Below, piece by piece: positions 1-64,000 of a stretch of 64,000 nucleotides of DNA (position 1 is its first letter; the number at the start of each line of letters is the position of its first letter). This stretch comes from Eutreptiella sp. 'Long Island Sound 2002'. Its lineage: Eukaryota > Protista > Euglenida. The position numbers and the translations under genes were made by a program. The DNA lies in assembly GCA_964036045.1 (NCBI GenBank), contig OZ038378.1:42780001-42844000 (forward strand), written 5' to 3'. The notes under the pieces were generated by a model, which had not been told where the DNA came from, searched no databases, and saw only the letters and a list, made by a program, of their open reading frames with translations.

Positions 1-1
1 G

Positions 2-778
2 CATAAAACCAAGCATTATAATTTCTTCAGACGGCTCCAAACATGATTTGGGGACATTGACCAATATACCCAACCGATGCAAAAGTTGTACCAAAAAACG
101 TGTGTGTTCCAGACATTCACGGTAAGTATTGCCAATGATGAGCCAATCGTCCAAGTAGACCCAAACGAGTGCTCCGCGTTCGCGCACGGCATTTAAAATT
201 GGTTGCATGAGGCGTTGCCATTCCCGTGGTGCAACGTTTAATCCAAACGGCAAATGGCACCACCTGTAAAATTCACCGTCGACGTAGACCCCCAAATAAG
301 GTCGATCCCGCGGATGGATACCCATGTGAAAATAAGCACTTTTCAGGTCAATTTTGCAAGCATACTGACCGGGTCTCAAGAACGGTAAAATGCCCCACAG
401 AGTGACCAAACGAAAATAGGTGGTCTGTACAAACTGGTTCACGTTCTTCAAATTGGTGATAGGTCGACGGCCTCCCTCAAGATGTGCCTCGTCTGACGCT
501 TTGTCCACTGCGAACATACTTGCACAACACTTAATGTCTTTTCGCTCGACGCGTTCCATGCAACCCTGTTGCACTGCATCCAACACGTGTTTTACCAATT
601 CAGGGTCGGTTACCTCTGCGTGGGAAGAACGAGGACGGAAGTCGTCGGTTGGCCGATCCGGATCAAAACCGTCAACCCAATCAAGCTGCAGCCCATTGCG
701 AATCACTGACGCCGCGTATGTGTCCTTCAACGTTTCCCATTCATGCAATTGTGCACGACAGCGCAAATAGAGTGGCAT
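2..778 (-). CDS. Reverse transcriptase, DIRS-like, 3'-partial (absent from ORF track because no stop in window)
   Basis: Manual translation from ATG 778 has no stop to the window edge: MPLYLRCRAQLHEWETLKDTYAASVIRNGLQLDW...GGRRPITNLKNVNQF...KIDLKSAYFH...WCHLPFGLNVAP...VWVYLDDWLIIG (YLDD at 146-157)...LGILVNVPKSCLEPSEEIIMLGF. Confidence 0.92.
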   Translation of the reverse strand, partial: MPLYLRCRAQLHEWETLKDTYAASVIRNGLQLDWVDGFDPDRPTDDFRPRSSHAEVTDPELVKHVLDAVQQGCMERVERKDIKCCASMFAVDKASDEAHLEGGRRPITNLKNVNQFVQTTYFRLVTLWGILPFLRPGQYACKIDLKSAYFHMGIHPRDRPYLGVYVDGEFYRWCHLPFGLNVAPREWQRLMQPILNAVRERGALVWVYLDDWLIIGNTYRECLEHTRFLVQLLHRLGILVNVPKSCLEPSEEIIMLGFM

Positions 779-839
779 GTGGGGATGGATCGGCGGTGGC
801 ACGCACACGGCTGGTGCCAATAAATCCTCTACAGTCAAG

Positions 840-1826
840 CTACTGCTGTGGTCGTTCATCTAACTTGTCGTTACGTGGCACAAATCTTTGGGTGAAACCC
901 TTACCTTTGCCTTTGCCTCCTTTGCCAGATCTCCGTGGATCAAAACGACCTCGTGTTGAAAACGAACGGAAAGAACTACGATGCGAGTAAGGGGAGAAAC
1001 GCGTGCCTCTCAGGTCTTTTTGTAACTTGTTGCGCGACTGAAGTAGTGACATGTCATCCTTCGAGAGTAACTCTGGTGCAATCGCAGGTTGTTCAAACCG
1101 TTTATCTACTGCCACTCGCCGGGAGCTTTGGATGCTGTAGTCCAACGCACCCAACATTGCAAACAAATGTTCACATAGTACCAATGAAACAGGTGCTTCC
1201 GGAGCTACCGTTGTGTCATCTTCGCGTGCTAAGACTACTCCCAGGACTCGCATGGTGTCTTTTACCTGTTGTTCCCAACGACGCTTCTCCGCGTCCGCTG
1301 GATGTTTGTGCGTTGGCGCGTTATTAACAGCTGCCCTATGGAACTCGTCGAACACTGGCAGGTGCTTCAACATCTTTTTTCTGCGAAACTCGTCTTGCAA
1401 AACCTTTCGCTCTTCCAGGAGTGCAGACAAGCGTGAAGGAAGCGACAGAACCTCATCGCGCCACACGAACGTGGACTCCTTGTCCGACGCGGGGCCAGCG
1501 TGGTCCTTGGGACCGCTCAAAGTTTCGCATGCCAAGAAGACGTCTTCGCGATGCGACGACGTTCCTGTTCTGCCAATGTCGTCGCCCTTTAAGGTGAGTA
1601 AGGCATCACGAACCAAGGCCATCGTGTCTTTGACAGTGGCCAGTGTTTTCTTTCCTGTAAGTCTGGAATACAGTGACGCTGCCTGCCAAGGACTGAGACC
1701 ACTCATCGCGCCTTCCTTTGCCAACTGTGCTGCATGTTCCAACGACTCAGAACTCAGGTTCCACGCCGAATCCGGCAATTTCAGCACAAACTCGTGAAAA
1801 TCCAGTGTCTCATTTCCTTCTGTCAT
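840..1826 (-). CDS. gag-like ORF1 of the DIRS-type element (328 aa)
   Basis: Intact ATG-to-stop ORF directly upstream of RT in the same orientation. Basic R/G/K-rich C-terminus (RFSPY...RGRFDPRRSGKGGKGKGKG). Confidence 0.7.
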   Translation of the reverse strand: MTEGNETLDFHEFVLKLPDSAWNLSSESLEHAAQLAKEGAMSGLSPWQAASLYSRLTGKKTLATVKDTMALVRDALLTLKGDDIGRTGTSSHREDVFLACETLSGPKDHAGPASDKESTFVWRDEVLSLPSRLSALLEERKVLQDEFRRKKMLKHLPVFDEFHRAAVNNAPTHKHPADAEKRRWEQQVKDTMRVLGVVLAREDDTTVAPEAPVSLVLCEHLFAMLGALDYSIQSSRRVAVDKRFEQPAIAPELLSKDDMSLLQSRNKLQKDLRGTRFSPYSHRSSFRSFSTRGRFDPRRSGKGGKGKGKGFTQRFVPRNDKLDERPQQ

Positions 1827-1989
1827 TTTGTTAAAATTTTATATCCTTAAAACATTTTGGATTGCATCAGAAATCAAAGCTCTGGGTACAGCAAATCACT
1901 AGTTGAACAACTCAGTGAGCGCGTGACCGGTTTTAAGAGGAGTTGGCCCATATATGGGGATTGTGTAGTGCTAGCTGAGCCAGCAAGCG

Positions 1990-2550
1990 CAAAAGGGCCA
2001 CAGACACCACACAAACAAAACATCGCGCGATGAACAAGCGCCAAGTGGCCGCGGACACCGCACACAGAATATGCCGGGCGCGCACACCGGTGAACAAGCA
2101 CCAAGTGGCCAAGGACACCGCACACACAATGCACCAAGCGTGCACAACGGTGATCAAGCGGCAAGGGCCCAAGGACAACGCACACATAACACACACGACG
2201 CGCGCACGGGTGCACAAGCCCACGTGGCCACGGACACCGCACGCAGAACACGCCTGGCGCGCACGGCGGTGAACAAGCGCCAAGTGGCCAAGAACACCAC
2301 ACACAACACACCGGGCGCAAGCATCGGTGAACAAGCGCCAAGAGGCGACGGACACCGCACACACAACACACCAAGCGCACACACCGGTGAACAAGGGCCA
2401 AGAGGCCAAGGATGCCGCACACACCACACACCGGGCGCGCAAACCGGTGAACAAGCCCCAAGAGGCCAACGACACCGCACACATCAAAAAAAGGGCGCGC
2501 ACACCGGTTAGCGAGCGCCAAGTGGCCATGGACACCGCACACAGGTGCGC
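1990..2550. repeat. Tandem minisatellite, about 60-bp unit, about 9 diverged copies
   Basis: Unit CAAGTGGCCAAGGACACCGCACACAC...CGGTGAACAAG recurs at about 60-nt spacing (2042, 2102, 2162, 2281, 2520). Confidence 0.92.
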
Positions 2551-3377
2551 ACCTAGGGCGGCCGAGGGACAGGAAACAACAAACCACACCTCTCGGGTCG
2601 GACACACTAAGGCGATCCAGCCAACCCACCGGGCTAGCAGCAGGGGCGGTACCCCAAGGCCGTTGGTCCGAGCTTGGCCAGGCTGCATCGAGGACCATGG
2701 CAAATGTCACCTGGAGCCATGGAAGCAACTGCTGACAGGCGTGCAGGTTAACGGTCCAGGAGGGGGTCGCCTGCCAAGCAGCAAGATCCCGCAACTCAAG
2801 CCACATGGATGAGTCGATCGTACCGTAGACTCGCGGGAGTAATACCCTCTGTGGTGAGAGATACTCAACACGGCTTGGCAGCCTCTCAGTGCTGCCGCCC
2901 AAAGGAGGGGACATGTGGCCCTACCCACAGACACATGCGGGGACACCCTCCTACCCCTGACACATGGACCGGGTGGCCGCGACAATGCCTTCCCAAGAAT
3001 GTGCGGGAGCGGCTAAAGGGGCACTTGAACTAGGGCAGTGGGAGGGACAGGACGTCTCCTTCGTAAGACCTTCTTCTTGCATTGTCAAAGGAGGCTTCCC
3101 GAGCTCCGGAAGATACCTACCTACCTACCTACTTGATTTATGGCTAGTTCTCATACGAAAACCAACATATAAGATTTAGTGACAATGATTCCTCTTACAA
3201 ATGCACTCAATATGGAAAACACCATACATGGACCATAGTTGACAGTCAACTTTCGAATTCTTTTTCCCACCCCTTCCTTCACTCCTGGCTCCCGAGGAGG
3301 AATGCCAACCTTTGTGCGTAGCTCTTCATTAGCAATGCCCCTAGTTCCTCAGGAGCAAAATACTTCACACAAAAACC

Positions 3378-3815
3378 GGTAGGTGGGGAATGGCCGCTCA
3401 TGAGAATCGCCGACCCTGCTCCTGAGGAGCCAGCACTTCAGGAGCACCGACCCTGGCTCCTCAGGAGCACCGACCCTAGTACCGCTCCTCAGGAGCATCG
3501 ACCCTGGTAAATGCTCCTCAGGAGCACCGACTCTGTACCATCTCTAGGGTCGGCGATTCTCGGAGCGGCAGTTGTCTTGTTAAGGATTTTGCTCCTAAGG
3601 AGCCAGGATCATTGCTCCTCAAGAGCTAGGGGCCTAGCCGCTCCTGAGAATGGCCGCCCTTGGAGCTCGTACAGGGTCGGTGCTCTTGAGGAGCATTTAT
3701 CAGGGTCGGTTGCTCCGGAGGAGCACTACTAGGGTCACTCCTCTTAACGAGCCAGGGTCGGTGCTGCTGAGGAGCAGAGGCGGTGTTTTTCAGGTGCGGC
3801 CATCTCCCCCCTACC
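3378..3815. mobile_element. Foldback/MITE-like element built from palindromic subrepeats
   Basis: Imperfect terminal inverted repeats GGTAGGTGGGGAATGGCCGC (3378) and GCGGCCATCTCCCCCCTACC (to 3815). The left arm of ACCGACCCTGG-GCTCCTCAGGAGC units is mirrored by CAGGGTCGGT/GCTC..GAGGAGC units on the right. No clear TSD. Confidence 0.7.
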
Positions 3816-4563
3816 ATTTTCGCTCATTCATTCTGTAGTGCATTGTGCCACCCACCGGCCTTTGCATTGCCGCAGTCTTAGTGTTTGACAGTCGTGGAGA
3901 TCAACTCTTGGGGAGCATTGCATCCCTTCCTACAATGTATGCTCATTTTTTTGCAGCCTGCCCACGCAGTACCAAGTTCCACGTTTCTAAAAACCTTTGT
4001 GCGAATCATTCTTTAGTGCACAAAGTCAAATTGTTCAGCCATTTCATCCATTTGTGCACTTTGATTGTTTTCTAACTGTCTTCAGAAAGTGGTCAATATG
4101 GGTGCTCCAAGCTGCAAACAAAGAGGGATGGAAATTCCGTATTTCTTGGGGCTCCGGTTGGTCATATCAGAAATTCAGGATTTCAATGTACAAGAAATTT
4201 TTCTTCGTAGTGTCATGCATTCCCTAGATGCAAAAGACAATGTGAATCGATGGTTTCTATTGAATGTTGCATGTAGGGGCAGGGTAAAGACGTGGGTGCA
4301 ATGTTAGCCATTATTTCATTTGATTGTAAAAATTGCTTTTTTTTTGGATCCCGAATTGGTTTCATTGGCGTCATGGGATTATTTTTTTCAGATTTGCAGT
4401 CGATTTGTTTTTTAAAGAACCATCTAAAATTTTCCTCACTTTTGACATTTCTTTACCTGTTTTGTATTAAATTTTACAAATTTTGTATTCTTTTTTAGAA
4501 ATTTTTTCCTTTTTGGTGCGTCTGAAAGAATACATTTTCGCATCTAAAAAAAATTTTCCCGGT

Positions 4564-4712
4564 GAAAATGCCATATCCTCAACGTGGAAGAAGCATCAAA
4601 ACCTGCTGTTAGACAACGATTCTGCCCTGAGTATCACAAAGTATAGGTTTCTATGTAGTCCAGTGGGTCGCCCAAACAGTCGCACTGCGCGCACACTGCG
4701 CTTGAGGTCCCC
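4564..4712 (+). repeat. Dispersed repeat, copy 1 (copy 2 at 20216-20360)
   Basis: Both copies share AAAATGCCATATCC...GTGGAAGAAGCATCAAAACCTGC...GAGTATCACA.AGTAT.GGTTT...CGCACTGCGC..ACACTGCGCT. Confidence 0.85.
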
Positions 4713-4792
4713 CCAAGGGCAGGGCTCAGAAGTACCCGGCTCCGGTGGCGGGTACTGTACCCACAAACGTACCCACAATGTACCCATGGCAA

Positions 4793-4950
4793 GGAAAAAT
4801 GGGGGAAAATGGGGGAAAATGGGGGGGAAATGGGGGAAAATGGGGGGAAGTAAGGAAACTTGGGTGCTGCAACCGGTCCCCTTTCCCCCCATTTCCTCCC
4901 CATTTCCTCCCCATTTTCCCCCATTTTTCCCCATATTCCCCCATTTTTCC
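4793..4950. repeat. Inverted (AAAATGGGGG)n / (CCCCATTTT)n arms with G4 or hairpin potential
   Basis: About five G-tract units at 4793-4850, a spacer, then complementary C-tract units at 4880-4950. Confidence 0.85.
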
Positions 4951-5351
4951 TCGGGAGCTTTCGCCAATGCGCCCCCCCCCACAGCCTTGTTGCCAACCTA
5001 AACCTTGATTTTTGGCCTTTTCAGCCCCTAAATTTCCCATTTTTCCACCACGCAATCTGAATTTCCCTCATTTACCTCCATTTTCACCCATTTTTCCTAC
5101 CTTGGCCCATTTCCCGGATAGTGTTCCGCTAAACGTACCCAAACTGGGTACTTCTGTGCCCTGCAAGGGTGCTCTTTGCTTCGGTGGACCAGGGTGTTCT
5201 AGGGGATGATGGTGATGGGCTGCGGATGTGGAACGTGGTGGAAAAGGGACACAATCATGGGTAATCATCCTGCCATTCTCCTCATACTAGATGCTCAAAA
5301 CGTTGCTGTCCATCTTGACTTCAACCCCTTACCCAAGCCTGTGCAAGACTG

Positions 5352-5380
5352 GTTGTTGTTGTTGCTGTTGTTGTCATTGC

Positions 5381-5463
<83 letters not shown>
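5352..5463. repeat. (TTG)n microsatellite, about 37 units
   Basis: Seen directly. It explains the poly-L, poly-N and poly-T ORFs in the track. Confidence 0.98.
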
Positions 5464-5464
<1 letters not shown>

Positions 5465-8400
5465 CTTTGATGCACCTACAACAAGTGCAACAACTCTGAA
5501 ATTTGTGCATGCATGCTGATAGGTGACATTGGTACCAGGGACAACCCAAAACAAATAAACAACATAGCTGCAGCAAATGGGCACAGCAAGCAGTTGCTTG
5601 GCGCTCCTAATCGGGTGCTACTGGACCCTATGGTCCCTTGACATACCCAAAGTTTGCACTGCACTCGCACCGCGCCAAGGGCACCCTTTCTAAAATGTGA
5701 GCAGCCCACAAGAACTGAAACTGGTCGATTAAATAAAATGCCAATGCTCCCAGAATCAGGTCATCCTTGGGCTCCCCTTCATTGAACCAGTGAAAGAGAG
5801 GTGGGCAGCCTGGTTGCCTGCCTGCTTGGTGGATACTCCACCCTGTCACTTGAAATATCCCACCCACTGGTTGCATACAAAAGACACACAACACCCAATG
5901 TCTGCCCTTACAGCAACAAAATGTGTCATGCACATGGCTTATTAGACCATGGGTTACCTGGTGGAAAGGAGATGAACCAGTCTGTGGAAGTTCTTAGTCA
6001 GAGGCAGGTATATACCAGCTGTCTGTTCTTTTTCCGGGGCAACTCTAGGCCCAGGTGAGCTGGTGAAGCCCTCTCACACACGACGAGTGCAAGGGAGACC
6101 TACGGGGAGCAACAACCCAGGTTGGGTGATGGAACCTTCGGTCTGCAGATGCTGTGCCACTACTGCCCCATGTTGTGCACCGAGGTGTTTTCATTTGCGC
6201 CAGGACCCCCTTGGCCTCTGTGATTTCTGAGTTTCAACCAGGTCACCCTAGGGCTGTGTCAAAGTGAGTGTCAAGGCGGTGTCTGTAGACCAGTGTGGGG
6301 GTGTGCATGGAGGGATGCATGCAAACAGCACAGGAGCGAGAGGGAAGGAACTTCACAGAAAAGGGGCAGGAATGCCCAAAAAGAAAGGCCCCATGACAGC
6401 AACAACCCAACAATGTAAGCCCGTGAAGAAGAAACAAAAGGGGAAGAAAGATGTACCAAAGGAAAACAGGAGACAAAGTACAAGGGAATGAGACACACAA
6501 GACGAGGTGTGGAAGGCCAAGGGGGTACAGGAAGACATTTCAGGGGTCAACCAGTCAGCACCTCAAGGTGCCCAGGTTCGCTTAGGATGTACAATGATTG
6601 CATTGCACATATAGAATTACAGGCAAGGTGGCGGAGATAGCCACACACCTGGAGGGTCCACAGCAACTCCCAGCAGCCCAGCGTATGCGAGAAAATGCAT
6701 ATGTACATGACACAAGTCCTCCCTCCCCTCACTTGCGCAGACAACTGTAAAAACAACGGACACGACGCCTCCTGTTGTTCTGACAAAGGCGGTGTTTACA
6801 CCATGACAAGACGCAAGCAGTGACACAACCAGTGCCCAATCCATGTCTGATAACCTGCACACCTGGACAATCAGACATGTGGCAACAAGTAGCAGGACAG
6901 TAATCAGCATCCCCAGAACACCATCCCCAACCCCAAATCACAGAAAAACTTCATCTTCATGGACATTCAGAAGACTGGAACCGCCAGATTCATTCAATGA
7001 TTCCAAACACCTGGTGTTGTCCTGACAACTGACAAGCATGATGTTCTGGGAGGGGGGGGGGGGGGGGGGCTGTAAGGGAAAACCACATTGAGGAGGGCAT
7101 TAGTCCATCAAAGTCCAGGACGCTGGTGTACCTGGGATCACCACAACGAGGAGGGACACCAGCATGCTCCAGGGTCAGATATACAGTCAGGAATACAGGC
7201 GGCCTGCTCATTGCCCAGCCGGTGGCATGAAACATGTAGCAGGGGGTGGGGGGTGGGGGGGGAGGAAGGGCAGCAACCTTGTAAGGCCAAGGAGTGCAGT
7301 GGTGGATCTGGGCTGTCCCACACCCTGGCCACTTTTATTATTCGGGTCCAAGATGCCCTTGCAAATGAGTTCCTCATGCGTCAGGAGGGCAGAGGTCTGA
7401 TCCGGTCAAGACGCTTGCACAGGGGGAAGCTGGTGTAACAGGGATTGCGGAATTAGGGAGCAGCTTACCTGGCACTCCAACCCCCTACACTACCCTCCAG
7501 AACACGGTTCGAGGGAGGGACCAGCATGCATGGAGGGCAACTGGTCCGGGTCAGGGTGCGCGTACAGGTCGCGGATGGCGCGGGATGTGCATAAATCAGT
7601 CTGGGGCGGCAAGGCTGACATTCAGAGTGGGGCCACTCCATCGCAAGTTACATCCACGAGTGACAGGCGCAATCATCATTCACACTGCATCAGTCCACGA
7701 GTGACAGGGGGGGGGGGGGGTCGCACTAAGGAGGTGACATTAAGGAGGTCTTCTGGTGGTCCAGCTGCCAGACTTAGAATGGCCGATGATTCCGCATGAT
7801 TCCGCGTGTGTACTGACCGTGGTACTGACACTGCTGACCAATGCTGGTGAAGACCAGAAGAAGCGCGCGCCTGCGTGTGTCATTTTCAGAGGGGGCGGTT
7901 GTCTATTAAGGTCCAGGACGCTGGTGCGCCTTGGGGTGAGTTGCAGACCGAAGGCAGGGTCTGAGCCCGCCTCTGCCCTCTCAGCTAGCCCCGAGAGGTG
8001 CGGCACGACAGAAGGACATACCAATTTAAGGGGGACTCGGGCCGGTTAAGGTACTGGACGCTAATGTGGGTGCCTCAATCGCACCGCGCACTGCACCGCG
8101 GAAGTAGACGTGTCACTTACTGGTGTACTGGACAACCTTGTCAGGCAGGCAGGGACACAGTGGCCTAAGAGGGTATTTGGTAAAGCTTAGTACCAGATGA
8201 GGTATAACTTAGTAAATAAAAAACATTAAAAATTTGAACGAAAATTTTTTGTTTACTAAGTTTTACCTCGTTCTTTTTTATGATGACACCAAACTCAGTT
8301 CACACCATTGGGCCATTGGTGTGTGTGGGCATCTAGCCCCAGACTATATGTACAGCATGAATTGGGACTAGCCGTCCCCCAAATCAGCTCCGCCCCAGCA

Positions 8401-8599
8401 GACAGGAGACCGTGTAAGCTAGATGGCGTCTCTGTGGGGGAGGGTCGCCGCACAGGAGAACCAGCGAGTTGCACCGCGCATGAATCCCCCCTTTCGTAAG
8501 AGCACACGCGCTCGCTCGCCATGCATGCCCTCGGGGGAGTGGGCACGTTTCCGGTTTAGGAGAAAGAGGCGGACAGCATCAGCGTTTGCACCCAAGTGG

Positions 8600-10500
8600 C
8601 ACTCTTTTTGGGACCAAGCATTGGTCAGCCAGTGGTCAGAGGTCGCAGTCCACCGGACGGCGTGGGTCGCCAAGTGCTTTTGGATGCTCAGAGAGACAGT
8701 TTGGGAGAAAAGAGCACACTTGTCCCCGCCCCCCCTAGTGTAGCTGTGACAGCACCAATCCCGCATCTTAGCGTCATATGCCCCCCAAAACTCCCAAGAA
8801 ACCTTGCGAAAGCACGCTAGGTACACCTCCTCTACCCCTTTGCAGGCCATGCGCAGCCACTGATTGTGTGCGCGCATGTAGTGTGCCACCATGGCCGCCC
8901 AATTCAATTACCTTTGGTGGGCCATCGCCGGATGGTGCAGGGTGCCCCCCCGATTGTTCGCACTTGCCGAGTGTAGACATCGTACAGCTACCCATGCAGA
9001 GACAAGGTGGGGAGGTACAAGTGAGTGTAGGAGTGGCATTGTAGGAGGGAGTTAGCAAACTGTTCTCTCATCACCAAGGAGGCAAGCACTATTGAGTGCC
9101 GAAACCAAAAGCAAATGCCTAGCATGGAAGCGCTCCACGTGCCAAGGACCCTCTGGAGCCACTGGGTAAGCCCGCGCGCACCCGTGGTGAGGCACCAGTG
9201 CGGCCGGACGTGGGCGGCTAGGTCCTGCCGGGGCAGTGTCCACATCCAGTGGGCGTGGGCTACCCCCTGCAGTGTGCACAGGGGCCCCGGGACGTGACTC
9301 CAGTTCGATGGAGGGGCAGGCCGGGGGGGGAGTAGACACGGAGGAAACACACTCTTGGACCTTTTGGCTCAATGGGGCCATGAGGCAACAGATACTGGGT
9401 TCGCATACGCCCCCGTGTCACAGGCGCATGGTCATCACCACTCAGTTCAGTGTTTTGCCTTGCTGCACTCAATGGCTCAATGGGGGGGGGGGGGAGGTGC
9501 GGCGACAGCCGCAGGAGCGCATTGGTGGTGGCCATGGTGAGGGCTTTCCCCGTCAATGTGTGTGCCCTGGCCTCCGGACTTAGTCCCACCCGTTTTGGTC
9601 CATGTCTGTGTTTCGCCTGCCGTTTGGGCTTAGAGTTCACCTGAGTGCGCAAGGTATCGTTGGTGGGATGTTGTTGGATTGCTTTCCGGCGCAGCAACGT
9701 GTACCCAACTGGCATGCTGGTCGTGGTCACTCTGCGTGCGCCCGGCGCCACCTAAGCCATGGGGAGGGATTGCCGGAGGATGATAGTGGCATTCATCATG
9801 TGATATTGGTGCCGCGCCACCCGGTACCGCAAATCTTTTTTTTGTGTTCCGGTGCCACATGAGTCCAGAGTTCGCACGTGAGCAATGAACAAAGCACACG
9901 CACTTAGGCAGTAGCCTAGCGTATGTACAACCGCCGAAACCATCACCACAGACTTCATGCAAGTCATGCGTGTCCACAAGTGGACATCTGTTGGGACAGG
10001 TAACGACACATGTCGGTTGTCATGCCAGTGCAGACGAGGTTTGCCACAAGTACCAGTGTCTCAGTCGATGAGCCTTGGACATCCCAAGGGTAGTACAAAA
10101 TACAATCATACGCGCAAGGGTGGCGCGGCTGGAGCCACGGTCACTTGGGGTCAACTCAGTCCGGTTGTGTTGCGCCAGCGGGTACCTGCATCATCGGGCA
10201 TTCGTCCTAGTAGGGAAAATCGTGGATTCTCACGGGCCGTGTGGCCACAACCTCAAACATAGTACACGGCCACCCCTGGCCCACACCCAGTGCCTGCAAA
10301 GAGCACCGTGGTCCCCTTGTCTGTTGTGGAGGCCACAAGGTCAGTCCAAAGAGGTGGCAGCGCTCTCCCTCACCACTACCAATCCCAAATGAGATTCACT
10401 CCACAAGGATAGGAGGCAGTGCCCTCCCTCACCGCTACCAATCCAACATGAGGAGTCCACACATCGTCATATTCATTCCACATGGTTGCAGTCGACCATC
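8600..10500 (-). mobile_element. Heavily decayed non-LTR retrotransposon with RT and C-terminal RLE-like region (CRE/R2-like organisation)
   Basis: Motif remnants across frames in the expected order: ALGVGQGWPCTMF (~10290), LLGRMPDD (~10195), C..FRHSIV (RH motif, ~9095), LYDV (~8980), KGVEEVYLAC..VSWEFWGAY..FSQTVSLSIQK (~8670-8850). Many stops and frameshifts. Confidence 0.5.
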
Positions 10501-10835
10501 CCGGCGTGCCGGCGCCCTCTGCTCACATTAACCCGCCCACCTTAGCTGAGCACGACTTGGCATGCACGAAGCTCAGGTCTCTGGTCCCTAATCTCTCGGC
10601 AGGGCGATCTGCGGCGACACTTTCCAAGGGGGAGACTGCCTAGCGTGCGGCAGCACACTTACTGCAATCGCGGGCATAAGGGCAGATCTGATCTGCCCTG
10701 TGTGCCCTTGGGCACCGATTTTGATACACCTTCAGAGGCTCGTGAGCGCTTCTGTGGATGTTCGTGGTGTGCGGATATCCTGGGTGAGGGCTCGGCGGTC
10801 ACACGGAACTTCTCCTTCGTGGGCATGCGCGTCGT

Positions 10836-11018
10836 TTTTGGGCGTGGAAATTGGCATCGGTTGCGGTGTGTCCTTCATGCCCAATTGTGGTTGTCGCAGC
10901 GTGGACACAACCAATCCTCAAGGGCCATGGTCACCGTTTTGGCCGCCTGACATGCGCGACACGTGGTCTGCCGGGCATAGCTGTAGTAGTTGCACCGTGT
11001 GCACCCCCGGTCCCCAGG
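10836..11018 (-). pseudogene. Two tandem RanBP2-type zinc fingers, decayed
   Basis: PGDRGCTRCNYYSYARQTTCRACQAAK...EDWLCPRCDNHNWA*RTHRNRCQFPRPK fits W-x-C-x2-C-x3-N-x6-C-x2-C twice, with a few substitutions and one TGA. Confidence 0.65.
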
Positions 11019-11299
11019 TGCGGTCGGGTGGGCTTTCCCTTTTTCGCCATGTCACGCGGTACCGCCAATCTTTCTTGAAAGGGGGCGGGGGGGGGGGGGG
11101 GGGGATGCCGTCAAGGAATGATTGCGGGACACACGGCTTGGAAATTTGCACCAGGTCCTCGGGGGACGCTGATGAAAGCCATTGCTGGGTTTAGTTGGCC
11201 CACGGCCCCCAGGTTCGCACCAATTCTCTGGGCTGCGTGAGGTGGCGAACATCTTGATCTTTGGATGTTGGGACAATGATGCTTCTAATGGATGGCAGT

Positions 11300-12049
11300 G
11301 GACATTCACAAATCTTGATGTTCGTTCTCTTTACAAATTATATGCTTTGTCCGTGCATTGTGCTGCCATTTGGTATCCCTGAAGGGTTGGGTCACAAAAT
11401 TCCAAATTATATCACATCCGACCAAAAAGCTATGAGATCTCTGACTGGGATTGCCCTAGCTAGCTAGTTGCTTGGGAAACTCGGTGCTAGCCGATGTCCG
11501 GACTGTTCTAAACAAAGACCCTACCGGGGTACCAATCTTATCAAAGACTTGCCACTTGGCGGCGCAAATAATAAGCATTTCGTCAGTTGGTAAGCATTGG
11601 TCTTGGTTTTCCAGGGCCCTCAGTCTGAGATTGCCAATTTTACATGGGATGGGAGCAGCTTGGTTGCACAATTTGGTTGCTCTTTTCTCTGTTCTTGGAA
11701 CTCATGGCTGCCAACTATGCGGTGTGGTGAACCAAGATATGTTGGTAAAGGACAAGATTTGCATTCTGAGGACAACAGTGAGAACAGCGAGGAGAAGGAA
11801 CCCCCTTCAGCCACCAAAACAAACGCCGCAGAGAATCCTAATGGAGGTAGAAATACGAGGAAAACAGCACAAACGACTAGGACAAAGCGTGTTCGTGAGT
11901 TGGATGAGGGCAACAGTGATGATGATATGCCAGCAAAACGTGTGGAGTCACCAAAGAATACAAAAGCTGCCAAACCTAGCACACTTGCTATGTTAACGGG
12001 ATGTGTGAAGAGGGCAACTGGTGCAGCTTCCTCAAAAGGGAAGAAGTGA
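11300..12049 (+). pseudogene. Decayed coding fragment, possibly DDE-transposase derived
   Basis: One frame with two stops: CIVLPFGIPEG..YITSDQKAMRSLTGIALAS*LLGKLGASRCPDC..., ending in a charged low-complexity tail (KRVRELDEGNSDDD). Confidence 0.3.
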
Positions 12050-12639
12050 TTGATGTTCTTTCCCTCTCTTCGTACGCTTCGCCTTCTTTTTTGCTGGTTT
12101 CGTTTAACAAGCACTTCCATCTTGTGCCCTGCATGATCTTTTGTTGCCCATTTGTGCTTTACATTTCCATTTCGTTACATGTGAATTCACCTGTATTTGT
12201 ACTCATTTTTTAAGGAAAAGCGTGCCAAAGATCACCAAGGCGGAAACACCACATTGGATTACCTATCTCCTGGTACGTGTACCACCTACAGTAGGGAATT
12301 CATGTGTAACAATGATGATATCTTCCTCCTTGGTTGACTGACAGCTTTGAGAAATACATTGTTCAATGTCAATTGTATGTGATTGCAACCTTATTACCTA
12401 ATAGGGTATTTGTTTCTCTCTCTAGGAACCTGGGATGTAGCACAAAGATATATGGGGGGTCCACGACCAGTGCAAAGTTTGTGAAACAAGTGAACCCCCT
12501 TTGTGTTATGCCTGTAGCTTTTTTTGCATAACCAAAGGTAAAAATTGGCTACACTGAGAGTGATTGTTCATTTCCCCCATTGATGTGTTTTAATTGTTTC
12601 CCCTAATTTTTTCATATTTCTACATACATTGTGTAGTTT

Positions 12640-14170
12640 TTAAAATTTGCAAACAAGGGGTTGCAATGGAGGGGGGTTCATGGGGACTTGTTTGACATTG
12701 GTCCTCATCACGCTTTTCCGGCGGGGGTACTTCACGAAAGAAGCCGTCTAAGCTGGTCAACTTTGTGCGTCCCCCGCGTTGGTTGCAGCACAATGTCCTC
12801 CTCCCCTCCGATCAGATCGTGCATCAGATGGCATGGTAATAAAGATTGGAGTTCATCCGCACACCCAAGAGCATCGAGGCCACAATGAACCACCAAATGT
12901 TGGGGACTCCCCCCAAAGAGGGGGGCATGGGACAAATGTATTTGGCGTACAGTCGCAAGTTGCTGCACGCAATGCGGGTGCATCCGGAGCTGTTCCGTTA
13001 CCCTCTGGGAGCACCCGTGCTCCGCATCCAAGCACCCGTGCTAACCTATGTGGCCCTTTTGTAGTCGATGGGCGCGATACCAAGGGTGTCCTTGCAGCTA
13101 ATGCGGTGGCGCCCGGGAGGGCCAAACTTGTATGATAGCGAGGACACAGAGGACGGCCGTTTGTTGGCCTTCCAACAGCCCACAATGGGCCAACTTGAAT
13201 CACCTCGAAGAGACGTTCTTAGATCAAGCGTAGGCGTGGGCGTCATATACCCCCCCTTTGGGGGGGTCATTCGCGTAGCATACCCCAAGGCATGATATTT
13301 GTTGTCCAACCCCTTGTAAAATCATTATTTTGCCCAATAAGACAATCCCCCAATGGATTTTTTTTTATTGGATTGTCGTCGGTGGCGCCGCCGCCGTATT
13401 CGCCTGACCTGGTCTCGAACCGCCGACCAAAAAGTCTGCGGTCGGCTGTATTACCATTCGGCCATTGCTTGCCTTGAGTCAAAAGTTCTCCCCACTGCTT
13501 GGGGCCGCGTCTGTCGGTGACAAAAAACCCAAACCGTGTGTTTCCGTGTGACCGATTGCTGGCCTGGCTAACTCACTGATTGGTTGACCGTCAGCCTCTC
13601 TTCAAGGTGCATTGCCGAAGGCAATAGAGTTTGCAAAGAAATACCACTGGTACTCCCCGACTAGGGCGGCATGCGACTATGGCGATGTTACTTGAGGGGT
13701 ATACCCTGTCTGTGGTATCAAGTTTTGAGGTTTACGCTAAAGGCCAGCCATTATCGGAAGGGGAATGGCACAATGATGGCAGTAAACTCTTAGTACGACC
13801 GGTGTTTGTAGACGCCCATGGGGGCCCACGGACGGGCATGGCGATCACCTGTGGTCAATTTCAATTGATTGTGTGTGTCCACGGCCCACAAACCTCCTAC
13901 AATACAGAGCTGAGGGGTCTGTGTGTCCACCATCACCTAAGATAACAAGGCAGTAGTAGACAATGCCCTACACCCCATCCCCACCGAGAGGCGTCACATT
14001 TTGGCCTCTGCGAGATGGCCGCTCATGTGATCCACGAGAAATCCATCACCGTGGGCTAGATCCCAGGCCACCGCCAACTGTCCGACGCTCGCGACGTGTA
14101 GCAGCGGGTCAAAATCCAGCGCAACAATGAAGTTGAGCGGCTAGCCAAACTGTCACGACCCTCTGCCTAC
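12640..14170 (+). mobile_element. Decayed LINE 3' region with RNase H
   Basis: Post-RT motif LGTPPKEGGMG (~12900), then RNase H motifs in order: WHNDGSK (13772), QTSYNTEL (~13890-13912), DNKAVVD (13941), IPGH (~14060), NNEVERLAK (~14122-14149). Confidence 0.65.
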
Positions 14171-17100
14171 CCCTGTTCACCCAGACCTCCCCCTCTAGCA
14201 TCTCTCTTGGCGGCACTGAAGCCCGTGCCCTAGCGAAAAAGTGGATCGCGCCACTGGGACCGTACCCCACCCACCCGGGGGCGTGGCTCCCGCTGCGAGC
14301 ACAGCGGCGCCGGGAGTGGCTCTAGTGGGTGTGGGGCAACATCCGCTGGCGTCGGTGCTTCCCCCTCCCCCCTAGGAAAAAGCGAAGGTTCACTATGAGC
14401 TTTGTCACGACATGCACTGTGGCACACTGCACGCCTGCCTCATCCACAGCTCTGCTTGGCGCCTGGTTACAAATAGCAGCATTTTGTTTCAACAAACAAA
14501 CGATTAATGGATGCAAAGCCAAGCCCTCCTCATCATCAATGAAAATTTGTTGCATGACAAGCAGAACACTGGTAATGCTCACGTGAGGAAATTGCTACCA
14601 GTCACATGGACCACAAAGACTTTTATGCCACCGAGCAATCTTTGGCACGCTTTTTTAAAAGATCCTAGTTTTTTTTGTGGCTGACACCAGACTGAGTTCA
14701 GGCTATCCGGGGTACGGTGTGCGTAGGCACTCACGCCCAGAGAATATGTACAGTATGGATTGGGTAGCCTGCAGCTTCATGCGGACGAGGCATGTCTCCG
14801 TGTTGGGGACGCTATGGGGGGGGGGGGGGCAATTTGCAGCTACTGCACACGTTATGCAGCGGTGTAGGCTACCACGGCTTTGTCAAGCCCAGCAAATTCA
14901 GATCACAGGAGTTGGACATGGGGGGGGGGGGGCGGACTTCGTGTGGGGTACGGGGCACGGGTTTGGTTTATGGGAGGAGCGCCCAAATGCACACATCCTC
15001 GGGCGGTAGAGCCGGGCTAAATATCCGGTCTAGCGTCGCCCCATTGGATAGGAGACCCAGTGAGCTGGATGCCGTCAGTGAAGTAAAAAAAGAGTCTGTC
15101 GCACTAGGGACCCAATGGAATACACTACGCACGTGCCTCCCTGGAGATTGGGGCATGGGAGTTTGCCACTCATGCCCCCAGGCGAGAGGACACGTTTGCG
15201 TTTTAGGAGGAGGTGGCGGACGATGTCGGACTCCGTGGCTAGGTGGCCAGGTGGGTTTGTTCAGAAATCCTAGCTTGTGAATCGTCAATGAACAGTTTTT
15301 GAATAGTGGGACACAAGCTGCACACCACACCATAGGGTTGCTACGCAAATTGCTTGGGAACAGAGTTCGCAGAAAATGGGGCAATCGTGAACCGCCCTCA
15401 TGGGTTGCGATTTGGTGAATGCAGAGGAGTGGTATCAGAAATATGGGCATGATTCTTGCTCATGCCAGAAGAGATGTTTATTTTTTTTAAAGATGAAGCA
15501 TGCGATGGCCACGGATGTATCGGCCTGTATCTCGCAATGTGCAGCTAGTTCTTATGTAGTTGATGAAATTGTGAAATAAGTTCGCAAGTATCTTAAAATG
15601 GTGGCCGAGGTTTGATGCTCTCACCGTTTGAACCATTATACTCACAGAACTCATTTCCCGTACCTTGTGACCCACTTCACGGACCTTATGCCTATAAATT
15701 CAATACATGGTACTGCCGGATGTCTTGTTTAATCCGCACTATGCGAGCCATATTTGGAAGCCATCTGTTGCAATTGACCACGAAGGGAACATCGTCTGGA
15801 TTGGTCTACTCATCGTTTGGATTGGTCTCCTCATGCCTCGCACTGCACCACGCACCAGATGTTCGGTGGCTTGAGGGGTGGGGGTGGGGTGAAGTATGAC
15901 GTTGTCTAACATTTTGAGGATGTAGCATGGTCGAGATAGGCAAGAATATTACCAATTCTAGCAAAAATCCCCAATTTCTCCGCGTAACATGTGCGTTGTA
16001 CGTCCGTTGTGGGTGCGTTGTGTGTGCCTCCTATGTGCACGTGTGCGCACGGCTGTGCACAAACGCCCCTAGTTGGTGCCTGTGTTGCTTGGTGTCTTTG
16101 CATTGCATCTCCTTCCGCTGTTGCCATGTGCCATCCAGAGCTGCACAACAGCGTCGTCTCGTGTGCATGGTTAGGGCATGGGTTGCCAGGTTGGCAGGAC
16201 GTAACAGAGCTTTCTTCGGGTCGCTGATTGGCGCTAGTGTAGGGCTGGTTGACCTCGACAAAGTGCTGAATGTTGGTACTGCATGTCATTTGCTCAAGCC
16301 TAGGGCATGGCAAAAGCCCTGGAGGCACAGACCTTTATGCTGGGTGCTAGGTCCCTGTTCTTGCCCCTTGACCTTGTACTGCAGAAAAGTGCCTAGTTTG
16401 CTAGTGTGTATTGGCCCAGGTTGCTGGTGTGTATGGGGCGTCTGTGTGACGAGAAGTGGACGACACTCTCGGCTGGTTGTTTTGCTCCTTGTGGGTCGCT
16501 TTGTTCACGAAATGTGTGTGTAGGTGAGTACGTTGTCTTAGCTGTTGAGGTTACTTTTGAACCACGATGACATTCTTGCCGTTTGCTTAAACCCTTCACC
16601 TTTGTGGAATCCCTGGATTGCCTTCTGCGATGACATCGTTGACTTTTGTGCAAGGCTGCTCGTTGTCATTTTTTTCATCGGCAAATTGTTGTCCTACTAT
16701 GAACTACGTATGCTCGCGAAGGGACCTACAAGGTGTGATGAGTTCCTTCCCGTCTTTTATTTGTCTCCTACCACACCTCTCCATCCCCCAACACATGTCC
16801 TGTTCCTTGACAAGATTTGGATGGGCGATCCCATTCCACACCTCAAAACGTACCTCAATGCTTGCTTGGTCGTTCATTCAAATGCTCTCTTTTCCTCATC
16901 TAGGGTGGCATCACTTTTTGTGGAGGGAGTGCGCTTTCGCTTTTCAGGGGAAGGGGTGCCGGATTTGAAGAGTGTGGGATGGAAAAAGAAGCACCAAAAT
17001 GGGTACCCTTTTTTGAATGAACTACGCAACGACACACACAAATGCACTAGAAATGAGGGCTAGGCATGCAAGCAACTCATATAACTGCATGCCAAGCCTC

Positions 17101-18171
17101 ATTGTTACTCGTACTAGGCACCACTATGCAGCTTTGGTATGGTCCTTGCACAACCTTTGTGCACAGCAGGCGCACAACGTGCAATATGCCCCCAACAGGG
17201 CACACTGCTTCCCCGGCCAAGACGAAAAGCTAGATTGGCACATGTGTGCACATGGTCACCTTTAGTGTCACCAGCTGCGTACTAATACGGACAAACCTGG
17301 GGTTCCTTCGAATGGGATCCACAATTGCGGACTCGTGAAGACAAAATGCGCCTAGAAGGTGCCCACAACGTGCAAACACACTCGGGTAACACCAAGGAAA
17401 AAAGCGACTTGGCTCATTTCTACGGGCCCACACGCGCGCACACACACATAGGTTTGCCATACATGTAGGTTTGTGCAGTGTTGCTTGACTTAAAACGGAC
17501 TTTGCTTGTGGTGTAGAGACTTTCCTCGCGAAGGCTCTCCCAACAAACAAGGTTAAAGATATCCAAAGCAGAAAGGCGTTACAGATGTTCGGAGGGTGGC
17601 GTGATGCCCATGCATGTCTAGGACCCAGCACCCCAAACTAGGGCTGATCCGGGGGATGTCCTTGCACTGTGCGCGCACGAGCACTACTTTTAGACTACGT
17701 TCCCGCCGAAAAACCCCCAAGCACACCCCTTCCCAACACCCTTCAAATTCGGCAACCCCAAGTGCCCTAGCCGAAGACATTTGTAGCTACCTTCCCTTCA
17801 CATAAGATATAATGCAAAATTGAAAACACCATGCACGACGGCGGTTGCCACCCAGGGTATCACACACAACGACGTGCAACCCTCTGTTCAATTGTCAAAA
17901 TAAATAAAATCTCAGGATAAGCAACTTGTGTGCACAACATGACATAGTTGCAGAATTAAAGCACTATCATGTTGTCACATGTATGAGTTAAAATGCAATC
18001 CGTACAATATGGCAACTGACATTTGTGACATATGGACATCTTCTCAGGGTCAGACTTGGTGCAACAAAGGGTACATACATCCCCATTGTCATCCACAACA
18101 TTCTCATCATCATTGTTTTGCTTTGTAGTTGCGGCCCATACATTGTGCAAGTACATGTTCCCTCAGACACC

Positions 18172-18313
18172 CGGACACCCAAAAACACCCAAAACGGGGT
18201 TTTTTTTTAAAAAAAACCCGTTTTCCAGATTTTTTTTCCAAGACAAAAAATATGATTTTTCGCAATATTGTGACGTCTGAGGCCTTTTTACGGGTGTTTT
18301 AGGGTTTTTTGGG
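18172..18313. repeat. Short inverted-repeat or palindromic element
   Basis: Near-perfect palindrome AAAACGGGGTTTTTTTTAAAAAAAACCCGTTTT (~18191-18224). Outer CCCAAAAACACCC is matched by GGGTGTTTTAGGGTTTTTTGGG. Confidence 0.55.
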
Positions 18314-19982
18314 CATGCACATAACCTTGCCACGATGCGTCTCTTATTTTTACAACTCTGAATGCAATGGAAGTGAATGTTGCTTCGTGCTAGTTGTGGT
18401 CTGGACATTGCTCTTTTTTCTAAACCTTGGATGCATTGTTGTTGATTCTTGGTTGTGGTTTGGACATCATTGTTGATTGTTTTTCCAACTCTCTGACTCC
18501 ACTCCTGAACTTTTTGGGCTCTACTAGTGTGCCATGAATTTTATTTTGATGCTTGCCATAGGTCCCACTGTCCCAATTTCTGCCGTGCTGGCATCTGTTG
18601 GTGTATCAGGAAATTGATTTTTTGAGTGATGTTTGCCATACGCACCTTGCACATCCGGGCATCAAGAGTCCTGGTTCATCCGGCTTGTATACCTTTCCTG
18701 CATCCATGCCTGCATATAGATGGTGAAAGAGTGGGGGCTTTCGGCTGGGCACCGGGCTCTGTGTGGGGCGGCGGAGATGGAGCGCAATGAGGTGGCAAAT
18801 CCGAACTGAAGATGGAAAAGGAGCTGGACTCCATGTTGCACTGCCGATTTACCACTGTCACCGCATTAGTAGCATTCCAAGTGGGGGAATCCATCTGCCG
18901 TCCCAACCACCGTGGCACTGACTCACATGCCGTTGGAGGGGGTGTAGAACACCGTGTCTCCAATACTAGGATAGATGGAGAGAGTGGTCTAAGAAATGAG
19001 GAGAGAAATATGCTGTCCTGCAGTAGGCACCCTCAAAGTGTACACCATATAACGAGCTTTGAGTGCCTAGTTCGCAACATATGAGGGCTACACCTGCGCA
19101 CTGCACGCGCCACAGGGCAGGAGTGTTCCTCTTAAATTGCAAAAACACTGAAACTTGCCACAAGAAGGGAAAAACACCATTCCATGACCATTTGGAGTAC
19201 CTGCCTGTACAAAACCCACTGGGTGAACAGCAGAAGGACCGCACTTGAGCCGGGGAATAGCTCCAAATGCAGGATCTTCATTGAGCAACCAACGACATTT
19301 GCATAGCACCTCGTCTTGCGAATTTGGTGCTCAAAGCATGGGCGTTTGATGACAAGGTAGCAAAAGGGAACCCCTACCTTCTCAGGTAGCCTAACATAAC
19401 CCCTGACTTCTTGAGCATGACCACATGGGCTAAAGTATTTCACGAACCCCTTCAAACACAACAAAGTGTAGAGGAAGCAAACTTGGTACCCATAGACCGT
19501 GGGCGGAATGGCTAAATGACCCGGCATTCCCCATCACCCCAACCCCGAGCCCCAACACACACGGGTGGGGGGGGGGGGGCACTCAAAAATGAAAAAAGAG
19601 TCCCCAAAGGACGTATTGCACAATGTAGAGGGGTGGAGTATGAAACAGTATTGAATACAATAACAATAAATTGCCCATCTTGTTTGTTGTCAGAATTCTT
19701 CCTAACGTGCGCCGCAGGTGCGCATCACGGGTGTCGCCCTCTATGTGCAAAAAGAGGGAGGCGGAATGTAAAGAAGCGGGGGAGTCCTTAACCCTATGTG
19801 GGCCTGTCTATGCTTCCACAATGAGCACCTCTCCTCCCATTGAAGACTTAAGACGCTTAGATTCCCCATAGGACTGAAATAGGGGGAAAGGGGGGGGGGA
19901 CCTTGCCGGGCACGCTAACGTTCCCTAAAAGTGGCTACATATTGCTTGCCGTCTCCGTGGCCTAGAAATGAGCAAGCTATGT

Positions 19983-20140
19983 GGCTACATCACCCCTACC
20001 TTCTCGGGGTCACCATTGTGGGGAGAGATCAATATGGCTACATCACCCTTGCCTTCTTGGGTCCCCAGGGTGGGGAGAAGTCAATATGGCGACATAGCCC
20101 CTGCATTCTTGGGGTGCCCATGGTGGGAGAAATCCACCTA
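19983..20140. repeat. Tandem repeat, about 53-bp unit, 3 copies
   Basis: GGCTACATCACCC...TTCT.GGGGT...GGGAGA..TCAATAT at 19983, 20036 and 20088. Confidence 0.85.
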
Positions 20141-20215
20141 GAACGGAGTGAATGTGGTGGAAATGAGCAAAAAATGTGTGAAAAGGGGTGGTAATGGGTG
20201 AAACGTGAAATTCCA

Positions 20216-20360
20216 AAAATGCCATATCCCCGGTGTGGAAGAAGCATCAAAACCTGCAGTCAAACAACAATGATGCCCAGAGTATCACACAGTATGGGTT
20301 TTTGGGACGGCCAGACGCCAAAATAGCCGCACTGCGCACACTGCGCTAAGTGCGCCCCCT
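20216..20360 (+). repeat. Dispersed repeat, copy 2 (homologous to 4564-4712)
   Basis: Same motif string as copy 1. Confidence 0.85.
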
Positions 20361-22349
20361 CGGTGTTCAAACCCCTTCAATACCCAGCCCCTACTTGATT
20401 GTTGTGTCTGTTCAGGTCAAAATATGTGCCGTTGGGAAGCGGTGTAGGATAGGGAATCGCTCCCAGGGAAAGGATTCTGCAGGGGCCATGCAAGGTAGTT
20501 GTGAAAGCAGTCAGTGCTGAGCAGGGTGTGCGACGGTTTGTGGTGGTGACGGAGGTTGTGGCGGTTGGCAGAGGTTGGGGGTTAAAGACACTTGCCGTTT
20601 TGGCTAAGATGCAAATGGTCGCGCAAGGTGGGGGCGGTTGGGGGGGCGTTGCCTATGTCCCAGTCAGGACACTGCTCTGCCGGGTGTGCAACCACGCACA
20701 GCCGATCCCTGTACCTTCACAGGAAAGCATGGTGGTGCGCTGGGTGTTCTCTTGCTTGGAACCCAACAAGCCACTCCAGCTGTCTGTTGGAAACTCGGAC
20801 ACGCAGGGCGGTTAATCGCTCCCACAGTCGACGATGCAATCCTGAAGGACCTGTCCAATATAAGACAAGTAGCCGCCGGACCCCAGCCCAAATCTTGGGG
20901 GACCGGGACATTCCCTAGTGGAACAATACAAAGGAAACCCCTGTAGGTACGCTTTCAGGGGCTGAAAAAACTCCTACACCGCCATCAATCTGCTCATCAA
21001 CCGCTGGCGGCCCACTGGAGCCCCCTTCCCCTTCAAGCGCAGCCAGCCCCCACGCGGACAATGTGGGGAAAGAACTGAAAGATGCAGACACTGCACCTCA
21101 TGCGGTCTGGACAAGGCTCTCCGTTCTTTCATTCGTGCGTGTGGCGCCCTCACCGCTCTGCCGGCGTTGCGATGTAGACACCGGACATCCCGAGCAGGGG
21201 GCATGGAGGGGGGGGGGGGGCACACCACAGGACAGCAGAGCAGGGATGTATTCTGCTGCCCCTCCCCACCCCCCAAGCCCCTCCACCAGGGATGCATTGG
21301 AAAGGGGGCAGGTACCCCCCCCCCCCTTCTGTGAGCCAAGCCTGCGGCCCAGCCACTCTCTCCCGTCAGCCGCCAACAGCATTGGCAAGAAACAGCAACC
21401 TCTCGGAGCCATTTTGCCAACTACTGACACCCCTGCTGCGGACCCCTAAGGCTCGAGTGCATCCCTGCCCTCCACCCACGATGATACTGAATCCCACATG
21501 ACACCGGTCCGCAACACCGGTTGCCGGCAGCAACCAGCGCACTGTCACCCAGACCTCAGCCTGGCCAAACGGTTCCCTGCGGCGCCACTACAGTGTCTTT
21601 TCGTCGTTTGTCATGGGGCTGCAGGCCCCACACACCCCAACCCCGCCCAGAAAAATGACGTCCATTGCATACCCATCCCCATCCTGGAGCATTCTGGGGC
21701 ATGGGGATGTCTGGTGGGGACCACCAGGCGTGCCAATTTGCATGTGCTTTGGCCAACGCCGCCAGATGGTGCGGGTTTCAGGACAAAGCCCCTGACAGCA
21801 GATCGCCGGGATCACAGGATCAGGCGCCGCAGAGCGTAGGTGGCGCCTCCGACAGGGGCCCGGCACGGCAGAAGGGGGGCATTGGCGTTGGCTGCTGTGC
21901 CATGCAGGACTGCTGCAATGCAGCTCCGCCTCCTTCCCTGCCTGTTGTAGCCTCATTACGGAGGTTAGCAAGATGAGGTTGAGAGGGTCAGGGGGAGATC
22001 TGGGGAGGTTTGCCGTAAAGGCTGAGTAAGGTTTTGCAGGTAATTTTGTGTTTGGGGGGGGCGGGGGGCTGGACGTAATCAAGGTGAGCTAAGTGAAGGT
22101 GCAGGGGGCAAAAATGTAGAGGAGGGGGGGGACTGTCCCCAGTCAATTGACAGCATTTGGCGGTACACGCGACGGTGCACAAGGTGTGGGGGAAAGAGGG
22201 GATCTGGTTCCTGAAGGAGGGGGGGGGGGAGGAAGGAAAGGGCTCCCAAAGGACCCCCGGGAGAGGGCAGACGGAGATGCGTAATCAAGGGGACTGGGCA
22301 GAAGCCGGCACTGAAAGCCGATGAGAGAACAAACAACACATGGGCTGCA

Positions 22350-22503
22350 TCAGAGATTATACACAGTTGACGTGGCGTCCCCAGAGGCTGGGCGTGCCTC
22401 GTGAGCCTGGATGACAATCAACTTTGTGGACTCGGTCCGGCACTTCACCAAGCAGCTCCGCACGAAGTCCAACGGGGCCCGGTCCCCCAACTGAGCGGAT
22501 GTG
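22350..22503 (-). CDS. BTB/pentapeptide-repeat gene, probable last exon (3' end uncertain)
   Basis: CAG acceptor after the (GA)n/(CA)n microsatellite. The phase-2 junction matches the previous exon. TSAQLGDRAPLDFVRSCLVKCRTESTKLIVIQ...YNL*. Confidence 0.55.
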
Positions 22504-22506
22504 CTG

Positions 22507-22514
22507 CACACACA

Positions 22515-22554
<40 letters not shown>
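22507..22554. repeat. Compound (CA)n(GA)n microsatellite at an intron 3' end
   Basis: Seen directly. Confidence 0.97.
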
Positions 22555-24904
22555 TGCACATGACAATGGAGCGTGGCGACAACACGGATGAAGTGAGAGA
22601 GACAGGGGTGGACGGGTTTTCAATGGAAGCGGGGGAGGGGCCCAATAGAGCCCACTGGTCAGACCCCCTCCCCAAAAAAGGCTGACGAGGCCCCCAGGGC
22701 CCCGAGGGTCATCCGGATCCCAAAATTTGGAAAAGAAATGAAACTGCGATTTTGGGAATTTGGATTTTTTGGCGCGTTGCTGGGGTCCAGAAAGGTCATC
22801 ATTTGCCTTGTAGCAGCAGAAGTGCAGCCGCAACAACAGCAGCAGCGGTGGGAGCAATTGACAATCCAGTCAACCAACTTGTGTTGTTCTTCAAATCCCC
22901 CTCTTTTCCCCACGTTTAACCCAATTTTACGTCCTGTGTCACGTCTGAAAGAGGGCTGCAGACAGCGGTGGGGTGTTTCTTGCTGTCTTGGGGAAATGGG
23001 ATGTTCATATGGGGGCGGGGGGGCAGGGGTCAATAGAGCACTCGAAAACTGGGGGGAGGGGGGGGGTCTGTAAAATGCTCCATTGACAGGGACTCTCTCC
23101 GACCTAAAACTTTGCAGTCGGCCGCGTTACCATTCAACCGGCGTACGATGTAACAGCAATTGGCCTCCCCATTGCTTGCAGCCTGCTGAGCGAAAACTTT
23201 TGACCCCCTCCCCCCCCCTCAAAAAAGTGGTATCCAGTTTTAGGGGACAGAGCCCTCAGAATGGCCGGATCCTTATTCAATTGCCCGAGGCTGTCAACTT
23301 TCACATGGAAAGTGTTGCATTGCATCTCCAAAGACGCTCACCGACACCCTCCACCCGAAATTGTGGGATTACACGTGCCTGTTGTGCAAAAATGGGGGGC
23401 ACTTGTGGGATGTTTGAGGTTCCCTCCCCCGCCACTCCGAGCACCAACCTGTCAAGCGGGGATATTCAAAGACCAAGAGGCTGGTGTCTTTAATCCTTGT
23501 GAAATAGGTCTCTGGTTGGCATGACCCAGTTCCCCAGTTCCCCCGTACCTTGTCTGGACCCAATATTCCTGGCAGCAGTGCCCCGCACCGTTTCACCTTC
23601 AGAAAATGCAGGAGAGCCATTATTGTCAGGATTGGTGCTTGTGATTCTTTGTTATCTGTTTTGTCACACATGTTTGTTGAACATGTCTTCATTGGACCAT
23701 CCCCCAGGGACACTGGCTGTCCACAGTTCCACAGCTGCAGCGGTGACCGCGGTTGGTGCCCTCAGCAGGCGGCAGAGTGGTGGCGGCACAAGGCGTGATG
23801 GGTGTGGATGCCAAAAAACAGAACAATTTCATTAAAGCCCCGATTTTTTTGGGGGGCCTTCAGCTGGTGGCTCATCAATGGCCCTTCAGACGAACCCTAC
23901 CCCCCTGCAAGCGTTGGGGGGGGGGGGGGGGGGCACTGCTTTTCGACTTTTTGCCCACCTCAGAGGGCGGCCTTGTCAGAGCCTAAGGCGGGGCTTAAAA
24001 GCGGGGGCAAGCTCCCATTGCTGCGCATTCGTTCGCACTTGAGTGTACTTGAGGGGCTCAGCACTGCAATATGCAGTGTGTCCGTCTGTGTTCTTTGTCG
24101 TTGCTTTTGGCACAGGGGAGCGCTGCGTCACAACACAGGGACGACAAAGGGACATGGCTGGTGGATGAGGCAGAGGGCATTTGCGAAACCGCAGAGAACA
24201 AGGATCACCAGGGGTGGTAGGTTGGTAGGAAGATGTCCATTCTGGTACGGGTGCGCAGTTAAAAGAGGGGGGCGGGGGTGGGGGGTAGCATGACCATCCA
24301 TTCCACGGGGGATATTACATGCGGGGGGATGGCAGTGGTGCAGGGGGAGGGGCGGGGTATCCAAAAGGGCATACAAGGAAGCCAGTATATGACCGCAGTA
24401 CAGCCTTTGGGGTTCAAGAGCGCCACTCGAGTTGCAGGCCGAGTTTTTGACAGCTGGGGTTCCAGCGTTCCGCATCCTTGGGTCCTCCAGAAAAGTAGAG
24501 AAAGAATGAATGATAGTGCTGCTCAAGTTGTCGTCTCCTTAGGGGGAGGCAGGGGGGGGGGGGGGAGGGTAGCTCTCCACACCCAGGAAAAGCAGGGCTG
24601 TCAGTTCTGGGGGGATGGAGCAGGGCTGTGCTTTACCCAGACGGTAGGGGGTGGGAGGCAGGGCGGGTTGGGGTCTTGGACCAAGGGTGTATACACCGAC
24701 AACGGCCCAAGAATGTTTTGGTTTGTAGACTTTGATTTTTGCCCTGAGGCATCTTTGGTCGGCCGCAGGGGGCCTCAAATGGTCAGGTCGCAATGTCCGC
24801 ATTAGGCTCTGGCCGCACCTGTCCCACGGCTGTCATCGTGTTCTGTCGCAGGCTGCAGGGGGGGGGGGGGGGTGCCAGAAAGGCTGAAGGAGTATGCCGG
24901 TTGA

Positions 24905-25150
24905 TACTTCCAGGTGTACGCACCTGTTTGCCTTTTGAGGAGCGAATCCTCCACTCGTGGATTGGTGGGTTGGTAGCCCACCTGTTGCATTGGGGATTAA
25001 GGGGATGAGAGGTGGGCAGCCCGCTCGGCTACCCCTGACAGCCGAGAGAAATTATTTTTGCTAGGTGAGAGTGGCAGAGTTGTCCTCTGTTGCTTCTACC
25101 CCTTGGCGTCCCTCCCATGCCGGTGCCGGCATGTTTCACACAAAGTCTTT
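24905..25150 (+). repeat. Dispersed repeat family (related copies at ~25820-25900 and ~28430-28690)
   Basis: Shared CCTTTTGAGGA..GAATCCTCCAC and GAGAGT.GG...GTTGTCC...GCTTCT..CCTTGG.GTCCCTCCCATGCCGG.GCCGGCATG. Confidence 0.75.
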
Positions 25151-25314
25151 CCCAAGGCTGTGCAGTTTGCAGGGGGGGAAATCATACTTCCATTTCCCCC
25201 TTTCAAGCACAGCCCTGGAGTAGTGAAAGTGCACAGCGAAAAGGAGTGGGGAAAGCAGATAAGGCGGGCAGGTGGTGGGGGGGGGCGGCGGCTATGGAAG
25301 ACCCATGAACGCAC

Positions 25315-25464
25315 CTGTACATCAATTCAATCTTGCAGTCAGTAAACTTGCAGTCCAGAAACTTAATGTCCACGGCCCCAACGTTGTACAACGTGATCAT
25401 AATATAGCATTGGGAAAATGTACAGTTCTTGAAGAGCATGGGATGGCGCTCAAACTCTTCACCA
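25315..25464 (-). CDS. BTB/pentapeptide-repeat gene, internal exon (150 nt, phase 2-2)
   Basis: CAG acceptor and AG|GTGCGT donor. GEEFERHPMLFKNCTFSQCYIMITLYNVGAVDIKFLDCKFTDCKIELMY shows pentapeptide-like periodicity. Confidence 0.7.
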
Positions 25465-28400
25465 CTGAGTTGTAGCAGAGAAAGGGGCTTGAAAGAAGGA
25501 CCACACATAGACCCCTGCTCCACACAAGAACATGTGCATGCTCTGATGGTGCCTCCCTTGGAGGACCCCCGCCCTTATTGAGTTCAATATCATTTTTGAG
25601 CTTTTGAAGGAAAGGACATCCACTGGTCAAGTCCGTTTTACTCACAGTGCCTGCAAATGAAGAGAACTTGTGTGTGTGTTCTTTGGCGACGTGTGTTCTT
25701 GTTTTGCGGTGGGGAGGGTTGCCATAAAGGCTAAGTGTGCAGGGTGGTACTTCCGGGTGTATGAGTTTTTTTAGAAACAAATTGTCTACATTGCTTGTCC
25801 AGGGCCACTGGGGAAAAGACAGGCGAGAGTGGGACTGTTGTCCCTCTGCTCACAAGTGCTGCTTCTGCCCCTTGGTATCCCTCCTGTTTGGAGGGGGTAC
25901 TCACCCAGACATGGCTCCTCAACAACAAAACCTGGGAGTGGACTGAACCCGGCATCCAGAGGTGCAAATGGTGAAAGCTGTCACTTCTGAAGCAAGGTAG
26001 TCCTCATACAACCTTCCATGCCTCGTCGTATTGCAGCAGAGGACTGGGCTGGTGGATCGCTGTAGTGCCGTACTGGATGAGGGGAGAGGTATGCAAAACC
26101 ACCCGGTTGGTCAGTTGTACTGGAGTGGTACTTGCAGCCTGGGCCATGCTGCAGCTCTGGTCCAAGAAAAGGACATTCCATCACAGGGCACGACACGATC
26201 ACACATGGTGGACAATCAATTGCCAAACCAAGTGACCAGTAACCTTTCACGTAAACATTTGGACCCCCCCCTCACTCACTCATGATGTACAAAGGTGTTT
26301 GCAACCCGAACCTCAAATCGGGGGAAATTTTCGAACAAATCGGGGCAACAAATCGGGGGACCACTCTCAGCAGGCTTTCAGCACAGTTGTTGACAACACA
26401 GCATCCCACTGACCTGGAGCTTGGTCCCAATCCCCAAACACACCTTTTTTTTGGTTGTTGCACAGTCAGAGTCATATGCAAACCCGCATTCCCTCATTTT
26501 CAAAAAAAAATTGTTCACCCTCGGGTTTGTACATGGTCCTTGATCACTGTTAGGGAACGAGGCTCAATAACAAATTGGGGCAAATCAGGGAAATCGGCCC
26601 CCGATTTGGGGGGGGGGGGGGGTTGTGACACAGCCCTGGTAGGGTTGTCACCAGGCCTTGGCCACTTCCCTCCCTGGACGGCGGGCAGCAGAAACACTAC
26701 ACCACGAAGCATCCGCAGTATACAGCCCGAAGGCATGCCCAAATGGATGAGGGGTGGAGGTTGGGGGGGGGGGGGGTCAGGGGTACCCCCCATTCCCGCT
26801 TGGACAGCTGTGTTATGACAGTGCGATGGCACGCGCTAGCAGCACATAAGACAGATGCTCGTCAGTAGCCAAAAGCCCATGGGTACCCTGGGGGGTACCT
26901 TTCTGCCAGGAGAGTGAGGGCGGTCAGGTGCCATGGAATGGGCACCGGTAGGTTCGCAGTCCCCAGTGCCGATATGCACACAGGCTGGTGCCATGCTGGA
27001 CACTGTTGCTCCCCCTCTCGCCATTGGGGGTGCTGAGTTTTTAAGGGGCATCATGGAGAAAACCTGAGGACAAAAACTGACTGTCACAACTGAAACCTGG
27101 CACTAAAGAAAACTGTGGTCCAATATCTTCAGGAGGGGGTTAGGGGACCCAAATTCAACTGAGGGATTGAAAACGAAATGACAAACATGTGAGAAGAAAA
27201 GAGGTAATACACTCCACAGTCTGAAAGAAAGGCACCTTTATTCTCCAATTCAGACCTGGTTGAACCTGAACAACCAAAATACAGACAGTACAGACACCCA
27301 CACAATACAAAGGACAACTGGTGTGCAAATACATCTTGAACAGACGTTGTTGGTCCAAGCGTCCGGCTGCCTGCATGCAGGCCACCCCATCAGGTGTGAC
27401 CGCATGGAGCACAGGCTTCTAAAAAATGAAAATGAAGGGGCTCTCCTGTCGGGGGCAAACAAGGGGGTGAGACCCAATTAAAAAACAGACAAATGCAAAC
27501 CAGAGGTAATGCACTCCATAGTAAGGCATAAGTGCATCTTTATTCTCTGTGCCAAACCTGGTTAAACCACAAACAAAAGGGGGGGGGGGGGTTCTGGGGG
27601 ATGGTCAATTGTTGGAAGGAACTCTGGGCACACCTCCACATGACACACCCAAGTTTGTCAAACCGAAGTACCAACTGGCAAAAATACTCCGCCCTCATTG
27701 GTCACCCCTCCCATTGCTCAAAACTGGGGAGGAGGTGGCATTGGCAGTCTTCAGCAAAAAAAAAAAAAAAAAGCAAAATACAAGCCTCCCTCATGACAGT
27801 CCCCACAACCAACCGCCTGCCTGCCTACCCATCCACCTTGTTCATGACTTTGGTTGGCGGAAAGCTGGCTAGAAAATTTCTGGCCCCAATCAATGAGCGC
27901 CAGTGAAGTGTAGCTTGATAATAGGGCTGTTGATCATCAGTCACTGAGACCCCGTTGTGGGCACTGTTTTCTTTCACTGTTTTATTTCGAGCCAAACTTG
28001 AGCCCATGCAGCCCAATTGCAGACTTAGCAGCAGGAAAGGATGGGGCCGGGTGCTGTTGGGTGCCCCAGGGGTCGGTTTGGAGGGGCCCAGCACCAAGTC
28101 CAAGTCCCCCGCCCCTCAGGCCACCCCTAAGTGAAGCTTTTGGCTTGTTCATGTGACTCAAATTTCCGACTCTTGCACATGTGAGCACATATGTGAAAGC
28201 TCCTAGTGGCGGGTGGGGTGGGGGTGGGGGGCGGGGGGGTTGCCGTAAGTGCTGAGTAAGGGGGGGCGGGGGAACCCTAATTAACAGGATTGGATGATTG
28301 AAAATGAGATGACAAACAGAAGGAAATCAGCATCGAAAGCAAAATGAGGTAATGCTCTCCACAGGCTGATAGGGGGAGGGGGGGGGGATGCCATAAATGC

Positions 28401-31400
28401 TGAAAGAGCATGCTGGTTGGTAATCCCGGGTGTACGTGCATGTTCACCTTTTGAGGAAGGAATCCTCCACGTTGGTTGCCCACCCGTTGGGTTGGGGTTG
28501 AAGAGGGCGAGTTCAAAAAACCCCCGCAAATGGTGGGCAGCCTGTTGGGCTATGTGACAGGCGGGGGAAAATTAGGCGGGGGAAAATTCTTTTTACTGCG
28601 TGAGAGTTGGACAGTTGTCCCAGTACTCAAGTGCTTCTGCTGTCCTTGGTGTCCCTCCCATGCCGGCGCCGGCATGTTGCACCCCAAGACAGTGAAATTT
28701 GGAGGGTGCTCACCACCACTGAGTGGGAAATGTAACACAGGGCCAGGGGTTCTGGATCAACAAAATGGTACCCATGAGGGGTGTGCGCAGCACGTTGAGG
28801 CATTTTGCAAGTTGTTTCAGTAGAAAGCGGGGGGGGGGGGGGGAATGTATGTATTGGTGCATTAGAAGAGAGGAGGTGGATAGGGTTTCAGTCAAGCAAG
28901 AGGTTTGGGCTGGCTACTCCCCTTCCTCCTATGATCGTCAACCCATAGCAGCAAAAAAATATGGTTTTGCAATAGAGTGAAACATGCGCACTATGCGCAC
29001 CGCACATAGCACCACACACGCACTGTGCGCCCATTCTTGATTGCTTTTTGCTCACTTTTTGGCAGGGTTGCAGGGTGGCAAGAATATGGTGGCCCAATGG
29101 GTTAGCATAAAATAACAGAGGCCTACACTCGACCTCCTCACCAAGGTCATGGTAGTTGTAGCTGCCCATGCCCCCTGCCAAGGCCATTGAGCATAGGGAG
29201 ACCTCTTGGGCACAGCTTGTCACATTGAAAAGGGTACCCCACAGGGTGCCCAAGGCTGTGAGGCAATTGTTTTGTCATGTTTCATGGTTCAGATCCCCCT
29301 CTCACTGTGTGCTCATCCCCATAAGGGGGTTATTTTGCTTGCTCTCGTGTTTCGAGAATTTCATGTCACTGACTTGATTTTGAACATAAACCAATTGAAA
29401 AAACGATTCCGCGGTGCTTGGCTCACAACCGCGCCATCTTCATCAGGGTCTCTGGTGCTCATGCATGTTGGTGCTAGGATAGTTTTGAGTGTGACAATGA
29501 GGGAAACATGCATGCAGTGCACGCCCAGTGCACATGGTATCTGGGGGTATTGTATGGATGTAGTCTTTTTTTTTGTATTTGCAATTACCTACCTCCTTTG
29601 GCAAAGGATGCTGGCGCACGTGTTTTTCTCTGATTGGAGCGCGCCTTTTTAGTGCCACTGAGCGCCCTCTGATGATCGGGTATTACGAGTTGATTTCTTG
29701 GTCCTCCTGGAAAAGTGTGTCCACAGAATTTTGTTTTGCCGTCCTACAATTCCATGACATGAGATGAAGGATGCGTGGGACTAAATGCCTACCGGGGTAA
29801 TGAGAATTTTTTGAAGGATCTAGTGGAATTCTTCACCATTGGTTCAGTTGTGCAATGCACATTGTGGACAAAGCTGCAACGACGTTTCGGCGTCACGGAA
29901 AAAGAGAAAAAGCAGCAAACGGTTGAGACCAGACACTCCGTTTCAGCCCTTTCAGCCCCCGATGGCGTGTTGTTGTTAAAGGTAGTGCAGAAATGTGTGC
30001 CATTGTTGCTTGGTCTAGTGAAAATTGGAGCTACATTTGGTCAGACGTGGAATCTGAATTGTCATTAGAGCTGAGATCAGACCTGGAATGTTACGAACTA
30101 CTGGCATCCATACCACTCGTGTCACATAGGTAACGTCATCCCCACTAGAAGCAGGCTCTGGTTCTAACCAACTAAACTAACTAACCAACTATGTTTCTTC
30201 ATCGGAATCCACCCCTGTTTTCCGTTTCTTTCCCTTGTCAGCAATTCATGCAATCGCTGGACATGCCGCTTGTGCTTGTGATGGTAGTTTATTACAACCT
30301 TCTTGCAGCCTTCTGTGGTTCATTAAAAGCCGCTGATTTAGTTTTACCTGTTGCACAGTCAGTGCACTGAAAATGCATCACGGTAAATGAGATCCTCAGT
30401 GGTGACAGGGAGAAGTGACTTTTCACCACAAGGAAATGCTCCATGGTGTGGCTTATGGCCTGCAATATGAAAGAAACACCCTGGGCAAAACAACCAACAA
30501 ACGGAGGTGAAAGTAGTTAAATGATAGTACATACAGTATGGAAAGAAACAGCCCTTTCGCAACCAAAAAGGCAGTTTTGCATGGCCGCAGGTTGCAAGGC
30601 AAAGCTTTGGTGTCCACAACATTTCTTCCCTGGATCATGCATCAGAGGAGGAGGAGGAGGGGTCTACGGGGAGCCCCCCCAACTGGTGGTGAGCCATTCT
30701 AATACATCTATGGGGGGGGCAAGGGCTCCCATTGAGCGATATGGTGCCGCCAATCTGCACTGCTGCAAACCGATCACCTCCTCAGCAATGTTATGAGATC
30801 AACCTGGCTGTGAGAAAGCACCTGTGGCATTTTTGGGGTGTAGATGTGCCACTGGTTATTTTTGGGGCAGGGGTTTTGCTATCCTTGATTGTCACCCTTG
30901 AATTCGGGGGTTTGCAAGTTTTGGGCTGAAAATGCCTAGCAGGCCTGAGTTCCTGACTAGGATTGGGTGCAGGGTGGGGGCTTGTGGGGTAGAAATTGAC
31001 CGCTACCCCACATCTTTTTTGACAACAAGACGACGGTTTATTTTAAAAAAAAAATTTCAACTCGAAGGCAAAAAAAATCTCGGGCCTCAAGTTTATGGGG
31101 CTTGCTGAGACCGCTTTTTTTAAACAAGGACAGAAGGTGGCTTTAGTGGCCTTGGGAAATTATGGTACTCCTCGAGAGGGGTGGGTGTTGGGATGTTGTG
31201 ACAGTACACCCTAACTGAGGGGTTGGGGGGGGTTAATTTTTTCTTTTCAAAATGGTGGGTGCATCCTTGTAATGAAAACCCCCCTTCGGGGGTGCAAATA
31301 GCGTGTTGCACACACCATGCAAAGGTTTTGTATGTCCATTTGTATGGGCGCTGCTTTTTGCCACATTGCAGGCTCAAAAGCAGAGTGTTTTGGTAATGTG

Positions 31401-31923
31401 TGCTGTGATGGGGTGCCTGCAACGGCATATTACCTCCTGCCACCCATTCATGCATGTTGGTGTCCCTAATGGTCATTTTTGTTGTCCCTCAGCTCGAATT
31501 TACTGTGTCTTTGTCCTGGGGCACCCCTGGTGCACATATTTTCGACCATTGCCTGAGTACGGATGAGTGAGGGCTAGCCATTGTGTTGGCTTCACCACAT
31601 CTTGTGGGCTGCAGTTTGGTGATGCTTGCCATAAAGGCCACGCTCGTTCGCCCTGTATGATTCATTGTGTGCTTTTGATGGCATCATCAATGAGCGGAAT
31701 TTCTTTAGGATTTCCAAGCTCATGTAGTGCCCATGTTTTGTCCGCCGGCAAAACATGCAGAAGGCACCAAGAATTAACAGCAACCATCTAGAAGGCAAGA
31801 CGTGGCAGAATATCCCAGGAACAGGTTGTACTGACCGCCCCCCCCCCCCTCGAAAATGAAAATGAAATAGCTCCCTCCCCTGGCACAAGCGCAGATATCC
31901 ACACAGCAATATCAAGGGCACAC

Positions 31924-32098
31924 CTGAAGAACTCACATTTCTCAAACGTGAGTCCCATGAATGAAAAGGCGCAGCCTTTCTTACCCCCGCAGTAGCAGCG
32001 GCATTTGACCTTGCAATTCTTTAACAAGCAGTTGCCCTCCAACGACTTCGTGTTCTCAAAGACGCAATCGATGAACCGACAGCCTCCCAAGGAGGCCT
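31924..32098 (-). CDS. BTB/pentapeptide-repeat gene, internal exon (175 nt, phase 1-2)
   Basis: CAG acceptor and AG|GTGTGC donor. ASLGGCRFIDCVFENTKSLEGNCLLKNCKVKC...GLTFEKCEFF is in frame with both neighbouring exons. Confidence 0.75.
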
Positions 32099-32824
32099 CT
32101 GCGCAAGTGATGATGAGGGTGTGAGGGTGAGGAGAGTGTGAGAGTGGGCCCTTCAGTGAATTTTGATTCTTTCCCAGTCAAGAAATTTGGGTCAAGGGGA
32201 GGGGGTGTCGCCATAAAAACTCAGTAAGAGTGCCGTGTGGCATTTCTGGGTGTTCGCATTGGTTTGGGTCATGATGTTTGTTTGCATTGAGGGTCCTCAA
32301 CGATAAAAACCAAAAGCCACGTGTTCGCAGAACAAGGCAGCACTGAACAGCAACTGCTGAGCGACAATGGCTCACCTGCTTATACGCATGGCCCTCAGCC
32401 TCACCTTAAGCTTTTCTTGCATCTTCATCCCTAGCCCTGCCCTACAGCTGCTGGCGTTTACCAGCAAATCTGTAGTCCGTCAACCAGCAACTGCTGCCGG
32501 TGATGGGTACGGGTGACTGACGGTTAGGCTTAAGGAGAGGTTGAAGGTGGGTGTGAGCACTTGGAATTGGAGCTGGATGGAGGCATTGTGGTGCACAAGC
32601 CGGCCGTTGTTTTCGGAGGCACACCGTGTGGTACCTGGTACAGCAGTGAGTGAAAGTACAAGTAGCACCAGGGATAACCTGTACTACACTCGGGCTGTGG
32701 GTGAGAGTGCTGGTAAGGAGGAGGGTGAAAATGACAGCAAGGGAGGTGAGGGTGAGGGTGAGGGTGAAAATGACGGCGAGGGTGAGGGTGAGGGCAAGGG
32801 CATGGGTGAGGGTGAGGGATGCAC

Positions 32825-33077
32825 CATCCAGCAGACACTTCTTGAACCCACAGCTGGTGAAAGCCGAATTGTTCAAATGGCACTTCTGGAAGTCCACCCC
32901 CGTGAAGTTGAGCTTGTAGAGATCCAGATTCGGGAAGTAGCCCCCATTGAATCGCGGGGGGCACTCCCGGTGACACGCCCCATTCAGGATCATCAAGAAC
33001 TCGTTCCGCGCATTCTGTGTGGTATCCCGTAGGAGCTCGGGGACGTCCACGGCAAAGAACTGGGCAGTTTCGCGAAC
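32825..33077 (-). CDS. BTB/pentapeptide-repeat gene, most upstream exon recognised (KCTD9-like architecture; earlier exons not found)
   Basis: CAG acceptor and G|GTGCAT donor. VRETAQFFAVDVPELL resembles the end of a KCTD/T1-type BTB domain, followed by NLDLYKLNFTGVDFQKCHLNNSAFTSCGFKKCLLD pentapeptide repeats. Confidence 0.75.
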
Positions 33078-33699
33078 CTGTGCGGCAGGGGCACCGCGGG
33101 AGAGGGCGAACGAGGAGCGCCGGTAGATTGATAGCGGGGGCTCACAACCATGTGAGGGTTCAGGTCAGGCCAAACGCACAGCAAAACCCAGATGCAGGAA
33201 CATGGGGACACTCATTGCGGACACAGATTCAGATGCATCAGGATCTATGGCCAAGTTGTTGCACTGCATGCGCACTGCGTGCACCTGCCGGGGAACTCAC
33301 CCAAGATCACCTGCCACCTGTTTGATAGCATGGCAAAGCAGCAAAGCCCACAAGATAACAAAAAAACTGCTTTCAAGTTGGTACTCCAACGTACCTATGA
33401 GCAAACCACTCAGCCTTGTAAGGTACAACTATGCAGTGGCATGCAAGATGCACACATGTTCAAGTGGCAAGTGCCACACTTGATATATCACCAAGACGGT
33501 GGCCACACAATTGGCAACAAACACCGTCATCATTTTCCTCCTTCTCAATGGTACCCTCCTCCTGTGCCCACACAAACTCAAGCACATGAGGCCAAGGTCC
33601 ATGGGGCTGATACCTAGTCTACCTGCAAATACAAAATTGAGTAAGGTGGAGCAAAATACACACATGGCGATGCACCTCTGCTACAAAGTGTGTCACACA

Positions 33700-34300
33700 T
33701 TGCAAACAATCCTTCATTGCTACAAGCGTACAAAGAGGTGCCCCACCCTTGCGCGATAGAAGCGATGGATATTGTTATATTCTTCTTGGGCTTCACTCAA
33801 AGGCGCCCGCCCAATATAAGGTACAACAATGTGCAAGCAGCCCTTATAGGCGCCATCATGAGCACCTATTTCAAAATTGAAGAATTGCCGATGTGTTCGC
33901 AAAGGACCACGTTGATCCCAAATCATAACATCCGCTAAGGTTCCCGGCACAAGGTCGCATATCCATACTTTACCATATCCCCAACCGGAAAGGGGCGAGT
34001 CCATATCCCCAACTAGAAATGGGCCACCATAGCACCAAAACGGGTACCCTGCGCTTAACCCCCCCCCAAAGGCATAGGAAGCTTGCATGGAACAAAAAAC
34101 TTGTGGAAAGGGGCCAAAACTAGGGTTCGACTATTTGCTGACATACAAAACCTTGCACTGCGTGCACGGCGTTCCCTGTGACCACAGCCCTCCTTCTTCA
34201 CTTGTTTCAGGGTAGCAAACATGGTGTTTTGCTGGTCCCTCCGTCCGCCTTGCCCACTGAGGGTACCACATCCTATCCTGCCTTTGGTTAGGGGCCTGCA
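33700..34300 (-). mobile_element. Decayed PIF/Harbinger-like (IS5-family DDE) transposase fragment
   Basis: LVPGTLADV...AHDGAYKGCLHIVVPY...LSEAQEEYNNIHRFYRARVGHLFVRL matches the PGxxxD / DxxY / RARVEHxFxRL pattern. Confidence 0.6.
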
Positions 34301-34509
34301 TCGAGGGGGAGGGCGGAAGAAAAATCCCCCCAAGAGGTGAAAATTTTTTTTTCAACCGCGACACTTGTCCCCCCCAACCCCGTATACAAAAATTTCTACC
34401 GTGGGGGACTTTTTCTACCCTAACCCCCCATTGTCCCCACTGGGCCCACAGACCCCCCCCAAAGCCCCCCCCCGTTGCCCCCCCCACCCCCCACCCCACC
34501 CCCCTTGCT

Positions 34510-34620
34510 TCGCCGCCTCCACAAAATTTCTATGGAGGCTGCCCCGGCTACCATGGCCAGGCGTGGCCAATCACATGCCCCCAATCCCAGGGCTGACTCA
34601 CGGAGCGCCGGGTTCCAAGC
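34510..34620 (+). repeat. Dispersed repeat GGCTGCCCCGGCTACC...CGTGGCCAATCACA...GGAGCGCCGGGTTCC (also ~35495-35620 + and ~54522-54612 -)
   Basis: Three clearly homologous copies seen, two direct and one inverted. Confidence 0.8.
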
Positions 34621-34825
34621 ACACGAGCACCAACTTTCGGATCGATTGTTCACATATATATGTACAGGAGCACATTGATCTTTTGACACTATCGCTCTCT
34701 CAAAGAGAAGAGACTACGGCCCCGGCTCAATGTGCAAAAGCGTAGAAGGGAATTGCACCCTTCAGCACTGCGTCGCACTCGGTACTCGCACGCACAACGC
34801 TTGTGACTTGCATCCTGCACACACT

Positions 34826-35415
34826 GTGCCGGGGCGCCAACACACCTGTTTTTGTTGAATGCCTGTCTTCAGCGCCATGCGAAGATGCCGTCAAGTGGTC
34901 GCAGCAGCCTCGGTTGTTGGCACAGGTGCTGGACTTGAGCAGAACACCGAGGGGCCTGCAGAAAAGTGGCATGCACAACACACCTGTTTTTTGCCTGTCT
35001 TCAGCGCCATCCAGAGATGCGCTGCCCATGATGCGGCCATTCTCAACTTGAGGGTTAGGGTCTTCTTGTTGCTCCACTAATTCTTGGTACCTGCAGAAAA
35101 GTGGCACGTGTGCCGGGGCGCCAACACACCTGTTTTTTCGAATGCCTGTCTTCAGCGCCATGCGAAGATACGGGCTGGTGGTCGCGCACGCTCTTTGAAT
35201 GGCGCGCAGTCTTGCCGCAGTAGCATCCGCTCTTCTTCTGAATTCTGCCTTGATACCTACAAAAAAATCGCATGCACAACACACCTGTTGTTTGCCTGTC
35301 TTCAACGCCATCCAGATTTGCACTGGCCACATCCTGTTTGTTGCCTCGCCCACTGGCAGATCAGCTTGGGCACTCCTTCACGCACATCCTTCGTCCACAA
35401 AATCTTGATACCTGC
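34826..35415 (-). repeat. Array of conserved ~65-85-bp modules separated by diverged ~67-87-bp spacers
   Basis: Core AACACACCTG(T)n..TGCCTGTCTTCA(G/A)CGCCAT at ~34840, 34978, 35124 and 35278. Modules alternate between two subtypes and end in (C/T)AG on the minus strand. Confidence 0.8.
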
Positions 35416-36499
35416 AAACAGCTTCCGGAGCGCACTTTGCACTACACAAGCAAACATGGACGATATGCATGACAAGCACCCCACCCCTCCCCCCTGCTCC
35501 GCCACCTCCACAGAAACTGCAGTGAATTCCTGTGAAGGCTGCCCCGGCTACCTAGCCTCGCGTGGCCAATCACATGCCCCCGATCGCGGGGGAGATTCAG
35601 GGAGCGCCGGGTTCCCAACCCCCCAGCCCGCCGCCATTCCCCTTGCCCCCTTCCCTCTGGTCCCTCTGTCCACCTTCTTCTCCACCCTCTGTCGTTGGCG
35701 GCGGGCCTGCCCCCTCCCTCCCGTCTTGCCCCCCTCCCTCTCGTCTCTCTATCCTCCCTCTTCTCTGTTGCCTCCCCTTCTCGCTGCCACCCATCTCGCC
35801 TGCCTTCCTCCCTGTTGTGGGTCACGGTCACCGTCACTTGGCCTGTTTGCCTCCCTGTCTGTACCTTGTCCTGGTGAGCCAGCCCTGTCTTGTGCAGTAG
35901 TTGGTCAGACTGCACAGGCGCATTATTCTCCTCCTCCCTCCTCCCTTTCCACCTCAGGTCAGCTCCTGATCCGTGTGGCTGCCATGGTAAGGCCCACGGG
36001 GTCCTCCGCGCATCGCCGGTGCGGCGCCCTTGCATCGCGCATGCATCACCCTTGCATCGCCCCTGCCAGCTTCCATCTGCTCCCTTCTTCCTGTGTTTCC
36101 CCTTCTTTTGCTTCTCTGGCTCCCATGCCCCCTGCGGTTCTCATCTGCACCCGTGTCCTCCCCCTCTTGGTCCCACTGCCACAACACTGGAACCACCCCA
36201 TGGCGCACGTCGCTTCCCCAACATTGGCTGTGGTCCCACCACCACACACAGGCGGGCCTGCCACCTCCACCTGCACCTCCACCGGAGTGTGCGCGCAGTG
36301 GAGGGGGATTTTGGTGTGGGGGTCTGCGCGGTCTGGCCCCCCCGAACCAGACAATGGCGGGCTGCACGAACCAACGCCAGATCCACGCCGCACGCCACAG
36401 GGCAGTCACCGGTGCCGTGGTGCGCTGGCCACTGTCCCTATCCTCCATCTGGGTTCCCTTTTCTCATATGTCTGCTCTATGCTTATCTTTTCCCTCATC

Positions 36500-39400
36500 T
36501 TCCTCTTCAGCAGTTTCTTCTTTTCTGCGCAGGTTCCTCCTCCTCTTCCTCCTCCTCTTCTTCTTCCTCCGCTTCTTCCTCCTTTCTTTTGCGTGCCTTG
36601 CTTGCCTGCTTGGTCTGTTGCCTCCTTGGTTGCCCAGGCGCCCGCACGCCGACGACCGCGTCACTCTCAATCTCCCTGACGATCAGCACCAGCCACCAAG
36701 TCTTCGCCACCAGATCCTCCTTGCGGGTCTTGCTCCTGCTCCACTGCCGACTTGGGTGCGCCAAGCCCAGCAACTCCTGCGCTCGCGAGGTACTGCAGTA
36801 CCTCAACTCCATGTCCGGGGCGCCGGGCAGCAGCACCGGTTCAGGGCCGGCCGCCACGCTCCTCATCACGTCGGGGGCCCGTCAACTGCGCCTCGGCCAC
36901 AGCCGCCATCATCGCCTCCTTGCTCATCGCTGTGTACCCGCACGGCCGCGGTCCTTCTTGCAGGGTGGTCTCTGCGGTGCTGACAATCTGGGGGCGCTTG
37001 GGGACGTACTTGCCCCGTCTCTTCGACTGCGGCCGCACCTTGATCTGGCTCCATCCCTGCAGTCATTCCTGCGTGGAACGCTGTTCCAGCGTGGAACGCT
37101 GTTCTTCCCGGTGCTGCTGTGTCATGGACTTGCCCTTGTCGAAGAGGTCGCCGTGATCGGGAATCTTTCACTCGTTTGTGGGCTTGTACACGAACTCGCT
37201 GGCGGCTTTGACCGCCAGGTACGAGCAGTTCTGCTTCTGGGCCACCTTCTGCAGACAGGGCTCCTGCACGGCATGCACAATGAATCCGGCTCGCTAGAAG
37301 CTCACTGCCAGGTCCTGCGGCGGCTGCAGGTGCAGCGGATCCACAATCCACGTCTCCCCGCCCTCCCGGTCCACAGGCACCACAAACGAGTGGCGGCTGG
37401 GCCGGGAGGGGCGGAGGGGCCATTCATCGCAGGGGTTGTGGTATGGCCGGTGCGCCTTGCAGGCAGCCAGTGCGCGCGCCTCATGGCCCCTTGCAGCTTG
37501 TGCAGCGACCGCCTCCTTTCCACATACTCGGCCAGGGCGGTGTTGGAACTTTGCAGCTGCCTGTTCCTCTGCGCGCCCGATCGGGCGCGCACGTTGGCGA
37601 CCCGGTCGACCCACCTTGTGGCCAGCGTCACCGCTTGCTCCCGTTCTGATTCCCAGATCCGTGCCATCCACTGCATCTTATCCTTTGCTGCTTGCCTCTT
37701 GTACCGCCGTTTCAGGCCTTGGAGGAGCTTCTTGTCCTCCGCCTTTCTTGCTTCCCTCTCTCTCTCTTTGCTCATTCTCTCTCTCTATCTGTCTTCGTAC
37801 GGCGTCTTGTTGCGGGTCTGGCCTGTATGTTCGTACTGGGCTGGCAATTGTGTCCGACTCCTCCGACTCCAGCGGATTGTCCGTGTTCGAGTCCGCCACG
37901 AGTGGTTGGCCCACATATGAGCGGGGTGAATTCTTCATGGCGGGTTCCTCCCTCCGCGCCCCTGGTGGGGGTCCTTGTGTGCTCCAAAGCTTTTGCGTTG
38001 ATATTCCGGATCCTTCCATTGCCTTCTCTCCTGATGGCTGATCCGCGGCATGTCTCTTCTTTGGTTGTTGTTCCTGTTCTTGCGGCTCGTCCGCAGCATG
38101 TTCCTTCTCCGCCTGCGCTGCCTCTGCCGCTGCCTTTGGTGCACTCTCGCTGCCTCTGGTGTAGACTCTCCTATTCCTCTAGCCATTCCTCTATCGGTAT
38201 AAACTCGCTGGTATCCCAGGCCGCGGTCATGGTTCCTTGGATGTAATAATACGCACATGGTGTCTTCTCATTCGTTGCTCTATCCTTTCGTGTTGTGACA
38301 GTAAAATGGACGGGCTTACCCTCTTTGGTCACCATCCTTGCCGCTTCCGTTGCGGCAGTACGGTATTCTTTCCTGTACTCCCTCCTCCACTCCCTGTCTT
38401 GCCAACTCCGTCCAACTAGGGCAATTCCACATTACCTGGGGACAATCCAGCCGCTCGGATCCGATGGTGGTGGGCTGGCTTCCTTGTAGGCTACCCTTTC
38501 AACATCCGTAAGCTCGGCAATTTCACCCTCTGAGAACTCGGCGCAGTGTCCAGCTGAAGAGGAATCATCCGACTCTGCACCCCAGCCAGGTATGGAAACC
38601 CCGGCTTGCAACCACTCCTCTGCAGGCTGTTGTGCTACCTTCTTTTTTGCCTCCCGTGGCGCTAGCAGCTTTGCCTCCTTTGTTCCTGGTGCCTCTGCTG
38701 GATGCTTTGGTGCCTTATGGGGCGCTTGCGGCTTTGCTTTCTTTGTTGGTCCTGCCTCTGCTGGCTGCTTTGCTGGCTGCTTTGCTGCCTCCCTCGGCGC
38801 TTGCGACTTTGCTTCCTTTGGTACTGTTGCCTCTACTGGCTGCTTTGCTGCCTCCTTCGGCACTTGCGGCTTTGCTTCCTTAGGCGCTGATGCCTCGGCT
38901 GGCTGCTTTGCGGCCTCCTTCGGCGCTTCGGGCTTTGCTTCTTTTGGCGCTCCTGCCTCTGCCGACTGCTTTGCTGACTCCTTTGGCGCTTGCGGCTTTG
39001 CCTCCTTTGGCACTAGGGCTGCCTCTGCTGCCTCTTTTGGTGCCTCCTATTGGGTTGCTTCTGCTGCTTGAGCTTCGGCCTCCCTTGGTTTCTTGGGTGC
39101 CTCTTCCGGTTGCAGCTTGGGGGCGATCCCCTCAACGCCCGGCAGGTCAGCAACACACGTGCCTGCACAAAAGCAAGCAAACAGGCCCAGGCGTGGAACT
39201 TGTCCCTCACAGTTCTCCGAGTGCCTGTCCCCAATGGTCCCAATTCCTTTTGCAGTGGTTGCGGCGCCCCCTGGGGGGCACATAATGCCCTCACTTCAAC
39301 CTCAACTCCCCATTAGCAGATCACAACACTTCAAATACCATCAATCAGCAGTGCACGGGTTGTGACTCTACCAAGGGGATGCATTGCGGGCAAAAGAAGG

Positions 39401-42400
39401 CCATAAACCCCCCAAAGCGTCGAACTTGCCCCTCACAGTTCTCCGAGTGCCCGTCCCCACTGGTCCTAATTGCTTTTGAAGTGGCTGCGGCGCCCCGTGG
39501 GGCCCACATAATGCCCTCACTTCAACCTGAACTCCCCATTAGCAGATCACAACACTTCAAATGCCATCAGTCAGCAGTGCAGGGGTTTTGACTCTACCAA
39601 GGGGATGCATTGCAGGCAAAAGGGGCCATAAACCCCCCAAAGCGTCGAACTTGCCCCTCAAAGTTGTCCGAGTGCCTATCCCCAATGGTCCCAATTCCTT
39701 TTGCAGTGGCTGCAGCGCCCCCTGGGGTACACATAATACCCTCACTTCAACCTTAACTCCCCATTAGCAGATCACAACACTTCAAATGCCATCAGTCAGC
39801 AGTGCAGGGGCTTTGACTCTACCAACTGGATGCCTAAACACCGCAAAGCGTCGAACTTGCCCCTCAAAGTTCTCCGAGTGCCCATCCCCAATGGTCCCAA
39901 TTCCTTTTGCAGTGGCTGCGGCGCCCCTTGGGGTGCAAATAATGCCCTCACTTCAACCTGAACTCCCCATTAGCAGATCACAACACTTCAAATGCCCTCA
40001 GTCAGCAAAGGAGGGGTTTTCACTCGACCGACTCGATGCATTGCAAGCAAAAAAAGGCCATAAACACCCCAAAGCGTCAAACTTGTCCCTCACAGTTCTC
40101 CGAGTGCCCGTCCCCAATGGTCCCAATTCCTTTTGCAAAGGCGGTGGCGCCCCCTGGGGTACACATAATGCCCTCATTTCAACCTAAACTCCCCATTAGC
40201 ATATCACAACACTTCAAATGCCATCAGACGGCAGTGCAGGGGTTTTGACTCTACCAAGGGGATGCATTGCGGGCAAAAGAAGGCCATAAACCCCCCGAAG
40301 CGTCGAACTTGCCCCTCACAGTTCTCCGAGTGCCTGTTCCCAATGGTCCCAATTCCTTTTGCAGTGGCGGCGGCCCCCCCTTGGGTACACATAATGCCCT
40401 CACTTCAACCTGAACTGCCCCTTAGCAGATCACAACACTTCAAATGCCATCAGTCAGCAGTGCAAGGGATTTGAGTCTACCAACTGGATGCATTGCAGGG
40501 AAAAGAAGGCCATAAACACCCCAAAGCGTCGACCTTGCCCCTCAAAGTTCTCCGAGTGCCTGTCCCCAATGGTCCCAATTCCTTTTGCAGTGGCGGCGGC
40601 GCCCCCTGGGGTACACATAATGCCCCCACTTCAACCTGAACTCCCCATTAGCAGATCACAACACTTCAAATGCCATCAGACGGCAGTGCAGGGGTTTTGA
40701 CTCTACCAAGGGGATGCATTGCAGGCAAAAGAAGGCCATAAACCCTCCAGAGCGTCGAATTTGCCCCTCACAGTTCTCCGAGTGCCCGTCCCCAATGGTC
40801 CCAATACCTTTTGCAGTGGCGGCGGCGCCCCCTGGGGTACACATAATGCCCTCACTTCAACCTGAACTGCCCATTAGCATATCACAACACTTCAAATGCC
40901 ATCAGACGGCAGTGCAGGGGTTTTGACTCTACCAAGGGGATGCATTGCAGTCAAAAGAAGGCCATAAACCCCCCAAAGCGTCGAACTTGCCCCTCAAAGT
41001 TCTCCGAGTGCCTATTCCCAATGGTCCCAATTGCTTTTGCAGTGGCGGCGGCGCCCACTGGGGTACACATAATGCCCTCACTTCAACCTGAAATGCCCAT
41101 TAGCATATCACAACACTTCAAATGCCATCAGACGGCAGTGCAGGGGTTTTGACTCTACCAAGGGGATGCATTGCAGGCAAAAGAAGGCCACAAACCCCCC
41201 AAAGCGTCAAACTTGCCGCTCACATTTCTCCCTGTGCCTATTCCCAATGGTCCCAATTCCATTTGCAGTGGCGGCGGCGCCCCCTTGGGTACACATAATG
41301 CCCTTACTTCAACCTGAACTGCCCATTAGCAGATCACAACACTTCAAATGCCATCAGTCAGCAAAGGAGGGGTTTTGAGTCTACCAACTGGATGCATTGC
41401 AGGCAAAAGAAGGCCATAAACCCCCCAAAGCGTCAAAGTTGTCCCTCAAAGTTCTCCGAGTGCCCATCCCCAATGGTCCCAATTCCTTTTGCAATGGCGG
41501 CGGCGCCCCCTGGGGTACACATAATCCCTCACTTCAGCCTGAACTGCCCATTAGCATATCACAACACTTGAAATGTCATTAGTTAGCAGTGCAGGCGTTT
41601 TCACTCTACCAACTGGATGCATCGCAGGCAAAAGAAGGCCATAAACCCCCCAAAGCGTCGTACTTGTCCCTCACAGCTCTCCGAGTGCCCGTCCCCAATA
41701 GTCCCAATTCCTTTTGCCATGGCTGAGGCGCCCACTGGGGTGTACAAAATGGTGTGATATATCCATGACTTACCTGTTGGCCGGGCACATCTCGTCAAGT
41801 ACCATCAGTCAGCAGTGCACGGGTTTTCAGTTCTGTCAGGCTGGTTGGTGGTGCTGAAAAACACAGTAAAGATCCGCTTCCTCAGCCGTTGCCGAAGAAC
41901 TAGAAATTGGAACGTCTCGTCGAAGTCCGGGATTGCTGCGCACGGAGCAATGACCCAAATTGGGGCCTCTGCGGTGGGGGGGGGCGGACTGAGAGATTCG
42001 CTGTTGGGGGGCTTGCAGAGGGAGCAACGAACCAAACTGTGGGGTGGGGCACGGCCGTTTTGGACCGGGAGCCAGTGGGAGCAGTGAGGAACGGCGGTGC
42101 CTGCTATACTGGGTCAGGGTCACCTGATCACTCGCTGGAGGGGGCGGTGGCCGATGTGGCAGAGGTCGTGGGGGCGGCTTGGGTATACGGGGGTGTTTTG
42201 GGGCAGCACAGGGGATTTCAAGCACCATTGCTGCATGCTCCTCGTCCTTGCTAAGAAAATGCGAACGGCTAATTCGCATTCCCTTCTGCCACACCCGCAA
42301 GGGGTTTTTCTTGGGCTGCTGAACCGCAACCCGATACATCGCTCGGCGCTTCAGCACCCCGTATAAAATACTGAACCCCACCCCCGCGATTGTCCCGGAT

Positions 42401-42420
42401 GATCTACAATGTTTTGGCAC
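36500..42420 (-). pseudogene. Decayed spliced gene with Ala/Lys/Pro/Glu repeats, a charged coiled region and a Ulp1-like (C48) cysteine-protease region; probably TE-borne
   Basis: Long frames broken by TAA/TAG/TGA and slippage. (PKEAKPQAPKEAAKQPAEA)n at 38620-39060. HSFVVPVDREGGETWIVDPL...QKVAQKQNCSYLA (37190-37420) gives H, D and Q-C in Ulp1-like spacing. Phase-compatible intron 41773 (GTAAGT) to 39163 (pyrimidine tract plus CAG). Confidence 0.5.
39190..41740. repeat. Satellite array, 226-bp unit, about 11 copies (one with a ~21-bp deletion)
   Basis: ATGCATTGC recurs at 39379, 39606, 40036, 40262, 40488, 40714, 40940, 41166 and 41392. It produces the repeated 70-aa ORFs in the track. Confidence 0.96.
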
Positions 42421-43265
42421 TGTAGGGCCCGTGAACAGTGGGTTTGGAGGGGGTGGGGGGGTCTTTGGGTACGGACTTGGGGGGTTGTGGGGGGGATGGT
42501 GGTGGCACGGCAGTGGACATCATGGCCTCCTCCACGGCTTCCAAGGTTACCTGGTATGAAGTTGATGAAACGTGGGGTCTGGGCAGAGGACTTACTGTCG
42601 TCGGAAAGGTTGTTGGTGCGCGGCTAGATGAAGGGGGTGAGGGGGGCGGTGTCACCCATGGAGGCTAGGGCGGGGCCATTTCGCTGAGACACCTCTCAGC
42701 ATCCGAGTCCCACGGCGGCGATGGGGGTTGGTCTCCAAACCGCAGGAGCTCCGGCACATCCCCCCAGCCGCATTCCTCGTGCCAGAAGGAAGGGCTAGAG
42801 GGGACTAAAGAGGCCAAGCTAAGGGGGCTAGACGACATGGCGAGCTGAAAAGAGAGGGTCACGGGTGACAGACGCCTACTTGGCTGGCCGGCGGCGTGGG
42901 GGTGGGGGAGCACACGTGGGTGCGGGTGGGGGGCGACCCCGACTACTAGGACTAGACAATGAGATAGTAGACCGAGGCGGCGACGGTTCCCTTCGGCTGG
43001 GGGAGGCTTGGAAAAGATTGATACTTCCCCCTAATGGCGCAGCAGAGGACTGGGACGCCTTTAGGTAAGTGCGTTCACCCCCCCCCCTGAGGCAGACCCA
43101 TCGGACGACCCCTCAAAGGAGGAGGATTCTGAGGACGAGGAGTCGCCCGGCACGAAGCCCTGATCCTCTGCCTCTGCCCGCCTCACGTCCCTTCGACCTT
43201 GGTCCAATCGAGCTGATTGTCCTGGGGGAGGGGGAGGGGGCCTTTTGGGACAATAAGAGAAAAAA

Positions 43266-46200
43266 CTAGTGGACGCAACCGGAAAGGAAGCAGAAGCGCA
43301 AAAAAAAATGCGCACTGCGCTCCGCGATGCCCTGCAAGTTGACACACGGGAAAGGGGGGAGGAGGGGGGGACCGTCCCTGCGCCGCCCAGGCGGCGGGTT
43401 GAGGAGGACCATTCTGAGGCCTCGGCAGCCCTTCAGAGGGGATAGCTCCTCCGAGCCACAGCCCCATTGCGCGGTGCGCTCGTCAAGCAGCTGGTGGTCC
43501 GCGTGTTGCTGCTCACAGTGGCGGCGCATGTTGTGCCGCCATTGCCAGCCGCACCCCTGGACGGGGCACTCAACAGGCAGTGGCTGCACACCTGGCTTGC
43601 ATGCTGCCCGCATGCTGACCTTCCAAAAAAATCCGTTTGCACAAAAAACGGGCTGCGCATGTGCCCCCCCCCCCCCCTTTACGCGGCGCATACGGAGGAC
43701 ACAGCCGGTTTTCCCGCAAAATCCACGGCAAGGGGGGTGGAGTTTTGCCGAGTGCACGTGGAACGCAATGTCAATCCAAATCCTCCCCAGCGGTACCGTC
43801 TTCCCACAACCTAGCACGCAGCACACAACCTCGAGATCCCGCCTACAGACCATTGCAGGCAGCAGCGTAACCCCCTCATAGGCAACAGCCTGCCTGGGCA
43901 CCAATGGTGCTGCTTGTGTTTTGGGGGTTAGCTGCTGCGCAAAGCTATCGAGGTACCCCGCTTGCAAAACCCACACCAAATCACATGCAGTATATTCCAC
44001 CTGCATCAGTTTGCCCATCGCCCCCTCCCATACCAACATCCCATCCCCCTCCCTACAAAAAAAATCTCTGCGGCATCCCTATCACGAACGCCGCGCCCGT
44101 TGCAAGCTCCTGATGCGAGGGGTCAGTGACACTCCAAGCCCCAATGAGTGCAGAGGAAAACATGAGCAAAAAGAGCGCACTTTGTGGTGGTTGCCCTGGC
44201 AGGTTCAAAATTGCCACAAACGGGCAGCCCTTCCACAACTGAGCCGGGCTCATTGTGGGCTCCGGGACCCCTCTGACAGCCGGGATGCCGGCAGTCCTCG
44301 CAAGGCGGCCAGCCGACCGCCGGACATGCTTCCCGTTGATGCGCAGATTTTACCGCACTCATAATATGCATGTCGCGCCCCTGATACACTATACGCCCCC
44401 CTTGAGCTTCCCAAAAAAGCTCAGCATGTGTATCCACATCGAACTCTATTCCCCCACCCCCACTATCCCCTAGAGTCATCCATACATGATTGGGGTCAAC
44501 ATGCAAAAGGCCCTCCCCGAACGGTTCAAAAAAGTTACGCTCCTTAGGGTTAGGGTACGATGCACCGGGCCACCACAAACGGACAAAATCCAAAGCCTTG
44601 TCGGCAGCCCTTTGACACACCGAGGGCAGGTCTACCCGGCTGATATCCATGTCCGCCGTGTAGTGGCGCGGCCGCGCGCGGTCAATGGAGGAATAGCGAG
44701 ACCGCTTCTGCTGCCAGGTCGGGTGGCGGCTCTGGATTGTGGCTACAACCATTGCAGCCGACAACCGTACTGCCACCTCAGCCACCGAGCAGTTGCGGTC
44801 GATCACCATTGTCCTCACAAGGCAAAAGCCGTCCTTTGCCCTCTGTTGCCACACAGACATGCGAAAATTTTTTGTGCCCCATGCCCGTTTTTAGCGAGCC
44901 ACTGCAAAAAGGCGGCAATCACCAGGAACGCCTGGATTGTGCGAACGAAATGCAAGTACGAGCAATCCCGGTATGGTTGACACCGAATGTGGATGAGATA
45001 AATGATGTATCCAGCTTCGGCGATGTTTTCCACGGCTACCGTTGGCGGCGGCTCTGTGTTATAAACCCCCCCTATGAATTTTTCTAGTGCCGTACCCAAA
45101 ACAACGGCATCGCCAACAGCATGGACCAGAGGGGGCGGCAGGTTCAGGTTGTTGGGGGCTGCGCGGCCTATAGCAGCCATGCATTTTAGGAGGTCAAACG
45201 CCGGCTCAACTTCTTGTTTGTCCTGTGGCAGGTGGGGCAAGGCAGGCCTGGGGTCGTCATAATGGTTATGCAGCCACACCATTGGACAACTCACCCCACA
45301 AAACAAGGGAAGTACCCCCCAACATGTGGGACACCCGTTTCATCAAGTGGGGGGAGTCGAAATTCCCACACATTGTGAACTCATCCGTTTGGAATGGAAT
45401 GTGTGGAATCTCAAGCATCCACCGGAGGGTGCTAGCACCGTTGGCATACAGTGCCAGTTGCATCTCACGGGACCGCCGTGCATCACCTTCCGTATCTGCG
45501 GACAGGAGAAAACCGTGGCGGTCCAGAAATGCAGCATTGCCGCATAGCTCAGCCATGTGTTTCCGAACAGCATGGCAATGCTCTGCCTTGAACCTGCCGC
45601 AGGTGGGGATGACCCACACAGGGCTGGCAGAGTACCCCTCCTCTGTATGAGGAGCAACAAACACCACCGTCGCCTGGTTGGCGGCGTGGTATGTATCTGG
45701 ATCCTGCTGCAGCCACTGTGCCAGAGCCTCCACGTCAGCACCACTAGCCAACGGCATGGGGTGCCAGCAACATGTAGCGCACAATCTGACTGTGACGGCC
45801 TCGCGAGAGACATTGATGAGGTCCTCCACATGGATTTCGTCGATGGATAGATGTGACACATGGGAACCCGGGATGTGGCCTAGGGCCTCCAGCAGCCACG
45901 GCAGACATGGCGCTTCGTTCAGACGAACACGGGGGGCTCCCGCGACGTGCCTTCGGCCCGTGTCGCAGCTAGGCAGGTACCCAGCGTTGTTCAGTGCTTG
46001 CAACAGCTTGGGCCCCACGACGCCCAGTGCGGCTAGCACGGCGCCATCCCTATCCTGGGCATCCCAGGATTGCACGCTCCAGGCATCGCACAGGTGCCCC
46101 AACACCTTGGCGGGAGCCCACCAAGCCTTCAAAAGCCGTGCTGCACGACGCCCAGCAAGCGGATGGTCGTCTTCCGCAATGGCACTAGCGAGCGCCTTGT

Positions 46201-46676
46201 AGGTCTCGCAACGCTGCCGGAACTGGTGCAAGCCTCCTGCAACTGGCCTAGGGTCTCCTTGGCAACTTACCCCCTGTGGTTGGCCTCGTTGAGGCGGCGG
46301 TCAAGACATGGGGCCCTTGCCGGCACAGGGGCTCTGCGTCCTTTGGATCAATGGCGGTGTTCATCCAGCTGTTGAGCCGAGCCGCATGCTTCCTGGATAG
46401 CAAATCCAGGCACGGCAGACAGGGGCCATAGCGGCCCGCTACCTCGTCCCAACGACCATATGTGCGGCAATCCAAAGCGAATAGCCCTCGGCGGTCGCAC
46501 AACTCCCAGGGCTGCTTCGCGTAGTTGCCCCGCATGATGGGTTGCATCCGCCGCAGCTGCTGCAGAGTGGGGGCCTGTCTAGGGAGAACCCAGGGACACT
46601 TGCGCTCGCGAAGAGGAATCGGAGGGTCAAGGGCAAGGTCCATCTCCATTGCAGAGTCTACATCCACATTTGGCAC
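43266..46676 (-). mobile_element. Decayed P-element/THAP9-like DDE transposase with C-terminal Zn-finger region
   Basis: HLSIDEIHVE, ANQATVVFV, SADTEGDARR, NFDSPHLMKRVSHML, then QQRAKDGFCLVRTMV..RLSAA..HPTW, in P-superfamily order. Downstream Cys/His motifs C..GCGK..H, CRGFCGKTGC and CPVQGCGWQWRHNMRRHCEQQH. Split by a few stops and frameshifts. TIRs not found. Confidence 0.65.
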
Positions 46677-49600
46677 CTAGAGAGTGGGCCCGAGCTCTGC
46701 TACAGCGGCTGCACCAGTGTCGGCCAATGTAGATGCGAGCCGGACACCCCCTAGGAGCTACGTGTGCTTTTCTACGCGGATGAGCATGCATAGGGGAGTG
46801 TCTGAGCTGACACTACCCTGAAAAAACTCCGGCATGATTTTGCCGTACTGCACCCAATCGGTGTGTTAGGTACCCGAGCAGTGGATGCTAAATGCCTTGC
46901 TCTCTGGGTTCTGCACTATGGGCAAGACCTGGCCACACGGGAACTGCCACTTCTTTGTCGGGATGTCGCGGTTGCGCCACCCTGTGGCAACATTAATGGG
47001 AGGAAAGAAGTGGGGAGATGCACACATATCAGCCATCGTGAGGAAGTGGAATATTTAACTGTATCTGCAACAAAAACGGGGAGGAGGGGGTCTAACGGCA
47101 AGGCTCGCATTGTCGCACTGTCCAGGAGCTCCCACGGGCCATGGGTACAACCACGTAGCACGGTCACACTCCAACAAAGAAGGAATCGGCACAACCAAGC
47201 TACGTTTGGGCAACTATTTTGCAGATGTGAAACCACAATCGATCCCTACCCTTGCCATTAACCACGTGTCTACCCAAAAAGCCCAAGTCCACTTCGGAAC
47301 GGACGAACAACGTATGAGCAAGACGCACAAGTGTGGACGGCGCCCCCGGGGGCCCCTGTTTGGGCAGCACGCCATGAAAAAAAGAAGAGCGTACTGCCCA
47401 AACAGGGGATCTGTGGATTGCACCATAGCTACACTGGCAGCTCTAAGCTTCCAAGCTTACGGAGAGTTACCCTGTTTCATGAACCGTCCACCAGGACCTC
47501 CAATGCCGCAATCACTCGGGGGCGATTAACTTTGCGCCACGAACATGAAGTTTCTCTACCATAACAGCGGTCCCCAAAACACCCCACCCAACCGGGAACT
47601 TTTTCAACTTTGGGTGTTTGTTCGACCGCGACACTTGTCCCCGCCCCCCCTACTGGGTTGAAATTTCGCCTGCCGGGGTGAATTTTTTCTCGCCCCCACC
47701 GCTGCATGCATCTGCACGTGCAACAGCAATGGGCGGATATTGATAGCGATTGGGCTAAAAGCCACGACGGCTCAATTACACGTGCACGGAGTGACCTGTT
47801 TTGTTGTTGTTTTGTGGGGGGACAGGGGGGGATGCTAGGTCTCAAACAATAAAATGAAAGCCTGTGTTCGTTAGAAGAAACTCGTTCACCCCTTGACTCA
47901 TGTTGTTGTGCCCCCAAAATCCACGGAAAAAAGCATACAAGCTGCATAGGAATTACCTCACGCGTGGAGGGGGGGGGGGGGGTGCAACTTGGGAAAATGT
48001 GGGAAAGCACTACCAAAATTGGCATGCAAATCCTGCTCCCGATTAACAACCATCACACAGGAGGCACGGAAGGGCGGTGGGGTTGATGCAAAATGATTTG
48101 GTCACAAATCCCCCACTTTGTTTCCGGCATTGTGAACACACATAAGTCCAAGCGGTAACATTCCATTCCCCATTCAACGTCCGTGTGCACCGTCATCTGC
48201 TCGCTTACCCCACCTTTGCCACAACCGTGCAAGCTGTTGAATGCCGGGTGCGCGTTTCCGGCCATGCCCGCAACACAAGTGCAAAGGAATCCGCGGGCTC
48301 AGCCGGCGGTTACACAAGTATTGTCCTGGTGCGCTTGTCATGCATCTCTCCAAACAGGACCCCCGCCCTCAGAGTCCATAGAACTCCCAACAATAGGAAC
48401 TAGGTGGGTTGAGTAGGGTGGGCAACTCATAGGTTAGAAAACCAAACACCAAGCAGCAAAATTCCCACAGGCCCCCCCCAAGAAAACAACTATTTAGCGA
48501 GAGCCAAACTGTCGTTTCCCATGCCAACAACACAAGCACAAAGGAATTCGTGGGATCAGCCGGCGGTATATATTGCCACCCCCCCACGATCCCTACGCCG
48601 TTGTGTGGGCATCCAGACAAAACCTGCGCACTCTTCTACAAGCCGTCGCACCCGCTTGGCCGCACCCTGACACGCCACCCAGGACATGCTAAACATACAG
48701 TATCAAACCCACCCAACGAGAAGGGTGCAAGGGTGATCCCCCCGAAGGGCCAGCTGTCGATGGATAAAAAATAGAAACAGGCGCCACAGGGGCACCGCAG
48801 GCCGTCACAACACGTAACAAGACAACGAGGGAGGAGCCAAACACACTCAGGCACCGAGCAATCGGTGGAACGAAAACCGTTCCGATTATTTCTCAGGGCC
48901 TCTCGGGTTCCCTACACCGTTGGCCCCCCAGGAGCTCCGATGCGGGAGAGAAGGAGACAATGAAGAACCTAGGATACGCCGTTGGTCAGGCAACGTCCAC
49001 GAACCCGCGGACCGGAGAATGGTGCTGCCTCCAATCCGACAGCACCGTACATATCACTCTCCACAACCTCTGGTCCCCCACCCTCCAGTGCGGCGAAGGA
49101 AACCCTTCAGCCACCATCACCCCTGGACGCGTGCCCCCTTTGCAGCAATACGTACTAAACTTTCCAAGCTCTCCCCACCCTCCCCAGGACCAACTTCACC
49201 GCCTCCCGAATGTCTCTCCCGGTCCTCGAATCACCAAGCCGAGAACAAAAAAAACAAATCCCCTACTGTTCAGTCCCACCACATACTTGGGCGCAACGGG
49301 CACAATACCCGCCACGTACCCCTCAACCGAGACCAACCGCCGATGCGGCTCGTGATCCCAACCCGGCATCTAAGTTCTTACCTGGCGGGCTGGGATCAGT
49401 CCCCCATTCCACAGCGGAGCGAGTAGCGAGTGCAGCAAGTACAAATCCGCCCCGTGGCTCCAATGCAACCTGCAACACCAACAGATGCTCGTCTCCCCCG
49501 GATATCTCCACCACAAGGCCTCTGAAAGGGCGGCAACAGAAATCTCTAGGTCATGGGGGGCATTATAAAAGTATGGGGGGTATTAAACATAGACGCCCTG

Positions 49601-50359
49601 GGCTCCGCCGCCCCTGTTGCCACGAAAAGCCGGAAGGCCCCCACGAGCACAACCTGAAGGACTAGGACACTGGGGGCCGCAGCCAGAGTCGCCCACAATG
49701 AGTATGCCCTCTCCGTCGCCCTTATCTCCGAACGTGCCGTCGGACAACACGCTGTGCAACCGCGTGCCCACGTCCACACAACTGGGACGGGGTTCACCCT
49801 CTGCTCCAACACTGCCAGCACCGTCCTCCCCTCCGCCCAACGAGCATCCGACCCCGACCATGGCGCCGGAGGGGGCAATGGTCGATAAACGGGCAGCAAA
49901 ACAGCAACCGGCATAAGGCTAAAGGGCAAAGGGTCCCCCGGAGCGGCATGCCACTATCCCCCCCCCCGCCTCACCCCCCCCCCCCACCTTATACCGCGGG
50001 CAATCCACAAACCAATGCCAGCTGTTCTCAAAATTTTCGCCCACCGCCACACACAGCGTACATGGTTCCAGAGGCCTCTCAGGCACCCAAACCCACAGAC
50101 CCTTGGACCCCACAAAACGCATAAACGCTCCCTCCCTCTCCACCCATCCTGAGACCCGGGATCGCCCTACAAGGTCAAGTGATCCACCCCTGCCCCCATC
50201 CACCTCGGGCATAGGAATTTACGCGCCCGAACCCCTCACCCACATATCTAGTCACTGACCCAATATACAAGGCATAGGAAAGATTGTTGCCAAGCCTCCT
50301 CCATATCTACCACGTCGCCTCCGACGCCATCAACCTGAATCCGTCACACACCTGAATCC

Positions 50360-50760
50360 CTAACAAAAGGTTTCTAATCTAGACACGGGGTCCGCAGGTT
50401 GTAAAAAACTTGGCACAAAACCCAAGTGCACCGCCAACGGATTCCTAAACAAAAATAGGTTAATCCGGCGCAACAACCAATGCTGAACCCACAATCCCTC
50501 TGAAGCCCTCCCCCGCACCCCTTGATAAATGACTCCGCATTGTCCAAAAACAGGGTAACTCCCTTCCACAGCACGTGGCAAGCAAATTTAACCGCTATCC
50601 ATACACCCCATAACTCAGCAATTTGCGGATCCAAGCGTCTACGGCGGTTCTCCAAAGAAATATCCTGCCCCAACCACTCCACGCGTGTCCCCATGCGCCG
50701 TGAGAAAAGCCACACCAACCCTTTACCCAGCCTCCTCCCGGAGCGAATCCCACGCGGCAT
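50360..50760 (-). pseudogene. RNase H of the YR retroelement
   Basis: QIAELWGVWIAVK..VTLFLDN, then frameshifted VHLGFVPSFLQPADPVSR, the typical DIRS-class RNase H ending. Confidence 0.75.
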
Positions 50761-51199
50761 CCATTAATAGGGGGGGGGTACCCCAACACCGGATGGTATC
50801 CCAACCCATAAGGCGCCGGGACCCCACCTAGCCTCCCAAACCCCACTCCGCTTCGCACCCCCCCCCCCCCCAAAGACCACCCCATCGCCCCACCTGCAGG
50901 TCTCCACGGAGGCATCACATGACCAAAGACCTAGGCTATGGCCTCACCCACCCTCGCCAGCAGCCTGTCACAACGCTCCCTGCCCCACACCACCCAGGCC
51001 AGGGGCCCCGCCACAATAGGACCCGAACCCGTACGCGGTTGCATACCCCATTGCTACGATCCCATAAAGGACTACAAGCACCGCTGGGAACACCCTCACA
51101 CTCCGGCGGATCCGTGCCAAGACCGGCTTGGCCAACGAAAATTGGGTGTTAGTGATAAGCCTCCCCCCCCCACACACACACATCAAAAAACTTGCCTAA

Positions 51200-52156
51200 A
51201 CAAATAAGCCAGTCCGTGGGGTCCAAAGTGCTCTTAGGGCTCACAAGGAACCCGGAATCCAGGGTAGGCGAGGCCATCCTTCCCGTCACCCCCCACAAAA
51301 GGCCCCTATCCCTAGCAATCAGAAGAAAGTCATCGAGATTATGAAAAGCAAAGCCTCAGGGGGAATCACATCTCTCACCAACCATCCCAAAAGTTCATGA
51401 CATTTAGCTGGTAAATACTTCCGTCCGAAAGGCAATCTCTTCATATCCCACGGGCTCCAACCAAATCTAAGTCCAAACATCCCCTCATACCCCTAAATGA
51501 GTAAGAATCTCCAAAAAACATTAGACATTTCAACATGTGTCATGCACAAGTCGCCCCCCCCCCTCCTTGTAAACTTGCATCCACTCCCCCAACGCTGTCC
51601 AAGAAGCCAGAATGAAATGGGGGGGGGGGCTCAGGGTCGACTGCGTTGCCAGGGGTGCAGTCCATGATCATTGAAGCTTTCATGTCATTTTAGGGTAAGA
51701 CGAAAGGCATACAATCCGGCCCCCCCACCTCGCCCAGCGGCAACTGCACCTCCATGAAAACCCCCTGTCCCTTCAGTACCTCCAGCATCAACTCAATTTC
51801 AGCACTGGGGTACCCCTTCCCAGTCGGAAGAAACACTCCCCTAAGCCTCGTAGGCCCGCCGGGACAGGCCGATCCCACGGCACGCGGGGAATAGCACAAC
51901 TTCCTATGTCATCCGATCCCTTACACAAAATCTCCTCGGACACGGTGGCCGTCTTTGGCTTGGGGGAGGACCCCAGATGCTCTAGAGACTCAAACGCGTC
52001 CTCTGTCATTTCTCCTAAAACCCGCAAGAAACAGGTAACAATCTCCCCCACCCTCCCGTCCTTGGCCGGCGAGAATATTCGTTCAGCCAGGACCCTGCAC
52101 CGCCCCAAGAGTCTCTTTAACTCGACCCACACCCTACATGCCTCCCACCATGCCAC
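51200..52156 (-). pseudogene. Reverse transcriptase of the YR retroelement
   Basis: PFVLP*NDMKASMIMDC, VEMSNVFW, FGLRFGWSP and FHNLDDFLLIA (51327-51343), in RT order with stops and frameshifts. Confidence 0.75.
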
Positions 52157-53059
52157 CCTCGCGAGTTCGGACCGGCACTAGGCCAGGCCCGGCCACTCTT
52201 GGTCTCTTCGGGTCTCCCCTTCCATCTCAATACCCAACTTCGGACACAACCCCGCACACGACCAACAACGCTCCCCCTGGGACGTCTAACCCGGGGTCCG
52301 CCATCAGCAACTCCCACCGCCGCACTTGCCGTCCTCAGCCTACGCGAACTCCAGCAAGCCATACATTGACGCCTTCCTTTCCCGGGGGTACCACGCACTG
52401 GCAGCAGCTTTGCGCTGCCCCCCCCCCCCCCTCCCCCCGCCGAGGCCGTGGTGTGGTCTCACGCCGACAACGAACCTTCCCATAGCCCAGCCACGCCCCC
52501 CTCGTGCCCGTCCCTCCACCATCACCATCTGATGCCAACGAGACACAGATGGTTTCAACAGCAAGTGGCTGCCCCCTTGTCCCGGCATGGGAAGTCGCAA
52601 GAGGTCCCCCCTTGGGGCCTTCCCCAGCGGAGGAATCCCCCCCCTTGGAGGAAGTGGAACCCTTCGACGTGACCAACTTGTCACTCAGCTTTATAGCTTT
52701 GCCTTTGCCCCTTCCCCTTGCAGGAGCATATGGAACTAGGCGCACGCCCCCCCCCCACACCTTGGGTGCTGTTTTGCGGCGTCTCGCTCGTGAAGGGGGG
52801 AAGGGGGGAGGGGGGCTCCGACGGCGTGCTGTCGTCCAAGTCGGAAGACCCCGCCGATCCGTCGCGGTCGCCGCCTACTGCCGCGCCCTGCACCCCAGCT
52901 TGCGAAGACTGACCTCCGCGTCCATTGGTGCCCAAGGACTACTAGTCTTTGGCGGGGACGAGGGCATTGGAGTCACGATCGGCCCCCCTCTTCCACCTCC
53001 CGCCCCCGAGGTGTTCCGACGCAAATTGCACCCCCATCGAAACCTGGCTGGCCGCCAAT

Positions 53060-53700
53060 TCATTGAACTCCAATGTATCCCCCGCCCAAGGACGGGGGTA
53101 AAAGGAGGTCGCTGAGAACACGCGGGTCTTGAAAATCTGTCGCGTAGCCCATCACCGCACGCCCTTCTTCCCACCGCCCAAAAGAAAGGAACCACGCGCC
53201 TAGTGGCCCCCAAGCCCACACCGCCGCGGCGCCCCCCCTCCTATGCCCATGCCACCGTCCATCCGCCAACTTTGTCCCCTAGAGGAAGCTTGCCAAAGCT
53301 GCTTCAAACACCGGCGGCCCCCAAGGCACCACTTTGTCATCCCCCTCCCACGCTCTAGTGTAATTCCGCACGTAACCTTCCCAAGCCCTTATCCACTCAG
53401 ACCAACGGCGCCAACGGCAACCGATGAACCCCCGCTTAGTGGCCCAGAACCGGAGGGCCTTTTGCCCAGTAACATCCGCCACCCGGATGGAGGCGGCTTC
53501 GCCAACCCGAAGGAAGGCGAACCATGAAAAGCACATGAGCGCCACCATGCCCCCCCCCCCCCCGGTTCATCCGACCCCTTTCTTGCCACTTCCCTGAGTA
53601 CCCACACTTGTGGCTGAGACGCATAGCATAGAAGGTAAAAATTGAATGGAAATTGCTGCTCGTATTGCACAGGATTTTCGAAAATGCCGCCCATGTATGC
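53060..53700 (-). pseudogene. Tyrosine recombinase
   Basis: FSWFAFLRVGEAASIRVAD (R, ~53500), WHGHRRGGA (HxxR, ~53240), FGRW and VMGYA (catalytic Y, ~53145): the R-HxxR-W-Y signature. Confidence 0.85.
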
Positions 53701-54639
53701 TCACCAAATCCGAGTCATGTCGCAGCGTGGATTTCGAAAATTGCAAGCAACATAGCATGGAAAATTTCCTGCAAACATACCCGGGGATCTTGGCCAGAAA
53801 ATCCCCGGGATGCCGCTACCGATATTTTTTGAGCCGCTTTCCCGGCCAAAACTTCCGGGCGTTTTTTTTAGCCGTTTTGACAACTTCCAGTGGCGTTTCA
53901 AAAATCTTTGCGCACCATAGGAGATGATATTCTAACTAGGCAGTGCAAAGACACCTGCAAAAGAAGGGCAAGAAGAAAGTATTTACTTAACTTGAAGCGT
54001 GAACGTTGTACTCTCCTTCACTTAGCTTTCGTACTAAACATGCCTGACTGGACATGGCATCCACATCCACTACCTCCTTTCCAATATGTACAGCCACACG
54101 GCCATACTTCTTGCTTCGGGAACCTTCCGGGTTCCGGGGGAGCTTCTCTTCTGCACCCGGGAGGAGGCGGAGGCCCACCTCCGGGAGGCCTTGAGGGCGG
54201 GGGACGACGGGGATGACGGGGATGACGAGGGGGACGAGGGTGGTGACAAGGGTCAAGGAGGTGACAAGGGGGGTGAGGTGGGGGGTGACAAGGGGGGTGA
54301 GAAGGAAGGGGACACGGGGGGTGAGAAGGGGGGTGCCGGGAGCAAGGATGAGCCCCGGCAACCCCCCAGCACGGAGGAGGGGTAACATGCGTGTCGCGAC
54401 TCGCAAATGGGGGCCGGAGGAGGCAGGGGGGCTCACCGGCCTAATTGGGCTAACCCACCACCAAGTGACCTTCCAAGTGACCTATGAAGTGCGGCAGGGG
54501 GCTAACAGGGTTAACCGGGGGTTGGGAGGGGGGGAACCCGGCGCTCCGATAGTCGAGTCTAGCATCGGGACCCTGTGATTCGCCACGTCTGGCCATGGTA
54601 GCCGGGGCAGGTTCTAATTGAGGAGTGGCGAAGCATTCG

Positions 54640-54725
54640 TATATATCCTTCTAGCGGCGTTCTACCGAACCGTTCTAGCGGCGTTCTAGCTCGCTCGCTA
54701 GAACCTCGCTAGAACAGCTAGAACA
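54640..54725. repeat. Cluster of GTTCTAG/CTAGAAC motifs (same motif as the nearby introns)
   Basis: TTCTAGCGGCGTTCTA repeats followed by inverted GCTAGAAC repeats. Confidence 0.8.
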
Positions 54726-56053
54726 AAATTTTTTTGGACTCCAAAATCAGGTGAAAGCAGTCAAATTGTGAAAAAAAAGGTATGGGCCCCCGAGTATGGA
54801 TAGGGGGGTCCAGGTTAGACACCTCATCTCCCCCCTCCCCCCCCATGCGGGGGGGTACCAAGGGTGGCCCACATAGGGTCTGAAAAGTCGTGCCCAATTT
54901 AAAACATGTGCTGCACTTCGAAAGTCTCTAAAAAAAGAGGCAAAGGAAAACGTGCTGTTGAACCAGCCCCTAACCCTAACCGAAATAGTGCCTCCATTGG
55001 CATTGTACCTCCTTCGGAGGGGAATGATAGTGTAGCCTCATTTCAGGGCCTTGATGTACTTACTACAGAACAACGTGTTCAGCCTCCACAAAAAGCTAAG
55101 CTGATGTGTATCCCCATTGTTGATAGTGACATCGAGCACCAACTCGTGGCACATGGTGGCAACAATAGCAGCAGCAGCATTAGCAGCTGTAGCAGAAACG
55201 GTAGCAGCAGTAGCAGCATCAACAGTAGTAGCCGCAACGGTGACAGTAGTACTCAAGGCCCCTCTGGCCCCGACTCACATAATGGTGGGCAAGACGTATC
55301 TGGGGGCTCTACTACAAGTGCCACCGATTTTGGACTCATCCACGTCATCGGGTAGCAACATAGAAACCCCATGGCCCCTCTTTCTCCCGCTTCCTCTTCT
55401 TCCCCTTCTTCCCCTTCTTCCCCCCCTCCCCCTCCCCATTGGACCACTGCGACACTACCCACCACTCCCCCGGGTCCAACTCCTCATCCCAATCCCCCAA
55501 CACCGTCACTTGGCCGACGGTCCCCCCATTGCCCCCCTCCGCCCAAGGGACATACCGGGTGTCCCCCACACCCGGCACATGCCCATAGGGGTCCCGGCCC
55601 CTATCTTGCAATGGGGGGGCTTGGGGTTTGGGGGGGGGGGGGTGGCTTTGCCCTTACCCTTGGCCTGGGGCTTGGCCTTCGCCTTGGCCTTGCTGGGCTT
55701 GGGGGGGGGGGGGCTCTTCGTCGCTACTCTCGAAGTGGCGGGGTTTTTACTTGGGGGCCTTGGGGGGGCAGGGGCGTCCTGACCCCGTTGGTGCTGCTGC
55801 TGCTGCTACTGCTGGTCTCCTCCGCCCGGTCCTGCACCCTGGCCCAACCCTTGCGCTGCGGGTCCATGCCCCCAGCAGTCCGGCCCGATTCCCACCTACC
55901 CAAACCCTCCAACACCGAGAGGGCCCGATTGGGGTCCGCCCCCATCATCCGGCTCAACGCGGTGACCCCCACGAGGCACGTCCGCCTTTCGCCATCGCGC
56001 CACTCCACACGCACCCCGCGGGGGTCGGCTCCACACCTCTGCACGTTGACAAC

Positions 56054-56207
56054 CTGCCGACAGAAACAAAGGCAGGTGCGTTCTAGCGGCGTTCTAGGCA
56101 ACTGTTCTAGCGGCGTTCTAACGACGTTCTAGCGGCGGCGGCACGGCGGTGGCTAGATCAAGACTAGAACGGTTCGCTACATCAAAGCTAGAAGGCAATC
56201 AGCATAC
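56054..56207 (-). other. GT-AG intron (154 nt), CTAG-rich family
   Basis: ACG|GTATGC donor and TTTGTTTCTGTCGGCAG| acceptor. Splicing joins two ORF fragments in frame. Confidence 0.8.
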
Positions 56208-57462
56208 CGTGCCTTGGCGGTCCAGGGCGGGGGAGATGGCTCCCAGGGCCTTGGCGAAGGCGTCGCGGGCGTTGGGGGGGTGCGGCTGCGGGGGGCCCCC
56301 AGCAGGGGTTGCGGCGGGCTTCGGCTTGGACTTGGGCCAAGAGGCAATGCTATACACCACCCCGGCATACGCCCCCCGGTTCGCCGCCTCGGGGTTGAAA
56401 CCCCCGACGTCCATCAGCGTCAACCAGGTCGGCGTCCAGATCCAGGCCTTCCCCGCATACTCAACCCCCCCTTTTTCCTCTCAGGGGTGTTGATGTTGGT
56501 TTGCGCCAACTCGAACATCTTCACCCCTCTTTTGGGGGGGGCGCGCACCTCCCCCCATCCCTTCCCCGGCCCCGGCAGCTCAGGTTGCCACCCCCAGCAC
56601 ACGTTGACCACCCCTATGCGCAGGGGCCTGTCCAGGTGGACAACCCCCCCCTCGTCCACCCATACCCACCGCCCCGCCCCCAACAGCCGGTGGTGCACCC
56701 GCACCAACAAAAACCGGAGAGTCCAAACCAGAGTCTCCGGGGCGATGAGGAGGGGGGTGTCCAGGTTTGGGGGGTGCAGGCCAGCCCAGATAGCCGGGTG
56801 CCATGGCAGGTCCTGGATGGCCCCCGCACCCCCCCCCCCCCCGCCAGCGTCTCCACCACCACCTTCAGCTCCACCTCCTCCTTCATCATCCCCTCCTCCA
56901 TCTCCTCTGCCTCCACTTCCACCTCCACCACCTCATCCACCTCCTCCTCCTTCACCTTCTCCACCGTCTTGGCCAACTCTCCCTCCATCCACCGCACGCT
57001 GCGATCGAGCGCCTCGATCGCCTCCTCCTTCTCCGCCACCGTGGCCTTCGCCCTGCGGAGAGTGTCTTCTCCATGCACACCCTCTCCGCATCCCCCCCCT
57101 GCCCGCAGGTGGCCAAGTTTGGTCTCTCATTGGGAGACCTTTGCCTCAGCCTTGGCCTTGGCCCCCTTGGAGGCTGCGAGGGAAGCCGAGAGCCCTTTGA
57201 GCCCCCCCCGCACTTCCTCCACCTCCGGGTCCTCCGCCGGGACCGTTCCCTCCGACTTCCCGGCGACCAACAGGGAAGGGGTTGCCAATGGTGGAGGTGG
57301 GGCTTGGGGTTGGGACTGGGGCTTGGCCGTGGGCTTGGCGAGGGGGGGTGCCTTGCCCTTCGGGGCCTGCTCGGCCTTCGGCTCGGCCTCCTCGGCCCGC
57401 GCCTGCTGTGCCTGCTTCCGCGCCTCCACCACCTGCGAAAGCAGCGCTTGGGTCGCCAGATT

Positions 57463-57600
57463 CTGTAGCAAACACAGGAGCGTTCTAGTGGCGTTCTAGG
57501 CAACCGTTCTAGCGGCGTTCTAGCGACCGATCGTGCTGCCTAGATCAAGACTAGAACGATTCCCTAGATGAGCGCTAGAACGCACAACAAGACAATATAC
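57463..57600 (-). other. GT-AG intron (138 nt), CTAG-rich family
   Basis: CAC|GTATAT donor and TGTGTTTGCTACAG| acceptor, phase 0. Internal sequence homologous to 56054-56207. Confidence 0.75.
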
Positions 57601-58699
57601 GTGGCGCAGCAGCTCGTGCATCAACTCCGGCGATGCCATCTTGTTGCTCAATTTTCTGGTTCAGGGAAGCTTGCATGTAGCCCTGGCCCCTCCTTACCTC
57701 CATGGCATCCCTGCCCGAGCTTGGCACTTGTGACCGCGGCCCCCCATGCACAACCCACGACACGTCAAAGTATGCAAACAGCCATGTCATGCACTGTGCT
57801 TGCACATTGGCCTCCCTCTGGATGGCCGACCAGTGACGACCCGACACCTCGTCCACCCCCTCCACCCGACAGGCCCCCCCCGCCGGCTGTTGTGCTCGTT
57901 GTGACCATGCTTCAAAAAGCGGTTCACGCTTTCCGAAATATCAACCCAGTACAGAGCCAGCCTAAATGGCTTAATGTTCTGCAACGGGGTATCTACATCA
58001 TGCTCAAGGCTCAATAAGTACCATGATGTGGTTCCGACAGTACAGTGGCGCCGGAAATCGCGGGCCACAGGCACAGTTCGGTGGGTTAGGGCTCTGATAT
58101 GTACAATAAAGGGCTTGCAGCAGGTCCCACAGGTTCGCGATGGCCTTGTACTTGGCCGTGCTAGGCCTAATGCCGAGGCACCTAGCAACATCCGGCCATG
58201 CGTCAAAAAAGTTGGCCGTCTCTTCCCCGTCCGGGGAAGCTGACCCATAAACGCTCCAACCTGCACGCCTCTCTGATAGGAGAACTTGCACGCCTTGACG
58301 GAGCGCAGGGGTGACCGACCTAGCCTCCCGGTCGACAAACTCCCCCAACAAATGGCCCATGGCCATTGTCAAGTGCAAAATGCACAAGACGACCCACGCA
58401 CGTGGCAATTTCAAAATGCGCTGCGTACTGCAGCCGGTGGCTTGCAAGGAAGGCGTCCCAAGGAGGAAGGCCGTGCAGTTGGCCTCATCACCCTCCATGG
58501 CCCGCCGGATAGCACTACCCTCCCAAGTCGTCGTTTGCGCATTCCATATCCCCTCATTTAACATGGAGCCCACTTGGGGGCAAGTGGACACCCCGATCAC
58601 CCTTCGCGTCGACGGTTGATCCCCCCCAAGGGTCACCTTTGCCTCCTCCTTGGAGGCCCCCCATTGGACCAGCCCCGTGTCGATGATATCGTGACCCAC

Positions 58700-58827
58700 C
58701 TAAACACGAGACATGGGGGGTGGGTAATTTCGTTCTAGTCTAGTCCAATCTAGCTTCTAGCGAGTGGTGTTCGAGGCTGACTAGATCAAAACTAGAAGGA
58801 GCGAAAGGCACTAGGTGAGAGGAGTAC
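58700..58827 (-). other. GT-AG intron (128 nt), CTAG-rich family, inside the transposase
   Basis: GAG|GTACTC donor and GTGTTTAG|GTG acceptor. Splicing gives in-frame WKRNWE|VGHDIIDTG. Confidence 0.8.
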
Positions 58828-59643
58828 CTCCCAATTCCTCTTCCACAACGTCCCAAGGGTTTTCATGGCCTTGTCATCGCAATTGGCCATGCTCAACAGC
58901 CAAAGGCCCGCGGGGCAGCGGGCCAAGCAGTCGGCCAAGGTTGGTCCTTGGCCAAGCAGTTGGCCAAGGAGATGGTGTGTTGGGTCCAATTGCCCCCGGC
59001 CATGGGGTAGGCATCTCCCCGGACGATGAGCGTCAACGGGAAGTTGCGGTTGATTGACCGCACCAAGCCCGGCCTGGAGAGAATGTATGTGACGCATGAG
59101 GCGAAGGGCCATGAGATCCCTGTGGCCTTGGGCAACACCGTGGCAACGGGGTCATCCAATTGCACCGGGGCGACCAACTCCTTCCAACGGGCTTGGAAAG
59201 CCCGCTCGGTACAAATGGGACGGGAGTAGGGGCCAGCGGGGACGGTTCGGTGATACTCCAACTTACGGAGCGTGTAGAGGTCCGAGAGGGCCCCCAGGTC
59301 CTCCACGAGGACTTGGGGGCCCTCATGTTGAGCGATGGTTCACACATGGCGGTGGGGGGGCGGAAGGGAGGCGGTGTATGCCTCAACGGCGGCCTTGCAT
59401 GCCTCACCCGTGGTATGGGTAGAAGTGGCGGTGTTCACATATTGGATGGCGTTGTTGAATTGCCGCCGTGCTAGGGGGCATGATACCGCCCACGTGGCCA
59501 AGTAATGGCCCACCCGCTCATCCTTGAGGTTAGATGCCCCACTCAACTCCCGTAGCGCCTTCGACAAGAGGGAAGTATCCTGCCCGGTTGAGGAGCAAGG
59601 GGGGAAGTGGCGGGGTGTTTCATTGCAAAGAAATGTGCAATAT

Positions 59644-59830
59644 CTAAGCGCGAGAGAAGGAAGCATGGAACAATGAACTACAGACAATAGCAAGCATGCA
59701 CGGCCAAACAATGAAGAAATTGGGACATTTGGGTAGACATTATATCGTTCTAGTATTGAACCAGTCCAGGCTAGAACATCTAGGCTAGAGTGTTCTAGGC
59801 TAGAACAAGATTGGGTCTTCTAGCGTGTAC
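59644..59830 (-). other. Candidate GT-AG intron (187 nt), CTAG-rich
   Basis: GTACAC donor and CTTCCTTCTCTCGCGCTTAG acceptor, phase 2 on both sides. The junction codon now reads TGA, so it is less secure. Confidence 0.5.
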
Positions 59831-61119
59831 CAAGGGCAACCTTGGATAGTTTCCAACTTGGCTGGCACCCACCTTCACATGCCACATGTTGTGCCACAAC
59901 TCCCACACACGCAAAACACATCCACTTCCTCCTTGGCACCTACGAAAGTGCACTTTCCAGAGCGAGTGTCAGTGTGCATTAATATAGTACAGCCACCTGC
60001 TTCTTGCAATTAAAAGAGATGGTGTAACAAGCGTGCAAACATTGTGCGCTACAGCACATTGGCAGCCACCATTCAAGCCTCCAGTACAAAATTTCGATGG
60101 ACAGGGGCGCAAATTTTGGGAGAGGGAACTTTTTGCTTCTTACGTACGAAATTTTGGTAGAGTTCGTGTTTCAAAGGTTCGGAAGTACTGACATTCTATT
60201 GTGTACTATTGATAGGCGCGTACTTTTTTGCAACCCTTAAGTCCCTCTCCCCTGCCGCATCTGAGAACAACATGGGGGTGCGAGGGTTGAACCATGTGTG
60301 GCTCCACCCGTGCATATATGGAGTCGCTGCGCAACCCTCTTCGGCGAATTCAGGGATGATGTGCACAATGTAGGTGCACACCAACCCCATAGCACGCCAT
60401 GAACAAGTGGACAACTTTGCACAACCACAAAAGAGGTGCACCATGTGGCAATACACCAAAACTATTGAGTGAAAGGGCACAAGCACAACCATGCCACCTG
60501 CTAGTCAGCCCATTGCTGTCCGAGCCTCACGGCCTGTTAAGCTCATCAGAGCCAGGAACCGACCCCTCACCAAACGCCGGTGCTCCCGGCGAGCAGGTGA
60601 TAGGGATCTAGGGTTGTGCCTGTTTGCCACAAGAACTATAACTTGCAGCAACTCATGTTGCGACTGAGGCCGGAGTGTGCGCCCAATGACACTAAGCAAC
60701 CGCGATGCACTACCCTTGTTGTGGTGCAACAGAGACAGTATGATGTATACATTTTCTAAGTTCGAAACACCTTGAAACTGATGGGCCCCCCTGAACTTGC
60801 ATGAGCATGGCTTTGAGGTGCTGGAATGGCTTGGGTGCCAGGCAAAGGGGCCATTGGCCGCCGCACAATCCTGATTGTGCCAGATGAGGGGCGGGGCAGG
60901 TTGTCTAGCTCCTTGCAGTCCAAAGGGGTAGCTCCTAGGAAGTTCATGACAAAGGCCAACACCATAAACTGATCCGCAGGGACACGACATATGCTTGCAA
61001 AGGGCTCCAACTTGGAGACATTGCCCCTAACCCATACAGCATAGTTGTCCATAACGAAATAATACTGAAACATTGTGCTTCAGGAGTACCCCTAAGGAGA
61101 GTAGAGGATGGGAGAGCAA

Positions 61120-62310
61120 AAAGGGCCCACTGTTTCAGTTTCCTGCAACCAAGGCATTCTTGTAAAGACCAAACCAGCAGCTTCCACGAGGACTTTATAC
61201 TAGCCGATTTGCTCTCACCAAGCCTGAGATCTGGAGGCCCCAAGTATGCTCAACTGTCCGCCCCTTTTAAGGAGGCCACTGTTTCAGTTTCCTGCATGTG
61301 AGGCATTTTTGGAAAGCCCCAACCATTAGCTCTTACCAAAACTTTACTTTAGGCTATTCGCTCACATCACGCCTGAGATCTGGAGGCTCGAAATGTGCTC
61401 GACTATCCGCCCCTGTGAAGGGGCCCCCTGTTTCAGTTTCCTGCAAGTCAGGCATTTTTGGAAAGATCCAACCAGCTGCCCTCACCAAAACTTTATTTCA
61501 GGCTATTTGCCCACACCAGGCCTGAGATCTGGAACCTCGAAATGTGCTCAACTGTCCGCCCGTGTCTAGGTGCCCACTGCTTCAGTTTCTTGCAAGTAAG
61601 GCATTTTTCCAGAGCCCCGACCGGTAGCTCTCACCAAAACTTGATTTTAGGCTATTTGCTCACACCAAGCCTGAGATCTGGAGGCTAGAAATGTGCTCGA
61701 CTATCCGCCCCCGTCCAGGGGCCCACTGTTTTAGTTTTCTGCAAGTGAGGCATTTTTGGAAAGCCCAGACCAGTAGCACTCACCAGAACTTTATTTTAGG
61801 TTGTTTGCTCACACCAAGCCTGAGATCTGGAGGCTAGAAATGTGCTCGACTATCCGCCCCCGTCCAGGGGCCCACTGCGTTAGTTTTCTGCAAGTGAGGC
61901 ATTTTTGGAAGACCCTGACCAGTAGCTCTCACCAGCACTTTATTTTAGGCTATTTGCTCACACCAAGCCTGAGATCTGGAGCCTCGAAATGTGCTCGACT
62001 ATCTGCCCCTTTGCCTACTGTGTTGGTTTCCTACAAGTAAAGCAAATTGGGAAAGCCCCGATCAGTAGCTCTCACCAGAACTTGATTTTAGGCCATTTGC
62101 TCACACCAACACAGAGATTTGGAGGCTCGAAATGTGCTCGACTATCTGCCCCTGTCTATGGGCCCAGTGTTTTAGTTTCTTGCAAATAAGGGATTTATGC
62201 AAAGCCCCGAGCAGTAGCTCTCACCAGAACTTGATTTCAGGCTTTGTGCACACAGGAGCACAGAGATCTGAAGGCTCCAAGGGTGCTCGACTATCCGCCC
62301 CCGTCCACAC
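61120..62310. repeat. Tandem satellite, about 149-bp unit, about 8 copies
   Basis: GCCTGAGATCTGGA recurs at ~61223, 61372, 61520, 61670, 61819 and 61969, with variants at ~62115 and 62262. Confidence 0.93.
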
Positions 62311-63540
62311 GTAGGCACACAAGCACAAACAGGGCACATGGAACATTTTGTTGGTAGGCTTTGTGCAAGCCACTTGCTTTAGTATCAGGGGAGACAATGA
62401 GGAGGAGCAGTGCCCCCTTAGCTGGTGTCCCATCCAGCAAGGAGAACGGCGCCATCCAAGTCTTGGAGCGATGACTTGTACCCGTGACATAGTGCAGCAC
62501 TCTGCGGACAAATGTCACTATCCAAAGGGGGAGGGAACGCTCCAACCTCCCCTCCTTGCCCCCCCCCCTCCCTATCCCACTCCACAAAGAGTAGGGGCCA
62601 GGGGCGGTCTTCTTCTTCCTGTTCCCCCCGGCAGAGGCTGCCACCCTCTTCTTGTTGCCCTTCACCCCTATAAAGGCCACGGGGGAATCGGGGTCAGACG
62701 CACACCACTCAGTCTAAGGTTCAGGCACAGGGGAGGGGGGGGCTCCCTTCCTCTTCCCCTTCACCCCTGTGGAGGACACAGACACACCCGGGTCGGACTC
62801 CGACTCACACTCAGCCTGTTTGGATGTCGTGATCTGGTGAAGCATCACCGCGGGGACATTGTTGCCCGTGAGGGGGGCAAAAGGGACTGGCCCTTTGCCC
62901 ACACAGCCGGGCAACTCCCCAGCCACCTTCGTGATATCCTTCACCACACTGGGGGCCCACCCTGTGCGCCGGAGGCTAAGGTTCCTTGGTGTTTGCACCC
63001 ACGCTGTTACCATGTCAAACATGGCCCTACACTCCCTCCGCAGCATGGCAACATTTTTAAGGGGGGGGGTTGCTCGGGCCACTCCCACGGCGGATGTTGT
63101 AGGCCAGAGCAACACCCGCACTGCAATATATAAACAATTTTTTTGATTGCACTGCGGGGAGCCGGTATGCAAGGTGACTGCAACCCCCCCTTTCCGCAAC
63201 TGCTCACAATATGACTTGGAGGCATTGTCGCCAGCCAAGTGATAAACTTCAACCACAACAACGACCCCATTGAGCAACTCTTCCGACCCCCCCCTGGTCA
63301 CCTCCCATACCCCAAAGGGGGCGAGGGTGGAGGGTGGCGTTTTGGGGAGCGCCTTAAGGAGCTGGCGCTTTTTGGGCCGCCCCCATGGAGCAGGCATGTG
63401 CTCCGGCAGCCCCGATGCCTTTTTGCTTAGGGCAGAGGCAGCGTGCCGGAGCTTGCGCTCCTTCTCCCTAAGGCCAGCACCCCCTCCTTCTTCCCCCCAA
63501 ACGCCTCCCGCACCCGCTGCTCTGCCCCCTCAGACTTTTT
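62291..63540 (-). pseudogene. Decayed ORF of unknown function (likely TE-derived)
   Basis: A 227-aa and a 129-aa ORF appear to be one frame split by a stop. Protein-like composition, no recognisable motif. Confidence 0.3.
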
Positions 63541-64000
63541 AACCTCCTGGTCCAAAATATCCCTTAGCACCCTAACCTAGCTACCACTAGACCTTTTCCA
63601 ATCTGTTAAAAGGGGAAAGGCAATGGGAAAAAAGGACATCCGAGGCAATGACACACATTTCAAGCACACCCCTTTGGAGGTTTTGCACGTCAATATACCT
63701 GATGCCTTTGACAAGTACACTACGCACAAAGACAAGCACGAACACAATGATATACCCAATGTCCTTACACAAGCTTGGGTACTTCATGTTACACTTTTCT
63801 TCCACCCTGCTAGGCGTCATGCAAAGTGGGCACCAAGATTGCAGACAACATTCCTGTACTTTATGCCTCCAAGATGGCGACCAAAATGTCTTCCAAGGCA
63901 TCTTGGCCGGGAAGATCCTAGTACATGGGTACCAGTATTGGTTGCGGTTTTCGGGCCGCTCTCGCGACCAAAACTTCCAGGCGTTTTAAGAGGGGTCCAA

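Follow-up and report, generated by a model that had tools for sequence, protein, structure and literature searches.

Anatomy of the locus

The region 54640–59830 of the window (the whole 64-kb stretch of Eutreptiella DNA analysed here) belongs to a single dead copy of an approximately 5.4-kb, two-gene cut-and-paste DNA transposon, the family of which numbers thousands of copies in the genome (Table 1). As judged by comparison of family copies, a terminal inverted repeat (TIR) of about 45 bp is present at either end, and the target site duplication (TSD) is 2 bp long in all three pairs; empty paralogous sites are found in copies of the host repeat, with the 2-bp duplication visible there. Read on the gene strand, the element starts with the TIR tip CCCTTGGTAC at 59836, precisely where the homology of at least 25 other copies ends. 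The 5′ terminal module contains five TTCTAG cores, with a GTTCTAG/CTAGAAC dyad among them. The first-pass annotation had proposed a probable fourth intron at 59644–59830, which we ruled out: this stretch is made up of the 5′ TIR, subterminal motifs and the leader, the family start codon lies downstream of it, at the position of 59624–59622, and exons are not found on both sides.

Table 1. Features of the transposon copy, listed from its 5′ to its 3′ end; positions are those of the window
Feature	Position	Strand	Remarks
TSD copy 'CA'	59837–59838		Flank of the 5′ tip
5′ terminal module	59740–59836	-	TIR tip at 59836; homology to all other copies stops there
Gene 1 (transposase), exon 1	58828–59624	-	From ORFs of the family consensus and of L058, and window translation
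Predicted intron 1	58700–58827	-	GT-AG, phase 0, 128 nt; three convergent TTCTAG cores
Gene 1, exon 2 (catalytic core)	57601–58699	-	CxxH and ESxNxxxK motifs
Predicted intron 2	57463–57600	-	GT-AG, phase 0, 13 codons into gene 2; six TTCTAG cores
Gene 2, exon 2	56208–57462	-	Low-complexity and coiled-coil protein, plus conserved domain
Predicted intron 3	56054–56207	-	GT-AG, phase 0; six TTCTAG cores
Gene 2, last exon, first part	55376–56053	-	Broken at 55375/55376 by the inversion
Inversion, 1.26 kb	54113–55375		3′ end of the element plus 509 bp (54867–55375) of unrelated host repeat
3′ part of the element, inverted	54118–54864	+	End of gene 2, 3′ UTR, 3′ subterminal module, 3′ tip
Gene 2 stop codon	54383–54385	+	Inside the inverted 3′ part
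3′ subterminal module	54640–54725		Six TTCTAG cores
3′ tip	54864		About 85 bp of TIR deleted in the window copy
3′ TSD copy	54865–54866		

The coding sequence of the window copy is damaged. The gene 1 start codon is lost (AAT at 59624–59622), exon 1 contains an in-frame stop at 59340–59342 and exon 2 is frameshifted near 58055. The last 39 nt of gene 1 exon 2 double, in another frame, as the first exon of gene 2 (57601–57639, MASPELMHELLRH). While gene 2 exon 2 encodes a conserved domain, this domain has no family match; Pfam yielded no family for any of the exon ORFs or for the relatives, neither gene 1 nor gene 2 showed a recognisable DNA-binding domain, and Rfam returned no match anywhere in the 64-kb window.

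The 3′ end is rearranged. In intact copies of the host repeat, 53602–54112 is contiguous with the reverse complement of 55375–54858, followed by 59834–60799; the 1.26-kb inversion has displaced the 3′ subterminal module in the window copy. The motif cluster that had been described as lying beyond the genes is indeed this module, but here it sits within the inverted segment. The 3′ UTR in the same segment carries GGGCTAAYC repeats as well as CCAAGTGACC repeats.

The transposase is distantly RAG1/Transib-like

The gene 1 product is distantly related to the RAG1/Transib transposases, with homology to their catalytic core. A profile of the transposase family searched against the PDB matched amphioxus RAG1L (6b40_A) with an E-value of 5.5e-5, the next match being at 0.59. 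The atlas feature matches carry RAG1 families, and the top ~45 Foldseek matches in the PDB were all RAG1, RAG1L or Transib, with a probability of about 1.0 for RAG1; since the structure model used, that of the relative P0075, is poor (mean pLDDT of 50), we treat the fold match as supporting evidence only. Single-sequence PDB searches returned nothing, and the RAG1 Pfam model did not match the transposase. Furthermore, the element departs from Transib, ProtoRAG and RAG1 in several ways: its TSD is 2 bp rather than 5 bp long, its tip is CCCTTGGTAC rather than a CAC-type heptamer, and it contains a second large gene.

The motif arrays occupy every non-coding interval of the element

The CTAG-rich motif family noticed in the first-pass annotation proved to be real. 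In the 64-kb window, GTTCTAG was counted 23 times as compared to 3.6 expected, a count reached by none of 100 shuffles, and 21 of the 23 occurrences fall inside 54640–59830. All 26 TTCTAG cores of the element are located in five non-coding modules, with none in about 3.8 kb of exon; similarly, CTAG is found 35 times in 603 nt of modules versus four times in 3826 nt of exons. The motif private to the element, (C)GTTCTAG(CG), forms convergent arrays of the GTTCTAGCGG type and is present in both TIRs, both subterminal regions and all three predicted introns, that is, in every non-coding interval. Successive units are spaced by 11/13/11 bp (overall range 11–13 bp), and copies differ in their number of 11-nt units in introns 2 and 3 and in the 3′ module: intron 2 of the window copy, at 138 nt, is one unit shorter than the 149 nt seen in most copies. 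An 18-mer spanning two units has 2182 genomic occurrences, versus 0 for its reversed control. The motif cores are less variable than the remainder of intron 2 (1.9% vs 4.8%, p=0.017); such extra conservation is marginal in intron 1 and not seen at the 5′ end.

Two sister families in the same genome, which we refer to as B and C, have their own motifs (GTTCCGGCG and GTTCAACCG) in like kinds of places. Family B, with 42–51% protein identity to the window family (51% over 236 aa for gene 1 exon 1) and an identical TIR tip, shows at the TIR position of GTTCTAG a GTTCCCG variant of its GTTCCGG motif, and has at the codon position of intron 1 an intron packed with GTTCCGGCGAC units. Family C carries GTTCAACCG in the 5′ subterminal region and flanking the transposase ORF on either side, and has no intron 1. 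In both B and C the gene 2-adjacent module is placed after the transposase stop and upstream of the gene 2 start codon, not within the coding sequence. A tblastn search with the gene 2 ORFs of families B and C against gene 2 of the window element detected nothing significant, although the gene 2 architecture looks similar between the three.

Predicted introns 2 and 3 are paralogous along their whole length

The three predicted introns bear out their first description: they have GT-AG borders and phase 0, read-through meets in-frame stops in each, the flanking exons are unrelated, and the string TTCTAGT(C/T)TTGATCTAG is found in all of them. The borders are conserved in the family consensus and across copies, with GT kept in 50/52, 51/55 and 10/11 copies and AG in 49/52, 44/55 and 10/11 copies for introns 1, 2 and 3, respectively. 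For intron 1, the relative P0075 provides one continuous ORF that is colinear across the junction and homologous on both sides; for introns 2 and 3, the frame is suggested by ORF logic and phase 0.

Introns 2 and 3 had been reported to share a near-identical 3′ half. While the homology is confirmed, it is not limited to that half: between the window copies, identity is 75% across 131 nt, and the alignment of the family consensus sequences extends from GT to AG. Together with the 3′ subterminal module, with which they are co-oriented, the two introns have ~90 nt in common at roughly 88% identity, and, as judged by this alignment, both are copies of that module. We ruled out tandem exon–intron duplication because the homology ends within the introns, and self-insertion of a MITE because the introns are devoid of TSD and TIR tip, neither CCCTTGGTAC nor a 2-bp duplication being found at any intron border. 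The nonconventional euglenid intron type was likewise rejected since the borders are plain GT-AG without the CAG...CTG code.

Docking sites for an element-encoded protein as the favoured explanation

Of the two explanations put forward in the first-pass annotation, introner-like insertion and transposase-binding motifs that reside in introns and at a subterminal location, the latter is well supported by the use of the motif to build the TIRs and subterminal regions, by the 11–13 bp spacing, by the 11-nt steps and by the replacement of the motif in the sister families. By analogy with the VANDAL/VANC system, we consider it fairly likely that the arrays in the introns and ends of this RAG1-like two-gene transposon are lineage-specific docking sites. 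The (C)GTTCTAG(CG) arrays would be recognised by a sequence-specific protein encoded by the element itself, either the transposase or the gene 2 product; the binding, the identity of the binder and the purpose of the internal sites are what we infer here. Sites at the ends would be needed for recognition of the element, and those inside may serve regulation, be it self-activation, anti-silencing or assistance in synapsis, and would be permitted only in stretches that are spliced out of the message. These internal arrays would derive from the 3′ subterminal module by copying, with unit slippage and copying from one module to another keeping them similar. That intron 1 keeps its position between the window family and family B while its motif changes fits in-place co-evolution better than fresh insertion.

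An introner-like origin, in which an end module equipped with GT and AG was copied or inserted into genes of the element and possibly of the host, the motif content being a by-product of descent from the element end, appears unlikely to us, although such an origin of intron 3 is possible. The GT-to-AG alignment of introns 2 and 3 between unrelated exons, and their co-orientation with the 3′ module, are in keeping with it. So are the differences between families, with intron 1 lacking in C and the gene 2 module of B and C located upstream of the start codon; furthermore, a MITE origin has been proposed for euglenid introns (PMC12501133), and introners are known elsewhere (PMC9860276). However, the intron borders carry no trace of TIR or TSD, intron positions differ only between families and not among copies, and no intron-less copy was found in a search for presence/absence polymorphism, with introns 1, 2 and 3 present in 51/51, 48/48 and 9/9 sampled copies, respectively. 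Nor do similar introns occur in many unrelated genes: clear paralogy is limited to introns 2 and 3, both of which lie in one gene of one element, and no match to intron 2 was seen outside the element, the 29 best genomic matches all lying inside element copies, as did all three single-module 18-mer sites examined. The constancy of the intron 1 position is a further argument against.

Somewhat more doubtful still is that the 3′ end module is a mobile intron cassette at the stage of its emergence: bordered by GT and AG, it would have been copied into the gene 2 coding sequence from a position, spacer or intron, at the beginning of that gene, and the same process could seed introns in host genes as well. 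The whole-length homology of introns 2 and 3, including the neighbourhoods of the splice sites, fits such cassette duplication equally well as site accumulation.

We regard as improbable a function at the RNA level, whereby the convergent arrays would fold the intron of the pre-mRNA into a hairpin that moves the splice sites close to each other or feeds small-RNA production. The GTTCTAG/CTAGAAC stems suggested earlier are modest overall: as compared to shuffled sequence, intron 2 and the 3′ module do fold better (z of -3.4 and -6.5), but no significant structure is seen in introns 1 and 3 (z of -1.6 and -1.2). While euglenid nonconventional introns depend on pairing of their ends (PMC12501133), their CAG...CTG code is absent from all three introns; moreover, the arrays of the sister families often run in the same direction and are unable to pair, and the motif is also present in the TIRs, which act as DNA. 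Finally, that there are no introns at all and the element is a series of individual ORFs separated by spacers or promoters that bear the motif is very improbable: the intergenic module of families B and C would suit it, but P0075 runs on as one ORF with homology on either side of intron 1, all three introns combine consensus GT-AG borders and phase 0 with read-through stops, and the catalytic core would be split in two if intron 1 were not spliced.

Relation to known systems

Placement of arrays in introns and ends is a known design in plant transposons; it is new for this transposon type and for this protist. In the cut-and-paste elements En/Spm (with its TnpA sites) and Ac, which also have multi-exon genes, an element protein reads short motifs that recur, in either orientation, in the subterminal regions. 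To our knowledge, the binding sites of En/Spm and Ac are confined to the element ends, whereas the window element has equal arrays in every intron.

The closer parallel is the anti-silencing system of VANDAL21 in Arabidopsis, an element of the Mutator superfamily, the VANC21 protein of which binds family-specific motif arrays in introns and in intergenic and terminal non-coding regions (Hosaka et al. 2017, PMC5735166). As in our case, the arrays consist of short element-specific motifs, related families have different motifs, and the arrays change by gain and loss of repeat units. In contrast, the window element is RAG1/Transib-like, has clear TIRs and comes from a different eukaryotic supergroup; its motif also builds the TIRs, its arrays are convergent and two of its introns are whole-length module copies. 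It has no VANC homologue, and the resemblance is in the cis-side pattern only.

Introners (Gozashti et al. 2022, PMC9860276; 2025, PMC12130899) are likewise similar GT-AG introns at unrelated positions that descend from a transposon end, but here only two or three positions are involved, all inside the parent element, and the borders carry neither TIR nor TSD. The Plavaka elements of red algae, too, are DNA transposons with several genes and with inverted repeats in tandem arrays; these arrays lie beside a ParB-like gene, PAG3, and were proposed to be bound by an element protein (bioRxiv 10.1101/2025.02.11.637652). A ParB-like domain was not detected in our element, the arrays of which are located in introns and TIRs and not beside one accessory gene.

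The copying of one intron from another inside a transposon gene is a clean case that bears on the origin of new introns, and, if the cassette reading were true, it would show concretely how the end of a transposon could become a spliceosomal intron in euglenids, the introns of which have long been suspected of a MITE origin. Provided that the arrays do act as docking sites, at least three related transposon families of this genome make up a natural series, each with a few bases swapped in a common GTTC-type site at its ends and in its introns. This would provide a system for studying how a protein–DNA recognition code diverges to the point where sister elements cease to cross-talk, a problem that the VANDAL elements solve in plants and that would arise here in a RAG1-like lineage. 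The GTTC core is common to all three families and could point to a host factor.

The motif arrays sit in a high-copy DNA transposon

The exon-2 peptide of the transposase returned 5937 first-look candidates in the 2.28-Gb genome, the best 150 of them being 78–90% identical, and intron 2 is also highly repeated, as is the element’s 3′ end region. We assign the element, from its sequence, to the DNA transposons with terminal inverted repeats (TIRs; length ~5.4 kb) because, in the comparison of the window with 60 other copies, homology ends at 59836 in nearly all copies reaching that far, and the same ~45 bases recur, inverted, at the opposite end of intact copies (TIR tip: CCCTTGGTAC). The element is inserted within another repeat, intact copies of which represent empty sites; these give a 2-bp target duplication (CA) with exact element ends, a duplication also compatible with two further pairs of ends.

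The window copy is dead. Its gene 1 has lost the start codon and contains an in-frame stop (59340–59342) and a frameshift near 58055, and its 3′ TIR has lost ~85 bp. A 1.26-kb inversion (54113–55375), which broke the transposon on one side and the flanking repeat on the other, comprises the last 747 bp of the element (54118–54864) and 509 bp of host repeat; the pre-inversion order is proven by intact copies of the flanking repeat. The host repeat (53602–54112, 54867–55375 and 59839–60799) is an unrelated family, 80–88% identical to copies on other contigs. Directly outside the element, at 61120–61500, lie three tandem 149-bp units that are 75–80% alike.

Two genes and three predicted introns

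Two minus-strand genes are encoded by the family consensus and by intact copies, for example the genomic copy L058. Gene 1, the transposase, has two exons separated by intron 1; gene 2 starts within the gene 1 tail (ATG at 57639–57637). Its 13 opening codons are followed by intron 2 and a long exon, and beyond intron 3 lies a last exon of ~330 codons; no further introns were seen in this gene. Of the four introns proposed in the first-pass annotation, three stand as predictions: introns 1, 2 and 3 (128, 138 and 154 nt) have GT and AG as the family consensus at all borders, reading through them meets stops, and their common phase 0 was confirmed on the window sequence. The fourth, 59644–59830, was rejected: this segment consists of the 5′ TIR with subterminal motifs and the leader, the family’s start codon comes only further downstream, and there is no element sequence upstream of 59836. 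Intron 1 is a predicted intron with independent support from sister families: in one (P0075) a single uninterrupted ORF shows homology to the sequence on either side of the junction, and another has a GT–AG intron at the same codon position. Introns 2 and 3 are predicted purely from ORF logic, each exon having been searched on its own. The CAG...CTG code of euglenid nonconventional introns (PMC12501133) is absent from introns 1–3, and we rejected their assignment to that class.

Removing intron 2 from the transposase message would extend the transposase frame by ~150–180 codons (56952–57503, minus strand); this arginine-rich alternative frame of the gene 2 exon is open in both the window and the family consensus, which may merely reflect high G+C. 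Homopolymer runs of 12–14 G or C in coding sequence (55620–55720, 56820–56850 and others) coincide with frame changes among copies and in the consensus. Separate from the GTTCTAG motif, a second private repeat set lies in the gene 2 3′ UTR (54400–54530; consensus of element copies L062–L070), with about six copies of GGGCTAAYC and three of CCAAGTGACC.

The motif is confined to five modules

The CTAG-rich motif family noticed at first reading is real: the 64-kb window contains 23 GTTCTAG sites as compared to 3.6 expected, with no shuffle as high, and 21 of these sites fall within 54640–59830. All 26 TTCTAG cores of the element are located inside five short modules, with none in ~3.8 kb of exon sequence, and the modules (603 nt) hold 35 CTAG tetramers, the exons (3826 nt) four. 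The extended site approximates (C)GTTCTAG(C)(G), adjacent units are spaced by 11, 13 and 11 bp, and in every module the units face the centre.

Motif modules of the element
Module	Position	Basis
3′ subterminal	54640–54725	TTCTAG map
Intron 3	56054–56207	TTCTAG map
Intron 2	57463–57600	TTCTAG map
Intron 1	58700–58827	TTCTAG map
5′ terminal	59740–59836	TTCTAG map

Introns 2 and 3, compared as consensus sequences, are alignable from GT to AG while their flanking exons are mutually unrelated, and both introns match the 3′ subterminal module over ~90 nt (roughly 88% identity, same orientation). The likeness of intron 1 and of the 5′ terminal module to the other modules is limited to the motif level and a short common stretch. 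In three modules, those of intron 2, intron 3 and the 3′ subterminal region, arrays vary from copy to copy, the difference being exactly one 11-nt unit.

Sister families place private motifs in like positions

A protein search recovered diverged relatives, all from the source of this same genome and themselves high-copy elements. Family B (relative P0066) is 42–51% identical to the window family and has an identical TIR tip. In place of GTTCTAG its TIR carries GTTCCCG, which is a variant form of the family B motif GTTCCGG. Its intron at the intron 1 position contains three to four GTTCCGGCGAC units, and such units also build a palindromic module between transposase and gene 2. In copy L076 of this family at least four tandem ~80-bp repeats, variable in number among copies, lie between the transposase stop and the motif module (2930–3250, gene orientation). 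Family C (P0075) has no intron at the intron 1 position; its motif, GTTCAACCG, is found 5′ subterminally, immediately on either side of the transposase ORF, and downstream of gene 2. Its copies are 96–99% alike and therefore young, and from its sequences the family looks recently active. Intact 506-codon ORFs are present in most of 87 places scored (copies L071–L075, e.g. G000:C1:47905034-47909536). Since families B and C place their own motifs in like positions, the design is common to the three families and the motif private to each; a GTTC core recurs in all three.

The arrays are best read as docking sites

Binding sites, the better of the two alternatives offered by the first-pass annotation, are our best reading: we predict that the arrays are docking sites for an element-encoded protein, because the motif lies within the TIRs, is spaced at one helical turn, avoids exons and, from one family to the next, changes together at the ends and in the introns. 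We infer the binding itself, which protein docks and what the internal sites are for. Motif cores in intron 2 vary less than the remaining intron (1.9% versus 4.8%, p=0.017), but this is not found at the element’s 5′ end, and core conservation therefore argues only weakly for docking.

The closest documented parallel is VANDAL21, whose VANC21 protein binds to motif arrays particular to the family; these occupy introns as well as intergenic and terminal non-coding regions, and evolve through repeat-unit change (PMC5735166). Plavaka elements of red algae, with inverted-repeat arrays adjacent to a ParB-like gene (bioRxiv 10.1101/2025.02.11.637652), are a second.

The transposase matched neither Pfam models nor, as a single sequence, the PDB. 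A profile of 24 relatives hit amphioxus RAG1L (E 5.5e-5; next match 0.59), the top ~45 Foldseek matches of a low-confidence model (pLDDT 50) were RAG1, RAG1L and Transib, and Atlas features point the same way; we accept a distant relationship to RAG1/Transib. The 2-bp duplication, TIR tip and second gene are unlike Transib.

The other proposed alternative, intron gain by introner-like copying of modules, retains some room: introns 2 and 3 are paralogous over their whole length, and intron positions differ among sister families. As the module beside gene 2 precedes the start codon in families B and C, intron 2 may be a former spacer turned intron, with intron 3 its copy. However, the intron borders lack TIR or TSD ends, and presence/absence polymorphism was not found among sampled copies (intron 1, 51/51; intron 2, 48/48; intron 3, 9/9). 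Nor, among the matches checked, were copies seen outside the element: the 29 best genomic matches to intron 2 all lie within element copies. For an 18-mer made of two motif units, the element’s ~1.4-kb module spacing recurs in 18 of the 47 site clusters listed for contig 1, and three single-module sites, those that could be cross-checked, are within element copies.

RNA hairpins formed by the convergent arrays, also suggested initially, are a by-product at best, given folding z-scores of −3.4 for intron 2 but only −1.6 and −1.2 for introns 1 and 3, and the often same-direction arrays of sister families.
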